From: a virus
Lineage: Duplodnaviria > Heunggongvirae > Uroviricota > Caudoviricetes
Virus record (IMG/VR): IMGVR_UViG_3300029181_000054
DNA: 5,772 nt
Direction: 5' to 3' (one strand)
In this document: one piece after another, positions 1 through 5,772 of the stretch
Numbering within the stretch: the first letter of the stretch is position 1
Layout of the letters: the number at the start of each line of letters is the position of its first letter
Made by a program: the position numbers and the translations under genes
Notes under the pieces: model-generated
Seen by the model: only the letters and a program-made list of their open reading frames with translations
What the model was told of the DNA's origin: nothing
Databases searched by the model: none

Positions 1-76
1 CTGCACCTGGGCCATGTAAGCCGATTTTATTGCCTCGAAACCACCGAGCCGGAATTTCATGAAATCCCGGGAGGTA
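1..76 (-). pseudogene. exo: 3' remnant of lambda-type exonuclease gene (exo, Red-alpha); 5' portion deleted, continues beyond window start
   Basis: Reverse complement of 1-75 reads in one frame as [25 protein letters not shown], which matches an internal to C-terminal stretch of lambda Exo as I recall it (about residue 135 onward of 226). The expected exo start is present as ATG at 78-80 overlapping the bet stop (ATGA), but it is followed by only six codons (MIPPGIS) then TGA at 57-59, and is out of frame with the remnant. An in-frame ATG at 58-60 could at most give a C-terminal fragment. Confidence 0.75.
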
Positions 77-862
77 TCATGCTGCCACCTTCTGCTCAGT
101 GGCTTTCTGTTTCAGGAATCCAAGAGCTTTCACTGCTTCGGCCTGTGTCAGTTCTGACGATGCGCGAATGTCGCGGCGAAATATCTGGGAACAGAGCGGC
201 AATAAGTCGTCATCCCATGTTTTATCCAGGGCAATCAGCAGAGTGTTAATCTCCTGCATGGTTTCATCGTTAACCGGAGTGATGTCGCGTTCCGGCTGAC
301 GTTCTGCAGTGTATGCGGTATTTTCGACAATGCGCTCGGCTTCATCCTTGTCATAGATACCAGCAAATCCGAAGGCGAGACGGGCACACTGAATCATGGC
401 TTTATGCCGTAACATCCGTTTGGGATGCGACTGCCACGGCCCCGTGATTTCTCTGCCTTCGCGGGTTTTGAATGGTTCGCGGCGGCATTCATCCATCCAT
501 TCGGTAACGCAGATCGGATGATTACGGTCCTTGCGGTAAATCCGGCATGTACAGGATTCGTTGTCCTGCTCAAAGTCCATGCCATCAAACTGCTGGTTTT
601 CATTGATGATGCGGGACCAGCCATCAACGCCCACCACCGGAACGATGCCGTTCTGCTTATCAGGGAAGGCGTAAATTTCTTTCGTCCACGGATTAAGGCC
701 GTACTGGTTGGCGACGATCAGCAATGCGATGAACTGCGCATCGCTGGCATCACCTTTAAATGCCGTCTGGCGAAGAGTGGTGATCAGTTCCTGTGGGTCG
801 ACAGAATCCATGCCGACACGTTCAGCCAGCTTCCCTGCCAGCGTTGCGAGTGCTGTACTCAT
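77..862 (-). CDS. bet: Bet (Red-beta) single-strand annealing recombinase
   Basis: 261-aa ORF whose sequence ([82 protein letters not shown]...) matches lambda Bet essentially over its full length from memory. Five-nt gap to gam stop, as in lambda. Confidence 0.97.
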
Positions 863-867
863 CCGTT

Positions 868-1164
868 TTATACCTCTGAATCAATATCAACCTGGTGGTG
901 AGCAATGGTTTCAACCATGTACCGGATGTGTTCTGCCATGCGCTCCTGAAACTCAACATCGTCATCAAACGCACGGGTAATGGCTTTTTTGCTGGCCCCG
1001 TGGCGTTGCAAATGATCGATGCATAGCGATTCAAACAGGTGCTGGGGCAGGCCTTTTTCCATGTCGTCTGCCAGTTCTGCCTCTTTCTCTTCACGGGCGA
1101 TCTGCTGGTAGTGACGCGCCCAGCTCTGAGCCTCAAGACGATCCTGAATGTAATAAGCGTTCAT
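868..1164 (-). CDS. gam: Gam, RecBCD inhibitor (98-aa GamS-length form)
   Basis: 98-aa [24 protein letters not shown]...[10 protein letters not shown] matches lambda Gam from memory. AGGAG Shine-Dalgarno (window 1170-1174 complement) 5 nt upstream of ATG 1162-1164. The in-frame upstream extension has no Met and reaches a stop after about 19 codons, so only the short form can be made. Confidence 0.95.
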
Positions 1165-1239
1165 GGCTGAACTCCTGAAAATGGCTGTGAAAATATCGCC
1201 CGCGAAATGCCAGGCTGATTAGGAAAACAGGAAAGGGGA

Positions 1240-1530
1240 TTAGTGATTGAGGCCGTTACCGCGTCCGTCGAGAAAAACTTCCACGAGCAAATCACGGGTA
1301 TAAGTGCGCTCGATGCCGCGATGCAGATAAAGCCGTCCGCGTAAATTAGCTGATGCAGTCCAGGTACCATCTTTGTGTTTGACCAGCATTCCTGGCATGA
1401 CCGCACCGCGATTAACGGTCTGCGTTCCGTAATGTTGATGAACCATAAAAACTCCTGCCCGTAAGCTGGGCTGCTGAACATATAGAGACTTCTGCGCGTA
1501 TTCAGGCGGTGGATGGCCGCCGGTTGTCAT
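1240..1530 (-). CDS. Hypothetical small protein, first ORF of the putative pL operon (N/kil position); start uncertain
   Basis: Open frame 1240-1650 on the minus strand. Candidate starts: ATG 1444-1446 with a strong AGGAG Shine-Dalgarno 5 nt upstream (68 aa, [35 protein letters not shown]...); ATG 1528-1530 with a weaker GAGG-type site (96 aa); TTG 1648-1650 or GTG 1615-1617, which would add an arginine-rich N-terminus (RGVKRTRERR). No family recognised. Confidence 0.45.
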
Positions 1531-1668
1531 AACTAAGCCGCCTCGTTGAAGCGACTGAGGTATAAAGTGTTGTGTTGATTTCAGCTGGTCACACCGACGT
1601 TCACGCGTCCGTTTCACCCCTCGCACTCCCCGAAGCCTGCTGAAATTCAAACTGCGGATCTAAGCGGT

Positions 1669-1718
1669 CATCGCAACGGTGAAACAGGTGGTTACCGTAT
1701 CGTTGTGTCGTTGCGATG
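1669..1718 (-). other. Perfect 10-bp inverted repeat (CATCGCAACG / CGTTGCGATG) with 30-nt spacer in the putative pL leader; potential RNA hairpin or protein binding site
   Basis: Window 1669-1678 CATCGCAACG and 1709-1718 CGTTGCGATG are exact reverse complements. The element begins right after the predicted pL start and ends just before the in-frame stop that opens the downstream ORF. Confidence 0.4.
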
Positions 1719-1721
1719 AAT

Positions 1722-1800
1722 TTATTTAAAACTATAGTTGTTTTATCGTCAACAACAAAAGTTGTTTTATCGGTTGTTTTAAATATAACTGGTTGTATTT
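1722..1800 (-). promoter_or_regulatory. Candidate OL operator cluster and pL promoter (leftward)
   Basis: GTTGTT motifs at 1737-1742, 1761-1766, 1773-1778 (and GGTTGTA 1791-1797), plus an inverted AACAAC at 1751-1756 forming GTTGTT-N8-AACAAC; the same half-site forms the palindrome between cI and cro. Minus-strand -35 TTGACG (window 1747-1752), 17-nt spacer, -10 TTAAAT (window 1724-1729). Confidence 0.45.
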
Positions 1801-1890
1801 AGGATGGATTTATTTTGTGACTTGCATCGCATAGCGATAACTGAAGTGAGGTGTGGTGGTTTTTTGGACGGTATGAGTTATGAGGGGGAG

Positions 1891-1919
1891 GAAAAGAAAA
1901 CCCGGCGCGGTTGCCGGGT
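1891..1919 (-). terminator. Intrinsic (rho-independent) terminator downstream of the lipoprotein gene
   Basis: On the minus strand: GC-rich stem CCCGGC / GCCGGG (window 1901-1906 and 1913-1918) with a 6-nt loop, followed by TTTTCTTTTC. Starts 8 nt after the lipoprotein stop codon (1927-1929). Confidence 0.7.
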
Positions 1920-1926
1920 ATGATTA

Positions 1927-2307
1927 TCAGTCAGCCCAACCTGATTTCGAGTTTATTTGGGTTTCTGACATTGTGTATTTCTTAATCGTGTCATCGTTAA
2001 AAAGAATAGTAAGTTCTTTTTTCGTACCGTTCGTTCCATTATGGAATAATCCATAGAATGGAATAAAAGTGGTGCCATTAACTTTTACTTTTGCAAAGGC
2101 GTACTTCCAGATCTCCTTTCCACTGTCAGTATATGAAACAGCATCAGGAGAACCAAAGTAAGATTTAACCTCATTCTTGGTTGTTTTACCTTCCCGAAGT
2201 TTAGACTGGACACTAATTTCAGTTTCATTTTTGAGTTGCTGGTTGCCTGAAGAAGCACACCCAGCCAATACAGATGCCATCATGGCAGCGATTAGGATTT
2301 TTCTCAT
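1927..2307 (-). CDS. Small secreted lipoprotein (126 aa), AT-rich moron in the rexAB position; function unknown
   Basis: N-terminus MRKILIAAMMASVLAGCASS has a positively charged n-region, a hydrophobic core and a canonical lipobox LAGC (Cys17), with Ala at +2. The mature part has a pattern (SKLREGKTTKNEVKSYFGSPDAV ... LTILFNDDTIKKY) loosely reminiscent of BamE/SmpA-OmlA-type small lipoproteins; this is my recollection, not a search result. Sampled 60-nt segments are about one third GC, against more than half in bet. Confidence 0.85.
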   Translation of the reverse strand: MRKILIAAMMASVLAGCASSGNQQLKNETEISVQSKLREGKTTKNEVKSYFGSPDAVSYTDSGKEIWKYAFAKVKVNGTTFIPFYGLFHNGTNGTKKELTILFNDDTIKKYTMSETQINSKSGWAD

Positions 2308-2536
2308 TTTATGTTTCCATTCATTATAATCAGAAACATCTTAACATAATGATTCGAAATAAAAACCGCTACGAGATAGGGGGACATTTTGCTGACAGTA
2401 GCAACAAATCTCAGCTAACAACGAGAATATTTACTGAAATATGCAAACAGATTTGGCGTTCTTATAGAGAATTTAGTGCAATATCTAATCCGAGTGGTAT
2501 AAACCTTAACCTTCGCTCCCTTAAGTCGTAGATAAA

Positions 2537-3226
2537 TTAACCATGCTTCCTGTACGTCTGCGGCATGCTTCCAATGACCTTACCGAATATGAACACCCGG
2601 TTCATCTCGTCTTTCTCGATCGGGTCCCACGGCGAGTAGCTCTTGTTATCAGAGATAACCAGCAGCTTATCCTTCATCATTTGAAGACGTTTTACATGGG
2701 CAGTGTCGTCGTACAGAAACGCATAGATGCCATCACCGTCGAAAGATTTAACAGTGATATCAACGAACAGCAGGTCACCTGGTTCGATCGTCCCTGACAT
2801 GCTGTCACCTCGCACGTTAATGATGCGGATATTTTCCGCCTTCCTGCCATCGAACATGTGACGAGCATCGTCAAACGAGTACTCAACCGAGCGTAGAACT
2901 TCTACAAACTCACGGTTGATTACACCTGGCCCGGCACTGACTTCTATATCAAGAACGTCAATTTTGAAGTATTTGGAATGGCTGACAGTTGATTGTATTG
3001 GTTGCACTGTACTGTCTGACATATTTCCAACGCCAGAAGATAACCATTCTGCGCGCACACCCAAAGCGTTCGCGATCTCCACGATTTTAGTTGTTTGGTT
3101 AGCTTTCCCTGTTTCGATTTTCTGAATAGCAGCCTGGCTAACCCCGACCAAATCCCCAAGCGCCTTTTGTGTAAGGCCTCGCGCTAATCTGGCTTCTTTA
3201 AGTCTTTCTGAGAGTGTTGTTTTCAT
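2537..3226 (-). CDS. cI: CI-type prophage repressor: N-terminal XRE/Cro-CI helix-turn-helix and C-terminal S24 (LexA-like) autopeptidase domain
   Basis: 229 aa. N-terminal LTQKALGDLVGVSQAAIQKIETGK is a typical HTH. C-terminal RGDSMSGTIEPGDLLFVD (catalytic Ser) and VKRL (catalytic Lys) are S24 motifs, with a candidate Ala-Gly cleavage site in VSAGPG. Divergent from a cro-like gene across a 104-bp operator region. Not lambda cI. Confidence 0.93.
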   Translation of the reverse strand: MKTTLSERLKEARLARGLTQKALGDLVGVSQAAIQKIETGKANQTTKIVEIANALGVRAEWLSSGVGNMSDSTVQPIQSTVSHSKYFKIDVLDIEVSAGPGVINREFVEVLRSVEYSFDDARHMFDGRKAENIRIINVRGDSMSGTIEPGDLLFVDITVKSFDGDGIYAFLYDDTAHVKRLQMMKDKLLVISDNKSYSPWDPIEKDEMNRVFIFGKVIGSMPQTYRKHG

Positions 3227-3330
3227 AGATCAAATGTACAACCAAGGTTTTATTTCATCAAACGAAAATGGTTGTTGACTAAAAACAACCATAGTTTTAA
3301 TCTTGATTCGGATTAACCACGGAGGTTGTT
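3227..3330. promoter_or_regulatory. OR region: divergent pRM / pR promoters with palindromic operator(s)
   Basis: Perfect 25-bp palindrome ATGGTTGTT-gactaaa-AACAACCAT at 3268-3292 overlapping a plus-strand -35 TTGACT (3275-3280), with -10 TAATCT (3298-3303) and GGAGG Shine-Dalgarno at 3321-3325 before cro ATG 3331. A second, weaker site around 3236-3253 (ACAACC, palindrome AACCAAGGTT 3240-3249). Candidate minus-strand pRM: -35 TTGATG (window 3256-3261), -10 TACATT (window 3233-3238), which places the start at about the cI ATG (leaderless, as for lambda pRM). Confidence 0.55.
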
Positions 3331-3561
3331 ATGAACCCAGCAATCAAAACAGCGATCAATATCGTTGGTTCACAAAAGAAACTAGGCGATGCCTGCGAAG
3401 TTTCACAGCAGGCCGTCTATAAGTGGCTTCACAACAAAGCAAAGGTATCCCCTGAACATGTCGGCAGCATTGTTACGGCTACTGGTGGAGTTGTGAAGGC
3501 ATACCAGATTCGCCCGGATCTTCCGAAGTTGTTTCCACACACCGAAAAGAACGCAGCTTAA
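3331..3561 (+). CDS. cro: Cro-like HTH regulator of the YdaS family
   Basis: 76 aa, first gene rightward of the operator region, strong GGAGG Shine-Dalgarno. AIKTAINIVGSQKKLGDACEVSQQAVYKWL ... IRPDLPKLFP resembles my recollection of E. coli Rac YdaS (AIELAGGSQSALARLLGVSRQAVHQW ... RPDLW). Confidence 0.85.
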   Translation: MNPAIKTAINIVGSQKKLGDACEVSQQAVYKWLHNKAKVSPEHVGSIVTATGGVVKAYQIRPDLPKLFPHTEKNAA

Positions 3562-3573
3562 ATTTCCATTTCA

Positions 3574-3586
3574 CGCTCTTTAACAA
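3574..3586 (+). promoter_or_regulatory. boxA antitermination element (nutR-like position, immediately downstream of cro)
   Basis: CGCTCTTTAACAA at 3574-3586 matches the consensus boxA (rrn-type GCTCTTTAACAA; lambda nut boxA CGCTCTTA) and sits 13 nt after the cro stop, where nutR lies in lambda. No boxB-like hairpin is evident downstream. Confidence 0.55.
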
Positions 3587-3630
3587 TAAGCAATCAACTT
3601 AACAGTCAATTCAAACTAAAGGAGTCAATT

Positions 3631-4170
3631 ATGCAACCACTTACATACCAACAGACTAGCGGATTTATTCCGACTGCGGTGATAAATCGTTCTCAAACAA
3701 AACAAGCTCCAGGCCACGAAAAAATCCGTGATGCCGTCCGCGCCTGGTCGGCTGTAGATAATCAGGATGTCGTTGCCGCACTCATTGTGAATGAGTATCG
3801 GGAGCAGGGCGACGGCACCATCGATTTCCCTGATGATGTCAGCCGTGCACGCCAGAAGCTGTTCCGCTTCCTCGATAACAAATTCGATTCTGAAAAATAC
3901 CGAAATAACGTGCGTGAACTGACCCCGGCAATTCTGGCGGTACTACCGCTGGAATATCGCGGTTACCTGGTTGAGCAGGATAGCTTCATGACTCGGTTGG
4001 CTGAAATGGAAAAGGAACTCAGTGAGGCAAAACAGGCTGTCATTCTCAACGCACCACGCCACCAGAAACTGAAGGAAATGAGTGAAGGTATTGTGTCGAT
4101 GTTTCGTGTGGACCCGGATCTGGCTGGTCCATTAATGGCGATGGTGACCACCATGCTGGGGGCAATATGA
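3631..4170 (+). CDS. YdaT-family protein (CII-position regulator of YdaS/YdaT-type immunity regions)
   Basis: 179 aa with an AAGGAG Shine-Dalgarno. VAALIVNEYREQGDG and LTPAILAVLPLEYRGYL parallel VANAITEEYLRQGGG and LIPAILAILPRELR of E. coli Rac YdaT as I recall it. Sits between the cro-like gene and O, where cII lies in lambda. Its stop overlaps an upstream ATG in the O frame (ATGA at 4167-4170). Confidence 0.8.
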   Translation: MQPLTYQQTSGFIPTAVINRSQTKQAPGHEKIRDAVRAWSAVDNQDVVAALIVNEYREQGDGTIDFPDDVSRARQKLFRFLDNKFDSEKYRNNVRELTPAILAVLPLEYRGYLVEQDSFMTRLAEMEKELSEAKQAVILNAPRHQKLKEMSEGIVSMFRVDPDLAGPLMAMVTTMLGAI

Positions 4171-4256
4171 CAGGTTCAGAAATGGCGAAAGTCGGTCTGC
4201 GGGAACAGAACCGACTTTCAGGTGCAAATCGTAACACACTCATTGCGGGAGGAATT

Positions 4257-5186
4257 ATGGCAAACACTGCTGAGATATTCAATTTTCCAGTGCCGGATGC
4301 GGCACAAAAGGAGCCGCGCGTGGCAGATCTCGATGATGGTTATACGCGCATTGCAAATGAGTTGCTGGAAGCTGTGATGCTGGCCGGATTAACACAGCAC
4401 CAGCTTCTGGTCTTCCTGGCTGTCATGCGCAAAACATATGGCTTTAATAAAAAACTGGATTGGGTGAGCAACGAGCAACTTTCCGAGTTGACCGGGATAT
4501 TGCCGCACAAGTGTTCTGCTGCAAAAAGTGTTCTGGTAAAGCGTGGGATTTTTATTCAGAGCGGGCGGAATATCGGCATTAATAATGTGGTCAGTGAATG
4601 GTCAACATTACCCGAATCAGGTAAGAAAAATAAAGTTTACCTGAAAGAGGTAAATTTACCTGAATCAGGTAAGAAAAGTTTACCCAAATCAGGTAAAGGC
4701 ACTTACCCGAATCAGGTAAACACAAAAGACAAACTAACAAAAGACAATATAAAACCTTTTTCGTCCGAGAATTCTGGCGAATCCTCTGACCAACCAGAAA
4801 ACGATCTTCCTGTGGAGAAACCAGATGCTGCAATTCAGAGCGGCAGCAGGTGGGGGACAGCAGAAGACCTGACCGCCGCAGAGTGGATGTTTGACATGGT
4901 GAAGACCATCGCGCCATCAGCCAGAAAACCGAATTTTGCAGGGTGGGCTAACGATATCCGCCTGATGCGTGAACGTGACGGACGTAACCACCGCGACATG
5001 TGCGTGCTGTTCCGCTGGGCATGCCAGGACAACTTCTGGTCCGGTAACGTGCTGAGTCCGGCCAAACTCCGCGACAAGTGGACCCAGCTCGAAATCAACC
5101 GAAACAAGCAACAGGCTGGCGTGACAGCCGGCAAACCAAAACTCGACCTGACGAACACTGACTGGATTTACGGGGTGGATTTATGA
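4257..5186 (+). CDS. O: Replication initiator O (origin-binding protein), chimeric: non-lambda N-terminal region, lambda-like C-terminal region
   Basis: Start chosen at ATG 4257-4259 (GGGAGG Shine-Dalgarno 4245-4250) because MANTAEIFNF...VADLDDGYTRIANELLEA aligns with the lambda O N-terminus MTNTAKILNF...VADLDDGYARL. The open frame extends upstream to ATG 4167, an alternative start 30 codons longer. The C-terminal part (SGSRWGTAEDLTAAEWMFDMVKTIAPSARKPNFAGWANDIRLMRERDGRNHRDMCVLFRWACQDNFWSGNVLSPAKLRDKWTQLEINRNKQQAGVTAGKPKLDLTNTDWIYGVDL) is near-identical to lambda O from memory. The stop overlaps the P start (ATGA). Confidence 0.92.
   Translation: MANTAEIFNFPVPDAAQKEPRVADLDDGYTRIANELLEAVMLAGLTQHQLLVFLAVMRKTYGFNKKLDWVSNEQLSELTGILPHKCSAAKSVLVKRGIFIQSGRNIGINNVVSEWSTLPESGKKNKVYLKEVNLPESGKKSLPKSGKGTYPNQVNTKDKLTKDNIKPFSSENSGESSDQPENDLPVEKPDAAIQSGSRWGTAEDLTAAEWMFDMVKTIAPSARKPNFAGWANDIRLMRERDGRNHRDMCVLFRWACQDNFWSGNVLSPAKLRDKWTQLEINRNKQQAGVTAGKPKLDLTNTDWIYGVDL
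4608..4720 (+). repeat. ori iterons inside the O gene: five copies (one degenerate) of a 16-bp dyad-symmetric core TACC(C/T)(G/A)AATCAGGTAA
   Basis: Cores at 4609-4624 (TACCCGAATCAGGTAA), 4638-4653 (TACCTGAAAGAGGTAA, two mismatches), 4657-4672 (TACCTGAATCAGGTAA, a perfect palindrome), 4681-4696 (TACCCAAATCAGGTAA) and 4704-4719 (TACCCGAATCAGGTAA), at 19-29 bp spacing. They translate as the repetitive LPESGKK linker of O. Confidence 0.85.
4721..4765. other. AT-rich (A-rich) region flanking the iterons; putative DNA-unwinding part of the phage origin
   Basis: CACAAAAGACAAACTAACAAAAGACAATATAAAACCTTTTT lies directly right of the last iteron. Lambda ori has the same layout of iterons followed by an AT-rich segment within O. 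Confidence 0.6.
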
Positions 5187-5772
5187 AAAACATCGCCGCA
5201 CAGATGGTTAACTTTGACCGTGAGCAGATGCGCCGGATCGCCAACAATATGCCGGAACAGTACGACGAAAAGCCGCAGGTACAGCAGGTAGCGCAGATCA
5301 TCAACGGTGTGTTCAGCCAGTTACTGGCAACTTTCCCGGCGAGCCTGGCTAACCGTGACCAGAATGAACTGAACGAAATCCGCCGCCAGTGGGTTCTGGC
5401 TTTCCGGGAAAACGGGATCACCACAATGGAACAGGTTAACGCTGGAATGCGCGTAGCCCGTCGGCAGAATCGACCATTCCTGCCATCACCCGGGCAGTTT
5501 GTCGCCTGGTGCCGGGAAGAAGCATCTGTTAACGCCGGGCTGCCAAACGTCAGCGAGCTGGTTGATATGGTTTACGAGTATTGCCGGAAGCGTGGCCTGT
5601 ATCCGGATGCAGAGTCTTATCCGTGGAAATCGAACGCGCATTACTGGTTGGTTACCAACTTGTACCAGAACATGCGGGCCAATGCGCTGGCTGACGCGGA
5701 ATTACGGCGCAAGGCTGCCGATGAACTGACCTGTATGACAGCGCGAATTAACCGTGGTGAGACGATACCTGA
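5183..5772 (+). CDS. P: Replication protein P (DnaB helicase loader), 5' partial; continues beyond window end
   Basis: ATG 5183-5185 overlaps the O stop. Translation MKNIAAQMVNFDREQMRRIANNMPEQYDEKPQVQQVAQIINGVFSQLLATFPASLANRDQNE... matches lambda P from memory. No stop codon before the window ends; the six-frame track omits it for that reason. Confidence 0.95.
   Translation, partial: MKNIAAQMVNFDREQMRRIANNMPEQYDEKPQVQQVAQIINGVFSQLLATFPASLANRDQNELNEIRRQWVLAFRENGITTMEQVNAGMRVARRQNRPFLPSPGQFVAWCREEASVNAGLPNVSELVDMVYEYCRKRGLYPDAESYPWKSNAHYWLVTNLYQNMRANALADAELRRKAADELTCMTARINRGETIP

Follow-up and report, generated by a model that had tools for sequence, protein, structure and literature searches.

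The exo gene in the analysed DNA is a pseudogene, 5'-deleted and frameshifted, as its reading frames and its alignments with intact exo confirm. The window, by which we mean the whole stretch of 5,772 nucleotides analysed here (viral sequence IMGVR_UViG_3300029181_000054), is probably the early region (immunity, recombination, and replication) of a lambdoid prophage of the argU/DLP12 family. A single 397-bp deletion flanked by the repeat TACC would have removed the first part of exo, and the exo-side end of this deletion, at exo nucleotide T402, would not be a random position. We give these statements, taken jointly, a probability of about 80%.

Gene content and prophage family

The following genes and gene parts were assigned in the window:

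1..76, minus strand: 3' remnant of exo, exo nt 477 down to 402 (codons T135-Q160), running past the left window edge
77..862, minus strand: bet, intact, 261 aa (Pfam RecT, E = 2.7e-33)
868..1164, minus strand: gam, intact, 98 aa (Pfam Gam positions 1-98 of 98, E = 3.4e-65)
1240..1446, minus strand: kilR-like cell-division inhibitor gene, 68 aa (positions transferred from the annotation of LR-62-2; Pfam KilR assigned to orthologues)
1927-2307, minus strand: lipoprotein gene, 126 aa, BamE-like
2537..3226, minus strand: CI-type repressor with HTH and S24 peptidase (domain search)
3331-3561, plus strand: Cro/YdaS-like gene
3631-4170, plus strand: YdaT-like gene
4167..5186, plus strand: replication gene O (domain search), in which the replication origin presumably lies, as we would expect from lambda
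5183 to window end, plus strand: gene P

When the whole window was compared with complete E. coli genomes, at least 36 matches were obtained with identities of 98.2-99.5% and a coverage of 100%. Each of the at least 36 genome matches listed was made of two pieces, spanning 397 extra subject bases. The best match was E. coli LR-62-2, with 99.5% identity apart from the 397-bp gap, and in this genome exo is intact. The LR-62-2 prophage is located at tRNA-Arg (argU), with intD/fimZ on one flank and a ren-like gene, emrE, ybcK, ybcL, ybcM, ybcN, ninE, ybcO, and rusA on the other. This locus is the site of the cryptic prophage DLP12 in K-12, and the LR-62-2 element keeps its terminase, portal, capsid, and tail genes. 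Membership in the argU/DLP12 family was judged by colinear near-identity to an argU prophage extending from intD to emrE/ybcK-rusA, and such near-identity was found for the window. We infer that the window's own prophage would be integrated at argU; near relatives of this early region were also found at icd and at other sites.

Bet and Gam were full length and lambda-like, just as the sequence-only reading had described them; their genes precede exo in one leftward operon and were not touched by the deletion. The window Bet was identical to lambda Bet at 260/261 residues and gave a full-length match to the RecT/Bet annealase family (PF03837) with 115.6 bits, compared with a cutoff of 24. The window Gam was identical at 96/98 residues to the short form of lambda Gam, and its match to PF06064 covered profile positions 1-98 of 98 with 216.8 bits, i.e., the full length of the family. 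The assembly collection lists 72,617 blocks with this exact Bet sequence, which is among its commonest, and in ten listed occurrences it was followed every time (10/10) by an Exo of 225 or 226 aa.

The segment between the repressor gene and kilR (window 1650-2540) carried different cargo in each relative (L012-L021, L003-L010). BstA_C, HipA_2 with DUF3037, SIR2_2, DUF6414, an M78 peptidase with DUF4411, and an ASCH protein were found there in other loci, and the segment looks like a variable slot for moron or defence genes. L021 was the closest among the contigs with an identical O protein and had the same gene content, including the lipoprotein gene, whose product differed from the window lipoprotein in two residues. 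An exact-protein look-up found no record of the window's lipoprotein allele.

Structure of the exo deletion

The features around the break, together with one position in gene P that is needed for the comparison with K-12, are as follows:

49..70, unstranded: 22-nt quasi-palindrome CCGGGATTTCATGAAATTCCGG, exo nt 408-429 (inverted-repeat search)
57..80, minus strand: seven-codon ORF MIPPGIS with the residual exo start, TGA stop at 57-59
58..60, minus strand: ATG of Exo Met140, overlapping the stop of the seven-codon ORF (TCATGA, window 57-62)
73..76, unstranded: deletion junction, one kept copy of TACC (GGTA on the plus strand); ancestral copies at exo nt 5-8 and 402-405
5573..5574, unstranded: TA in gene P, the other end of the K-12 DLP12 deletion

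On the minus strand, the bet stop (77-79) overlaps the exo ATG (78-80) as ATGA (window 77-80). The exo start joins directly to exo nt 402 onward, which fills window 76 down to 1, and the reverse complement of window 1-80 begins ATGATACCTCCCGGGATTTCATGAAATTCC. The frame opened by the exo ATG reads MIPPGIS and then stops, giving seven sense codons including Met and six after Met; the statement that the start frame stops after six codons agrees with this count. The frame two bases on corresponds to T135-Q160 of lambda Exo, with 26/26 residues identical. The remnant is out of frame because 397 is not a multiple of three. Frames and alignments together bear out the first description of this gene, as an exo that lost its 5' part and whose start is joined to an internal part of Exo in another frame.

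All alignments (with lambda, with phage Turner and two Logan contigs, and by blastn with 21 loci) agreed that window 1-76 equals exo nt 477-402, and from window 73 onward the sequence was exo start plus bet in all comparators. The two blastn segments overlapped by 4 bases in every comparator and left 397 bp of the subject unmatched; a pairwise alignment of the junction with lambda exo, which the earlier reading had proposed as a check, showed the same 397-bp loss. The lost DNA extends from the last base of codon 3 through codon 135. An estimate from the sequence alone, of about 400 bp and codons 2-134, was therefore right as to the loss and only approximate as to its limits. The remnant was identical (76/76) to the intact exo of Turner, L020, L015, L004, and L006, and also to K-12 exoD. 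In the comparison with the lambda exonuclease/YqaJ family (PF09588), the remnant showed homology to the family and lacked the complete nuclease core.

Phage Turner and at least 348 complete E. coli genomes carry the ATGATACC allele of the exo start. Compared with this allele, the deletion has TACC (4 bp) at both ends, and one copy was kept. Compared with the lambda ATGACACC allele, the endpoints share ACC only. The short ACC noticed at both endpoints in the sequence-only reading thus holds for the lambda allele and is one base too short for the ATGATACC allele. A direct repeat at both ancestral ends, with a single copy left, is the pattern of a microhomology-flanked (illegitimate) deletion, and it is the pattern found here. 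By our own arithmetic, a random junction would be expected to carry a microhomology of at least 4 bp about 1.5% of the time.

Recurrence of the exo-side end at T402

The exo-side end at T402 was common to six junction types, the window and five others with different partners. The sequence-only reading had noticed neither this agreement with K-12 exoD and four further deletions nor the argU/DLP12 family of the prophage. The partners joined to T402 were the exo start (window), P, ren, ybcO, a tail gene, and bet codon 195. The junctions were located at L023 2440-2620 (K-12), L051 ~3026, L024 ~2156, L053 ~2503, L054 ~3347, and window 73-76.

K-12 strains matched the intact exo query at nt 402-681 only, and the K-12 annotation shows there an N-terminally truncated exonuclease adjoining a truncated P gene, which is the known exoD/peaD junction of DLP12. 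The K-12-type junction with P reads CTCG-TA-CCTCCCGGG, with TA as microhomology, and was present in 305/5,426 complete genomes. The K-12 junction sequence is ...CAATACTCGTACCTCCCGGG..., and the intact partner on the P side is ...CTCGTAAACC...; the K-12 deletion corresponds to window 77-5574 plus the 397 bp missing here. The ren-type junction (antisense) reads ACCG-TT-ACCTCC and was found in three complete genomes at the DLP12 locus. The ybcO-type junction (antisense) reads GGCA-TT-ACCTCC and came from a Logan contig. The tail-gene-type junction, ACAG-TA-CCTCC, belongs to a different prophage with a different integrase. The bet-codon-195-type junction, CCGG-TTA-CCTCC, forms an in-frame Bet::Exo' fusion at the DLP12 locus, and it was found in none of the complete E. 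coli genomes.

The crossover ambiguity ranges of all six junctions include the bonds 401/402 to 402/403, and the junction microhomology was 1-4 nt across the six types. In all six, the exo 3' side was retained and DNA was lost toward bet, the origin, and beyond; the loss varied from 0.4 kb up to a span that crosses both the early and the late region and reaches the tail genes. From their differing partners, we infer that the six junctions represent independent events, several of them in the same DLP12 locus. Queries built around the site brought up three of the six (K-12 type, tail type, and window), which is a bias of detection.

The DLP12 locus of L054 showed two deletions, one from ybcO (antisense) to mid bet (2990-3010) and one from bet codon 195 to exo T402 (3340-3350). 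These leave an internal bet fragment in frame with the Exo C-terminus, as a 208-aa ORF that is annotated as Bet.

The exact lambda exo 21-mer appeared in GTDB representatives of unrelated organisms (L029-L049), including Shewanella, Bradyrhizobium, Streptomyces, Paenibacillus, Vibrio, and MAGs. Several of these contigs were ~48.4-48.5 kb in length with low coverage, and they look like contamination by phage lambda.

In a less biased survey, the protein collection was searched with Exo residues 100-226, and the start of the Exo match was mapped for each protein. The mapping left out partial proteins at contig ends, readings of exo in a shifted frame, IS ends, and peptides derived from adapters. 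The survey left about 12 genuine fusions, starting near residues 21, 73, 107, 125 (two), 135 (three), 154-156 (three), and 183 (two). Three of the ~12 fusions begin at T135, compared with an expected number of triples of ~C(12,3)/226^2 = 0.004 (our own arithmetic). As a signal of a hotspot, this clustering at T135 is suggestive, coming from a survey that is short of a census.

Several candidates did not count as fusions. P0002, P0011, P0062, P0149, and P0163 were rejected, as they look adapter-derived (DVYKRQ, MCSSDL); we take peptides like these to be translated sequencing-adapter sequence, which creates artefact junctions. P0010, P0015, P0018, P0020, P0021, P0040, and P0164 were rejected as frameshift readings of exo. 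A possible second cluster of fusions lies at Exo residues 154-156 (nt ~459-466; P0008, P0009, and P0012) and includes a Gam::Exo fusion. Its endpoints spread over ~8 nt, and 2/3 come from single short contigs (582 and 4,272 bp).

Predicted hairpin and proposed mechanism

Only three short-range inverted repeats were found in exo, and two of them involve sequence at the break. On the sense strand, a hairpin is predicted from TGAAATGCCCG, the loop TTTACCTCC, and CGGGATTTCA, in which the 5' arm is written TGAAAT(G)CCCG. Its folding energy was −6.5 kcal/mol (z = −4.1, with 0/200 shuffles as stable), and it was the minimum-energy fold on both strands in a 46-nt context. The stem has ~10 bp with one bulge and the loop has 9 nt. 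T402 is the third base of the loop and therefore lies in its 5' part. Both exo alleles in which the breakpoint occurs preserve the hairpin arms; in the window, the 3' arm is found at 60-69 and the 5' arm is deleted. A hairpin-associated deletion hotspot has recurrent breakpoints at one position in or near a stable secondary structure, and this combination was observed here, with six junctions and the predicted hairpin.

The quasi-palindrome at 49..70 was also considered as the cause of a hotspot and was rejected. Folds of 71-81 nt were not significant (z −0.8 to −2.5), and the quasi-palindrome is weakened in the lambda-type allele, where the breakpoint is still present. RusA (which cuts 5' of CC), a Chi-like GCTCGGTGG, the SmaI site CCCGGG, and a serine-recombinase crossover were rejected as well on sequence grounds, since none of them fits all six junctions or the retained side.

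A structure-associated event at the hairpin loop would be the most likely mechanism for the exo-side end. In the proposed sequence of steps, the hairpin would form in the exo sense strand, and either breakage would occur at the 5' side of the loop or a fork would stall and the nascent 3' end would re-anneal in the exposed loop (slippage/template switching). After the break or the stalling, a microhomology of 1-4 nt would serve to join the ends. If the sense strand were cut, everything from the loop onward would stay on the int side, and this is the part that all six junctions retain. Given the orientation of the genes, the exo sense strand is the lagging-strand template for leftward forks from the phage origin. 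Slippage or template switching may account better for the two short deletions (397 bp and ~600 bp) than for the long ones. In the window, a single deletion between the TACC repeats (exo nt 5-8 and 402-405) would have taken out codons 3-135 and shifted the frame.

We hold it at even odds that T402 of lambda-family exo is a true hotspot for one-sided deletions that act through this hairpin, with the int side kept and the bet/origin/late side lost to a variable extent. Such a hotspot would explain the K-12 exoD/peaD structure and at least five other lesions. A single hairpin loop in exo would then repeatedly seed deletions toward the immunity and replication genes, and the crypticity of lambdoid prophages would depend in part on local DNA structure rather than on random decay. 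DLP12 as it is found in K-12 would be one product of this process, and the site would be a recurrent start of prophage decay or domestication. In the open-access literature, we found no description of a recurrent exo breakpoint and no link of DLP12 to microhomology-mediated deletion.

The proposed event resembles the deletions at hairpins and palindromes in E. coli (SbcCD cleavage, replication slippage) in the break at the 5' side of the predicted loop, the retained 3' side, and the 1-4 nt of microhomology. It differs in scale, as the published in vivo substrates of SbcCD are palindromes of hundreds of bp, compared with a stem of ~10 bp here.

Distribution and age of the junction

A 55-base query across the junction gave no match with at least 80% coverage in 5,426 complete E. 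coli genomes. The junction was also absent from 50,697 phage records, in which the two matches with at least 80% coverage were two-piece alignments to intact exo. The exact junction pattern was not found in GTDB (one genome per species), in IMG/VR, or in the JGI metagenome contigs, nor was the junction present in any related locus retrieved. Contigs that encode the identical O protein had a full-length exo wherever the contig extends that far.

The junction is probably private to this sequence, and the loss-of-function lesion is probably recent. A private junction, a remnant identical to the intact alleles, and untouched neighbours fit a recent event. The same view had been taken from the sequence alone, and it gains from the private junction and from the 76 visible remnant bases, which are those of the intact alleles; related prophages were checked for the same deletion, as had been advised there, and none of those compared carries it.

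Breaks within or beside exo are very frequent in draft assemblies, and L017 (Logan ERR7450946_273, position 1-20) is an example. Records named 'exonuclease, partial' run to hundreds and are of every length; they presumably come from several resident prophages that share exo.

Functional consequence

Mutagenesis of lambda Exo has shown that Trp24, Arg28, Arg45, Leu78, Glu85, Asp119, and Lys131 are needed for activity; Glu85, Asp119, and Lys131 are catalytic, and Trp24 and Arg28 belong to the 5'-phosphate pocket (PMC7496540). All seven residues fall within the deleted codons 3-135, and therefore no active exonuclease would be expected from this exo. The Pfam YqaJ domain corresponds to residues 24-167 of intact Exo.

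In Red recombination, Exo is the 5'-3' exonuclease that resects double-strand ends for Bet, Bet anneals single strands, and Gam inhibits RecBCD. On induction, the prophage would keep Bet annealing and the inhibition of RecBCD by Gam and would lose Exo-dependent double-strand-end recombination. As the Red genes are repressed in the lysogen, the phenotypic effect would be limited to induction. For annotation, exo should be called a pseudogene here, and Bet and Gam, not Exo activity, should be expected after induction.

Reinitiation at Met140 could produce an 87-aa C-terminal Exo fragment, which would lack every listed catalytic residue. In the Met140 frame, no other start codon was found upstream.

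Alternative explanations

The coincidence of the six junctions at T402 might reflect a boundary of homology. A K-12-type exoD would then have been the donor or template, its homology would have ended at nt 402, and microhomology joining would have followed (homology-facilitated illegitimate recombination). The K-12-type junction is common enough for this (305/5,426 genomes) and occurs in the same locus family as the window, and the visible remnant is identical to K-12 exoD. However, the 76-nt remnant is without diagnostic SNPs, hence its identity gives no positive support. A homologous exchange with both flanks available would repair exo instead of removing 397 bp from it, the tail-gene junction belongs to another prophage with another integrase, and the ren, ybcO, and tail junctions are poorly explained. 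The T-T (exo T401-T402) at the ren, ybcO, and bet junctions also speaks against such a boundary, although weakly, as the partner could equally supply the T. We consider this explanation unlikely. The six junctions might instead coincide by chance, with the deletion in the window an unremarkable random microhomology event. Truncated exo genes with other endpoints (residues ~21, 73, 107, 125, 154-156, and 183) are in line with chance, as is the origin of three of the six junctions in site-directed queries. But a single codon accounts for 3 of the ~12 junctions of the untargeted survey (expected triples ~0.004), and at the nucleotide level the six junctions agree within one or two bonds, which leaves chance very improbable. 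Formation of the window junction from a K-12-type DLP12 by ordinary homologous recombination was rejected as there is no homology on the bet side.

The other two alternatives concern the window itself. A collapsed or chimeric contig could have produced the junction from a true exo that is intact, and some observations are compatible with such an artefact of assembly or sequencing: the junction is in no other record, exo often breaks contigs in draft assemblies and is shared by several prophages, 'partial' exonuclease proteins number in the hundreds, and the Logan contig L017 ends 20 bases past the bet stop. Graph assemblers, for which the reads must hold junction-spanning k-mers, do not, however, typically produce so clean a loss of 397 bp at a 4-bp repeat, and finished genomes including K-12 have natural junctions at the same nucleotide, so an artefact is quite unlikely. 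The truncation might also be functional, with a selected role for the 87-aa fragment that reinitiation at Met140 would give. The stop-start overlap (TCATGA, window 57-62) in a chain of ATGA overlaps through bet, the mini-ORF, and Met140 would suit this role, and K-12 and four other lineages retain exactly the same exo 3' portion. Yet the fragment splits the YqaJ nuclease fold (residues 24-167) and is without all listed catalytic and channel residues except Arg137 (PMC7496540). Moreover, bet does not precede the fragment in K-12, and selection would not pin a breakpoint to the nucleotide. A selected role is hardly credible, and a structure-associated deletion at the hairpin loop is the reading we prefer for the exo-side end.

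Relation to known systems

The exoD (ybcC)/peaD structure of K-12 DLP12 shares with the window the prophage family, the locus type (argU), the exo allele, and the start of the remnant at T402. It differs in the extent of the loss: in K-12, ~5.9 kb are gone, from exo across bet, gam, the immunity region, and O to a point within P (TA as microhomology), whereas the window lost 397 bp within exo only and kept bet to P. The Red genes of lambda (exo-bet-gam, pL operon) share with the window the gene order, the bet-exo ATGA coupling, and near-identical proteins, but Exo in the window is without codons 3-135 and is frameshifted. The immunity regions also differ, with kil/cIII/N in lambda and a YdaS/YdaT-type cro/cII region plus kilR in the window.

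An annealase without exonuclease is sufficient for oligonucleotide recombination and is poor for double-stranded DNA ends. Bet-only and Bet-plus-Gam recombineering is said to have been engineered in the work of Ellis et al. 2001 (Court laboratory). Such set-ups would have the same predicted functional state as the prophage studied here, but the window carries a spontaneous lesion in a natural prophage. For K-12, an exo without its N-terminal part belongs to the textbook annotation of DLP12, the decay of recombination genes in prophages is common, and many truncated forms of exo exist in the protein collection. The lesion in the window is a private new allele of this known kind of exo decay, and it is ordinary prophage decay save for its breakpoint.

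In another locus (L025 1503-3279, GCA_045609965.1), gam is cut to 65 aa, and exo is split by frameshifts into ORFs of 139 aa and 92 aa. These frameshifts represent either further decay or homopolymer assembly errors.

What the first reader, a model, noticed from the sequence alone, without database searches (positions are those of the whole stretch)
1446..1718. Putative pL leader with a large perfect hairpin and an arginine-rich (N-like) frame ahead of a strongly initiated small ORF
Seen: downstream of the candidate pL, the transcript would begin with a perfect 10-bp inverted repeat enclosing 30 nt (1669-1718). An in-frame stop (1660-1662) is followed by an open frame whose first residues, if started at TTG 1648-1650 or GTG 1615-1617, are RLRGVRGVKRTRERR. 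This resembles the arginine-rich motif at the N-terminus of lambdoid N proteins (lambda TRRRERR, P22 TRRHERR, recalled from memory). The same frame contains ATG 1528-1530 and ATG 1444-1446, the latter with a strong AGGAG site. The CATCGCA heptamer of the hairpin arms recurs in a small palindrome ATCGCATAGCGAT at 1826-1838. Inference: this is either an N-like antiterminator with a non-canonical start and a structured nutL-like leader, or a structured RNA element followed by an unrelated 68-aa early protein.
Basis: partly seen in the sequence, partly recalled or inferred. Interest (0 to 1): 0.6.

Follow-up and report, generated by a model that had tools for sequence, protein, structure and literature searches.

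The report
Untranslated pL leader of phage kil
The flagged stretch is not an N-like antiterminator gene but the roughly 270-base untranslated leader in front of the cell-division inhibitor gene kil of a very common lambda-like E. coli prophage that has neither N nor put, and it contains a conserved RNA hairpin module, absent from Rfam, whose function is unknown.

Summary
The inverted repeat is in fact 11+11 nt (1668-1678/1709-1719).

The N-like reading fails.
- The 68-aa ORF is a KilR-family FtsZ inhibitor that starts at ATG 1446.
- The upstream arginine-rich frame shows no coding signature. About half of 98 relatives interrupt it with stops or frameshifts.
- It has no relatives outside this E. 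coli prophage family and no match to N families.

A put covariance model finds putL and putR in HK022 and phiEt88 (putL only in the fetched part of HK639). It finds nothing here or in the complete 99.7%-identical phage PhiR26_1, which also lacks N.

The interval is the untranslated pL leader. It has three parts:
- A hairpin at the predicted 5' end. It is conserved by sequence with no covariation, and the perfect stem is a minority allele.
- A moderately conserved middle part with no demonstrable fold.
- A 60-nt module (1505-1564) shared with phi80 (tL1 region), HK225, HK639 and many put phages. Its long hairpin covaries strongly and encloses ATG 1528-1530.

The most likely role is cis control of toxic kil and the downstream gam-bet-exo genes. 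The mechanism is inferred, not shown.

The parts
1724..1752 (-). pL promoter: -35 TTGACG (1747-1752), 17-nt spacer, -10 TTAAAT (1724-1729). Predicted start at about A1717.
   Evidence: It is near-identical to pR in front of cro at 3270-3300. The same block precedes putL in phiEt88 and other phages. The simple consensus scan missed it because of the non-canonical -10.
1730..1772 (.). oL operator repeats: two 19-nt direct repeats at 1730-1748 and 1754-1772, core AAAACAAC-N4-GTTTT. They overlap pL.
   Evidence: related repeats and a palindrome occur in oR at 3238-3299
1668..1719 (-). 5'-terminal hairpin of the pL transcript (11-nt perfect arms in DNA, 30-nt CA-rich loop). In the RNA the stem starts at or within 1-2 nt of the predicted +1.
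   Evidence: The stem is kept as 8-11 bp in 4 immunity types and weakened in a fifth. No compensatory changes occur in the outer stem.
1565..1667 (-). Middle leader domain. It contains the arginine-rich pseudo-frame, is non-coding and is found only in the E. coli prophage family. It occupies the position that putL occupies in some relatives.
   Evidence: Flat codon-position variation, stops and indels. pi is 0.038 against 0.071 at kil third positions. There is no conserved fold and no relatives outside the family. For the positional comparison.
1505..1564 (-). Conserved RNA module. Hairpin A has an upper stem at 1536-1556 and a lower stem pairing 1558-1564 with 1528-1534; ATG 1528-1530 lies in the lower stem, and an invariant GAG sits at the apex. 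Hairpin B is GGCGG-CCAUCCA-CCGCC at 1505-1521.
   Evidence: Covariance model R2 scores 87.7 bits here and gives 74 hits in other lambdoid loci. 98.1% of cells are paired, 10 of 20 pairs show double changes, and 153 cells show double changes against 46 +/- 4.8 in shuffles. Shared with HK225, HK639 (annotated 'terminator') and phi80.
1447..1504 (-). kil translation initiation region, with a small GCCC/GGGC hairpin and Shine-Dalgarno AGGAG at 1452-1456.
   Evidence: Low diversity, pi 0.022.
1240..1446 (-). kil: 68-aa KilR-family FtsZ/cell-division inhibitor, first gene of the pL operon, followed by gam (868-1164) and bet (77-862).
   Evidence: phrog_294 E = 2.4e-38. NF008465 aligns residues 69-136 of the long ORF to profile positions 1-70. 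36% identity to Rac KilR from residue 1 and 41% to phi80 Kil. Third-codon-position excess 7/14/40. RefSeq annotates 207 bp.

Best explanation
The interval 1447-1719 is the untranslated 5' leader of the early-left (pL) mRNA of a lambda-like, icd-integrated E. coli prophage. This prophage has no N gene and no put RNA. Its first pL gene is kil, a toxic KilR-family inhibitor of cell division, followed by gam-bet-exo. The arginine-rich frame is a chance open frame in non-coding sequence.

The leader acts in cis as RNA and has three parts.

(1) A hairpin whose first paired base is at or next to the predicted +1. Two different promoter types place the start at the same A of AUCGCAAC. The most likely role (inferred) is protection of the mRNA 5' end from 5'-end-dependent decay by RppH and RNase E, as with the ompA-type 5' stem-loop.

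(2) A middle segment that is moderately conserved and has no demonstrable fold.

(3) A 60-nt module shared with many lambdoid phages. In it a long covarying hairpin buries an invariant AUG and an invariant GAG, followed by a GC hairpin. In other phages this module sits just after the tL1-type terminator or just after putL, at the entrance to the kil/recombination segment.

I infer that the module gates expression of what lies downstream. It would work as a weak tL1-type attenuator and/or by keeping the leader untranslated and so open to Rho. This would hold Kil low, as Rho/NusG do for kilR in the Rac prophage.

Shown here: the region is non-coding, the downstream gene is Kil, N and put are absent, and the module's structure is conserved and covaries. 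Inferred: the transcription start, the stabiliser role, and the attenuator or translational-gate role.
For: Genome context.
- The window is 99.7% identical to phage PhiR26_1 over the queried 766 bases. The gene order is int...exo-bet-gam-kil | pL | lipoprotein-cI | cro-cII-like-O-P, with no N.
- No lambda-N or phi80-N homolog is found by tblastn in that genome.

Kil.
- PHROG 294, E = 2.4e-38.
- NCBIfam FtsZ-inhibitor profile position 1 aligns to M69 of the long ORF.
- BLASTP alignment to Rac KilR starts at residue 1.

The leader is non-coding.
- Variable sites by codon position are 7/14/40 in kil but 12/9/14 in 1447-1650.
- Only 49 of 98 distinct relatives keep the frame open to 1650, and 33 carry a TAG at 1555-1557.
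- There are +5, +1, -1 and -2 indels.

The leader is constrained: pi is 0.022-0.038 against 0.071 at kil third positions.

It is widespread: 2231 of 5426 complete E. coli genomes.

The module.
- R2 hits in 74 loci.
- Strong covariation: 0 of 500 shuffles reach the observed value, and the slid controls are 4-15 times lower.
- It is annotated 'terminator' in HK639 and lies at the start of the phi80 t-L1 region.
- It directly follows putL in L150 and L152.

Precedent: kilR in Rac is held off by NusG/Rho-dependent termination (PMC5793797) and has a 5'UTR-derived sRNA, KilS (PMC8175672).

Hairpin stability: z = -3.45.
Against: - No experimental 5' end, so the 5'-terminal position of the hairpin rests on a promoter prediction.
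- The outer stem shows only conservation and G.U-compatible single changes. There are no compensatory pairs.
- In the commonest alleles the hairpin is weak (-9 to -13 kcal/mol, z = -1.3 to -2.6). The majority consensus of the 5' domain folds differently.
- One immunity type replaces most of the 5' arm.
- Hairpin A has a poor U-tract (UUAGUUAU) and was not called by the terminator scan. It often sits right after a strong terminator, which argues against a plain terminator.
- C/G composition gives only a modest rut-like stretch, C/G 1.3-1.6 over 1612-1463.
- The covariation count was made on an alignment fitted to the model.
Confidence: 0.6

Rival explanations
1. The 5' domain (about 1586-1718), alone or with the module, is a new kind of cis-acting antiterminator RNA. 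It would modify RNA polymerase as HK022 put does and replace N/put in this phage family.
For: - The phage family has neither N nor put, yet members are plaque-forming phages.
- The domain lies directly after pL. In relatives L150 and L152 putL lies in that position, immediately before the same module and with a similar junction sequence.
- phiEt88 shares the pL/operator block and has putL there.
- The domain is less variable than kil third positions.
- At least one good intrinsic terminator lies further down the pL operon, at L022 2000-1986.
Against: - No sequence or structure similarity to put: the R1 model finds both putL and the divergent putR in HK022 and phiEt88, but nothing here.
- There is no second copy downstream of pR. 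That position carries a boxA instead.
- No conserved fold and no covariation.
- Polymorphisms break as many predicted pairs as they keep.
- Few strong terminators are predicted in the early operons, so antitermination may not be needed.
Confidence: 0.12
2. The arginine-rich frame encodes an N-like antiterminator protein (136, 125 or 96 aa, or a separate peptide of about 31 aa), and the hairpin is its nut site.
For:
- Some GenBank records annotate 125-aa or 96-aa 'Kil' proteins or a 31-aa ORF here.
Against: - Flat codon-position variation.
- The frame is closed by a stop in 33 of 98 relatives and broken by indels in others.
- There are no Pfam, PHROG or NCBIfam N hits.
- tblastn finds the arginine-rich part only in the same E. 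coli family at 94% identity or more.
- Kil homologs in other genera and in Rac, phi80, HK225 and HK639 are 68-73 aa and align from M69.
- There is no boxA within 3 mismatches in the leader.
- RefSeq consistently bp.
Confidence: 0.03
3. ATG 1528-1530 is used, giving either a short leader peptide (MTTGGHPPP..., a polyproline stalling sensor) or, in this window, a 96-aa N-terminally extended Kil.
For: - The AUG and an upstream GAG are invariant in 67 distinct module sequences.
- The ORF is 20-21 codons in HK639, HK225 and phi80.
- It is in frame with kil in most window-type relatives.
- The mgtL/mgtP-type proline-rich leader peptides are a precedent (my own knowledge).
Against: - The peptide is not conserved after PPP.
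- Independent -1 and -2 frameshifts occur inside codons 2-4: ATGACACCGG, ATGAGACGG, ATGAAGCCGG.
- Substitutions are mostly non-synonymous.
- Conservation extends to third positions, as expected for RNA structure.
- The AUG is buried in the lower stem.
Confidence: 0.1
4. The 5' hairpin and middle domain have no function. They would be a leftover of recombination or deletion between immunity and recombination modules, and the inverted repeat would be a chance or DNA-level feature such as a protein-binding site.
For: - Window-wide chance of such a repeat is only about 5%.
- The perfect stem is a minority allele.
- There is no covariation.
- Mosaic joints fall at or inside the hairpin.
- The distribution is restricted to E. 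coli.
Against: - Diversity is about half that of neighbouring third codon positions.
- The stem is kept in four to five different immunity contexts, including G.U-compatible changes that would be mismatches in DNA.
- Two promoter types place the predicted +1 at the same stem base.
Confidence: 0.15

Closest known systems
Lambda N / nutL (and phi80 N)
   Same: Same genomic position: immediately downstream of pL, upstream of kil-gam-bet-exo. A hairpin is present in the early leader. An arginine-rich stretch is present in one frame.
   Different: There is no conserved ORF, no N homology and no boxA/boxB in the leader. The first gene is kil itself. A perfect boxA exists only on the pR side (3574-3585), without a boxB or an N gene.
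HK022/HK639/phiEt88 put RNAs (cis-acting antiterminator RNAs)
   Same: The phage is N-less. The element lies right after pL. phiEt88 shares the same pL/operator block. In L150 and L152 putL abuts the same downstream module.
   Different: The put covariance model scores nothing here. There is no second (putR-like) copy, no two-stem put architecture and none of the put conserved sequence blocks.
Rac prophage kilR leader (Rho/NusG-silenced; 5'UTR sRNA KilS)
   Same: A long untranslated region lies upstream of a KilR-family toxic gene. Control by transcription termination is documented for Rac.
   Different: There is no sequence or model similarity to the Rac leader or to KilS. Rac has intervening genes and a separate promoter.
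phi80 tL1 region / HK639 'terminator' upstream of kil
   Same: The 60-nt module at 1505-1564 is homologous. It has the same flanks (CAUACCU...UUAUGACAACCGGCGGCCAUCCACCGCC), and the stem covaries.
   Different: In those phages the module follows N or other genes and a canonical terminator. Here it follows an E. coli-specific 150-nt leader directly. Its function has not been defined in any of them as far as I could find.
5'-terminal stabiliser stem-loops (ompA type)
   Same: The stem begins within 0-2 nt of the predicted 5' end of a long leader.
   Different: The 5' end is only predicted. The stem encloses an unusually large 30-nt loop and is weak in the commonest alleles.

Membership tests
Lambdoid N antiterminator proteins | A conserved protein-coding ORF directly downstream of pL | tested here: not met
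   Codon-position variation is 12/9/14 against 7/14/40 in kil. Only 49 of 98 relatives keep the frame open. Frame-breaking indels are present.
Lambdoid N antiterminator proteins | Sequence homology to known N families | tested here: not met
   No Pfam, PHROGs or NCBIfam N hit. tblastn of the 68-aa frame finds only the same prophage family. Lambda N and phi80 N find nothing in PhiR26_1.
Lambdoid N antiterminator proteins | A nut site (boxA plus boxB hairpin) in the leader | tested here: not met
   No boxA within 3 mismatches on the minus strand of the leader. The only exact boxA is at 3574-3585, after cro.
put antiterminator RNA (HK022 type) | Match to the put sequence/structure consensus | tested here: not met
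   Model R1 scores 92-99 bits on the putL of HK022, phiEt88 and HK639, and about 31 bits on the putR of HK022 and phiEt88. Nothing scores below E = 0.4 in the window or the whole PhiR26_1 genome.
put antiterminator RNA (HK022 type) | Paired copies downstream of pL and pR | tested here: not met
   No second copy of the leader anywhere in PhiR26_1.
put antiterminator RNA (HK022 type) | Terminator read-through in cis, dependent on the RNA polymerase beta' zinc-binding domain | not testable with these tools
   Needs transcription assays.
Kil / KilR FtsZ inhibitors (the 68-aa ORF) | Homology to the family over the full length, starting at the family's first residue | tested here: met
   phrog_294 E = 2.4e-38. 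36% identity to Rac KilR from residue 1, E = 9e-13, and 41% to phi80 Kil. NF008465 gives 60.8 bits, below its 92-bit subfamily cut-off, so it belongs to the family but not to the Rac subfamily.
Kil / KilR FtsZ inhibitors (the 68-aa ORF) | Position just upstream of gam and the recombination genes in the pL operon | tested here: met
Intrinsic terminator (hairpin A, as annotated in HK639) | A GC-rich hairpin directly followed by a U-rich tract | tested here: inconclusive
   The hairpin is present and covaries. The tail is UUAGUUAU, with 4-5 U in 8 nt, interrupted and paired to the 5' flank. The scan did not call it.
5'-terminal mRNA stabiliser hairpin | A stem starting within about 0-2 nt of the transcript 5' end | tested here: inconclusive
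   Met only on the predicted start, A1717. No 5'-end data.
Any Rfam family | Covariance-model match | tested here: not met
   No relevant hit at E <= 1 in the whole window.

The most novel reading that the evidence does not exclude
An abundant family of lambda-like prophages, found in about 40% of complete E. coli genomes, has dispensed with both N and put. The pL leader may itself be a new type of cis-acting RNA that controls transcription elongation or termination of the early-left operon. The candidate is the E. coli-specific 5' domain, which sits where putL sits in relatives, together with the covarying 60-nt module.
Probability: 0.12. Interest if true: 0.8.

Novelty: new member of a known kind. 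Interest (0 to 1): 0.45.

Why it matters
The N-like reading would have mis-annotated a non-coding leader. GenBank records already disagree, giving 68-, 96- and 125-aa 'Kil' proteins and a 31-aa ORF for the same DNA.

The positive result has three points.
- A very common E. coli prophage family runs its early-left operon without N or put.
- Its first gene is the toxic cell-division inhibitor Kil.
- In front of kil lies a 60-nt RNA module with unusually clear covariation. The module is shared by N-type, put-type and N-less lambdoid phages, is not in Rfam, and has no assigned function.

Working out what this module does (attenuator, processing site or translational gate) would bear on two questions. 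One is how Kil toxicity is held in check in lysogens. The other is how N-less lambdoid phages time early gene expression, an open point noted in recent phage genomics papers (PMC12315714).

Tried and rejected
- Rfam scan of the whole window at E <= 1: only one irrelevant weak hit.
- put membership: a covariance model built from 16 diverse putL sequences recovers the putL of HK022, phiEt88 and HK639 and the putR of HK022 and phiEt88, but finds nothing here.
- N homology: Pfam, PHROGs, NCBIfam and tblastn with the frame and with lambda and phi80 N were all negative.
- boxA in the leader: none.
- Second copy of the leader or hairpin elsewhere in the complete phage: none.
- Covariation and a conserved fold for the 5' hairpin and the middle domain: none. 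RNAalifold keeps only the outer stem by conservation, and the majority consensus folds differently.
- Whole-leader folding energy is not unusual, z = -0.83.
- Homology of the leader to the Rac kilR leader and KilS: none.
- The module in lambda itself: absent, with only a 13.5-bit hit at E = 0.15.
- Rho-utilisation composition: only modest C>G.
- Literature search for the exact sequences: no paper.
- King et al. 2011 (PMC3187212), which describes HK639 put, is not held.
- RNAalifold on a plain MAFFT alignment of the module missed hairpin A because the stems are out of register. A model-based alignment was needed.
- The svsR sRNA of the related prophage NC-SV lies at the 3' end of cI, not here.

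Full report
WHAT THE WINDOW IS. The window is the immunity and early region of a lambda-like phage.
- On the minus strand: bet (77-862), gam (868-1164), a 68-aa ORF (1240-1446), a lipoprotein gene (1927-2307) and a cI-type repressor (2537-3226).
- On the plus strand: cro (3331-3561), a YdaT-domain gene at the cII position, then O and P.
- The queried stretch (1165-1930) is 99.7% identical to Escherichia phage PhiR26_1. The stretch is shared by phages such as 4A7, 4C10 and Perceval.
- The 291-nt leader is present in 2231 of 5426 complete E. coli genomes, as a prophage integrated next to icd.
- No N gene is annotated in any of these. The complete PhiR26_1 genome has none at or near pL, and lambda N and phi80 N find nothing in it by tblastn.

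CHECK OF THE OBSERVATION.
- The inverted repeat is 11+11 nt (1668-1678/1709-1719), perfect, with 30 nt between the arms.
- The window contains one such repeat. In 300 dinucleotide shuffles the mean was 0.067, and 5.3% of shuffles had at least one.
- As RNA it folds at -19.2 kcal/mol, z = -3.45.

The promoter assignment is sound. TTGACG-17 nt-TTAAAT (1752-1724, minus strand) is a near copy of pR in front of cro. It is overlapped by two 19-nt operator repeats. The same block precedes putL in Erwinia phage phiEt88. With the usual 7-nt distance, the start is A1717. A second promoter type found in relatives (TATTAT-CACCAT-A/G-TCGCAAC) puts +1 on the same base. So the hairpin would begin at the first nucleotide of the RNA. 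This is an inference, since no 5'-end data exist.

THE SMALL ORF IS KIL.
- The long ORF matches PHROG 294 ('Kil protein for bacterial septation inhibition') at E = 2.4e-38.
- The NCBIfam FtsZ-inhibitor profile aligns its position 1 to M69, which is ATG 1446.
- BLASTP gives 36% identity to Rac KilR, starting at residue 1 of both, and 41% to phi80 Kil.
- Kil genes in Citrobacter, Kluyvera, Enterobacter and Silvania start at the same ATGGTTC with quite different upstream DNA.
- RefSeq annotates 207 bp.

THE ARGININE-RICH FRAME IS NOT A GENE. I collected 98 distinct versions of the region from phage records and IMG/VR.
- In kil, sites that vary in at least two sequences fall 7/14/40 on codon positions 1/2/3. 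In 1447-1650 they fall 12/9/14.
- Only 49 of 98 keep the frame open back to 1650. Another 33 carry C1557T, which makes a TAG. Others have +5, +1, -1 and -2 indels.
- One 90%-identical E. coli relative has TAA 16 codons before the kil ATG.
- The 68-aa translation has no family hit. By tblastn the arginine-rich part occurs only in this prophage family.
- There is no boxA in the leader.

The N-like reading is therefore rejected. GenBank annotations of 125-aa and 96-aa 'Kil' proteins and a 31-aa ORF are over-calls of the same chance frame.

NOT PUT EITHER. phiEt88 shares pL and oL with the window up to about 1705 and then carries a canonical putL, so I tested put membership formally.
- The HK022 putL sequence came from the supplement of PMC9378689.
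- I gathered diverse putL sequences and built a covariance model, R1.
- R1 scores 92-99 bits on the putL of HK022, phiEt88 and HK639. It still finds the divergent putR of HK022 and phiEt88 at about 31 bits.
- Nothing scores better than E = 0.4 in the window or the whole PhiR26_1 genome.
- There is also no second copy of the leader elsewhere in that genome.

ANATOMY OF THE LEADER.

(a) The 5' hairpin.
- Among 60 distinct relatives, G1709 (needed for the perfect stem) is found in 5. The rest have 8-9 bp plus an A.C mismatch.
- Fold energies are -13.1 and -9.2 kcal/mol for the two commonest alleles (z = -2.6 and -1.3). Two rarer immunity types with an 8-nt loop insertion reach -24.7 and -22.6 kcal/mol.
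- Changes in the outer stem are single and either G.U-compatible or rare breaks. No compensatory pair was seen.
- The O157-type immunity region replaces most of the 5' arm. Its different 5' end can still pair weakly with the same 3' arm.

(b) The middle domain, 1565-1667.
- It is found only in E. coli.
- Its nucleotide diversity (0.038) is about half that of kil third positions (0.071).
- Polymorphisms break as many predicted pairs as they keep, and the majority consensus folds differently. No conserved structure can be claimed.

(c) The module, 1505-1564. A distant BLAST showed this stretch in HK225, HK639 (annotated 'terminator') and phi80, where it lies at the start of the region deposited as 't-L1 regulatory signal'.
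- IMG/VR yielded 65 distinct versions of the module after trimming.
- The flanks are nearly invariant: CAUACCU, an apical UUC...GAG, then UUAUGACAACCGGCGGCCAUCCACCGCC. The stem between them occurs in at least eight unrelated sequences.
- A structure-aware model, R2, found 74 copies. On that alignment:
  - 98.1% of cells form standard pairs;
  - 10 of 20 pairs have changes on both sides;
  - 153 cells carry double changes against 46 +/- 4.8 in shuffles (0 of 500 reach the observed value);
  - sliding the partners by 1-3 columns gives 10-35.
  The alignment is fitted to the model, which inflates pairing. The many independent stems are nevertheless visible in the raw sequences.
- The lower stem buries ATG 1528-1530.
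- The short ORF starting there is not conserved beyond MTTGGHPPP, and it suffers independent frameshifts. The conservation is therefore at the RNA level.
- The module is absent from lambda, Rac, HK022 and the other-genus kil leaders. It is not in Rfam.
- It usually lies 60-800 nt upstream of kil. It often comes right after a strong terminator, and in L150 and L152 right after putL.

(d) The kil initiation region, 1447-1504, with AGGAG. It has low diversity.

HOW IT MOST LIKELY WORKS. Shown: this is a constrained, untranslated leader in front of a toxic gene. Inferred:
- The blunt 5' hairpin protects the transcript from 5'-end-dependent decay.
- The module limits or gates expression of kil-gam-bet-exo. 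It could do so as a weak tL1-type attenuator, or by keeping the leader ribosome-free and open to Rho.

The Rac precedent is direct: kilR is kept silent by NusG/Rho-dependent termination and released when NusG drops (PMC5793797), and its 5'UTR yields the sRNA KilS (PMC8175672).

Points against a plain terminator are the poor U-tract, the invariant flanks, and the frequent position immediately after a real terminator. The composition gives only a modest rut-like stretch.

THE MOST NOVEL READING NOT EXCLUDED. The E. coli-specific 5' domain sits where putL sits in relatives, immediately before the same module and with a similar junction (AAUCAA...UUUCAUAC). The phage family has neither N nor put. 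The domain could therefore be a new cis-acting elongation-control RNA. Against this: it has no conserved fold, there is no copy on the pR side, and few strong terminators are predicted in the early operons. I put it at about 0.12.

VERDICT. The N-like interpretation is refuted, and the 'structured leader plus unrelated small protein' alternative is essentially right. The notable structure is a different hairpin from the one flagged. Interest is moderate: the gene content is ordinary (Kil), but the window holds an un-catalogued, strongly covarying leader module and a very common N-less, put-less lambdoid lineage.

Noticed in passing
window 3574-3585 (+): A perfect boxA consensus, CGCTCTTTAACA, lies 13 nt after the cro stop codon. 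This is exactly the nutR position. No boxB-like hairpin follows it, and there is no N gene in the complete relative. A 12-mer like this is expected about 0.001 times by chance. It may be a relic of an N-dependent ancestor or a host-Nus-only (rrn-like) anti-Rho signal.
   Followed up: partly
window 4603-4724 (+): Four to five iterons, TTACCYRAATCAGGTAA, spaced 19-29 nt start to start, lie inside the O gene. This is the lambda-type replication origin.
   Followed up: partly
window 1826-1838: The palindrome ATCGCATAGCGAT, about 75 nt upstream of the pL -35, is conserved in about 45 of 50 relatives that share this immunity type. It belongs to the immunity module, and its function is unknown. The 10-mer GCATAGCGAT also occurs at 1021 inside gam, probably by chance.
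   Followed up: partly
window 1900-2307 (-): A moron sits at the rexAB position between cI and pL. It is a 126-aa lipoprotein with a weak BamE/SmpA-like match, followed by a good intrinsic terminator (1919-1900) that ends the cI transcript before oL. Relatives carry quite different cargo here, including an ASCH-domain gene and a SIR2-family gene.
   Followed up: partly
window 3631-4170 (+): The gene at the cII position is a 179-aa YdaT_toxin-domain protein (Pfam E = 4e-30), not a lambda-type CII.
   Followed up: no
L265 5406-5503 (E. coli K-12 Rac, NC_000913 1418405-1418502): K-12 annotates a small RNA, KilS, in the 5'UTR of kilR. It is a functional parallel to a regulatory leader in front of a Kil-family gene, but it is not homologous to this leader.
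   Followed up: yes
L150 6156-6300 and L152 8418-8562 (IMG/VR lambdoid contigs): putL is followed within 10 nt by the covarying 60-nt module. The module therefore occurs directly behind three different pL-proximal elements: an N gene plus terminator, put, and the E. coli-specific leader.
   Followed up: partly
window about 2537-2620 (+), 3' end of cI: A related icd prophage, NC-SV, is reported to encode an sRNA, svsR, on the strand opposite cI at its 3' end (PMC12803456). I did not check whether this window carries it.
   Followed up: no
L022 9690-11192 (PhiR26_1): A reverse-oriented defence gene (annotated PD-lambda-1) interrupts the pR operon between ren and the nin/Q region. Candidate promoters and a strong terminator (11828-11842) follow it. 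Q expression in this N-less phage may not rely on read-through from pR.
   Followed up: no

What the first reader, a model, noticed from the sequence alone, without database searches (positions are those of the whole stretch)
1891..2536. AT-rich lipoprotein moron between cI and OL/pL (the rexAB slot): candidate lysogen-expressed exclusion or defence gene
Seen: a 126-aa ORF (1927-2307, minus) with a signal peptide and lipobox LAGC, in the same orientation as cI and directly downstream of it, ending 8 nt before a strong intrinsic terminator (1891-1919) that sits just ahead of the candidate OL/pL. The gene and the 230-bp spacer to cI are clearly more AT-rich than flanking phage genes (about one third GC against more than half in sampled segments), which marks an acquired moron. 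A perfect minus-strand TATAAT (window 2323-2328) lies just upstream of the start, and no terminator is evident between cI and the gene, so it could be read from pRM or from its own promoter in the lysogen. Established: lambda carries rexAB in this slot, other prophages carry defence genes next to the repressor, and phage lipoproteins such as T5 Llp and phi80/N15 Cor block receptors to exclude superinfecting phage. Inference: this is a receptor-blocking or envelope-acting exclusion factor. The BamE-like sequence pattern is tentative.
Basis: partly seen in the sequence, partly recalled or inferred. Interest (0 to 1): 0.8.

Follow-up and report, generated by a model that had tools for sequence, protein, structure and literature searches.

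The report
Prophage BamE-like outer-membrane lipoprotein moron
A lambda-like prophage carries, between its repressor gene and its leftward promoter, a small, strongly conserved outer-membrane lipoprotein gene with the fold of the host protein BamE; it hops between the places where phages keep lysogen-expressed exclusion and defence genes, but its function has never been tested.

Summary
The 126-aa ORF (1927-2307, minus), its LAGC lipobox, the terminator, the low GC and the position between cI and OL/pL are all present.

**Why it is a real moron.**
- A sibling phage with the same cI has 122 bp in place of the 619-bp cassette.
- Other siblings carry toxin-antitoxin pairs in that slot.
- Close homologues sit in at least four prophage slots, plus the ROD21 island.
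- Median dN/dS is about 0.05.

The TATAAT is not conserved. The promoter-like element that travels with the gene has its -10, TAAGAT, at 2343-2338. In 16 relatives the gene starts 47-48 nt after cI, so there it is co-transcribed with cI.

**Function.** Phage exclusion at the envelope is the best guess (about 0.4). It rests on position and analogy only.

The parts
1927..2307 (-). CDS of the 126-aa pre-lipoprotein (mature about 110 aa, 12.3 kDa, pI about 9); PHROG 3135, PGAP name 'SEN1984 family lipoprotein'; BamE/SmpA-OmlA-like fold
2257..2307 (-). Signal peptide and lipobox (MRK / ILIAAMMASV / LAGC, Cys17; +2 Ala, so Lol sorting to the outer membrane is expected)
   Evidence: the +2 rule is established knowledge
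1890..1919 (-). Intrinsic terminator (ACCCGGC-AACCGC-GCCGGGT + TTTTCTTTT). It is shared with the sibling phage that lacks the gene, so it is the resident end of the immunity transcription unit.
2338..2365 (-). Promoter-like element that travels with the gene in other phages: -10 TAAGAT at 2343-2338, 16-nt spacer, weak -35 TTTTTA at 2365-2360. The predicted start is near 2331.
   Evidence: conserved in 35 distinct upstream sequences; function not tested
2323..2328 (-). It is a local variant of the 10-bp palindrome GATTGCAATC found in relatives, and probably lies in the 5' UTR rather than being a promoter.
2314..2318 (-). Shine-Dalgarno GGAAA, 6 nt before the ATG
   Evidence: conserved as GGA(A/T)
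2308..2536 (-). 229-nt AT-rich spacer between the cI stop and the lipoprotein start. No terminator. The + strand ORF 2274-2531 has no PHROG match.
1919..2537 (.). The 619-bp cassette that is replaced by 122 bp in Escherichia phage PhiR34_1 (presence/absence polymorphism)
2537..3226 (-). cI-type repressor (HTH_3 + Peptidase_S24), the upstream gene of the same transcription unit
1726..1781 (-). OL/pL: operator repeats and a promoter that are an inverted copy of OR/pR (3257-3300)

Best explanation
**Shown**
- The gene is a horizontally mobile moron that encodes an outer-membrane lipoprotein.
- Its globular part is a divergent BamE/SmpA-OmlA domain.
- It is the last gene of the cI immunity unit and ends at the unit's terminator just before OL/pL.

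**Inferred: expression**
- It is expressed in the lysogen, by read-through from the cI promoters and perhaps also from its own weak promoter.

**Inferred: location**
- The Lol system takes it to the inner leaflet of the outer membrane.

**Inferred: action**
- From there it binds a conserved envelope component of Enterobacterales. The likeliest target is the periplasmic face of an outer-membrane beta-barrel, as BamE does with BamA and TpgA does with AtaA.

**Most likely consequence (weakest step)**
- It excludes superinfecting phages, by altering a receptor or by blocking genome entry across the periplasm. This would be functionally like T5 Llp, Cor or HK97 gp15.
For: **Structure and family**
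- PHROG 3135 matches at E 1e-47 over the full length.
- The AF2 model has pLDDT 86.
- hhalign against BamE gives 92% probability, E 5.7e-7.
- 66 of 77 relatives hit Pfam BamE at E<=0.01.

**Lipoprotein**
-.

**Mobility**
- The cassette is absent from PhiR34_1 and Turner.
- Of 87 loci, 58 have the gene downstream of a CI-type repressor of several immunity types. 26 have it between a DUF6246 gene and the tape-measure gene. 3 have it downstream of an Arc/Mnt-type repressor next to a P22-like tailspike.
- In a Providencia prophage it lies between Q and the holin.
- It is also in the ROD21 island.
- Gene GC is below flank GC in 86 of 87 loci.

**Lysogen expression (inferred)**
- In 16 loci the gene starts 47-48 nt after the cI stop.
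- The window has no terminator between cI and the gene.
- Elsewhere the gene is a terminator-promoter-gene-terminator unit.

**Exclusion or defence by association**
- In Salmonella phage S107 the gene between cI and the lipoprotein matches PADLOC BstA at E 9e-100.
- Sibling phages carry toxin-antitoxin cargo in the same slot.

**Binding mode by analogy**
- BamE binds POTRA-5 and the periplasmic turns of BamA (PMC13067283).
- The SmpA/OmlA domain of TpgA binds the AtaA barrel and not BAM (PMC12523085).

**Conserved target**
- Median dN/dS is 0.047, and amino-acid identity stays at 70-83% across at least 12 enterobacterial genera.
Against: - There is no experimental datum on expression, localisation or phenotype.
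- There is no PADLOC match, and no homology to Cor, Llp or Bor beyond the signal peptide.
- Very strong purifying selection is not what is usually seen for proteins in an arms race with phage proteins. It fits a host-directed or housekeeping-like role equally well.
- The phage already carries several host-fitness envelope morons: bor, lom, an omptin and a porin.
- The family also sits in a Salmonella pathogenicity island.
- The -35 of the conserved promoter is weak in this window.
Confidence: 0.4

Rival explanations
1. BamE mimic acting on the BAM complex. The lipoprotein would dock where BamE docks (BamA POTRA-5 and BamD), or compete with BamE, and change BamA's conformation or activity. That could hide BamA from BamA-dependent phages and contact-dependent toxins. 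It could also tune assembly of outer-membrane proteins, including the prophage's own porin, Lom and omptin.
For: - BamE is the closest solved fold and profile match.
- BamE modulates BamA conformation (PMC13067283).
- The family keeps a nearly invariant G21-N22 near the N-terminus. This recalls the QGN motif of BamE (own knowledge, not tested).
- PhiR26_1 encodes a porin, Lom and an omptin.
- Strong purifying selection fits a conserved essential target.
- From own knowledge: short-tailed Stx phages and CdiA-EC93 use BamA as receptor.
Against: - The protein is below Pfam's BamE gathering score (21.1 against 23.2 bits).
- Identity to BamE is 20-25%.
- A conserved 12-residue insertion and an extra C-terminal strand are absent from BamE.
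- Another SmpA/OmlA domain, TpgA-N, has the same fold yet does not bind BAM.
- BamA/BamD contact residues could not be compared.
Confidence: 0.15
2. Host-fitness or virulence conversion factor unrelated to phages. It would be an envelope lipoprotein that improves serum, bile, osmotic or envelope-stress tolerance or host colonisation, in the manner of lambda Bor or OsmE.
For: - A family member, SEN1984, lies in the excisable pathogenicity island ROD21 of S. Enteritidis.
- The carrier phage holds bor, lom and an omptin.
- dN/dS of about 0.05 suggests a stable host-directed function.
- A distant relative is an ordinary chromosomal gene.
Against: - No phenotype is reported for SEN1984.
- Its preferred slots are those known for exclusion and defence cargo.
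- Only 78 of 5426 complete E. coli genomes carry it.
Confidence: 0.2
3. Periplasmic inhibitor or immunity protein. The BamE/BLIP-type fold would be used as a tight-binding decoy or inhibitor of an incoming periplasm-acting protein, such as a colicin or T6SS effector, a muralytic enzyme, or a tape-measure or tail-tip protein of an infecting phage.
For: - The conserved but low-confidence loop 77-90 (FIP motif) looks like a binding loop.
- In 26 loci the gene sits close upstream of the tape-measure gene, directly or with one or two small genes between.
Against: - No cognate toxin gene is adjacent in any slot.
- Strong conservation across genera argues against a rapidly evolving foreign target.
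- The fold similarity to BLIP and BtiO is generic.
Confidence: 0.1
4. Non-functional hitch-hiker or mis-called ORF in an AT-rich spacer.
For: - The region is AT-rich.
- The gene is absent from close sibling phages.
Against: - Median dN/dS is 0.047 over 378 pairs.
- The family is large: 1325 clusters at 50% identity.
- The Cys is invariant and the motifs are conserved.
- The fold is predicted with confidence.
- The ORF is full-length in every locus examined.
Confidence: 0.02

Closest known systems
SEN1984 family lipoprotein (PGAP name) / PHROG 3135; SEN1984 of the ROD21 island of Salmonella Enteritidis
   Same: - It belongs to the same sequence family (phrog_3135 E 1e-47).
- PGAP gives that name to the matching E. 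coli prophage locus (99.7% nucleotide identity).
- SEN1984 is a 378-nt gene for an exported lipoprotein that Phyre2 called BamE-like.
   Different: - SEN1984 sits in an integrative island, not in a phage immunity region.
- No function is known for either, so membership says nothing about mechanism.
BamE (SmpA), lipoprotein subunit of the beta-barrel assembly machine; Pfam PF04355
   Same: - Both are outer-membrane lipoproteins of about 110 residues.
- They share the G-x-T...G-x-P...W-x-Y core motifs.
   Different: - It is below Pfam's cut-off, with 20-25% identity.
- It has a conserved 12-residue loop insertion and an additional C-terminal strand.
- It is prophage-borne and present in 1.4% of complete E. 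coli genomes, not a core chromosomal gene.
- Binding to BamA or BamD is untested.
Phage exclusion lipoproteins T5 Llp and phi80/N15/HK022 Cor (FhuA blockers)
   Same: - All are small phage-encoded outer-membrane lipoproteins.
- All are expected to be made in the lysogen or early in infection.
- A periplasm-side action on an outer-membrane protein is plausible for all.
   Different: - There is no sequence relationship. The Cor PHROG matches only the signal peptide, E 0.055.
- The fold is different.
- The receptor is unknown and no exclusion phenotype has been shown.
HK97 gp15 moron (inner-membrane exclusion protein) and lambda rexAB / P22 sieA-type lysogen-expressed cargo
   Same: - It uses the same genomic logic. 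It occupies the cI-to-pL slot here and, in 26 related loci, a tail slot before the tape-measure gene that looks like the gp15 slot.
- It shows a terminator-promoter-gene-terminator architecture in many loci.
- It has low GC.
   Different: - The protein is unrelated, and it is in the outer membrane rather than the inner membrane or cytoplasm.
- The function is untested.
TpgA N-terminal SmpA/OmlA domain (Acinetobacter), partner of the AtaA autotransporter barrel
   Same: - It shows that a BamE-fold domain can bind the periplasmic face of a specific outer-membrane barrel other than BamA.
   Different: - TpgA is periplasmic and carries an OmpA_C domain.
- It is encoded in an operon with its partner. 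No partner gene accompanies the phage lipoprotein.

Membership tests
SEN1984 family lipoprotein / PHROG 3135 | Full-length profile match to the family model | tested here: met
   phrog_3135 matches at E 1.1e-47, residues 1-124 against profile positions 1-114 of 114.
SEN1984 family lipoprotein / PHROG 3135 | NCBIfam model hit above its cut-off | tested here: inconclusive
   NCBIfam release 20.0 returned no such model; the best hit was Ag473, 29.7 bits against a cut-off of 100. PGAP annotation of the matching locus (99.7% nucleotide identity) in three RefSeq genomes uses the name, presumably from a later release.
SEN1984 family lipoprotein / PHROG 3135 | N-terminal lipobox with invariant Cys | tested here: met
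   LAGC with Cys17. The Cys is invariant in 77 sequences, and 268 of 294 homologues have a lipobox.
BamE (functional BAM subunit, Pfam PF04355) | Score at or above Pfam's gathering threshold | tested here: not met
   21.1 bits against 23.2. However, 66 of 77 relatives match at E<=0.01, best 4e-9, and hhalign against E. coli BamE gives 92% probability. It is homologous at superfamily level.
BamE (functional BAM subunit, Pfam PF04355) | alpha-alpha-beta-beta-beta fold | tested here: met
BamE (functional BAM subunit, Pfam PF04355) | Conserved residues that contact BamA POTRA-5 and BamD | not testable with these tools
   The paper that defines the contacts (PMC10528117) is not held. Neither coordinates nor multimer prediction were available.
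BamE (functional BAM subunit, Pfam PF04355) | Core, chromosomal, one per genome | tested here: not met
   It is present in 78 of 5426 complete E. coli genomes, and in every listed row it lies beside a prophage repressor gene. The close homologues inspected lie in prophages.
Moron (Juhala/Hendrix sense) | Present or absent between otherwise collinear phages | tested here: met
   Window 1919-2537 is replaced by 122 bp in PhiR34_1, with 97-98% identity on both sides.
Moron (Juhala/Hendrix sense) | Base composition unlike the neighbours | tested here: met
   Gene GC is 0.383 against 0.51-0.52 for the flanks. The gene is lower than its flanks in 86 of 87 loci.
Moron (Juhala/Hendrix sense) | Own promoter and terminator | tested here: inconclusive
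   The terminator is clear but is shared with the cassette-less sibling. A conserved TTGnnn-16/17-TAnnAT element accompanies the gene in 35 distinct upstream sequences, often right after a terminator. In this window its -35 is only TTTTTA. No transcript data exist.
Moron (Juhala/Hendrix sense) | Expressed from the repressed prophage | not testable with these tools
   This needs RNA-seq or a reporter in the lysogen. Indirect support: in 16 loci the gene is 47-48 nt downstream of the cI stop.
Receptor-blocking exclusion lipoproteins (Llp, Cor) | Sequence or fold relationship to Llp or Cor | tested here: not met
   The Cor PHROG 1119 matches at E 0.055, on residues 1-47 only. No Llp or Cor structure appears among the fold hits.
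Receptor-blocking exclusion lipoproteins (Llp, Cor) | Blocks adsorption or DNA entry when expressed alone | not testable with these tools
   This is an experimental question.
Known anti-phage defence systems (PADLOC-DB v2) | Match to any defence-protein model | tested here: not met
   0 families at E<=10.

The most novel reading that the evidence does not exclude
The lipoprotein is a phage-made BamE surrogate. It docks on BamA and BamD from the periplasm and changes the conformation or surface exposure of BamA. This would be the first viral protein known to target the beta-barrel assembly machine. It could shut out BamA-dependent phages (such as short-tailed Stx phages) and contact-dependent inhibition toxins, or favour assembly of the prophage's own outer-membrane proteins.
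Probability: 0.12. Interest if true: 0.8.

Novelty: new variant of a known kind. Interest (0 to 1): 0.5.

Why it matters
The slot between cI and pL, and the slot before the tape-measure gene, are where temperate phages keep genes that change how the lysogen meets other phages and its environment.

This family is:
- common in Enterobacterales prophages,
- unusually well conserved for a moron,
- built on the fold of a BAM subunit,
- without any tested function.

A single cloning experiment with a phage panel, plus a pull-down, could add a new fold to the short list of outer-membrane exclusion lipoproteins. Less likely but more interesting, it could reveal a viral handle on outer-membrane protein assembly.

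It would also correct the 'outer membrane protein assembly factor BamE' label that most RefSeq E. coli genomes with this locus currently give the gene.

Tried and rejected
There is no -35 on that strand. It ends 15 nt from the ATG. It is replaced by GATTGCAATC in most relatives.
- **SD-sequestering 5'-UTR hairpin (AUGUUUCU/GGAAACAU): not supported as conserved.** In this window it folds at -6.6 kcal/mol, z -2.0. RNAalifold finds no consensus structure in 23 diverse leaders. Explicit pair counting gives 73% paired against 68.5% in shuffles.
- **Rfam scan of 1600-3400:** only chance-level hits.
- **Opposite-strand ORFs (2274-2531, 1880-2056, 2177-2329):** no PHROG match, so they are treated as spurious.
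- **Direct sequence search of the PDB:** nothing. Only the family profile reaches BamE, and weakly (E 0.026).
- **PADLOC:** nothing.
- **NCBIfam:** only signal-peptide-level hits.
- **Second database search with the alignment:** it mostly returned the same close homologues and added little.
- **Literature searches:** PhiR26_1, GevT/GevA, BamE-like prophage, and OmlA + prophage + exclusion found nothing relevant.
- **Unavailable resources:** the paper that defines BamE contact residues is not held, and the afdb50 fold library was not available.
- **BFVD fold search:** it found only unannotated Pseudomonas phage SmpA/OmlA lipoproteins.
Full report
**1. Observation**

- The ORF 1927-2307 (minus strand, 126 aa) is listed.
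- Its N-terminus is MRK / ILIAAMMASV / LAGC, a textbook lipoprotein signal with Cys17.
- That Cys is invariant in a 77-sequence family alignment. 268 of 294 homologues carry a lipobox, and none has Asp at +2. By the +2 rule (established knowledge), the protein should go to the outer membrane.
- The gene follows cI (2537-3226; HTH_3 + Peptidase_S24) on the same strand after 229 nt.
- It stops 7-8 nt before a terminator. The scan finds the terminator at 1919-1900 plus a T-tract. It folds at -14.1 kcal/mol with z -2.69.
- GC is 0.383 in the gene and 0.341 in the spacer. It is 0.47 in cI and 0.51-0.52 in the flanks.
- The sequence 1726-1770 is an inverted copy of the operator/promoter sequence at 3257-3300.

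**2. Where the window comes from**

- Window 1600-3300 is 99.7% identical to Escherichia phage PhiR26_1 (PV340555). This is a lambda-like phage whose depositors annotated the gene only as 'hypothetical protein / putative lipoprotein'.
- The same 711-bp locus occurs in 78 of 5426 complete E. coli genomes, always on the chromosome. In every listed row it lies beside a prophage repressor gene.
- PGAP calls it 'outer membrane protein assembly factor BamE' in most records and 'SEN1984 family lipoprotein' in the newest.
- The rest of the window reads, from left to right: bet, gam, kil, then no N gene, then OL/pL, the lipoprotein gene, cI and OR. After that come a YdaS-type cro, a YdaT-type cII, O with five iterons, and the start of P.

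**3. The protein**

*Family size and motifs*
- It matches PHROG 3135 (unknown function) over its full length at E 1e-47.
- An exhaustive HMMER search finds 1325 50%-identity clusters at E<=1e-3 and 307 at E<=1e-10. Nearly all are 125-135 aa.
- Nearly invariant positions are C17, G21, G52, P54, W67, Y69, P83, F103 and G123.

*Relation to BamE by sequence*
- The protein itself scores below Pfam's BamE cut-off (21.1 against 23.2 bits).
- However, 66 of 77 relatives hit that model at E<=0.01.
- The family profile aligns with E. coli BamE at 92% probability.

*Relation to BamE by structure*
- An AlphaFold2 model built on the family alignment has pLDDT 86.

*Differences from BamE*
- Identity is 20-25%.
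- There is a conserved 12-residue insertion, the 'FIP' loop at residues 78-90. It is conserved but modelled at low confidence.
- There is an additional C-terminal strand.

The protein is therefore a member of the BamE/SmpA-OmlA superfamily, but I do not file it as BamE.

**4. It is a genuine, mobile moron**

*Same slot, different cargo*
- PhiR34_1 and Turner share cI and pL with the window at 96-98% identity. They have 122 bp where the window has the 619-bp cassette 1919-2537, and they keep the same terminator.
- Other siblings fill the slot with HipA/HipD, with GevT/GevA, or with two unknown genes.

*Same gene, different slots*

I classified the neighbours of 87 related loci, mostly IMG/VR contigs.

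| Slot | Loci |
|---|---|
| Downstream of a CI-type repressor (three S24 immunity types and one short CI) | 58 |
| Tail operon, between a DUF6246 gene and the tape-measure gene | 26 |
| Downstream of an Arc/Mnt-type repressor, next to a P22-like tailspike | 3 |

- Serratia prophages use the tail slot.
- A Providencia prophage has the gene between Q and the holin.
- SEN1984 lies in the ROD21 island of S. Enteritidis.
- Gene GC is below flank GC in 86 of 87 loci.
- One distant (39%) relative is an ordinary chromosomal gene. The phage clade may therefore descend from a bacterial lipoprotein.

**5. Selection**

- Median pairwise dN/dS is 0.047 over 378 usable pairs.
- Synonymous sites are saturated between the E. 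coli copy and most others, while proteins stay 70-83% identical.
- Close relatives are scattered over at least 12 enterobacterial genera.
- This is a working protein with a constrained, probably conserved, partner.

**6. Expression signals**

- The TATAAT (2328-2323) is real.
- It has no -35 on that strand.
- It ends 15 nt from the ATG.
- It is a local variant of the palindrome GATTGCAATC seen in most relatives.

*What travels with the gene*
- An element TTG(ACC/CAA/TCG)-16/17 nt-TA(A/G/C)(G/C)AT lies 36-41 nt before the ATG.
- It is found in both the immunity and tail slots, in 35 distinct upstream sequences.
- It often lies immediately after an upstream terminator. That is the classic moron layout.
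- In the window the -10 is TAAGAT (2343-2338) and the -35 is only TTTTTA.
- The upstream terminator seen in relatives is absent from the window.

*Operon arrangement in relatives*
- In 16 related loci the gene starts 47-48 nt after the stop codon of a cI with the same C-terminus. That leaves no room for a promoter.
- Co-transcription with the repressor is thus an established arrangement for this family.

*Inference for the window*
- In the window the gene is probably read from the cI promoters, with or without help from its own weak promoter.
- It ends at the immunity terminator.
- This is inference; no transcript data were available.

**7. What it does**

Nothing in the searchable literature tests this family. 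The only statements found are that SEN1984 is a lipoprotein that Phyre2 calls BamE-like.

*Best explanation (about 0.4): an envelope-acting exclusion factor*

It would be tethered to the inner leaflet of the outer membrane and bind a conserved envelope protein. Three lines of evidence support this.
- Every slot it uses is one where lysogen-expressed exclusion or defence cargo is known or found here. PADLOC BstA (E 9e-100) sits between cI and the lipoprotein in Salmonella phage S107. Sibling phages carry toxin-antitoxin cargo. HK97 gp15 occupies a matching tail slot.
- There are precedents for outer-membrane exclusion lipoproteins, namely Llp and Cor (own knowledge; Cor is described).
- BamE-fold domains dock on the periplasmic side of beta-barrels. 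BamE docks on BamA. TpgA docks on AtaA and not on BAM.

*Rivals*

| Rival | Confidence | Main reason |
|---|---|---|
| True BamE surrogate acting on BAM | 0.15 | BamE is the closest fold and profile match |
| Bor/OsmE-like host-fitness factor | 0.20 | ROD21 location, the phage's other envelope morons, very low dN/dS |
| Junk ORF | 0.02 | Excluded by selection and conservation |

**8. Comparison and novelty**

- As a kind of thing, a lysogen-expressed envelope moron in a known hot spot, it is familiar.
- As a protein it is unrelated to Llp, Cor, Bor, gp15, Rex or Sie proteins.
- Its family has database names but no function.
- I rate it a new variant of a known kind, with interest 0.5. It is a well-defined, cheap-to-test candidate rather than a surprise.
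- The most novel reading not excluded is a viral BamE surrogate that manipulates BamA (probability about 0.12).
- The 'BamE' product name in most RefSeq records should be regarded as an over-annotation.

Noticed in passing
window 1618-1726 (minus strand): There is no N gene between pL and kil. The pL leader folds into two stem-loops, the first with an 11-bp stem (CAUCGCAACGA...CGUUGCGAUG). The fold is -34 kcal/mol, z -2.5. It is 93-96% conserved in other lambda-like coliphages. It recalls the HK022 put antitermination RNA (own knowledge). Rfam finds nothing.
   Followed up: partly
window 1726-1781 and 3257-3300: OL/pL and OR/pR are inverted copies of each other, including a 19-nt arm at 95%. 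OR also contains a perfect 9-bp inverted repeat, ATGGTTGTT-N7-AACAACCAT.
   Followed up: partly
L098 (PhiR5_1), L099 (PhiR47_2), L100 (PhiR68_2), L002 (PhiR34_1): In sibling phages with homologous cI and pL, the cI-to-pL slot holds HipA/HipD, GevT/GevA or two unknown genes, or is empty. It is a variable cargo hot spot.
   Followed up: yes
L003 2989-3756 (Salmonella phage S107): The gene between cI and the lipoprotein homologue matches PADLOC BstA at E 9e-100. In L046 the same position holds what looks, from reading the two sequences only, like a HicA/HicB pair (not searched against any library).
   Followed up: partly
L059, L078, L080, L083 and others, just downstream of the lipoprotein gene: In the tail slot before the tape-measure gene, the neighbours are other small proteins. 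Their N-termini read like signal peptides or lipoboxes (clusters c69, c125, c126, c176; read, not run through a predictor). KilA-N and SocA_Panacea genes are also found there. It is a multi-moron island of secreted proteins.
   Followed up: partly
window 2300-2345 (minus strand): An 8-bp hairpin, AUGUUUCU/GGAAACAU, would sequester the Shine-Dalgarno sequence (-6.6 kcal/mol, z -2.0). Its 5' arm overlaps the conserved -10, so it would exist only in read-through transcripts from cI. Covariation support across relatives is weak.
   Followed up: yes
L005-L009 8413-8637; L003 4423-4650: In Citrobacter and Salmonella prophages a small opposite-strand gene (68-75 aa; PHROG 3975 or 3946, unknown function) lies between the lipoprotein gene and the kil or N side. 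The window has no counterpart.
   Followed up: partly
window 4608-4724: There are five 22-nt iterons (TTACCCGAATCAGGTAAG...) inside the O gene, followed by an AT-rich stretch. This is the replication origin.
   Followed up: partly
L090 (PhiR26_1 whole genome): The carrier phage is loaded with envelope and defence morons: PD-lambda-1, an OmpD-like porin, Bor, Lom and an omptin.
   Followed up: no

What the first reader, a model, noticed from the sequence alone, without database searches (positions are those of the whole stretch)
3227..3330. OR region: perfect 25-bp palindromic operator overlapping pR, and a leaderless-type pRM
Seen: ATGGTTGTT-N7-AACAACCAT (3268-3292) is a perfect palindrome with 9-bp arms overlapping the candidate pR -35. 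A weaker ACAACC-containing site lies nearer cI. The candidate pRM (-35 window 3256-3261, -10 window 3233-3238) would start transcription at about the cI ATG. Inference: GGTTGTT is the half-site recognised by this CI repressor, so this is a defined immunity specificity distinct from lambda, 434 or P22.
Basis: partly seen in the sequence, partly recalled or inferred. Interest (0 to 1): 0.45.

Follow-up and report, generated by a model that had tools for sequence, protein, structure and literature searches.

The report
Lambdoid prophage OR: three 434-type operators
The perfect 25-bp palindrome is real, but it is the junction of two neighbouring repressor-binding sites in an ordinary lambda-style genetic switch whose three 16-bp operators resemble those of phage 434; this uncharacterised immunity type sits in about a quarter of complete E. 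coli genomes.

Summary
The palindrome ATGGTTGTT-N7-AACAACCAT lies exactly at 3268-3292, between divergent cI (HTH + S24 peptidase) and a YdaS-type cro, in a lambdoid phage 99.9% identical to Escherichia phage PhiR26_1.

It paired the wrong halves.

Comparison with 21 related loci and five more distant phages shows that the operator unit is a 14-16-bp dyad, (T/A)A(C/A)AAC-N4-GTT(G/T)T(A/T). It has five conserved outer bases on each side and four variable central bases.
- OR3 is 3237-3252, OR2 is 3261-3276 (left half weak) and OR1 is 3284-3299. Centres are 24 and 23 bp apart, as in lambda.
- OL1 (1727-1742) and OL2 (1751-1766) flank pL.

The palindrome is the right half of OR2, the pR -35 spacer and the left half of OR1. 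In Klebsiella relatives with identical recognition helices its arms decay without compensating changes, while the dyads persist.

The closest solved structure to the repressor's DNA-binding domain is the 434 repressor (39% identity), whose operators have the same 5+4+5 layout. This is a new member of a known kind. No protein binding or transcript start was tested.

The parts
2537..3226 (-). cI repressor gene (229 aa): N-terminal 434-like HTH domain, C-terminal S24 autopeptidase with an Ala98-Gly99 site, Ser142 and Lys179
   Evidence: ORF list. Pfam HTH_3 at 5e-13 and Peptidase_S24 at 1e-18. Invariant A98, G99, S142 and K179. Nearest solved structure is the 434 repressor.
3233..3238 (-). Predicted pRM -10 (TACATT on the cI strand). 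It starts with the outer TA of OR3 and ends 6 nt before the cI ATG.
   Evidence: Read from the sequence. Hexamer positions 1, 2 and 6 are invariant and positions 3-5 vary across 14 distinct OR sequences. The scanner did not call it.
3237..3252 (.). OR3: TACAACCAAGGTTTTA, a full 16-bp dyad operator (14-bp core 3238-3251)
   Evidence: TACAACC and GTTTT are invariant and the central 2-3 bases vary.
3256..3261 (-). Predicted pRM -35 (TTGATG on the cI strand)
   Evidence: The TTG (3259-3261) is invariant in relatives. It lies 17 nt from the -10.
3261..3276 (.). OR2: AACGAAAATGGTTGTT. The right half is consensus and the left half is weak (ACGAA against ACAAC).
   Evidence: Best dyad in the window outside the four sites used to build the matrix. 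Nearly invariant in relatives. HK639, PA28 and UPF_BP1 have a dyad in the same frame.
3268..3292 (.).
   Evidence: The exact form is limited to the E. coli lineage.
3274..3279 (+). Predicted pR -35 (TTGACT)
   Evidence: Invariant in all relatives. pL has the same element (TTGACG or TTGACT).
3284..3299 (.). OR1: AACAACCATAGTTTTA, a full 16-bp dyad operator (14-bp core 3285-3298)
3298..3303 (+). Predicted pR -10 (TAATCT, 18-nt spacer). It starts with the outer TA of OR1. Predicted transcript start is about 3310.
   Evidence: T1, A2 and T6 are invariant and positions 3-4 vary. The scanner did not call it, so this is an inference.
3321..3325 (+). cro Shine-Dalgarno sequence GGAGG. The adjacent AGGTTGTT (3323-3330) resembles a half-site.
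3331..3561 (+). cro (76 aa, YdaS/P22-Cro-type HTH). Its recognition helix VSQQAVYKW resembles that of cI (VSQAAIQKI).
1727..1742 (-). OL1: AACAACTATAGTTTTA, between the -35 and -10 of pL
1751..1766 (-). OL2: AACAACTTTTGTTGTT. Both halves are the ACAAC type. It lies 24 bp from OL1 and overlaps the pL -35 (TTGACG, 1747-1752).
1790..1797 (-). Distal OL element: a lone consensus half-site TACAACCA, 31 bp from the OL2 centre, conserved in position in relatives. It is not a canonical OL3 dyad.

Best explanation
The 104-bp cI-cro spacer is a lambda-style right operator with three binding sites for a 434-like CI dimer. Each site is a 14-16-bp dyad, (T/A)A(C/A)AAC-N4-GTT(G/T)T(A/T). The outer five bases of each half would be read by the recognition helix (VSQAAIQK). 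The four central bases are free to vary.

OR1 (3284-3299) covers the pR spacer and -10. OR2 (3261-3276) overlaps the pR -35 and has only one good half, so it probably depends on cooperative binding with OR1. OR3 (3237-3252) covers the -10 of pRM.

Inferred mechanism: CI at OR1 and OR2 shuts off pR and cro. From OR2, centred at about -42.5 from the cI ATG, CI probably stimulates pRM. At high concentration CI fills OR3 and shuts off pRM. The cI message from pRM would start at or next to its AUG (leaderless).

Matching sites OL1 and OL2 control pL 1.5 kb away. A YdaS-type Cro with a similar recognition helix probably competes for the same sites. RecA-stimulated self-cleavage of CI at Ala98-Gly99 would give SOS induction.

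The perfect 25-bp palindrome is a by-product. The inner halves of OR2 and OR1 both match the ideal half-site AACAACCA(T) and face away from each other across the -35.

Shown here: sequence conservation, motif statistics and homology. Inferred: protein binding, cooperativity, activation and transcript starts.
For: 1. The head-to-head pattern A[AC]AAC-N4-GTT[GT]T occurs exactly 4 times in each of 22 loci (156 kb in all). The four places are always OR3, OR1, OL1 and OL2, with fixed spacings of 47 and 24 bp, although the distance from OL to cI varies from 0.9 to 3 kb. In the window this is 4 matches against 0.05 expected.
2. Across 14 distinct OR sequences from Klebsiella, Raoultella, Phytobacter, Pluralibacter and E. 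coli, all with cI helix SQAAIQKIETG and Cro helix VSQQAVYKW, the outer pentamers are invariant. The central 2-4 bases and the inter-operator spacers vary.
3. OR2 is the best dyad in the window outside the four sites used to build the matrix, and it sits 24 and 23 bp from OR3 and OR1.
4. The nearest solved structure to the CI N-terminal domain is the 434 repressor R1-69: E 7.6e-10, 39% identity over 62 residues, no gaps. 434 operators are 14 bp, with 5+5 contacted outer bases and 4 central ones, three sites each in OR and OL (PMC1636474).
5. More distant relatives keep the same frame at the same offsets from the cI ATG. HK639 has three perfect ATAAC-N4-GTTAT dyads, and PA28 is the same. Providencia PSTCR7lys and Salmonella UPF_BP1 are the ACAAC type.
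6. Helix and operator co-vary. cI VSQ-A-AIQK and Cro VSQ-Q/A-AVxK go with A(C/A)AAC. cI VSQ-P-AIQK and Cro VSQ-P-AVHK go with ATAAC. The changed residue aligns with 434 Gln29.
7. Conservation marks TAnnnT hexamers at 3233-3238 (cI strand) and 3298-3303, a TTG at 3259-3261 and TTGACT at 3274-3279.
8. The related CP-933P switch (a cI-like repressor with YdaS and YdaT) has footprinted operators over both promoters and a leaderless repressor gene (PMC8630535).
Against: No binding, footprint or transcript data exist for this phage, so everything mechanistic is inferred. The left half of OR2 matches only 3 of 5 core bases. Its strict conservation could owe as much to the pRM -35 as to repressor contact. 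The consensus promoter scanner found none of pR, pRM or pL at its threshold. My -10 assignments need an 18-nt spacer, and the pL hexamer TAAATA lacks the final T. OL has no canonical third dyad, only lone or direct-repeat half-sites. The matrix was built from the four sites it ranks first, so only the ranking of OR2 is independent. In E. coli the perfect palindrome is almost invariant (1296 genomes with an identical 48-nt core). Selection on the palindrome itself therefore cannot be excluded from E. coli data alone.
Confidence: 0.8

Rival explanations
1. One reading: the 25-bp perfect palindrome is one operator, bound by a single CI dimer through 9-bp half-sites (ATGGTTGTT / AACAACCAT) placed tail-to-tail across a 7-bp centre. 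The ACAACC near cI is a weaker copy.
For: The symmetry is perfect over 9+9 bp, and only 2% of shuffles of the intergenic region produce such a repeat. It overlaps the pR -35. The exact sequence is kept in 1296 complete E. coli genomes. A tail-to-tail GTTKT...AMAAC pair is present at pR and at pL in all 22 loci.
Against: - In relatives with identical cI and Cro recognition helices the arms shrink to 5-8 bp (A3284T, C3290T, T3292A). The exact pattern is found in only one of the loci fetched, the same phage.
- At pL the tail-to-tail spacing is one base longer (N8 against N7 for the hexamer arms; N10 against N9 for the pentamer cores).
- OR3 has no tail-to-tail partner at all.
- The model leaves the invariant GTTTT at 3247-3251 and 3294-3298 unexplained.
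- In Salmonella UPF_BP1 the strong half of OR2 is the other one, so no such palindrome exists there.
- The homologous 434 repressor binds head-to-head ACAA...TTGT sites of 14 bp (PMC1636474).
Confidence: 0.08
2. Dual register: CI uses the 16-bp dyads, but the palindrome centred at 3280 is a separate functional site. It could be bound by the YdaS-type Cro or by another factor with a different half-site spacing.
For: In the related CP-933P switch the authors found two overlapping sets of repeats and could not say which one PaaR2 and YdaS use (PMC8630535). The palindrome is strictly kept within E. coli. The tail-to-tail cores are present in all 22 loci.
Against: The Cro recognition helix (VSQQAVYKW) resembles that of cI and co-varies with the same operator position, which suggests the same half-site register. 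The Cro HTH is identical in the Klebsiella relatives whose palindrome arms are degraded. The tail-to-tail cores follow necessarily from where the operators sit.
Confidence: 0.07
3. The palindrome acts as a nucleic-acid structure: an RNA hairpin or terminator, or a DNA cruciform.
For: One search lists it as terminator-like on both strands. The RNA hairpin is -10.8 kcal/mol on the + strand (z -3.5) and -9.0 on the - strand.
Against: The stem is A+T-rich (3 G-C pairs) and weak. It lies upstream of both predicted transcript starts, so neither pR nor pRM would transcribe it. The substitutions in relatives are not compensated on the other arm. Rfam has no match.
Confidence: 0.02

Closest known systems
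Phage 434 repressor and its OR/OL operators
   Same: The N-terminal domain is homologous: 39% identity with no gaps, and 434 is the best PDB match. The operator layout is the same: 14 bp as 5 contacted + 4 central + 5 contacted, with three sites in OR and further sites in OL (PMC1636474). Many half-sites start with 434's ACAA, and OL2 (ACAACTTTTGTTGT) fits ACAA-N6-TTGT exactly. The residue equivalent to 434 Gln28 is kept (Gln31).
   Different: Position 5 is always C here. Position 2 may be A (AAAAC halves), which from my own knowledge 434 repressor tolerates poorly. One or two flanking bases are also conserved, giving a 16-bp site. 434 Gln29 and Gln33 are Ala32 and Lys36 here. The Cro is YdaS/P22-Cro-like, not 434 Cro-like. 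The C-terminal domain and the neighbouring genes differ.
Phage lambda OR (OR1-OR2-OR3, pR/pRM, leaderless cI)
   Same: Divergent cI and cro. Three operators with centres 23-24 bp apart (from my own knowledge, lambda's are 24 and 23). The outer operators overlap the two -10 regions. The middle operator lies at about -42 from the cI start. The predicted cI transcript has no leader. A matching OL exists. The repressor has an S24 self-cleaving C-terminal domain.
   Different: The repressor DNA-binding domain belongs to a different family (HTH_3, 434-like; no lambda cI hit in the PDB search). Operators are 14-16 bp rather than 17 bp, and the half-site is TACAACCA rather than TATCACC. There is no N gene next to pL, and cII is replaced by a YdaT-type protein.
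CP-933P switch of E. coli O157:H7 (PaaR2 / YdaS / YdaT; PMC8630535, PMC9986795)
   Same: The gene order is the same: repressor, then a YdaS-type Cro, then a YdaT-type cII analogue. Experiments there showed operators over both divergent promoters, a leaderless repressor gene and a pL-like second operator. Symmetry elements overlap ambiguously there too.
   Different: The operator sequence is different (GTTTAGTAA-type 18-bp repeats). The repressor locus there carries a toxin-antitoxin pair. The repressor here has an S24 peptidase domain and a 434-like N-terminal domain.
HK639 and PA28/Stx1-phage immunity regions (ATAAC-N4-GTTAT)
   Same: Their cI N-terminal domains are 56-58% identical to this one. 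They have three dyads in the same 5+4+5 frame at the same offsets from the cI ATG. Their Cro is of the same type. HK639 has matching OL sites.
   Different: Half-site position 2 is T instead of C or A, and Pro replaces Ala (cI) or Gln (Cro) in the recognition helices. All three OR dyads are perfect in HK639. I found no experimental study of these operators either.

Membership tests
Lambdoid tripartite OR switch | Divergent cI-type repressor (HTH + S24 peptidase) and cro flanking a spacer of about 100 bp | tested here: met
   ORFs, Pfam, annotation of the identical phage. The spacer is 104 nt in all close relatives.
Lambdoid tripartite OR switch | Three partly symmetric operator sites with centres about 23-24 bp apart | tested here: met
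   OR3, OR2 and OR1 centres at 3244.5, 3268.5 and 3291.5. Two are full dyads and OR2 has one consensus half. HK639 has three perfect dyads in the same frame.
Lambdoid tripartite OR switch | Related operators at a second, leftward early promoter (OL/pL) | tested here: met
   OL1 and OL2 are 24 bp apart in all 22 loci. The third OL element is only a half-site.
Lambdoid tripartite OR switch | Functional divergent promoters pR and pRM overlapped by the operators | tested here: inconclusive
   The conservation pattern fits TTGACT-18-TAnnnT and TTGnnn-17-TAnnnT, but the consensus scanner found none of them. No transcript data.
Lambdoid tripartite OR switch | Repressor and Cro bind these sites; repressor binds cooperatively and activates pRM | not testable with these tools
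   Needs EMSA, footprinting and reporter assays.
Lambdoid tripartite OR switch | RecA-dependent self-cleavage machinery (Ala-Gly site, Ser/Lys dyad) | tested here: met
   A98-G99, S142 and K179 are invariant in 15 homologues. Peptidase_S24 at 1e-18. Cleavage itself was not tested.
434-type repressor/operator | N-terminal domain homologous to 434 R1-69 | tested here: met
   phmmer against the PDB, E 7.6e-10, top natural hit. BLASTP 39% identity over 62 residues, no gaps.
434-type repressor/operator | 14-bp operator: outer 5+5 conserved, inner 4 variable | tested here: met
   The definition is taken from PMC1636474.
434-type repressor/operator | Outer four bases ACAA...TTGT in nearly every half-site | tested here: not met
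   About 40% of half-sites (14 of 36 in the set) have A rather than C at the second core base, giving AAAAC. This is therefore not the 434 operator set.
434-type repressor/operator | Base-contacting residues Gln28, Gln29 and Gln33 (roles from my own knowledge of the 434 complexes) | tested here: not met
   The alignment gives Gln31, Ala32 and Lys36. Only the first is kept, which implies a different specificity.
Leaderless cI mRNA (lambda pRM type) | No Shine-Dalgarno sequence, and a -10 hexamer ending 6-7 nt before the AUG | tested here: met
   TACATT-TGATCT-ATG on the cI strand. The stretch between OR3 and the ATG varies in relatives, has no conserved purine-rich box, and keeps TAnnnT.
Leaderless cI mRNA (lambda pRM type) | Transcript 5' end at the A of the AUG | not testable with these tools
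   Needs 5' RACE or differential RNA-seq on a lysogen.
   The arms decay in Klebsiella, Raoultella, Phytobacter and Pluralibacter. Spacing is N7 at pR and N8 at pL.
Intrinsic terminator or structured hairpin | Stable G+C-rich stem with a T run, kept by compensatory changes | tested here: not met
   -9 to -10.8 kcal/mol, 3 G-C pairs. Substitutions are uncompensated. No Rfam match.

The most novel reading that the evidence does not exclude
The two symmetry registers are both used. CI dimers read the three head-to-head 16-bp dyads. The tail-to-tail pair of ideal half-sites that straddles the -35 of pR (and, one base wider, of pL) forms a second site, bound in a different geometry by the YdaS-type Cro or by a CI tetramer. 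In that case repressor and anti-repressor would share half-sites but not dyads. This would also resolve the unresolved 'inverted repeats versus operators' ambiguity reported for the CP-933P switch.
Probability: 0.06. Interest if true: 0.55.

Novelty: new member of a known kind. Interest (0 to 1): 0.27.

Why it matters
This immunity module is common. A 291-nt stretch across OR is present at 95% identity or more in 1519 of 5426 complete E. coli genomes, and close relatives are abundant in Klebsiella, yet I found no paper describing its operators.

A defined operator (TACAACCA|TGGTTKTA), site map and promoter prediction have four uses:
- They let one predict which prophages are homoimmune.
- They allow operators to be annotated automatically.
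- They expose a frequent annotation error: 251-aa 'cI' proteins that start inside OR1.
- They make it possible to design reporters or repressor-operator parts.

The parallel change of one recognition-helix residue in both cI and Cro with one operator base (Ala or Gln with C/A; Pro with T) is a small natural example of how 434-type specificity shifts.

None of this changes the general picture of lambdoid switches.

Tried and rejected
- **A 17-bp AAAAC-N7-GTTTT model.** It fitted the window but failed in relatives, where AAAAC at 3282-3286 becomes AATAC while ACAAC stays.
- **The genome-contig scan with the cI alignment.** It mostly returned loci with the same C-terminal domain but unrelated N-terminal domains, because these repressors are mosaic. 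Only L002 was usable. Exact-protein look-ups gave the useful relatives.
- **Full-text search for the operator strings.** It returned only primers and unrelated sequences.
- **Searches for the phage names and for ECOR/lambdoid immunity papers.** They found nothing on this module.
- **933W repressor as an experimental anchor for the ATAAC relatives.** It is a different protein with 15-bp operators.
- **Rfam on the whole window.** No match.
- **Comparison of the pL leader with the HK639 putL-like RNA.** No similarity.
- **The promoter/terminator scanner.** It found none of pR, pRM or pL and flagged the palindrome as terminator-like, a reading I reject (and the uncompensated substitutions).
- **One literature search failed** on a term that was too short.

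Full report
**Context.** The window is the early region of a lambdoid phage. It is 99.9% identical over the 1401 bases compared (2300-3700) to Escherichia phage PhiR26_1, and about 96-97% identical to five other recently deposited E. coli phages over the part they share. The genes are bet, gam and kil, then a small lipoprotein gene, cI (2537-3226, minus strand), cro (3331-3561), a YdaT-type cII analogue, and O and P. cI carries an HTH_3 domain and a Peptidase_S24 domain. cro matches the YdaS and P22-Cro families. The finding sits in the 104-nt spacer between cI and cro.

**The observation.** ATGGTTGTT-GACTAAA-AACAACCAT is at 3268-3292 exactly as described, and TTGACT lies at 3274-3279. As a bare palindrome it is only moderately unusual. 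A perfect repeat with arms of 9 bp or more and a loop of 20 nt or less turns up in 37% of shuffles of the whole window, but in only 2% of shuffles of the spacer alone. GTTGTT is over-represented, with 12 copies against 4.4 expected. It clusters at 3271-3330 and, 1.5 kb to the left, at 1737-1778.

**A second operator region.** On the minus strand, 1725-1800 reads ...AACAACTTTTGTTGTTGACGATAAAACAACTATAGTTTTAAAT.... This is almost the same layout as ...ATGGTTGTTGACTAAAAACAACCATAGTTTTAAT... at pR. It is therefore OL/pL. At pL the two hexamers GTTGTT and AACAAC are 8 bases apart, not 7. That was the first sign that the tail-to-tail pair is not a rigid unit.

**Comparative evidence.** The cI protein has hundreds of homologues at 76-81% identity in Klebsiella, Raoultella, Phytobacter and Pluralibacter. 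Their recognition helix is unchanged (GVSQAAIQKIETGKA). I fetched 16 such loci by exact-protein look-up, one from the species-level genome scan and four E. coli prophages.
- The cI-cro spacer aligns without gaps to the window in all of them except L086, which is one base shorter next to the cro start.
- Across 14 distinct sequences the conserved blocks are TACAACC...GTTTT (3237-3251), CAAACGAAAATGGTTGTTGACTAAA-ACAAC-A--GTTTTA (3259-3299) and the cro ribosome-binding site.
- The variable stretches are 3227-3232, 3252-3258, 3300-3318 and the centres of the two blocks.
- In most relatives 3284 is T, and in many 3290 is T and 3292 is A. The left arm never changes. The palindrome therefore shrinks to 5-8 bp with no compensating change. 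The exact pattern GGTTGTT-N7-AACAACC is found in only one fetched locus, the same phage.
- What persists is a head-to-head dyad. A[AC]AAC-N4-GTT[GT]T occurs exactly four times in every one of the 22 sequences, 88 times in 156 kb. The places are always OR3, OR1, OL1 and OL2. In the window this is 4 matches against 0.05 expected.
- The tail-to-tail arrangement occurs once per locus with 9 bases between the pentamers (pR) and once with 10 (pL). That is what adjacent operators 23 and 24 bp apart would give.

**The operator model.** With the flanking bases included, the sites are:

| Site | Coordinates | Sequence |
|---|---|---|
| OR3 | 3237-3252 | TACAACCAAGGTTTTA |
| OR2 | 3261-3276 | AACGAAAATGGTTGTT |
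| OR1 | 3284-3299 | AACAACCATAGTTTTA |
| OL1 | 1727-1742 (minus strand) | AACAACTATAGTTTTA |
| OL2 | 1751-1766 (minus strand) | AACAACTTTTGTTGTT |

- Centres are 24 and 23 bp apart in OR and 24 bp apart in OL. From my own knowledge, lambda's OR spacings are the same.
- A half-site matrix built from the 18 distinct full dyads gives T/A-A-C/A-A-A-C-C/T-A. Scanning the window with it, the best site outside the four used to build the matrix is OR2. OR2 has a consensus right half and a poor left half.
Both inner halves happen to equal the ideal AACAACCA, followed by the first base across the dyad. That accounts for all nine arm positions.

**Structural precedent.** Among all PDB sequences the CI N-terminal domain is closest to the 434 repressor DNA-binding domain (E 7.6e-10; 39% identity over 62 residues, no gaps). 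No lambda or P22 repressor appears in the hit list. 434 has three 14-bp sites in each of OR and OL. Their outer 5+5 bases are contacted, the outer 4+4 are conserved, and the inner 4 are not contacted (PMC1636474). The 5+4+5 pattern here is the same, and half-sites of the ACAAC type share 434's ACAA. In the alignment, 434 Gln28 corresponds to Gln31 here, but Gln29 and Gln33 correspond to Ala32 and Lys36. The role of those three glutamines is from my own knowledge of the 434 complexes. The specificity should therefore differ, which fits the tolerated A at core position 2 and the invariant C at position 5. A Lys36 contact to the G of that C-G pair is my speculation.

**More distant relatives.** Phages whose cI N-terminal domain is 56-65% identical keep the same frame at the same offsets from the cI ATG.
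- HK639 has three perfect ATAAC-N4-GTTAT dyads, and its pL region has one perfect dyad and one with a single mismatch.
- The Stx1 phage PA28 follows the HK639 pattern in OR, with one ACAAC half in its middle site.
- Providencia PSTCR7lys and Salmonella UPF_BP1, which have the SQAAIQK helix, have ACAAC-type sites.
- In UPF_BP1 the strong half of OR2 is the left one, so no tail-to-tail palindrome exists there.
- The helix residue that aligns with 434 Gln29 tracks operator position 2 in both proteins. cI VSQ-A-AIQK and Cro VSQ-Q/A-AVxK go with C or A. cI VSQ-P-AIQK and Cro VSQ-P-AVHK go with T. This supports the register. It also suggests that Cro reads the same half-sites.

**Promoters (inferred).**
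- On the cI strand, TTGATG (3256-3261), 17 nt and TACATT (3233-3238) precede the ATG by 6 nt, with no Shine-Dalgarno sequence.
- In relatives the TTG and positions 1, 2 and 6 of the hexamer are invariant, while the bases between OR3 and the ATG vary freely.
- It puts the OR2 centre at about -42.5 and the OR3 centre at about -18.5.
- For pR, TTGACT (invariant) is followed after 18 nt by TAATCT (3298-3303), which shows the same TAnnnT conservation. The predicted start is near 3310.
- In both cases the outer TA of the flanking operator is the first two bases of the -10.
- The consensus scanner did not report these promoters, so they remain predictions.
- In the related CP-933P module, footprints of the repressor and YdaS cover both promoters and the repressor gene is leaderless (PMC8630535).

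**Rivals.**
- The single-palindrome operator is contradicted by the decay of the arms, by the N7/N8 difference between pR and pL, by OR3 lacking a partner, and by the unexplained invariant GTTTT blocks.
- A hairpin or terminator role is unlikely. The stem is weak (-9 to -10.8 kcal/mol). It lies upstream of both predicted starts. Its substitutions are uncompensated. Rfam has no match.
- A second use of the palindrome, for example by Cro, cannot be excluded, but nothing requires it.

**Distribution and novelty.** A 291-nt stretch across OR is present in 1521 of 5426 complete E. coli genomes. A 48-nt core that includes the palindrome is identical in 1296 of them. I found no paper on these operators. 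Absence from the searchable library is not proof. I class this as a new member of a known kind: a lambda-type switch built with 434-type parts and a half-site I could not find described. It is a useful annotation but not a surprise to a specialist.

Noticed in passing
window 1764-1797 (minus strand); OL regions of L002 and L082-L097: OL has no canonical third dyad. A lone perfect half-site TACAACCA (1797->1790) sits 31 bp from the OL2 centre and keeps that position in all relatives. The window also has AACAACCG (1778->1771). Klebsiella relatives instead carry two half-sites as a direct repeat 10 bp apart (AACAACCAAATAAAACCA).
   Followed up: partly
window 1617-1720 (minus strand): There is no N-like gene between pL and kil. 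The pL leader can form a hairpin with an 11-bp stem (arms 1669-1679 and 1709-1719; -20 kcal/mol, z -3.0). Klebsiella relatives have a different small G+C hairpin there. HK639, a relative with the same operator frame, has an annotated putL-like antiterminator RNA after pL, but it shows no sequence similarity to this leader.
   Followed up: partly
window 3227-3292 (minus strand): Many database entries, including one cluster of 1273 sequences, give cI as 251 aa with a 22-residue extension (MVVFSQQPFSFDGIKPWLYIWT). The extension starts at the ATG of the palindrome arm inside OR1. In the window an in-frame TGA (reverse complement of 3230-3232) blocks this reading. It looks like a gene-calling artefact.
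   Followed up: partly
window 4187-4219: A second perfect inverted repeat, GAAAGTCGGT-N13-ACCGACTTTC, lies just inside the 5' end of the O replication gene. Its function is unknown.
   Followed up: no
window 3303-3320: TTGATT-N6-AACCAC in the cro leader resembles the YdaT site TTGATT-N6-AATCAA footprinted in CP-933P (PMC9986795). It is kept in the four E. coli prophage copies examined but absent from the YdaT-bearing K. aerogenes relative.
   Followed up: partly
window 1900-2536; loci L082-L101: The slot between cI and OL (the rex position in lambda) holds a 126-aa lipoprotein gene with a weak BamE-like match (1927-2307) and its own terminator-like hairpin (1919-1900). Relatives carry quite different cargo there, including PIN, HipA-like, Bro-N, BstA_C and ParA-like genes, so the OL-OR distance ranges from 0.9 to 3 kb.
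   Followed up: partly
loci L086-L097 compared with window 3631-4170: The cI-OR-cro unit is a fixed cassette, but the gene after cro differs among relatives. It can be a YdaT-type protein (about 180 aa), a lambda-CII-type protein (73-99 aa), or an unrelated 106-aa protein.
   Followed up: no
window 3323-3330 and 3216-3224: Half-site-like sequences overlap the cro ribosome-binding site and start (AGGTTGTT; its complement is AACAACCT). On the cI strand another overlaps the first cI codons (ATGAAAACAACA encodes MKTT). Neither has a dyad partner.
   Followed up: no
window 4613-4720: Repeated CCTGAATCAGGTAAG-type units lie inside the O gene, presumably the replication-origin iterons.
   Followed up: no

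What the first reader, a model, noticed from the sequence alone, without database searches (positions are those of the whole stretch)
3331..4170. Immunity module of the YdaS/YdaT type joined to lambda-type recombination and replication modules
Seen: the Cro-position and CII-position proteins resemble YdaS and YdaT, while the repressor is a full LexA-like CI with an S24 domain. Established: YdaS and YdaT of E. coli cryptic prophages (Rac, CP-933P) have been reinterpreted as Cro-like and CII-like regulators, not a toxin-antitoxin pair. Here the module sits between lambda-identical bet/gam and lambda-like O C-terminus and P, so this is a clean immunity-region swap of the imm434/imm21 kind. Direct repeats AGTCAATT at 3604-3611 and 3623-3630 flank the ydaT ribosome-binding site and might be regulatory, though that is weakly supported.
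Basis: partly seen in the sequence, partly recalled or inferred. Interest (0 to 1): 0.45.

Follow-up and report, generated by a model that had tools for sequence, protein, structure and literature searches.

The report
Common phi80-type lambdoid immunity module
This is the ordinary lysis/lysogeny control region of a very common E. coli lambda-like prophage, whose Cro and CII proteins belong to the families misleadingly named "YdaS/YdaT toxins"; the same arrangement is already annotated in phage phi80 and many other phages.

Summary
3331-3561 encodes a YdaS-family Cro. 3631-4170 encodes a YdaT-family CII, supported by Pfam and by a fold match to the solved YdaT structures. 2537-3226 encodes a full HTH+S24 CI with an Ala-Gly site and a Ser/Lys dyad. 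The AGTCAATT copies sit exactly where stated.

The flanks are lambda-like: bet/gam 97.9% DNA identity, O C-terminus/P 93.5%.

The module is not new. The CII is 66% identical to phage phi80 CII. HK639 clearly has the S24-CI + YdaS-Cro + YdaT-CII trio; in phi80 the Cro scores just under the Pfam YdaS cutoff. Phage PhiR26_1 is 99.2% identical with cI/cro/cII annotated. About 28% of complete E. coli genomes carry the cassette, at the DLP12 site in the one strain whose surroundings I read.

"Clean imm434-type swap" is only partly right. The non-lambda block is 3.47 kb, running from kil through the O N-terminus and iterons, with no N, cIII or rex. The real immunity-specific unit, seen against phage Perceval, is two small patches: OL, and cI-NTD/OR/cro/spacer.

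The repeats are marginal (local p about 0.05). They are absent from Perceval, which has the same CII, and one copy varies.

Extras found: three-operator OR, OL, an oop-like antisense RNA, and an rrn-type boxA without boxB or N.

The parts
77..862 (-). bet (Red beta), lambda-like flank
   Evidence: Pfam RecT 2.7e-33. 260/261 aa identical to lambda Bet. DNA 97.9% identical to lambda.
868..1164 (-). gam (98-aa form), lambda-like flank
   Evidence: Pfam Gam 3.4e-65. 96/98 aa identical to lambda.
1240..1446 (-). kil, KilR/phi80-type FtsZ inhibitor (68 aa). This is the first gene of the non-lambda block.
   Evidence: PHROG 294 and NCBIfam PRK11354 match only the last ~70 residues of the long ORF. 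PGAP bp. 11 of 12 variable sites are third codon positions, whereas 1447-1650 shows no codon bias.
1668..1719 (-). Hairpin at the predicted 5' end of the PL transcript (11-bp perfect stem). Function unknown.
   Evidence: Inverted repeat I18. Folding gives -19.2 kcal/mol, z -4.07. Conserved in Perceval apart from the last bases of the promoter-proximal arm.
1728..1768 (.). OL operators (OL1 1728-1744, OL2 1752-1768) overlapping PL. The -35 TTGACG on the minus strand is at 1752-1747.
   Evidence: Matches to AAAACAAC-N4-GTTTT fall at OL and OR, apart from one 3-mismatch match at 3316-3332 over the cro ribosome-binding site. 19 nt at 1726-1744 are 95% complementary to 3282-3300. The patch 1717-1808 is replaced in Perceval together with the cI N-terminus and OR. 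The promoter hexamers were read by eye.
1900..1919 (-). Intrinsic terminator ending the cI-lipoprotein transcript
   Evidence: Terminator scan: 7-bp stem with 6 GC pairs, followed by a T run.
1927..2307 (-). Lipoprotein moron in the rex position (SEN1984/BamE-like)
   Evidence: PHROG 3135 at 1.1e-47; weak Pfam BamE hit. RefSeq names. GC 0.37. Replaced by other genes in Perceval.
2537..3226 (-). cI repressor: HTH_3 N-terminal domain plus S24 autocleavage domain (Ala98-Gly99, Ser142, Lys179)
   Evidence: Pfam. Alignment with lambda and phi80 CI. Motif positions. The C-terminal domain is shared with Perceval and the N-terminal domain is not.
3235..3298 (.). OR: OR3 3235-3251, OR2 3259-3275 (weaker), OR1 3282-3298, with centres 24 and 23 bp apart. 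PR is TTGACT 3275-3280 with its -10 near 3296-3303. PRM is TTGATG 3261-3256, N17, TACATT 3238-3233, which would start the transcript at the cI ATG (leaderless).
   Evidence: Pattern search. 25-bp palindrome at 3268-3292. All 8 variable sites of 3227-3330 in 13 natural variants lie outside the three operators. Promoter hexamers were read by eye. Leaderless cI is inferred by analogy with lambda and CP-933P.
3331..3561 (+). cro analogue, YdaS family (76 aa)
   Evidence: PF15943 at 61.5 bits; PHROG 35. Weak sequence match to Xylella prophage Cro 3bd1. 9 of 11 variable sites are third codon positions. Annotated Cro in PhiR26_1.
3572..3587 (+). rrn-type boxA with spacer (CAC-GCTCTTTAACAAT) in the nutR position, with no boxB hairpin
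   Evidence: GCTCTTTAACAA is the only 0-mismatch match in the window. Same as rrn CACuGCUCUUUAACAAU quoted in PMC2724277. Invariant in 13 variants. The spacer RNA is unstructured, -4.1 kcal/mol, z 0.29.
3604..3630 (+). Two AGTCAATT copies (3604-3611, 3623-3630) around or overlapping the cII Shine-Dalgarno AAGGAG 3619-3624
   Evidence: Exact positions. Chance 4.6% locally. The second copy is AATCAATT in variants. Absent in Perceval.
3631..4170 (+). cII analogue, YdaT family, phi80-CII type (179 aa). Residues 1-25 are predicted disordered, then an all-helical body.
   Evidence: PF06254 at 104.5 bits; PHROG 163. 66% identical to phi80 CII. Fold match to 8bt1/3c4r. Model mean pLDDT 70, about 90 over residues 31-110.
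4176..4282 (-). oop/M3-like antisense RNA. Promoter is TTGAAT-17-CATAAT with TG (4282-4254). The terminator hairpin is at about 4186-4219. The RNA is antisense to the cII 3' end.
   Evidence: Promoter scan. Folding gives -24.6 kcal/mol, z -3.39. Aligns with annotated phi80 M3 RNA, HK639 M3-like RNA and lambda oop. No Rfam family match.
4257..5186 (+). Replication initiator O (309 aa). The N-terminal domain and the linker carrying the iterons are non-lambda; the C-terminus is lambda-like. Five ori iterons TTACCYGAAWSAGGTAA lie at 4608-4724.
   Evidence: Pfam Phage_rep_O; PHROG 277 at 3.4e-163. Iterons. Identity to lambda O is 47%, 29% and 94% by segment. The start at 4257 is inferred from the RBS and the Po overlap, as in lambda. 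Database annotations use 4167.
5183..5772 (+). Replication protein P (partial), lambda-like
   Evidence: Pfam Phage_lambda_P at 7.7e-61. 96.9% aa identity to lambda P.

Best explanation
The finding lies within the lysis/lysogeny decision module of a widespread E. coli lambdoid prophage/phage lineage. In strain GB089 it sits at the DLP12/argU site. Isolated phages include PhiR26_1, 4A7, 1W/3W and relatives.

Lysogenic state (inferred from anatomy):
- CI (HTH + S24) binds 17-bp AAAAC-N7-GTTTT-type operators, three at OR and at least two at OL.
- This shuts off PR and PL and regulates its own, probably leaderless, PRM transcript.
- That transcript also carries a lipoprotein moron and ends at a terminator at 1919-1900.
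- SOS-activated RecA would trigger self-cleavage at Ala98-Gly99 by Ser142/Lys179.

After infection or induction (inferred):
- PR transcribes cro (YdaS family), a short C-rich unstructured spacer carrying an rrn-type boxA, then cII (YdaT family), O and P.
- Cro re-binds OR to shut PRM.
- By homology with CP-933P YdaT and phi80 CII, the CII analogue is a tetrameric POU-like helix-turn-helix protein. It would activate a weak leftward establishment promoter near the cro/cII junction to start cI synthesis.
- A convergent oop-like antisense RNA overlapping the cII 3' end damps cII expression.
- O binds five iterons inside its own gene. Its lambda-like C-terminus works with a lambda-like P.

Shown here: family membership, fold, catalytic motifs, operator pattern and its co-variation with the cI N-terminus, mosaic boundaries, oop homology, prevalence.

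Inferred: promoter positions, leaderless cI, CII activation and its site, the roles of boxA and the repeats.

The AGTCAATT repeats are most likely incidental sequence around the cII ribosome-binding site.
For: - Family and fold assignments.
- CI catalytic motifs.
- Operators: the motif falls at OL and OR apart from one 3-mismatch match at 3316-3332. PL and PR share 19 nt at 95% complementarity. The OL patch and the cI-NTD/OR/cro patch are swapped together in Perceval. No natural variation falls inside the operators.
- oop-like RNA.
- Iterons.
- Lambda boundaries.
- Same gene order annotated as cI/Cro/cII/O/P in PhiR26_1 at 99.2% identity, and as CI/Cro-like/CII plus M3 RNA in phi80.
- CII is 66% identical to phi80 CII.
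- HK639 has the S24-CI + YdaS + YdaT combination; phi80 has S24-CI and YdaT-CII, with its Cro at 29.8 bits against the YdaS cutoff of 30.
- Experimental basis for YdaS=Cro and YdaT=CII function, including PRE activation and DNA binding, in CP-933P: PMC8630535 and PMC9986795.
- Prevalence: cassette in 1506 of 5426 complete E. coli genomes at >=80% coverage. GB089 context next to tRNA-Arg/intD.
Against: - No experiment on this particular CII. It is only 27-28% identical to the characterised CP-933P YdaT.
- Its operator TTGATT-N6-AATCAA is not present in the cro-cII region; the best match there, 3580-3597, has 3 mismatches.
- I could not identify a convincing PRE or CII site. No dyad motif is shared between the cro/cII junction, the int-upstream region and the Q gene of GB089.
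- There is no cIII homologue, so control of CII stability may differ from lambda.
- The promoter scan did not call PR, PRM or PL at its thresholds; those are my reading.
- OR2 is a weak match to the operator pattern.
Confidence: 0.88

Rival explanations
1. The two genes are a YdaS/YdaT toxin-antitoxin pair, as the Pfam names and RefSeq product names ('toxin YdaT domain-containing protein') imply.
For: Pfam family names and RefSeq product names. Overexpression toxicity of Rac YdaS/YdaT has been reported (PMC5700377 and PMC5700373, listed).
Against: - Position and order are exactly those of cro and cII, between a divergent S24 repressor with operators and the replication gene O.
- The fold is a DNA-binding POU-like HTH (PMC9986795).
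- CP-933P YdaT is non-toxic and activates PRE (PMC8630535).
- Jobling's critique.
- The ortholog in phi80 is the annotated cII.
Confidence: 0.03
2. The AGTCAATT direct repeats are binding sites for the CII-like protein (or for Cro/CI) and form part of an establishment promoter or a translational control element for cII.
For: - Exact 8-mers 19 bp apart, next to the cII start.
- On the minus strand they read AATTGACT, which contains a near-consensus -35 (TTGACT). This is my reading of the sequence.
- Local chance is only about 5%.
- CP-933P YdaT binds near the ydaS/ydaT junction.
Against: - Perceval has a 97%-identical CII but an unrelated spacer without these repeats. Homology starts exactly at the cII ATG.
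- In 6 of 10 relatives compared, cro and cII are only 2 nt apart.
- Natural variants change the second copy to AATCAATT and insert 12 nt just upstream.
- YdaT is a 222-symmetric tetramer suited to inverted, not direct, repeats.
- The repeats do not resemble the CI operator motif.
- The window holds about six such local 8-mer repeats outside the operators and iterons, against about 1.8 expected overall.
Confidence: 0.1
3. The region is a decayed, non-functional remnant (cryptic prophage) rather than a working switch.
For: - The window carries a 397-bp frameshifting deletion in exo.
- In GB089 ren is a pseudogene and an IS3 is present.
- The DLP12-site prophage of K-12 is known to be defective (own knowledge).
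Against: - Phage PhiR26_1, a complete phage record whose host is given as E. coli K-12 MG1655, carries the same module at 99.2% identity.
- cro, cII and kil show third-position-biased variation.
- The operators are invariant.
- All catalytic motifs of CI are intact.
Confidence: 0.07

Closest known systems
Phage phi80 immunity region (cI - gene 30/cro - cII - M3 RNA - gene 15/14), GenBank JX871397 and X13065
   Same: - Same gene order.
- CI has HTH + S24.
- Cro-like protein sits at the YdaS threshold (29.8 bits against a cutoff of 30).
- CII is YdaT family (98.7 bits) and 66% identical to the window protein.
- oop-like M3 RNA lies between cII and the O-like gene.
- KilR-type kil, plus a shared 27-28-nt element upstream of kil.

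   Different: - cI and cro are unrelated in sequence (24% identity and not significant), so immunity specificity differs.
- phi80 has N, nutL and tL1 terminators between PL and kil; the window has none.
- phi80 has a GC hairpin spanning the cro stop codon, where the window has an AT-rich spacer with boxA.
- The window uses lambda-type O C-terminus and P.
CP-933P (Sp12) PaaR2-YdaS-YdaT module of E. coli O157:H7 (PMC8630535; PMC9986795; PDB 8bt1)
   Same: - YdaS-family Cro analogue and YdaT-family CII analogue downstream of PR, upstream of O.
- Same fold (Foldseek probability 1.0).
- An Arg of the recognition helix is conserved in the alignment (R72).
- A leaderless repressor transcript is likely.
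   Different: - Only 27-28% identity.
- The CP-933P repressor PaaR2 lacks the S24 domain and is followed by a ParE toxin-antitoxin pair.
- The window has a full SOS-cleavable CI followed by a lipoprotein gene.
- The CP-933P YdaT operator TTGATT-N6-AATCAA is not found here.
Rac prophage RacR-YdaS-YdaT (E. coli K-12)
   Same: Founding members of the two Pfam families. Same relative positions. Also accompanied by KilR (PMC5917428).
   Different: - The window has a full HTH+S24 CI; to my knowledge RacR is a short repressor without one (not checked here).
- The proteins are distant homologues; 3c4r-type YdaT is 27% identical.
- Rac is defective.
Phage lambda CI-Cro-CII-oop switch and imm434/imm21 hybrids
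   Same: - Architecture: divergent PRM/PR with three operators 23-24 bp apart, OL/PL, CI with S24 cleavage, oop antisense RNA with its promoter overlapping the O start.
- Mosaic joints are at the cII start and within O just after the iterons.
   Different: - No sequence similarity of CI-NTD, Cro or CII to lambda.
- CII is a different fold family.
- No N, nut boxB, cIII or rex.
- The non-lambda block is far larger than an imm434-type substitution.
Phage Perceval and 4A7 / Lambda_4C10 / 1W / 3W group
   Same: Same backbone across the window: kil, PL leader, cI C-terminal domain, CII 97%, O, P.
   Different: Hetero-immune. The OL patch (1717-1808) and the cI-NTD/OR/cro/spacer patch (3094-3629) are replaced, and a different moron lies between cI and PL.

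Membership tests
YdaT family (Pfam PF06254; CII functional analogues) | Sequence matches the family HMM above the curated cutoff | tested here: met
   104.5 bits against a cutoff of 21, E 4.3e-30. PHROG 163 at 1.4e-66. All 120 listed homologues carry PF06254.
YdaT family (Pfam PF06254; CII functional analogues) | POU-like helix-turn-helix fold as in PDB 8bt1/3c4r | tested here: met
   For the AlphaFold model (mean pLDDT 70, about 90 in the core), the only significant PDB matches are 3c4r and 8bt1: probability 1.00, TM 0.62-0.67 per target.
YdaT family (Pfam PF06254; CII functional analogues) | Conserved arginine in the recognition helix (Arg60 of CP-933P YdaT) | tested here: met
   R72 of the window protein aligns with an Arg of 8bt1 and is invariant in 30 homologues. 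Equating it with 'Arg60' assumes a 14-residue tag in the PDB chain; that is an inference.
YdaT family (Pfam PF06254; CII functional analogues) | Gene lies directly after the cro analogue and before the replication initiator, in the PR operon | tested here: met
   ORF map. Same order in PhiR26_1, phi80 and HK639.
YdaT family (Pfam PF06254; CII functional analogues) | Binds an inverted repeat near the ydaS/ydaT junction (TTGATT-N6-AATCAA in CP-933P) and activates a leftward PRE | tested here: inconclusive
   The CP-933P site is absent; the best match in the junction has 3 mismatches. Recognition-helix sequences vary in the family, so a different site is expected. No candidate was found. Binding and activation cannot be tested with these tools.
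YdaS family (Pfam PF15943; Cro analogues) | HMM match above cutoff, and first gene of the operon divergent from the repressor | tested here: met
   61.5 bits against a cutoff of 30. PHROG 35. Position 104 bp from cI across OR.
LexA/CI-type S24 repressors | N-terminal HTH, C-terminal S24 domain, Ala-Gly cleavage site, Ser/Lys dyad | tested here: met
   Pfam HTH_3 5.4e-13 and Peptidase_S24 1.2e-18. A98-G99, S142 and K179 aligned with lambda and phi80 CI.
Lambda-type bistable switch (OR/OL operators) | Repeated operators overlapping divergent promoters, repeated at PL, and specific to the repressor DNA-binding domain | tested here: met
   The motif falls at OR and OL, apart from one 3-mismatch match at 3316-3332 over the cro RBS. 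Centres are 24 and 23 bp apart. The OL patch co-varies with cI-NTD/OR in Perceval. Operators are invariant among variants. Protein binding was not tested.
imm434/imm21-type immunity substitution in a lambda backbone | Only the immunity region differs from lambda; N or the remaining early genes and both flanks are lambda | tested here: not met
   Lambda homology ends at 1249 and resumes at 4720. The gap includes kil, the O N-terminus and ori, and lacks N, cIII, ral, sieB and rex.
Type II toxin-antitoxin pair | One product is a toxin neutralised by the adjacent antitoxin | not testable with these tools
   Context and fold argue against it.
N/nut antitermination site (nutR) | boxA followed by a boxB hairpin, plus an N gene downstream of PL | tested here: not met
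   - boxA is present and perfect.
- There is no hairpin in 3556-3645.
- No boxA within 3 mismatches in the PL leader.
- The ORF upstream of kil has no codon-position bias and suffers non-triplet indels in relatives.
oop / M3 antisense RNA | Leftward promoter overlapping the O start codon, about 70-nt transcript ending in a terminator inside or abutting the cII 3' end | tested here: met
   Extended -10 promoter. Hairpin z -3.39. Aligned with annotated phi80 M3, HK639 M3-like and lambda oop. No transcript data. No Rfam hit.

The most novel reading that the evidence does not exclude
The cro-cII spacer carries a perfect ribosomal-operon-type boxA (CAC-GCTCTTTAACAAT, 3572-3587). It sits in unstructured, C-rich/G-poor RNA, with no boxB hairpin. 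The phage has no N gene and no matching nutL.

The most novel reading is that this lineage uses the host Nus complex alone, which could work in either of two ways:
- rrn-like N-independent anti-Rho protection of the PR transcript;
- suhB-like Nus-dependent translational repression or Rho attenuation.

Either way, host Nus/Rho status would gate entry into cII-O-P expression, and so the lysis/lysogeny decision.
Probability: 0.25. Interest if true: 0.45.

Novelty: already known. Interest (0 to 1): 0.12.

Why it matters
Mostly as a correction of annotation. About a quarter of complete E. coli genomes carry a gene labelled 'toxin YdaT domain-containing protein' that is in fact the CII-type lysogeny regulator of a working lambda-like switch. 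The neighbouring 'transcriptional regulator' is its Cro.

The Perceval comparison gives a clean natural example of how immunity specificity is exchanged. Two short co-varying patches (OL, and cI-NTD/OR/cro) move inside an otherwise shared backbone. That is useful for predicting superinfection immunity groups among these prophages.

The orphan boxA is the only element that could lead to something new.

Tried and rejected
(1) CP-933P YdaT operator. I searched for TTGATT-N6-AATCAA. Only matches with 2 or more mismatches appear across the window, and none is convincing at the cro/cII junction.

(2) Shared dyad motifs. I looked for direct or inverted dyads (4-5-nt half-sites, 0-12 nt gaps) shared by the cro/cII junction, the int-upstream region and the Q gene of strain GB089, as candidate CII sites. 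None was found.

(3) A PRE promoter by eye on the minus strand of 3560-3720. There are candidates: CATAAT at 3632-3627, and a 9-nt match ACTTACATA to the lambda PRE -10 region recalled from memory. Nothing is testable, so I make no claim.

(4) A put-type antiterminator RNA in the PL leader. There is no similarity to the annotated HK639 putL-like RNA. No Rfam hit. The whole leader folds no better than shuffles, z -0.8. Only the 5' hairpin stands out.

(5) A hidden N-like protein. The long ORF 1240-1650 contains 'KRTRERR', which resembles the lambda N arginine-rich motif. I rejected it for four reasons:
- no family hit for that part;
- variable sites show no codon-position bias (6 third, 5 first, 4 second), against 11 of 12 third positions in kil;
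- relatives have 13-nt and 4-nt indels there;
- PGAP calls only the 68-aa kil.

(6) Literature search for putL/HK639 returned only irrelevant papers.

(7) Scan of viral contigs for the boxA 14-mer. It returned over 120 loci of mixed context, 9 of them this same cassette. It was not informative about function.

(8) Rfam scan of the window at E<=1. Only one chance-level hit.
Full report
**What is in the window**

The ORF map and profile searches give a standard lambdoid early region:

| Coordinates | Strand | Gene or feature |
|---|---|---|
| 77-862 | - | bet |
| 868-1164 | - | gam |
| 1240-1446 | - | KilR/phi80-type kil |
| 1927-2307 | - | lipoprotein gene |
| 2537-3226 | - | HTH+S24 repressor (cI) |
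| 3331-3561 | + | 76-aa YdaS-family protein (cro analogue) |
| 3631-4170 | + | 179-aa YdaT-family protein (cII analogue) |
| 4257-5186 | + | replication protein O |
| 5183 onward | + | start of P |

**Checking the observation**

- The Cro-position protein scores 61.5 bits on Pfam YdaS_toxin (cutoff 30).
- The CII-position protein scores 104.5 bits on YdaT_toxin (cutoff 21), and 1.4e-66 on PHROG 163 'CII-like transcriptional activator'.
- By sequence alone the CII-position protein is only weakly similar to the solved YdaT structures (E 5.5e-4). An AlphaFold model built on 30 homologues has mean pLDDT 70, about 90 over residues 31-110. It finds 3c4r and 8bt1 (YdaT of CP-933P) as its only significant PDB matches: probability 1.00, TM 0.62-0.67, 27-28% identity.
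- The repressor has Ala98-Gly99, Ser142 and Lys179 aligned with lambda and phi80 CI.
- Both genes look like coding genes under selection. In cro, 9 of 11 variable sites are third codon positions; cII has 148 third, 77 first and 51 second.
- AGTCAATT occurs exactly at 3604 and 3623 and nowhere else.

First, bet/gam are 97.9% identical to lambda in DNA, not fully identical; Bet is 260/261 aa and Gam 96/98. Second, the second repeat overlaps the Shine-Dalgarno AAGGAG (3619-3624) rather than flanking it.

**Is it unusual? No.**

- The CII-position protein is 66% identical over its full length to CII of the classical phage phi80. It is 52% identical to CII of HK639 and 66% to CII of mEp237.
- I ran Pfam on phi80 and HK639. 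phi80 has an S24 CI and a YdaT-family CII, and its Cro sits at the YdaS threshold (29.8 bits against 30). HK639 has all three clearly above threshold.
- Jurenas et al. already note that CP-933P YdaT is homologous to phi80 CII (PMC8630535).
- Phage PhiR26_1, whose host is given as E. coli K-12 MG1655, is 99.2% identical to the whole window and is annotated cI, Cro, cII, O, P.
- The 434-bp cassette 3227-3660 is present at >=80% coverage in 1506 of 5426 complete E. coli genomes. In strain GB089 it lies in the prophage next to tRNA-Arg/intD, the DLP12 site.

**Mosaic structure**

Against lambda, DNA homology covers 73-1249 and 4720-5772 only.
- The right joint falls immediately after the last ori iteron. 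O residues 1-160 are 29-47% identical to lambda O and residues 161-309 are 94% identical.
- The 3.47-kb non-lambda block includes kil, PL/OL, the moron, cI, cro, cII, an oop-like RNA, the O N-terminal domain and five iterons. It has no N, nutL, cIII, ral, sieB or rex.

This is therefore not an imm434-type substitution in a lambda backbone. It is a different lambdoid lineage that shares the red and replication modules.

The comparison with phage Perceval is more informative. The two share everything in the window except three stretches:
- the moron;
- a 90-bp patch at 1717-1808;
- the stretch 3094-3629.

The cI C-terminal domain and CII (97%) are common to both. The cI N-terminal domain, OR, cro and the cro-cII spacer differ, and homology resumes exactly at the cII ATG.

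**The switch**

- The motif AAAAC(AAC)-N-GTTTT occurs at 3235-3251, 3282-3298, 1728-1744 and 1752-1768, with one further 3-mismatch match at 3316-3332 over the cro ribosome-binding site. A weaker copy lies at 3259-3275, giving OR centres 24 and 23 bp apart.
- PL and PR share 19 nt at 95% complementarity.
- The 1717-1808 patch that differs in Perceval is precisely the OL region. Perceval's replacement resembles its own OR. Operators and the repressor DNA-binding domain therefore co-vary.
- Among 13 natural variants, all 8 variable sites of 3227-3330 fall outside the three operators.
- My reading of the promoters is inferred and was not called by the scan. PR is TTGACT at 3275-3280. PRM is TTGATG-N17-TACATT, which would start at the cI ATG (leaderless, as in lambda and CP-933P). 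PL has TTGACG at 1752-1747.
- A terminator at 1919-1900 ends the cI-lipoprotein unit.

**Downstream of cII**

- A minus-strand promoter TTGAAT-17-CATAAT with an upstream TG lies at 4282-4254. A strong hairpin follows it (-24.6 kcal/mol, z -3.39).
- The stretch aligns with the annotated phi80 M3 RNA, the HK639 M3-like RNA and lambda oop.
- This also argues that O starts at 4257, not at 4167 as in database annotations.

**The repeats**

- An exact 8-mer direct repeat arises in 4.6% of shuffles of the 69-nt spacer.
- The window holds 11 such local repeats against 1.8 expected. Five of them belong to the operators and iterons.
- The repeats lie in the cassette-specific spacer, which Perceval lacks although its CII is the same.
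- In 6 of 10 relatives compared, cro and cII are only 2 nt apart.
- Natural variants carry AATCAATT in the second copy and a 12-nt insertion upstream.
- YdaT is built for inverted repeats.

I conclude that the repeats are probably incidental. At most they affect cII translation.

**What I could not find**

I could not find a CII binding site or a PRE. The CP-933P operator is absent and no dyad is shared with the int or Q regions. By analogy with lambda, and given the Perceval joint, the site is more likely inside the first part of the cII coding sequence. That is inference.

**An unexpected detail**

- The spacer contains CAC-GCTCTTTAACAAT (3572-3587). GCTCTTTAACAA is the only exact match in the window.
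- It equals the E. coli rrn boxA plus spacer, CACuGCUCUUUAACAAU, and is closer to consensus than lambda nutR's CGCUCUUA (PMC2724277).
- It sits where lambda has nutR and is invariant in 13 variants.
- There is no boxB. The spacer RNA is unstructured and C-rich/G-poor (15 C against 6 G).
- No boxA lies in the PL leader, and there is no N gene.
- An arginine-rich stretch in the long ORF upstream of kil is not coding. It shows no codon-position bias, against 11 of 12 third positions in kil, and relatives have non-triplet indels there.

Whether this orphan boxA works with host Nus factors alone is open. It is the only part of the region with some potential for novelty.

**Verdict**

This is a correct description of an already known and already annotated module type. 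The mosaic interpretation is overstated, and the regulatory-repeat idea is unsupported.

Noticed in passing
window 3572-3587 (+): Perfect rrn-type boxA plus spacer (CAC-GCTCTTTAACAAT) in the cro-cII spacer, the nutR position. There is no boxB hairpin, no N gene and no boxA in the PL leader. The spacer is unstructured and C-rich/G-poor, so it looks like a rut site.
   Followed up: partly
window 4176-4282 (-): oop/M3-like antisense RNA. An extended -10 promoter overlaps the O start codon at 4257, and a terminator hairpin abuts the cII stop. It implies that O starts at 4257 rather than the annotated 4167.
   Followed up: yes
window 1-80 (junction between 76 and 77): Relative to PhiR26_1, lambda and E. 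coli GB089, the window lacks 397 bp of exo. The exo ATG is followed by 7 codons and a stop, so exo is a frameshifted pseudogene here. All eight E. coli matches listed for window 1-160 need two pieces spanning 557 bp, so none of them carries this junction.
   Followed up: partly
window 1717-1808 and 3094-3629, against L002 (Perceval) 2145-2235 and 4583-5085: Immunity specificity is exchanged as two short co-varying patches (OL/PL, and cI-NTD/OR/cro/spacer) inside an otherwise shared backbone. The joints fall inside cI, between its two domains, and exactly at the cII ATG.
   Followed up: yes
window 1668-1719 (-): Perfect 11-bp stem with a 30-nt loop at the predicted 5' end of the PL transcript (z -4.07). 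It is conserved in the hetero-immune Perceval. It does not resemble the HK639 putL-like RNA. Function unknown.
   Followed up: partly
window 1508-1534 (-): A 27-nt element, TATGACAACCGGCGGCCATCCACCGCC (hairpin GGCGG-N7-CCGCC), lies upstream of kil. It is nearly invariant in phi80, HK225 and HK639, where it follows tL1-type terminators. In HK639 its counterpart lies at 261-307 of locus L006 and overlaps a terminator annotated at 256-284 there. Role unknown.
   Followed up: partly
window 1447-1650 (-): The long ORF fused in frame to kil contains an N-like arginine-rich stretch (KRTRERR). It shows no codon-position bias and is broken by non-triplet indels in relatives. Several phage records annotate this longer 'Kil' (378-420 bp), which is probably wrong.
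   Followed up: yes
window 1927-2307 (-), terminator 1919-1900: A low-GC (0.37) lipoprotein moron (SEN1984/BamE-like, PHROG 3135) occupies the rex position downstream of cI. Perceval carries unrelated genes there.
   Followed up: no
window 4608-4724 (+): Five ori iterons, TTACCYGAAWSAGGTAA, lie inside O. Lambda homology resumes right after the last one, so origin specificity travels with the O N-terminal domain.
   Followed up: yes
L014 (E. coli E57) 574-585; also IMG/VR loci L040 and L107: A natural variant of the spacer has a 12-nt insertion, TTAACAGACTGA (a partial duplication), between boxA and the first AGTCAATT. It also has a G-to-A change that weakens the cII Shine-Dalgarno.
   Followed up: partly
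L005 (phi80) 4461-4490; L006 (HK639), L008, L009 and L002 at equivalent positions: Several phi80-type relatives have a GC-rich hairpin whose loop contains the cro stop codon (GCCGCC-TAAC-CGGCGGC). It is followed by CTAACCACGAA. The window's spacer lacks it.
   Followed up: no

What the first reader, a model, noticed from the sequence alone, without database searches (positions are those of the whole stretch)
3574..3586. Consensus boxA just downstream of cro with no recognisable boxB
Seen: CGCTCTTTAACAA sits 13 nt after the cro stop. Established: boxA (rrn consensus GCTCTTTAACAA; lambda CGCTCTTA) is the NusB/NusE-binding part of nut sites, and lambda nutR lies between cro and cII. Here the following 45 nt before the next gene contain no GC-rich boxB-like hairpin, and no clear boxA was found in the leftward leader. 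Inference: antitermination here may use a boxA-dependent mechanism with an atypical partner element, or the boxB is too divergent to see by eye.
Basis: partly seen in the sequence, partly recalled or inferred. Interest (0 to 1): 0.5.

Follow-up and report, generated by a model that had tools for sequence, protein, structure and literature searches.

The report
Orphan boxA after cro, hairpin deleted
A perfect copy of the RNA signal that recruits the host factors NusB and NusE sits just after the cro gene of this E. coli phage; the phage has no N protein, no left-hand nut site, and has lost the neighbouring hairpin by a 12-base deletion, so the signal acts alone or not at all.

Summary
CGCTCTTTAACAA lies at 3574-3586, 12 nt after the cro stop. 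It is the only match in the window to the functional boxA consensus GYTCTTTAANA (0.01 expected by chance). The next 44 nt are unstructured. The window is 100% identical to phage PhiR26_1.

It is not a nut site. There is no N gene: the Arg-rich ORF upstream of kil carries a stop codon in 19 of 47 variants. The pL leader has no boxA.

The closest Cro relatives carry a cro-linked element: perfect boxA, a 19-21 nt spacer, then a GGCUGA-N4-UCAGCC hairpin whose loop varies freely. I found no N gene in this clade either, and one member has an HK639-type putL on its left arm. BoxA is strongly conserved there (12 of 13 columns invariant, against 31% of cro third-codon positions).

The window's allele is a 12-nt deletion between TTAACAG repeats that removed the hairpin. 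This allele is in 1468 of 1515 E. coli genomes carrying the element and in all six isolated phages.

Best reading, inferred and untested: boxA works alone, as in rrn and suhB, loading Nus factors and making pR transcription resistant to Rho. A functionless remnant is nearly as likely. Interest is moderate.

The parts
3574..3586 (+). boxA, CGCUCUUUAACAA. It is a perfect match to the rrn-type core GCUCUUUAACAA and to GYTCTTTAANA.
   Evidence: It is conserved in clade relatives: 12 of 13 columns are invariant.
3331..3561 (+). cro, a YdaS-family HTH protein of 76 aa. The boxA element is genetically linked to this gene module.
   Evidence: Pfam PF15943 at 6.6e-17 and PHROG 35. Relatives keep boxA after cro whether the next gene is cII or ydaT.
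3562..3573 (+). Non-conserved linker between the cro stop and boxA.
   Evidence: This stretch differs completely among clade members.
3587..3598 (+). Retained 5' part of the A/C-rich spacer (UAAGCAAUCAAC) that separates boxA from the hairpin in relatives.
   Evidence: Alignments A2 and A3.
3599..3607 (+). Deletion scar. A single TTAACAG repeat (3599-3605) remains, plus the surviving 3' arm CAGUC (3603-3607) of the lost hairpin. The sister allele has ACTGATTAACAG inserted here.
3562..3630 (+). Untranslated cro-ydaT gap of 69 nt. It is G-poor (6 G, 15 C) and unstructured, which is rut-like composition.
   Evidence: G fraction is in the lowest 1% of 69-nt windows and C-G excess is at the 95th percentile.
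3619..3624 (+). Shine-Dalgarno AAGGAG of the ydaT-type gene, 32 nt after boxA.
   Evidence: Sequence; inferred.
3631..4170 (+). YdaT-family CII analogue, 179 aa. Homology with 4A7-type phages, which lack boxA, begins exactly at its start codon.
   Evidence: PF06254 at 4e-30 and PHROG 163. The homology break is at window 3630.
3275..3303 (+). Probable pR (TTGACT, 16-17 nt, TTAATC/TAATCT). It would produce the transcript that carries boxA.
   Evidence: Sequence and analogy with pL. Inferred; the consensus scan did not list it.
1724..1752 (-). Probable pL (TTGACG, 17 nt, TTAAAT), with a start site near 1718.
   Evidence: Sequence. The 5' leader is homologous to the annotated pL region of HK639. 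Inferred.
1447..1718 (-). pL leader of about 272 nt. It has no boxA, no boxB and no conserved ORF, so there is no nutL.
1240..1446 (-). kil (KilR-like), the first real gene of the pL operon. No N gene precedes it.
   Evidence: PHROG 294 matches residues 60-136 only. Third-position bias is seen only in this part. The PhiR26_1 annotation has no N.

Best explanation
Shown: the 13-mer is a genuine boxA, the RNA signal bound by the host NusB/NusE (S10) pair. It was inherited as the 5' half of a cro-linked element (boxA, then a 19-21 nt A/C-rich spacer, then a stable hairpin GGCUGA-N4-UCAGCC) found downstream of YdaS-type cro genes in lambdoid prophages in which I found no N gene. In this lineage a 12-bp deletion between TTAACAG repeats removed the hairpin. 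The phage has no N gene and no nutL, so this is not an N-utilisation site.

Inferred: the boxA still works alone, as in rrn operons and the suhB leader. When RNA polymerase transcribing from pR passes cro, NusB/NusE bind the nascent boxA. Together with NusG, NusA and SuhB they stay tethered to the polymerase. This sequesters the NusG C-terminal domain and covers a G-poor, rut-like, untranslated 69-nt gap. Rho then cannot terminate before or within ydaT-O-P. No phage protein would be needed.
For: Identity:
- The motif matches the consensus exactly, against 0.01 expected by chance.
- It sits in the canonical position after cro.

No N system:
- The PhiR26_1 annotation has no N.
- The Arg-rich ORF is interrupted in 19 of 47 variants and has no codon bias.
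- PHROG finds only Kil.
- The pL leader has no boxA.

The element in relatives:
- 30 loci (19 distinct sequences) carry boxA + spacer + hairpin. 92% of stem cells are paired, and two pairs change on both sides (CG/UA and GC/AU).
- The loops vary freely (GAAA, GGAA, GUAA, GCAA, UUCG, UUCU, UUAG, AUUA), unlike an N-specific boxB.

No N gene found in the clade:
- No pL-proximal ORF hits N-like PHROG 271, while the control from L130 does.
- There is no second hairpin copy on the left arm.
- L120 carries an HK639/HK022-type putL on the left arm.

Selection on boxA in that clade:
- 12 of 13 columns are invariant, with unconserved flanks. Only 21 of 68 cro third positions are invariant, and the longest invariant run in cro is 11 nt.

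Precedent that boxA alone is recognised and acts:
- suhB and CKO_00699 (PMC5725501).
- rrn, where boxB matters little (PMC12360218).

Context:
- The gap is G-poor and unstructured.
- In lambda, boxA lies inside rutA.
Against: - Sister phages with the same left arm and the same ydaT-O-P module (4A7, Perceval, D2, HK639-like) have a 30-nt cro-ydaT spacer and no boxA at all. They are viable isolates. BoxA is therefore not needed for this module set.
- Loss of the hairpin in 97% of E. coli copies and in all six isolates shows that the full element is dispensable for growth.
- Within this lineage every copy is about 98% identical. Retention of boxA there says nothing about selection.
- rrn-type complexes act poorly on intrinsic terminators, and terminator-like sites exist further down the PhiR26_1 right arm (L001 11374-11390 and 11828-11842).
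- There is no experimental datum for this phage.
Confidence: 0.42

Rival explanations
1. Functionless remnant. The cro-linked boxA-hairpin element was already crippled by the 12-bp deletion. The intact boxA persists only because the lineage is young and has spread clonally. NusB/E may bind it, but with no consequence for the phage.
For: - The deletion allele is in 1468 of 1515 genomes and in all six isolated phages.
- All copies are 95-100% identical, so there has been no time for decay.
- BoxA-less sister phages with identical flanking modules are viable.
- One decaying copy (L031) has lost both boxA (G to T) and the hairpin.
Against: - BoxA is under clear purifying selection in the clade where I found no N gene.
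- BoxA function in rrn and suhB needs no hairpin (PMC5725501; PMC12360218).
- The match is perfect, whereas many N-dependent relatives tolerate deviations such as TATCA, TAAACA and TTTTACA.
Confidence: 0.32
2. suhB-like repression. NusB/E bound to boxA, looped to the polymerase, inhibit translation initiation of the CII analogue ydaT (Shine-Dalgarno 32 nt downstream). The untranslated, rut-like RNA then lets Rho terminate. This would tune the Cro:YdaT ratio and the lysis-lysogeny choice.
For: - In suhB and CKO_00699, a boxA up to 100 nt from the Shine-Dalgarno represses translation and promotes Rho termination (PMC5725501).
- Here boxA is within 50 nt of the ydaT start, which meets that paper's search criterion.
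- The gap is G-poor with C in excess.
- In lambda the same position holds the rut sites of tR1.
Against: - In the relatives the element sits in the slot that nutR or putR occupy in other phages, which suggests antitermination.
- Terminating before O-P would block replication.
- There is no direct evidence.
Confidence: 0.14
3. Canonical N/nut system with a cryptic boxB and an unrecognised N protein.
For: - BoxA is in the nutR position.
- An Arg-rich peptide (KRTRERR) is encoded just downstream of pL.
- More distant Cro relatives do have N, nutL and nutR.
Against: - There is no hairpin in 3587-3630.
- The pL leader has no boxA.
- The Arg-rich ORF has a stop in 19 of 47 variants and no coding signature.
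- No N-like PHROG or Pfam hit was found.
- The hairpin of the closest relatives has a freely varying loop and no left-arm copy.
Confidence: 0.03

Closest known systems
Lambda nutR (boxA + boxB, with N, NusA/B/E/G)
   Same: BoxA lies a few nucleotides after the cro stop, in the pR transcript, within a rut-like region ahead of the CII-type gene. The motif here is the consensus form of lambda's CGCUCUUA.
   Different: There is no boxB, no N gene and no nutL. The nearest relatives have a hairpin 19-21 nt away (8-9 nt in lambda) whose loop is not conserved.
rrn operon leader boxA (rrn antitermination complex: NusA/B/E/G, SuhB, S4)
   Same: The core GCUCUUUAACAAU is identical (rrn sequence recalled from established knowledge). 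BoxA is sufficient there and boxB matters little. The action is against Rho-dependent termination and needs no phage factor (PMC12360218).
   Different: No boxC-like sequence was identified here. The element lies between two protein-coding genes of a phage, not ahead of a structural RNA. Function here is untested.
suhB / CKO_00699 5'-UTR boxA (Baniulyte et al. 2017, PMC5725501)
   Same: It is a stand-alone boxA that matches GYTCTTTAANA, lies within 50 nt of a start codon and overlaps a pyrimidine-rich, G-poor stretch.
   Different: In those genes the outcome is repression with promoted Rho termination. The sign of the effect here is unknown.
HK022 putR / HK639 putL (protein-independent antiterminator RNAs)
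   Same: These also occur in lambdoid phages that lack N, and putR occupies the same slot just after cro. A clade member (L120) pairs a put-type left arm with the boxA-hairpin element on the right.
   Different: There is no sequence or structural similarity to put RNA. BoxA works through Nus factors, whereas put binds the RNA polymerase beta' zinc-binding domain directly (PMC9378689).

Membership tests
N-utilisation (nut) site of lambdoid phages | boxA consensus in the early transcript just after cro | tested here: met
   Exact CGCTCTTTAACAA at 3574-3586, 12 nt after the cro stop.
N-utilisation (nut) site of lambdoid phages | boxB stem-loop a short distance downstream of boxA | tested here: not met
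   No stable structure in 3540-3660 (-5.6 kcal/mol, z +1.07). The homologous hairpin is deleted.
N-utilisation (nut) site of lambdoid phages | phage-encoded N-type arginine-rich antiterminator as the first pL gene | tested here: not met
   Only Kil is found after pL. The Arg-rich extension has a stop in 19 of 47 variants and no codon bias. There is no N in the PhiR26_1 annotation. The positive control L130 hits PHROG 271.
N-utilisation (nut) site of lambdoid phages | matching second site (nutL) in the pL leader | tested here: not met
   No boxA with 3 or fewer mismatches on the minus strand of 1240-1760. N-dependent relatives do have one.
Stand-alone Nus-factor boxA (rrn leader, suhB type) | perfect match to the functional consensus GYTCTTTAANA | tested here: met
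   GCTCTTTAACA at 3575-3585, with 0.01 expected by chance. The consensus is from PMC5725501.
Stand-alone Nus-factor boxA (rrn leader, suhB type) | lies in RNA made by host RNA polymerase, with no dedicated phage partner | tested here: inconclusive
   It is downstream of the probable pR in the same orientation, with no terminator in between. No partner gene was found. The transcript itself was not observed.
Stand-alone Nus-factor boxA (rrn leader, suhB type) | NusB/NusE (and SuhB) binding, and a nusB-dependent effect on Rho termination or translation | not testable with these tools
   Needs ChIP, reporter fusions, and nusB, nusE and rho mutants.
put RNA (HK022/HK639) | about 70-nt two-stem RNA with the conserved GAACGGC...GGCGGG..CAGGA..GGCAAU sequence | tested here: not met
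   Nothing like it after cro or in the pL leader. BLAST against HK022 and HK639 hits only the promoter-proximal 41 nt and a hairpin upstream of kil.
cro-linked boxA-spacer-hairpin element (defined here from relatives) | boxA 7-16 nt after a YdaS-type cro | tested here: met
cro-linked boxA-spacer-hairpin element (defined here from relatives) | hairpin GGCUGA-N4-UCAGCC (GACUG-AUUAA-CAGUC in the E. coli sister allele) 18-21 nt after boxA | tested here: not met
   A 12-nt deletion leaves only the 3' arm CAGUC at 3603-3607.

The most novel reading that the evidence does not exclude
In lambdoid phages with YdaS-type Cro that lack an N gene, a consensus boxA just after cro is the right-operon antiterminator. 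It works with a loop-indifferent hairpin or, as here, without one. It borrows the host's rrn-type Nus complex (NusB/E/G/A, SuhB) to make pR transcription Rho-resistant without any phage protein. That would be a third early-antitermination strategy beside N/nut and put RNA. T7-like Klebsiella phages, which carry the same consensus boxA in their host-transcribed early leader, may use the same strategy.
Probability: 0.3. Interest if true: 0.7.

Novelty: new variant of a known kind. Interest (0 to 1): 0.45.

Why it matters
Early antitermination in lambdoid phages is explained in textbooks by N/nut, with HK022 put RNA as the one exception. This prophage type is in about 28% of complete E. coli genomes, including O157:H7 and O26 strains. 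It has neither system on its right arm, only a perfect boxA.

If boxA acts alone, phages can use the host's ribosomal-RNA antitermination machinery directly. Nus-factor mutants or SuhB levels would then influence prophage induction and the lysis-lysogeny choice through the CII analogue YdaT.

If it is inert, the locus is a dated example of how module exchange and micro-deletions dismantle a regulatory site. The natural allele pair (with and without the hairpin) and the boxA-less sister phages give ready-made controls for experiments.

Tried and rejected
- Rfam at permissive thresholds on the window and on three relatives found nothing relevant. Neither put nor nut is represented as a family hit.
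- Folding of the gap for a cryptic boxB found none.
- The Arg-rich ORF as N was rejected.
- A put-like RNA in the pL leader was looked for. The 1718-1669 hairpin and downstream folds have weak z-scores (-1.2 to -1.9) and no compensatory changes. There is no similarity to HK022 or HK639 put.
- The Rac prophage of K-12 was tried as a model. Its ydaS-ydaT gap is 22 nt without boxA, and its leader is unrelated.
- The INPHARED phage collection was searched for the intact hairpin element. There was no hit. Klebsiella phage ST101-KPC2phi6.1, the closest isolate by Cro, has no boxA.
- The supplementary table of boxA hits in Baniulyte et al. does not list this site.
- King et al. 2011 on HK639 put is not held in the library.
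- Population data within the lineage are too uniform to test selection on boxA.

Full report
**What the window is.** The 5772 bases are 100% identical to Escherichia phage PhiR26_1 (PV340555.1), a lambdoid phage related to the Bievrevirus group. The gene order is:
- bet, 77-862 (-)
- gam, 868-1164 (-)
- a KilR-type kil, 1240-1446 (-)
- a ~272-nt pL leader, then pL/oL near 1720-1800
- a lipoprotein moron, 1927-2307 (-)
- cI, 2537-3226 (-), then oR/pR
- a YdaS-family cro, 3331-3561 (+)
- a 69-nt gap
- a YdaT-family CII analogue, 3631-4170 (+)
- O and P

- CGCTCTTTAACAA is at 3574-3586, 12 nt after the cro stop.
- It is the only exact match in the window. The functional consensus GYTCTTTAANA of Baniulyte et al. 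(PMC5725501) matches once, against 0.01 expected.
- The gap does not fold: -5.6 kcal/mol, z +1.07.
- Rfam finds nothing.
- The leftward leader has no boxA, even allowing three mismatches.
- The position is the canonical one. In lambda, boxA starts 8 nt after the cro stop and lies inside the annotated rutA.

**There is no N.** PhiR26_1 has no annotated N. The only ORF after pL is 1240-1650 (-).
- Residues 60-136 are Kil (PHROG 294). The Arg-rich N-terminal extension (…RGVKRTRERRCDQ…) matches no family.
- Across 47 distinct variants of this region, changes in the kil part are mainly at third codon positions. The extension shows none of that bias (11, 11 and 12 variable sites at positions 1, 2 and 3).
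- 19 of the 47 variants carry an in-frame TAG at 1557.

The extension is therefore not a conserved coding sequence.

**What Cro relatives show.** Cro homologs at 50-86% identity were collected from 35 species-representative genomes.
- In 15 of them, plus two degenerate cases, a boxA follows cro by 7-24 nt. It is then followed by a boxB-like hairpin, for example a lambda-like GCUCUGAAGAAGAGC in a Serratia prophage, and a classical cII.
- These phages also have a matching boxA+boxB on the left arm.
- They encode N-like proteins with arginine-rich motifs. The L130 example hits PHROG 271, 'anti-termination protein N-like'.

So this Cro family is often linked to a genuine nutR.

**The closest relatives are different.** Cro proteins 79-88% identical to the window's come from Citrobacter, Kosakonia, E. 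coli metagenomes and IMG/VR (30 loci, 19 distinct sequences). They are followed by:
- a perfect boxA (GCTCTTTAA[C/A]AAT);
- a 19-21 nt A/C-rich spacer;
- a hairpin (C/U)GGCUGA-N4-UCAGCC(G/A).

Properties of the hairpin:
- The stem is almost invariant. 92% of cells are paired, and two pairs change on both sides (CG to UA, GC to AU).
- The loop varies freely, even between near-identical phages: GAAA, GGAA, GUAA, GCAA, UUCG, UUCU, UUAG, AUUA. That is the opposite of an N-specific boxB, where the loop carries the specificity.
- The element precedes either cII (PF05269) or ydaT (PF06254), so it travels with cro.

Evidence that this clade has no N system:
- No pL-proximal ORF hits the N PHROG, and none looks like an arginine-rich antiterminator.
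- The hairpin has no second copy on the left arm.
- One member (L120) has an HK639/HK022-type putL in its pL leader.

Within this clade boxA is a clear phylogenetic footprint. Twelve of 13 columns are invariant and the flanks are unconserved. Only 21 of 68 cro third-codon positions are invariant, and the longest invariant run in cro is 11 nt.

**What happened in this window.** A minority E. coli allele (L005, L018, L031) has GACUG-AUUAA-CAGUC 18 nt after boxA. It aligns with the hairpin of the other clade members and includes a compensatory GC-to-AU pair.
- The window lacks exactly 12 nt (ACTGATTAACAG) lying between two TTAACAG direct repeats. Only one repeat (3599-3605) and the 3' arm CAGUC (3603-3607) remain.
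- Comparison with the other clade members makes the hairpin allele ancestral.
- Among complete E. coli genomes, 47 carry the hairpin allele and 1468 the deletion allele.
- All six isolated phages with this cro carry the deletion.
- Homology with the 4A7-type sister phages begins exactly at the ydaT start codon (window 3630). Those phages, and HK639, have a 30-nt cro-ydaT spacer with no boxA.

**How it most likely works.**

Shown:
- The site is a bona fide boxA.
- It is orphaned: no boxB, no N, no nutL.
- It descends from an element that is under selection in phages in which I found no N gene.

Established elsewhere:
- A consensus boxA is bound by NusB/NusE on its own (Nodwell and Greenblatt 1993, cited in PMC12360218).
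- It is sufficient for Nus-factor action at rrn, suhB and CKO_00699, and the sign of the effect depends on context.

Inferred: here NusB/E load on the pR transcript and, with NusG, NusA and SuhB, protect the polymerase from Rho across the G-poor (6 G, 15 C), unstructured, untranslated gap and beyond.

I give this 0.42. A functionless remnant is nearly as likely (0.32), for three reasons:
- boxA-less sister phages are viable;
- the hairpin was lost without visible cost;
- the lineage is too uniform to show selection.

suhB-like repression of ydaT translation gets 0.14. A hidden N/nut system gets about 0.03.

**Limits.**
- The absence of N in the clade rests on ORF, PHROG and motif scans of flanks up to 5-10 kb. 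An unrecognised protein partner cannot be excluded.
- The direction of the 12-nt indel is inferred from comparison with the other clade members.
- pR and pL are assigned by sequence only.
- Nothing about binding or read-through was measured.

Noticed in passing
window 1447-1718 (- strand); central part 1566-1699: The pL leader is about 272 nt long, has no conserved ORF and is conserved across immunity types. Its central cassette is shared only with 4A7-type phages. Sister phages have an HK639/HK022-type putL in the same slot (L120 1856-1926, minus strand). It may be an undescribed antiterminator or regulatory RNA. Folding z-scores are weak and I saw no compensatory changes.
   Followed up: partly
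window 1447-1650 (- strand): An Arg-rich ORF extension (…VKRTRERRCDQLK…) runs in frame with kil and is annotated as part of Kil in PhiR26_1. Nineteen of 47 variants have a TAG at 1557. In five variants the GTG at 1617 is ATG, and all five also carry the stop, which leaves a 20-aa peptide at most.
   Followed up: yes
window 1505-1521 (- strand): The hairpin GGCGGCCAUCCACCGCC just upstream of kil is homologous to a terminator annotated in HK639 (L127 9105-9133). Here it lacks the U tract (UGAAUACG follows instead).
   Followed up: partly
L141 736-764 (Klebsiella phage vB_KpnP_IME205, T7-like); also L139, L149, L150, L168, L170, L191-L196, L204, L213: T7-like Klebsiella phages carry the same consensus boxA (CGCTCTTTAACAA) about 400-800 nt from the genome end, upstream of the ocr-like gene. 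That places it in the early region, which in T7-like phages is normally transcribed by the host polymerase. It looks like another stand-alone boxA in phages with no N.
   Followed up: partly
L121 ~1796, L122 ~1796, L123 ~1929, L128 ~2436, L131 ~1860, L133 ~1546 (- strand): The pL leaders of the clade where I found no N gene carry an imperfect boxA-like CCTGCT(T/C)(T/A)TTAACAA. In several it is followed by conserved GUUUAGACCC and a small hairpin (CACG-ARAAA-CGUG or CGCA-CAAA-UGCG). L089 and L102 have the same leader with a perfect boxA.
   Followed up: no
L111 and L114 (Xenorhabdus prophages), both arms; also L109, L137, L182: A third nut-like RNA type: boxA followed about 35 nt later by the conserved CCCU(A/G)GCAAA(U/C)(U/C)GAAAU(A/G)GCGCC. 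In L111 and L114 it is present after cro and after pL.
   Followed up: no
window 4609-4722: Four iteron-like repeats, TTACC(C/T)(G/A)AATCAGGTAA, lie inside the O gene and are probably the replication origin. A weak chance Rfam hit (rliD) falls on them.
   Followed up: no
window 1900-2307 (- strand): A lipoprotein moron (126 aa, BamE-like, PHROG 3135) with its own strong terminator-like site (1919-1900) sits between cI and pL, in the position of lambda rex.
   Followed up: no
window 3268-3292: A 9-bp-stem palindrome, ATGGTTGTTGACTAAAAACAACCAT, overlaps the pR -35. Related ACAACC/GGTTGT half-sites recur at oL (1740-1800). These are probably the CI/Cro operators.
   Followed up: no
L127 13911-13970 (HK639): HK639 is annotated with an 'M3-like RNA' right after its YdaT-type gene. 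It has no boxA after cro, and I could not find what M3 refers to. The window has no counterpart, because ydaT overlaps O.
   Followed up: no

What the first reader, a model, noticed from the sequence alone, without database searches (positions are those of the whole stretch)
4257..5186. Chimeric O protein: novel origin-binding N-terminal domain and iterons, lambda-identical P-interaction C-terminus
Seen: the N-terminal part of O and the five iterons embedded in it are clearly different from lambda (iteron core TACCYRAATCAGGTAA), while from about SGSRWGTAEDL to the end the protein is lambda O as I recall it, and is followed by lambda-type P. Established: O binds the ori iterons through its N-terminal domain and recruits P through its C-terminal domain. 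Inference: a recombination breakpoint in the linker region (around 4780-4850) created an initiator with a distinct origin specificity that still couples to lambda P.
Basis: partly seen in the sequence, partly recalled or inferred. Interest (0 to 1): 0.45.

Follow-up and report, generated by a model that had tools for sequence, protein, structure and literature searches.

The report
Common mosaic lambdoid O replication gene
This is an ordinary lambdoid-phage replication initiator gene (O) that carries its own set of five origin repeats but shares its rear half and its partner gene P with phage lambda; the same gene sits in about 44% of complete E. coli genomes, so it is a textbook example of phage gene mosaicism rather than a novelty.

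Summary
ORF 4257-5186 is a lambda-family O protein (Pfam Phage_rep_O, E 7.6e-34). It contains five 17-bp palindromic iterons (TTACC-N7-GGTAA; 0 expected by chance), then a 41-bp AT-rich box. Against lambda, its first 503 nt are 52% identical with saturated synonymous sites (pS 0.78). The last 427 nt are 95% identical (dS 0.175 to lambda over codons 191-309, 0.0 to phage SfI). P follows, 190/196 aa identical to lambda P.

The gene is a recombinational mosaic, and its origin specificity is very probably different from lambda's. The breakpoint is at 4757-4768, at the right edge of the AT-rich origin element, not at 4780-4850. The rear half is 97% identical to lambda, not identical.

It is not novel. 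The whole gene occurs at 95% identity or more in 2368 of 5426 complete E. coli genomes and in 15 sequenced phages. The same N-domain plus iteron module occurs in ten other Enterobacterales species, joined to unrelated C-termini and followed by P-type, DnaC-type or Toprim-containing genes. The two-domain logic of O was established with lambda-phi80 and lambda-82 hybrids in 1978. Binding of this O to these iterons is inferred, not shown. Interest is low.

The parts
4257..5186 (+). O gene, replication initiator, 309 aa
   Evidence: ORF; Pfam Phage_rep_O E 7.6e-34; start supported by GGAGG at 4248-4252, the lambda alignment and PGAP annotation of the 99.9% identical E. coli copy
4317..4601 (+). 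Coding region of the type-specific origin-binding domain (aa 21-115), including the conserved LPHKCSAAKS motif
   Evidence: Pfam match to residues 21-115; 48% aa identity to lambda with pS 0.78; 67-85% identity and an unchanged LPHKCSAAKS motif in 9 of the 10 species-representative genomes carrying the same iterons, Kluyvera having LSHKCSAAKS
4608..4624 (.). Iteron 1, TTACCCGAATCAGGTAA; extra copy with no counterpart in lambda's four-iteron array
   Evidence: falls in the 30-nt insertion relative to lambda; degenerate in the Klebsiella copies
4637..4653 (.). Iteron 2, TTACCTGAAAGAGGTAA (divergent centre)
4656..4672 (.). Iteron 3, TTACCTGAATCAGGTAA
4680..4696 (.). Iteron 4, TTACCCAAATCAGGTAA
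4703..4719 (.). Iteron 5, TTACCCGAATCAGGTAA; aligns with lambda iteron 4 (39102-39118)
4720..4760 (.). AT-rich element (75.6% A+T): ACACAAAAGACAAACTAACAAAAGACAATATAAAACCTTTT; presumed unwinding region and the sequence patch shared by all O types compared
   Evidence: composition; CACAAAAGA...ACAAAAGA invariant in all 7 aligned phage origins; 2 of 30 columns vary between E. coli and Klebsiella copies
4757..4768 (.). Mosaic junction: 2-lnL support interval of the identity change point against lambda-type O genes
   Evidence: best after 4759; 52% identity to the left, 95% to the right against lambda; 2*dlnL 246. It corresponds to lambda 39156-39167, which contains the two misc_recomb features of the lambda records
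4761..5186 (+). Coding region of the lambda-type C-terminal (P-binding) part of O
   Evidence: 95.3% nt identity to lambda and 98.6% to SfI; 4 aa differences from lambda in the 141 residues from aa 169 to the end
5183..5772 (+). P gene (helicase loader), 5' 196 codons; runs off the window. ATG overlaps the O stop (ATGA)
   Evidence: Pfam Phage_lambda_P E 7.7e-61; 190/196 aa identical to lambda P

Best explanation
The region is the replication module of a lambdoid phage or prophage that is 99.2% identical over the window to Escherichia phage PhiR26_1.

Gene O encodes a two-domain initiator. Its N-terminal Phage_rep_O domain is inferred to bind, as dimers, the five palindromic iterons (TTACC-N7-GGTAA) that lie inside the gene's own linker-coding stretch. 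Binding is inferred to bend the DNA and open the adjacent AT-rich element. The C-terminal domain, about 97% identical to lambda O, is inferred to recruit the lambda-type P protein and with it host DnaB.

The gene is a natural mosaic. The module 'N-domain + iterons + AT-rich box' (4257 to about 4750) and the module 'C-domain + P' (about 4760 onward) have different evolutionary histories. They are joined at the right edge of the AT-rich box, a sequence conserved in all O types compared, which can serve as the homology patch for exchange.

Shown here: domain family, iteron anatomy, the discontinuity in divergence, independent assortment of the modules, and prevalence. Inferred: actual O-iteron binding, non-cross-reactivity with lambda's origin, and P recruitment.
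For: - Family: Pfam Phage_rep_O and Phage_lambda_P.
- Origin anatomy: five iterons, 0 expected by chance. Start-to-start spacing of the last four is 19, 24, 23, against lambda's 20, 24, 23. An invariant CACAAAAGA...ACAAAAGA box follows the last iteron in lambda, 933W, P22, SEN34, GZ7, PhiR12_1 and the window.
- Selection on the DNA rather than the peptide: the iterons are read in two reading frames (LPESGK three times; YLKEV and YPNQV). Between E. coli and Klebsiella copies the arms vary in 2/50 columns, the centres in 9/35, the spacers in 11/27 and the AT-rich box in 2/30.
- Iteron arms co-vary with the N-domain across types: lambda TCCCTC/GAGGGA, window TTACC/GGTAA, SEN34 TTAGC/GCTAA, PhiR12_1 TGTCAC/GTGACA.
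- All 10 species-representative genomes with TTACC-type iterons have the matching N-domain (67-85% identity); LPHKCSAAKS is unchanged in 9 of them.
- Two histories: pS 0.78 against dS 0.175 to lambda and 0.0 to SfI; change point 4757-4768.
- Independent assortment: the same N/iteron module carries unrelated C-termini and is followed by a P-family gene, a DnaC/IstB AAA+ gene or a Toprim-containing gene. The lambda-type C-terminus with P occurs behind three other N-types.
- Viability: PhiR26_1, identical over 4257-4826 (codons 1-190), is deposited as a complete phage genome with K-12 MG1655 written as host.
- Literature: N-terminal region binds DNA, C-terminal region binds P, flexible linker between (PMC6022878); iterons plus AT-rich opening (PMC5043065); O-type proteins vary with origin specificity (PMC8022706).
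Against: - No experiment on this O protein or these iterons was found; the iteron string occurs in no searchable paper.
- No solved structure is related by sequence, and the single-sequence model was unusable (pLDDT 41.8). The DNA-contacting residues are therefore guessed.
- Coupling of C-domain type to partner type is not one-to-one. In Arsenophonus and Klebsiella phage KO-TP1, a P-family gene follows an O whose C-terminus is not lambda-like.
- In Stx phages with six iterons only four are bound efficiently (PMC7466680), so not all five copies here need be functional.
- This copy's neighbouring exo gene carries a 393-bp deletion, so this prophage copy may be defective.
Confidence: 0.9

Rival explanations
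1. No recombination. One continuously inherited gene in which the N-domain and iterons diversify quickly by co-evolution, while the C-terminus is frozen by the need to fit P.
For: N-domains and iterons do co-vary across types, and the C-terminus shows strong purifying selection (pN 0.007).
Against: Selection on the protein does not explain the synonymous sites: pS 0.78 in front against 0.156 (lambda) and 0.0 (SfI) behind. The change occurs within about 12 bp. The same front half is attached to unrelated rear halves, and the same rear half to four front types.
Confidence: 0.03
2. The five repeats are only a repetitive peptide linker (LPESGKK...) and not an origin; the real origin lies elsewhere.
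For: The repeats lie in coding sequence and give a repetitive, low-complexity peptide. No binding data exist.
Against: Copies are read in two different frames, so the repeat is maintained at the DNA level. Each copy is a palindrome. Position, spacing and the following AT-rich box match ori-lambda base for base. The palindrome arms are far better conserved than the spacers. Copy number varies from 3 to 9 while the arms stay the same.
Confidence: 0.04
3. A recent, rare or laboratory hybrid: a lambda derivative that picked up a foreign origin-recognition segment, as the reader's word 'created' suggests.
For: The junction interval (lambda 39156-39167) contains the two misc_recomb features of the lambda records at 39157^39158 and 39165^39166. 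From memory, unverified, these mark crossovers of laboratory lambda hybrids.
Against: The exact combination is in 2368 of 5426 complete E. coli genomes from many hosts and countries, with 95-100% identity, and in 15 independently isolated phages. The cI, cro and YdaT-like genes to the left are also non-lambda.
Confidence: 0.02

Closest known systems
Phage lambda O protein and ori-lambda
   Same: Same Pfam family. The origin lies inside the gene between the two domains. Palindromic iterons have the same phasing (19/24/23 against 20/24/23) and the same AT-rich box follows. The C-terminal 141 residues are 97% identical. The gene is followed by a P protein 97% identical to lambda's.
   Different: The N-domain is only 48% identical. 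Iteron arms are TTACC/GGTAA instead of TCCCTC/GAGGGA. There are five iterons instead of four, from a 30-nt insertion carrying iteron 1.
[quoted passage not shown] 1979)
   Same: The same concept: a type-specific N-terminal half with its own origin, fused to a common C-terminal half that works with lambda P (cited in PMC6022878 and PMC4488673).
   Different: Those were made in the laboratory; this is a natural and very common allele. I could not check whether phage 82 or phi80 carry this iteron type, because those papers are not held. No phi80 or 82 record appeared among the 22 phage records with this N-type.
Salmonella phage P22 gene 18 protein and its origin
   Same: The closest classical relative of the N-domain: 64.6% aa identity over residues 19-117. 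Its four iterons are related (TTTACC..GGTAAA) and are followed by the same AT-rich box.
   Different: The iteron centre is about 2 nt shorter and the copies are more degenerate. The C-terminus is unrelated and the partner is gp12, a DnaB-type helicase, not P.
Stx phage 933W O protein (six iterons)
   Same: A lambda-type C-terminus and P, with more than four iterons arising by insertion on the left side of the array.
   Different: 933W keeps lambda's N-domain and lambda's iteron sequence. It is a copy-number variant, not a different specificity type (PMC7466680).
O proteins of Klebsiella phages GZ7, 6 LV-2017 and ST11-VIM1phi8.2
   Same: The same N-domain (79-83% aa identity), the same five TTACC-type iterons at identical offsets, and the same AT-rich box.
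   Different: Beyond window position about 4750 the C-terminus is unrelated. The next gene is a DnaC/IstB-type AAA+ loader instead of P.

Membership tests
Lambda O-type replication initiators (Pfam PF04492 Phage_rep_O) | N-terminal Phage_rep_O domain above the curated threshold | tested here: met
   116.6 bits against a cutoff of 28.7; residues 21-115 cover profile positions 1-95 of 95
Lambda O-type replication initiators (Pfam PF04492 Phage_rep_O) | Array of palindromic iterons inside the O coding sequence, followed on the right by an AT-rich region | tested here: met
   Five iterons at 4608-4719, then 75.6% A+T at 4720-4760; the array aligns column for column with ori-lambda
Lambda O-type replication initiators (Pfam PF04492 Phage_rep_O) | Sequence-specific binding of O to its iterons and origin-dependent replication | not testable with these tools
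   Only indirect support: arms conserved (2/50 variable columns) and co-occurrence with the matching N-domain in 10 of 10 other species
Lambda O/P helicase-loading pair | C-terminal domain homologous to lambda O's P-binding part | tested here: met
   98.3% aa identity over codons 191-309; 4 differences in the 141 residues from aa 169 to the end
Lambda O/P helicase-loading pair | A lambda-P-family gene immediately downstream, translationally coupled | tested here: met
   ATGA overlap at 5183-5186; Pfam Phage_lambda_P E 7.7e-61; 190/196 aa identical to lambda P
rep-lambda origin-specificity type (lambda, 434, 21, SfI, 933W) | Iterons of the ATCCCTCAAAACGAGGGA type with the lambda N-domain | tested here: not met
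   Arms are TTACC/GGTAA; N-domain 48% identical; no lambda-type iteron in the gene
P22 gene 18 / gene 12 replication type | gp18-type C-terminus with a DnaB-type helicase gene downstream | tested here: not met
   Only the N-domain is similar (59% aa over codons 1-117; 64.6% over residues 19-117). The C-part is 28% identical over a forced alignment, and the next gene is P, not a helicase

The most novel reading that the evidence does not exclude
The TTACC-N7-GGTAA iteron with its LPHKCSAAKS N-domain may be an experimentally uncharacterised replicon-specificity class. It would be the commonest O type in E. coli prophages (about 44% of complete genomes) and is spread across at least three families of Enterobacterales. 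The near-invariant box CACAAAAGAC...ACAAAAGA right of the last iteron may do double duty: as the unwinding element, and as the universal recombination joint that lets origin-recognition modules be combined with P-type, DnaC-type or Toprim-type partners.
Probability: 0.45. Interest if true: 0.3.

Novelty: already known. Interest (0 to 1): 0.1.

Why it matters
It matters little as a discovery. The gene is deposited thousands of times and annotated as replication protein O, and the two-domain, exchangeable design of O has been known since 1978-81.

Its modest value is practical. It defines the origin and the likely incompatibility or specificity group of a very common E. coli prophage type. It gives a clean natural example of module exchange exactly at a conserved origin element. 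It also flags that the iterons are not annotated in the records inspected (PhiR26_1 and E. coli D217-5) and that one record uses a start codon 90 nt too far upstream.

Tried and rejected
1. Structure: a single-sequence AlphaFold2 model of O residues 1-128 gave mean pLDDT 41.8 and pTM 0.28. It was too poor for a fold search, so none was run. I ran no further search on an alignment, because the Pfam match already settles the family.
2. A sequence search of the PDB with the whole O protein found nothing at E <= 0.01.
4. Literature:
   - The iteron strings occur in no searchable paper.
   - 'hy42' occurs in none.
   - Tsurimoto & Matsubara 1981 (PMC326803) is not held (one search was a malformed query).
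   - Neither 'ori82' nor 'imm82' occurred in any listed paper.
   - As a result, I could not test my recollection that phage 82 has five iterons, nor identify what the misc_recomb features in the lambda record denote.
5. I looked for an E. coli copy with this N-type and a different C-terminus. The candidate H137 turned out to be an O gene truncated by IS1, not a different module.
6. Considered and rejected:
   - uniform divergence;
   - repeats as a mere peptide repeat;
   - a rare or laboratory hybrid.
7. The upstream ATG 4167 as the O start (339 aa, used in the PhiR26_1 record) was rejected in favour of 4257.

Full report
**What is in the window.** The window is the early region of a lambdoid phage. 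On the minus strand it has the tail of exo, then bet (77-862), gam (868-1164), a kil-like ORF, a lipoprotein ORF and a cI-type repressor (2537-3226). On the plus strand it has cro (3331-3561), a YdaT-domain ORF (3631-4170), O (4257-5186) and the first 196 codons of P (5183 onward). Window positions 73-5772 are 99.2% identical to Escherichia phage PhiR26_1.

**Checking the observation.**
- The ORF from ATG 4257 to the stop at 5184-5186 encodes 309 aa. Residues 21-115 match Pfam Phage_rep_O over the whole profile (E 7.6e-34).
- GGAGG lies 4 nt before ATG 4257. The lambda alignment starts there too (MANTAEIFNF against MTNTAKILNF), and PGAP uses this start in a 99.9% identical E. coli copy. The PhiR26_1 record uses the upstream in-frame ATG 4167 instead, which I consider too long.
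- Five 17-bp repeats, TTACC-N7-GGTAA, start at 4608, 4637, 4656, 4680 and 4703. The degenerate pattern finds exactly these five on the plus strand, against 0.00 expected in 200 shuffles.
- Against lambda O, codons 1-117 are 47.9% identical in protein and the iteron stretch 25%. Codons 191-309 are 98.3% identical.
- The lambda-like protein already begins at SSENSGESSDQPEN (aa 169), not at SGSRWGTAEDL. It differs from lambda at 4 of the 141 residues from there to the end.
- P is 190/196 aa identical to lambda P.
'Identical' should read '97-98% identical'.

**Is the change sharp, and where?** A two-rate model on the pairwise DNA alignment places the change point after window 4759.
- The 2-lnL support interval is 4757-4768 against lambda (52.1% identity to the left, 95.3% to the right; 2*dlnL 246).
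- The best point is the same against 933W, SfI and PhiR12_1.
- Between 4720 and 4759 the sequences are partly alike, because all share the AT-rich box.
- Against Klebsiella phage GZ7, which shares the front of the gene, similarity ends after 4749.
- In lambda coordinates the interval is 39156-39167. It contains the two misc_recomb features of the lambda records at 39157^39158 and 39165^39166. The held copies carry no note. My recollection that these are crossover points of laboratory hybrids is unverified.

**Recombination or only different constraint?** Synonymous divergence decides this.
- Against lambda, pS is 0.78 (saturated) in codons 1-117 and 0.156 (dS 0.175) in codons 191-309.
- Against phage SfI the rear part has no synonymous change at all, at 99.7% nt identity.
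- Protein-level selection cannot produce that contrast, so the two parts have different histories.

**The repeats are an origin, not just a repetitive peptide.**
1. They sit exactly where lambda's iterons sit. Window 4703-4719 aligns with lambda 39102-39118, essentially lambda iteron 4 (39101-39118).
2. Start-to-start spacing of the last four copies is 19, 24, 23, against 20, 24, 23 in lambda. The fifth copy lies in a 30-nt insertion on the left.
3. They are followed by ACACAAAAGACA...ACAAAAGA, which is 75.6% A+T. This box is invariant at its core in lambda, 933W, P22, SEN34, GZ7, PhiR12_1 and the window.
4. The copies are translated in two different frames: LPESGK or LPKSGK at offset 0, and YLKEV or YPNQV at offset 2. 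What is kept is therefore the DNA.
5. Between the E. coli and Klebsiella copies, the palindrome arms vary in 2 of 50 columns, the centres in 9 of 35, the spacers in 11 of 27 and the AT-rich box in 2 of 30.

**Specificity.** Iteron arms change together with the N-domain across the panel:

| Phage | Iteron arms |
|---|---|
| lambda, 933W | TCCCTC/GAGGGA |
| window, GZ7 | TTACC/GGTAA |
| SEN34 | TTAGC/GCTAA (a symmetric one-base change in both arms) |
| P22 | related TTTACC/GGTAAA with a shorter centre |
| PhiR12_1 | TGTCAC/GTGACA |

- A scan of one genome per species for two adjacent TTACC-type iterons found ten loci. These were in Pseudocitrobacter, Kluyvera, two Enterobacter, Xenorhabdus, Arsenophonus, Providencia, Klebsiella and two Pantoea.
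- In all ten the iterons lie in an O-like ORF whose N-domain is 67-85% identical to the window's.
- The segment LPHKCSAAKS is unchanged in nine of the ten; Kluyvera has LSHKCSAAKS.
- Iteron number ranges from 3 to 9.
- That this segment is the recognition helix is my inference. The only model I made was too poor to use (pLDDT 41.8), and no solved structure is related by sequence.

**Modules assort independently.**
- The window's N/iteron module is found with at least four unrelated C-termini.
- It is followed by one of three kinds of gene:
  - lambda-P-family genes in the window, Pantoea deserta, Arsenophonus and KO-TP1;
  - DnaC/IstB-type AAA+ genes in the Klebsiella phages, both Enterobacter, Pseudocitrobacter, Kluyvera and Xenorhabdus;
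  - a Toprim-domain gene in Providencia.
- Conversely, the lambda-type C-terminus with P follows the lambda, window, PhiR12_1 and SEN34 N-types.
- Coupling of C-terminus to partner is not strictly one-to-one. Arsenophonus and KO-TP1 pair a P-family gene with a non-lambda C-terminus. This slightly weakens inference from C-domain type alone. It does not affect the window, where both O(C) and P are about 97% lambda.

**Prevalence and prior knowledge.**
- The full O gene is present at 80% coverage or more in 2368 of 5426 complete E. coli genomes. Almost all of these copies are 95-99% identical, and they include O104:H4 and ST131 strains.
- The N-half with iterons alone is in 2297 genomes.
- The full gene is 97.7-99.2% identical in 15 phage records, where it is named replication protein O.
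- The N-type is in 22 phage records, 16 Escherichia and 6 Klebsiella. None is a classical laboratory lambdoid.
- The published picture agrees. The N-terminal region of O binds DNA, the C-terminal region binds P, and a flexible linker joins them; this came from lambda-phi80 and lambda-82 hybrids (PMC6022878; PMC4488673).
- Iterons plus opening of the AT-rich region are described in PMC5043065. [quoted passage not shown] Stx phages carry six iterons, of which four are bound efficiently (PMC7466680).
- I found no paper that prints this particular iteron. Its binding has therefore, as far as I can see, not been tested.

**Verdict.**
The breakpoint is misplaced and the word 'novel' does not apply.
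- This is a standard, very common, already annotated mosaic O allele with its own origin type.
- Most likely mechanism (confidence about 0.9): O dimers bind the TTACC-type iterons through the N-domain and open the adjacent AT-rich box, and the lambda-type C-domain recruits P and DnaB.
- Only the anatomy, the evolutionary discontinuity and the module assortment are shown here. Binding, specificity and P recruitment are inferred.

Noticed in passing
window 1-80: The exo gene carries an in-frame 393-bp (131-codon) internal deletion just after its start codon, relative to PhiR26_1 (L002 514-906), lambda (31628-32020) and the E. coli D217-5 prophage. The two alignments overlap by 4 bp at the junction (window 73-76). 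This copy may be a recombination-defective prophage, or the gap may be an assembly artefact.
   Followed up: partly
window 3631-4170 (+): The ORF in the cII position, annotated 'activator protein cII' in phage records, is a 179-aa YdaT_toxin-domain protein (Pfam E 4.3e-30; PGAP also names it YdaT domain-containing). It is not a lambda-type CII. The cI, cro and YdaT genes together resemble the Rac-prophage type of immunity region; the Rac resemblance is from memory and was not tested.
   Followed up: partly
window 4167-4256: One phage record (PhiR26_1) starts O at ATG 4167, giving 339 aa and overlapping the YdaT stop as ATGA. PGAP, the lambda alignment and the GGAGG at 4248-4252 all favour ATG 4257 (309 aa).
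   Followed up: yes
window 4190-4282 (-): A promoter-like site on the minus strand (TTGAAT-17-CATAAT with an upstream TG; 4282 to 4254) overlaps the O start. Downstream of it lies a strong hairpin at 4190-4222 (the surrounding 101 nt, 4150-4250, fold with z-score -3.0). The position matches lambda's pO/oop antisense RNA. There is no T-run terminator and no Rfam match.
   Followed up: partly
L001 4158-4167 (lambda 39157-39166), equivalent to window 4758-4767: Both lambda records carry two un-noted misc_recomb features inside O. They fall exactly in the breakpoint interval found here. What they denote could not be verified.
   Followed up: partly
L017 (Kluyvera sichuanensis; O ORF at 4906-5856 on the reverse complement of the locus): Nine TTACC-type iterons are produced by tandem repetition of a 48-bp two-iteron unit, which repeats the peptide LPESGKKIKPYLKEVN. 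Other species have 3, 4, 5 or 7 copies, so iteron number is labile within one specificity type.
   Followed up: partly
L021 (Providencia sp. Me31A), downstream of the O-like gene: An O-like protein with TTACC-type iterons is followed about 115 bp later by a Toprim-domain (primase-like) ORF of at least 326 aa, running off the held sequence, instead of a P- or DnaC-type loader.
   Followed up: no
OM475427.1 (Escherichia phage D2), O region: The O gene is annotated as two CDS. It matches the window's N-type only over the first 83 nt of window 4420-4725, which suggests a rearranged or interrupted origin region in that phage.
   Followed up: no
L015 (E. coli 38A23CPO011), locus 2411-3737: A copy of this O gene is cut off by an IS1 insertion about 50 bp beyond the AT-rich box (the match to the window ends at window 4740; IS1 transposase CDS at locus 3040-3737). 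The neighbouring bet and cro are also truncated, so this is a decayed prophage.
   Followed up: no
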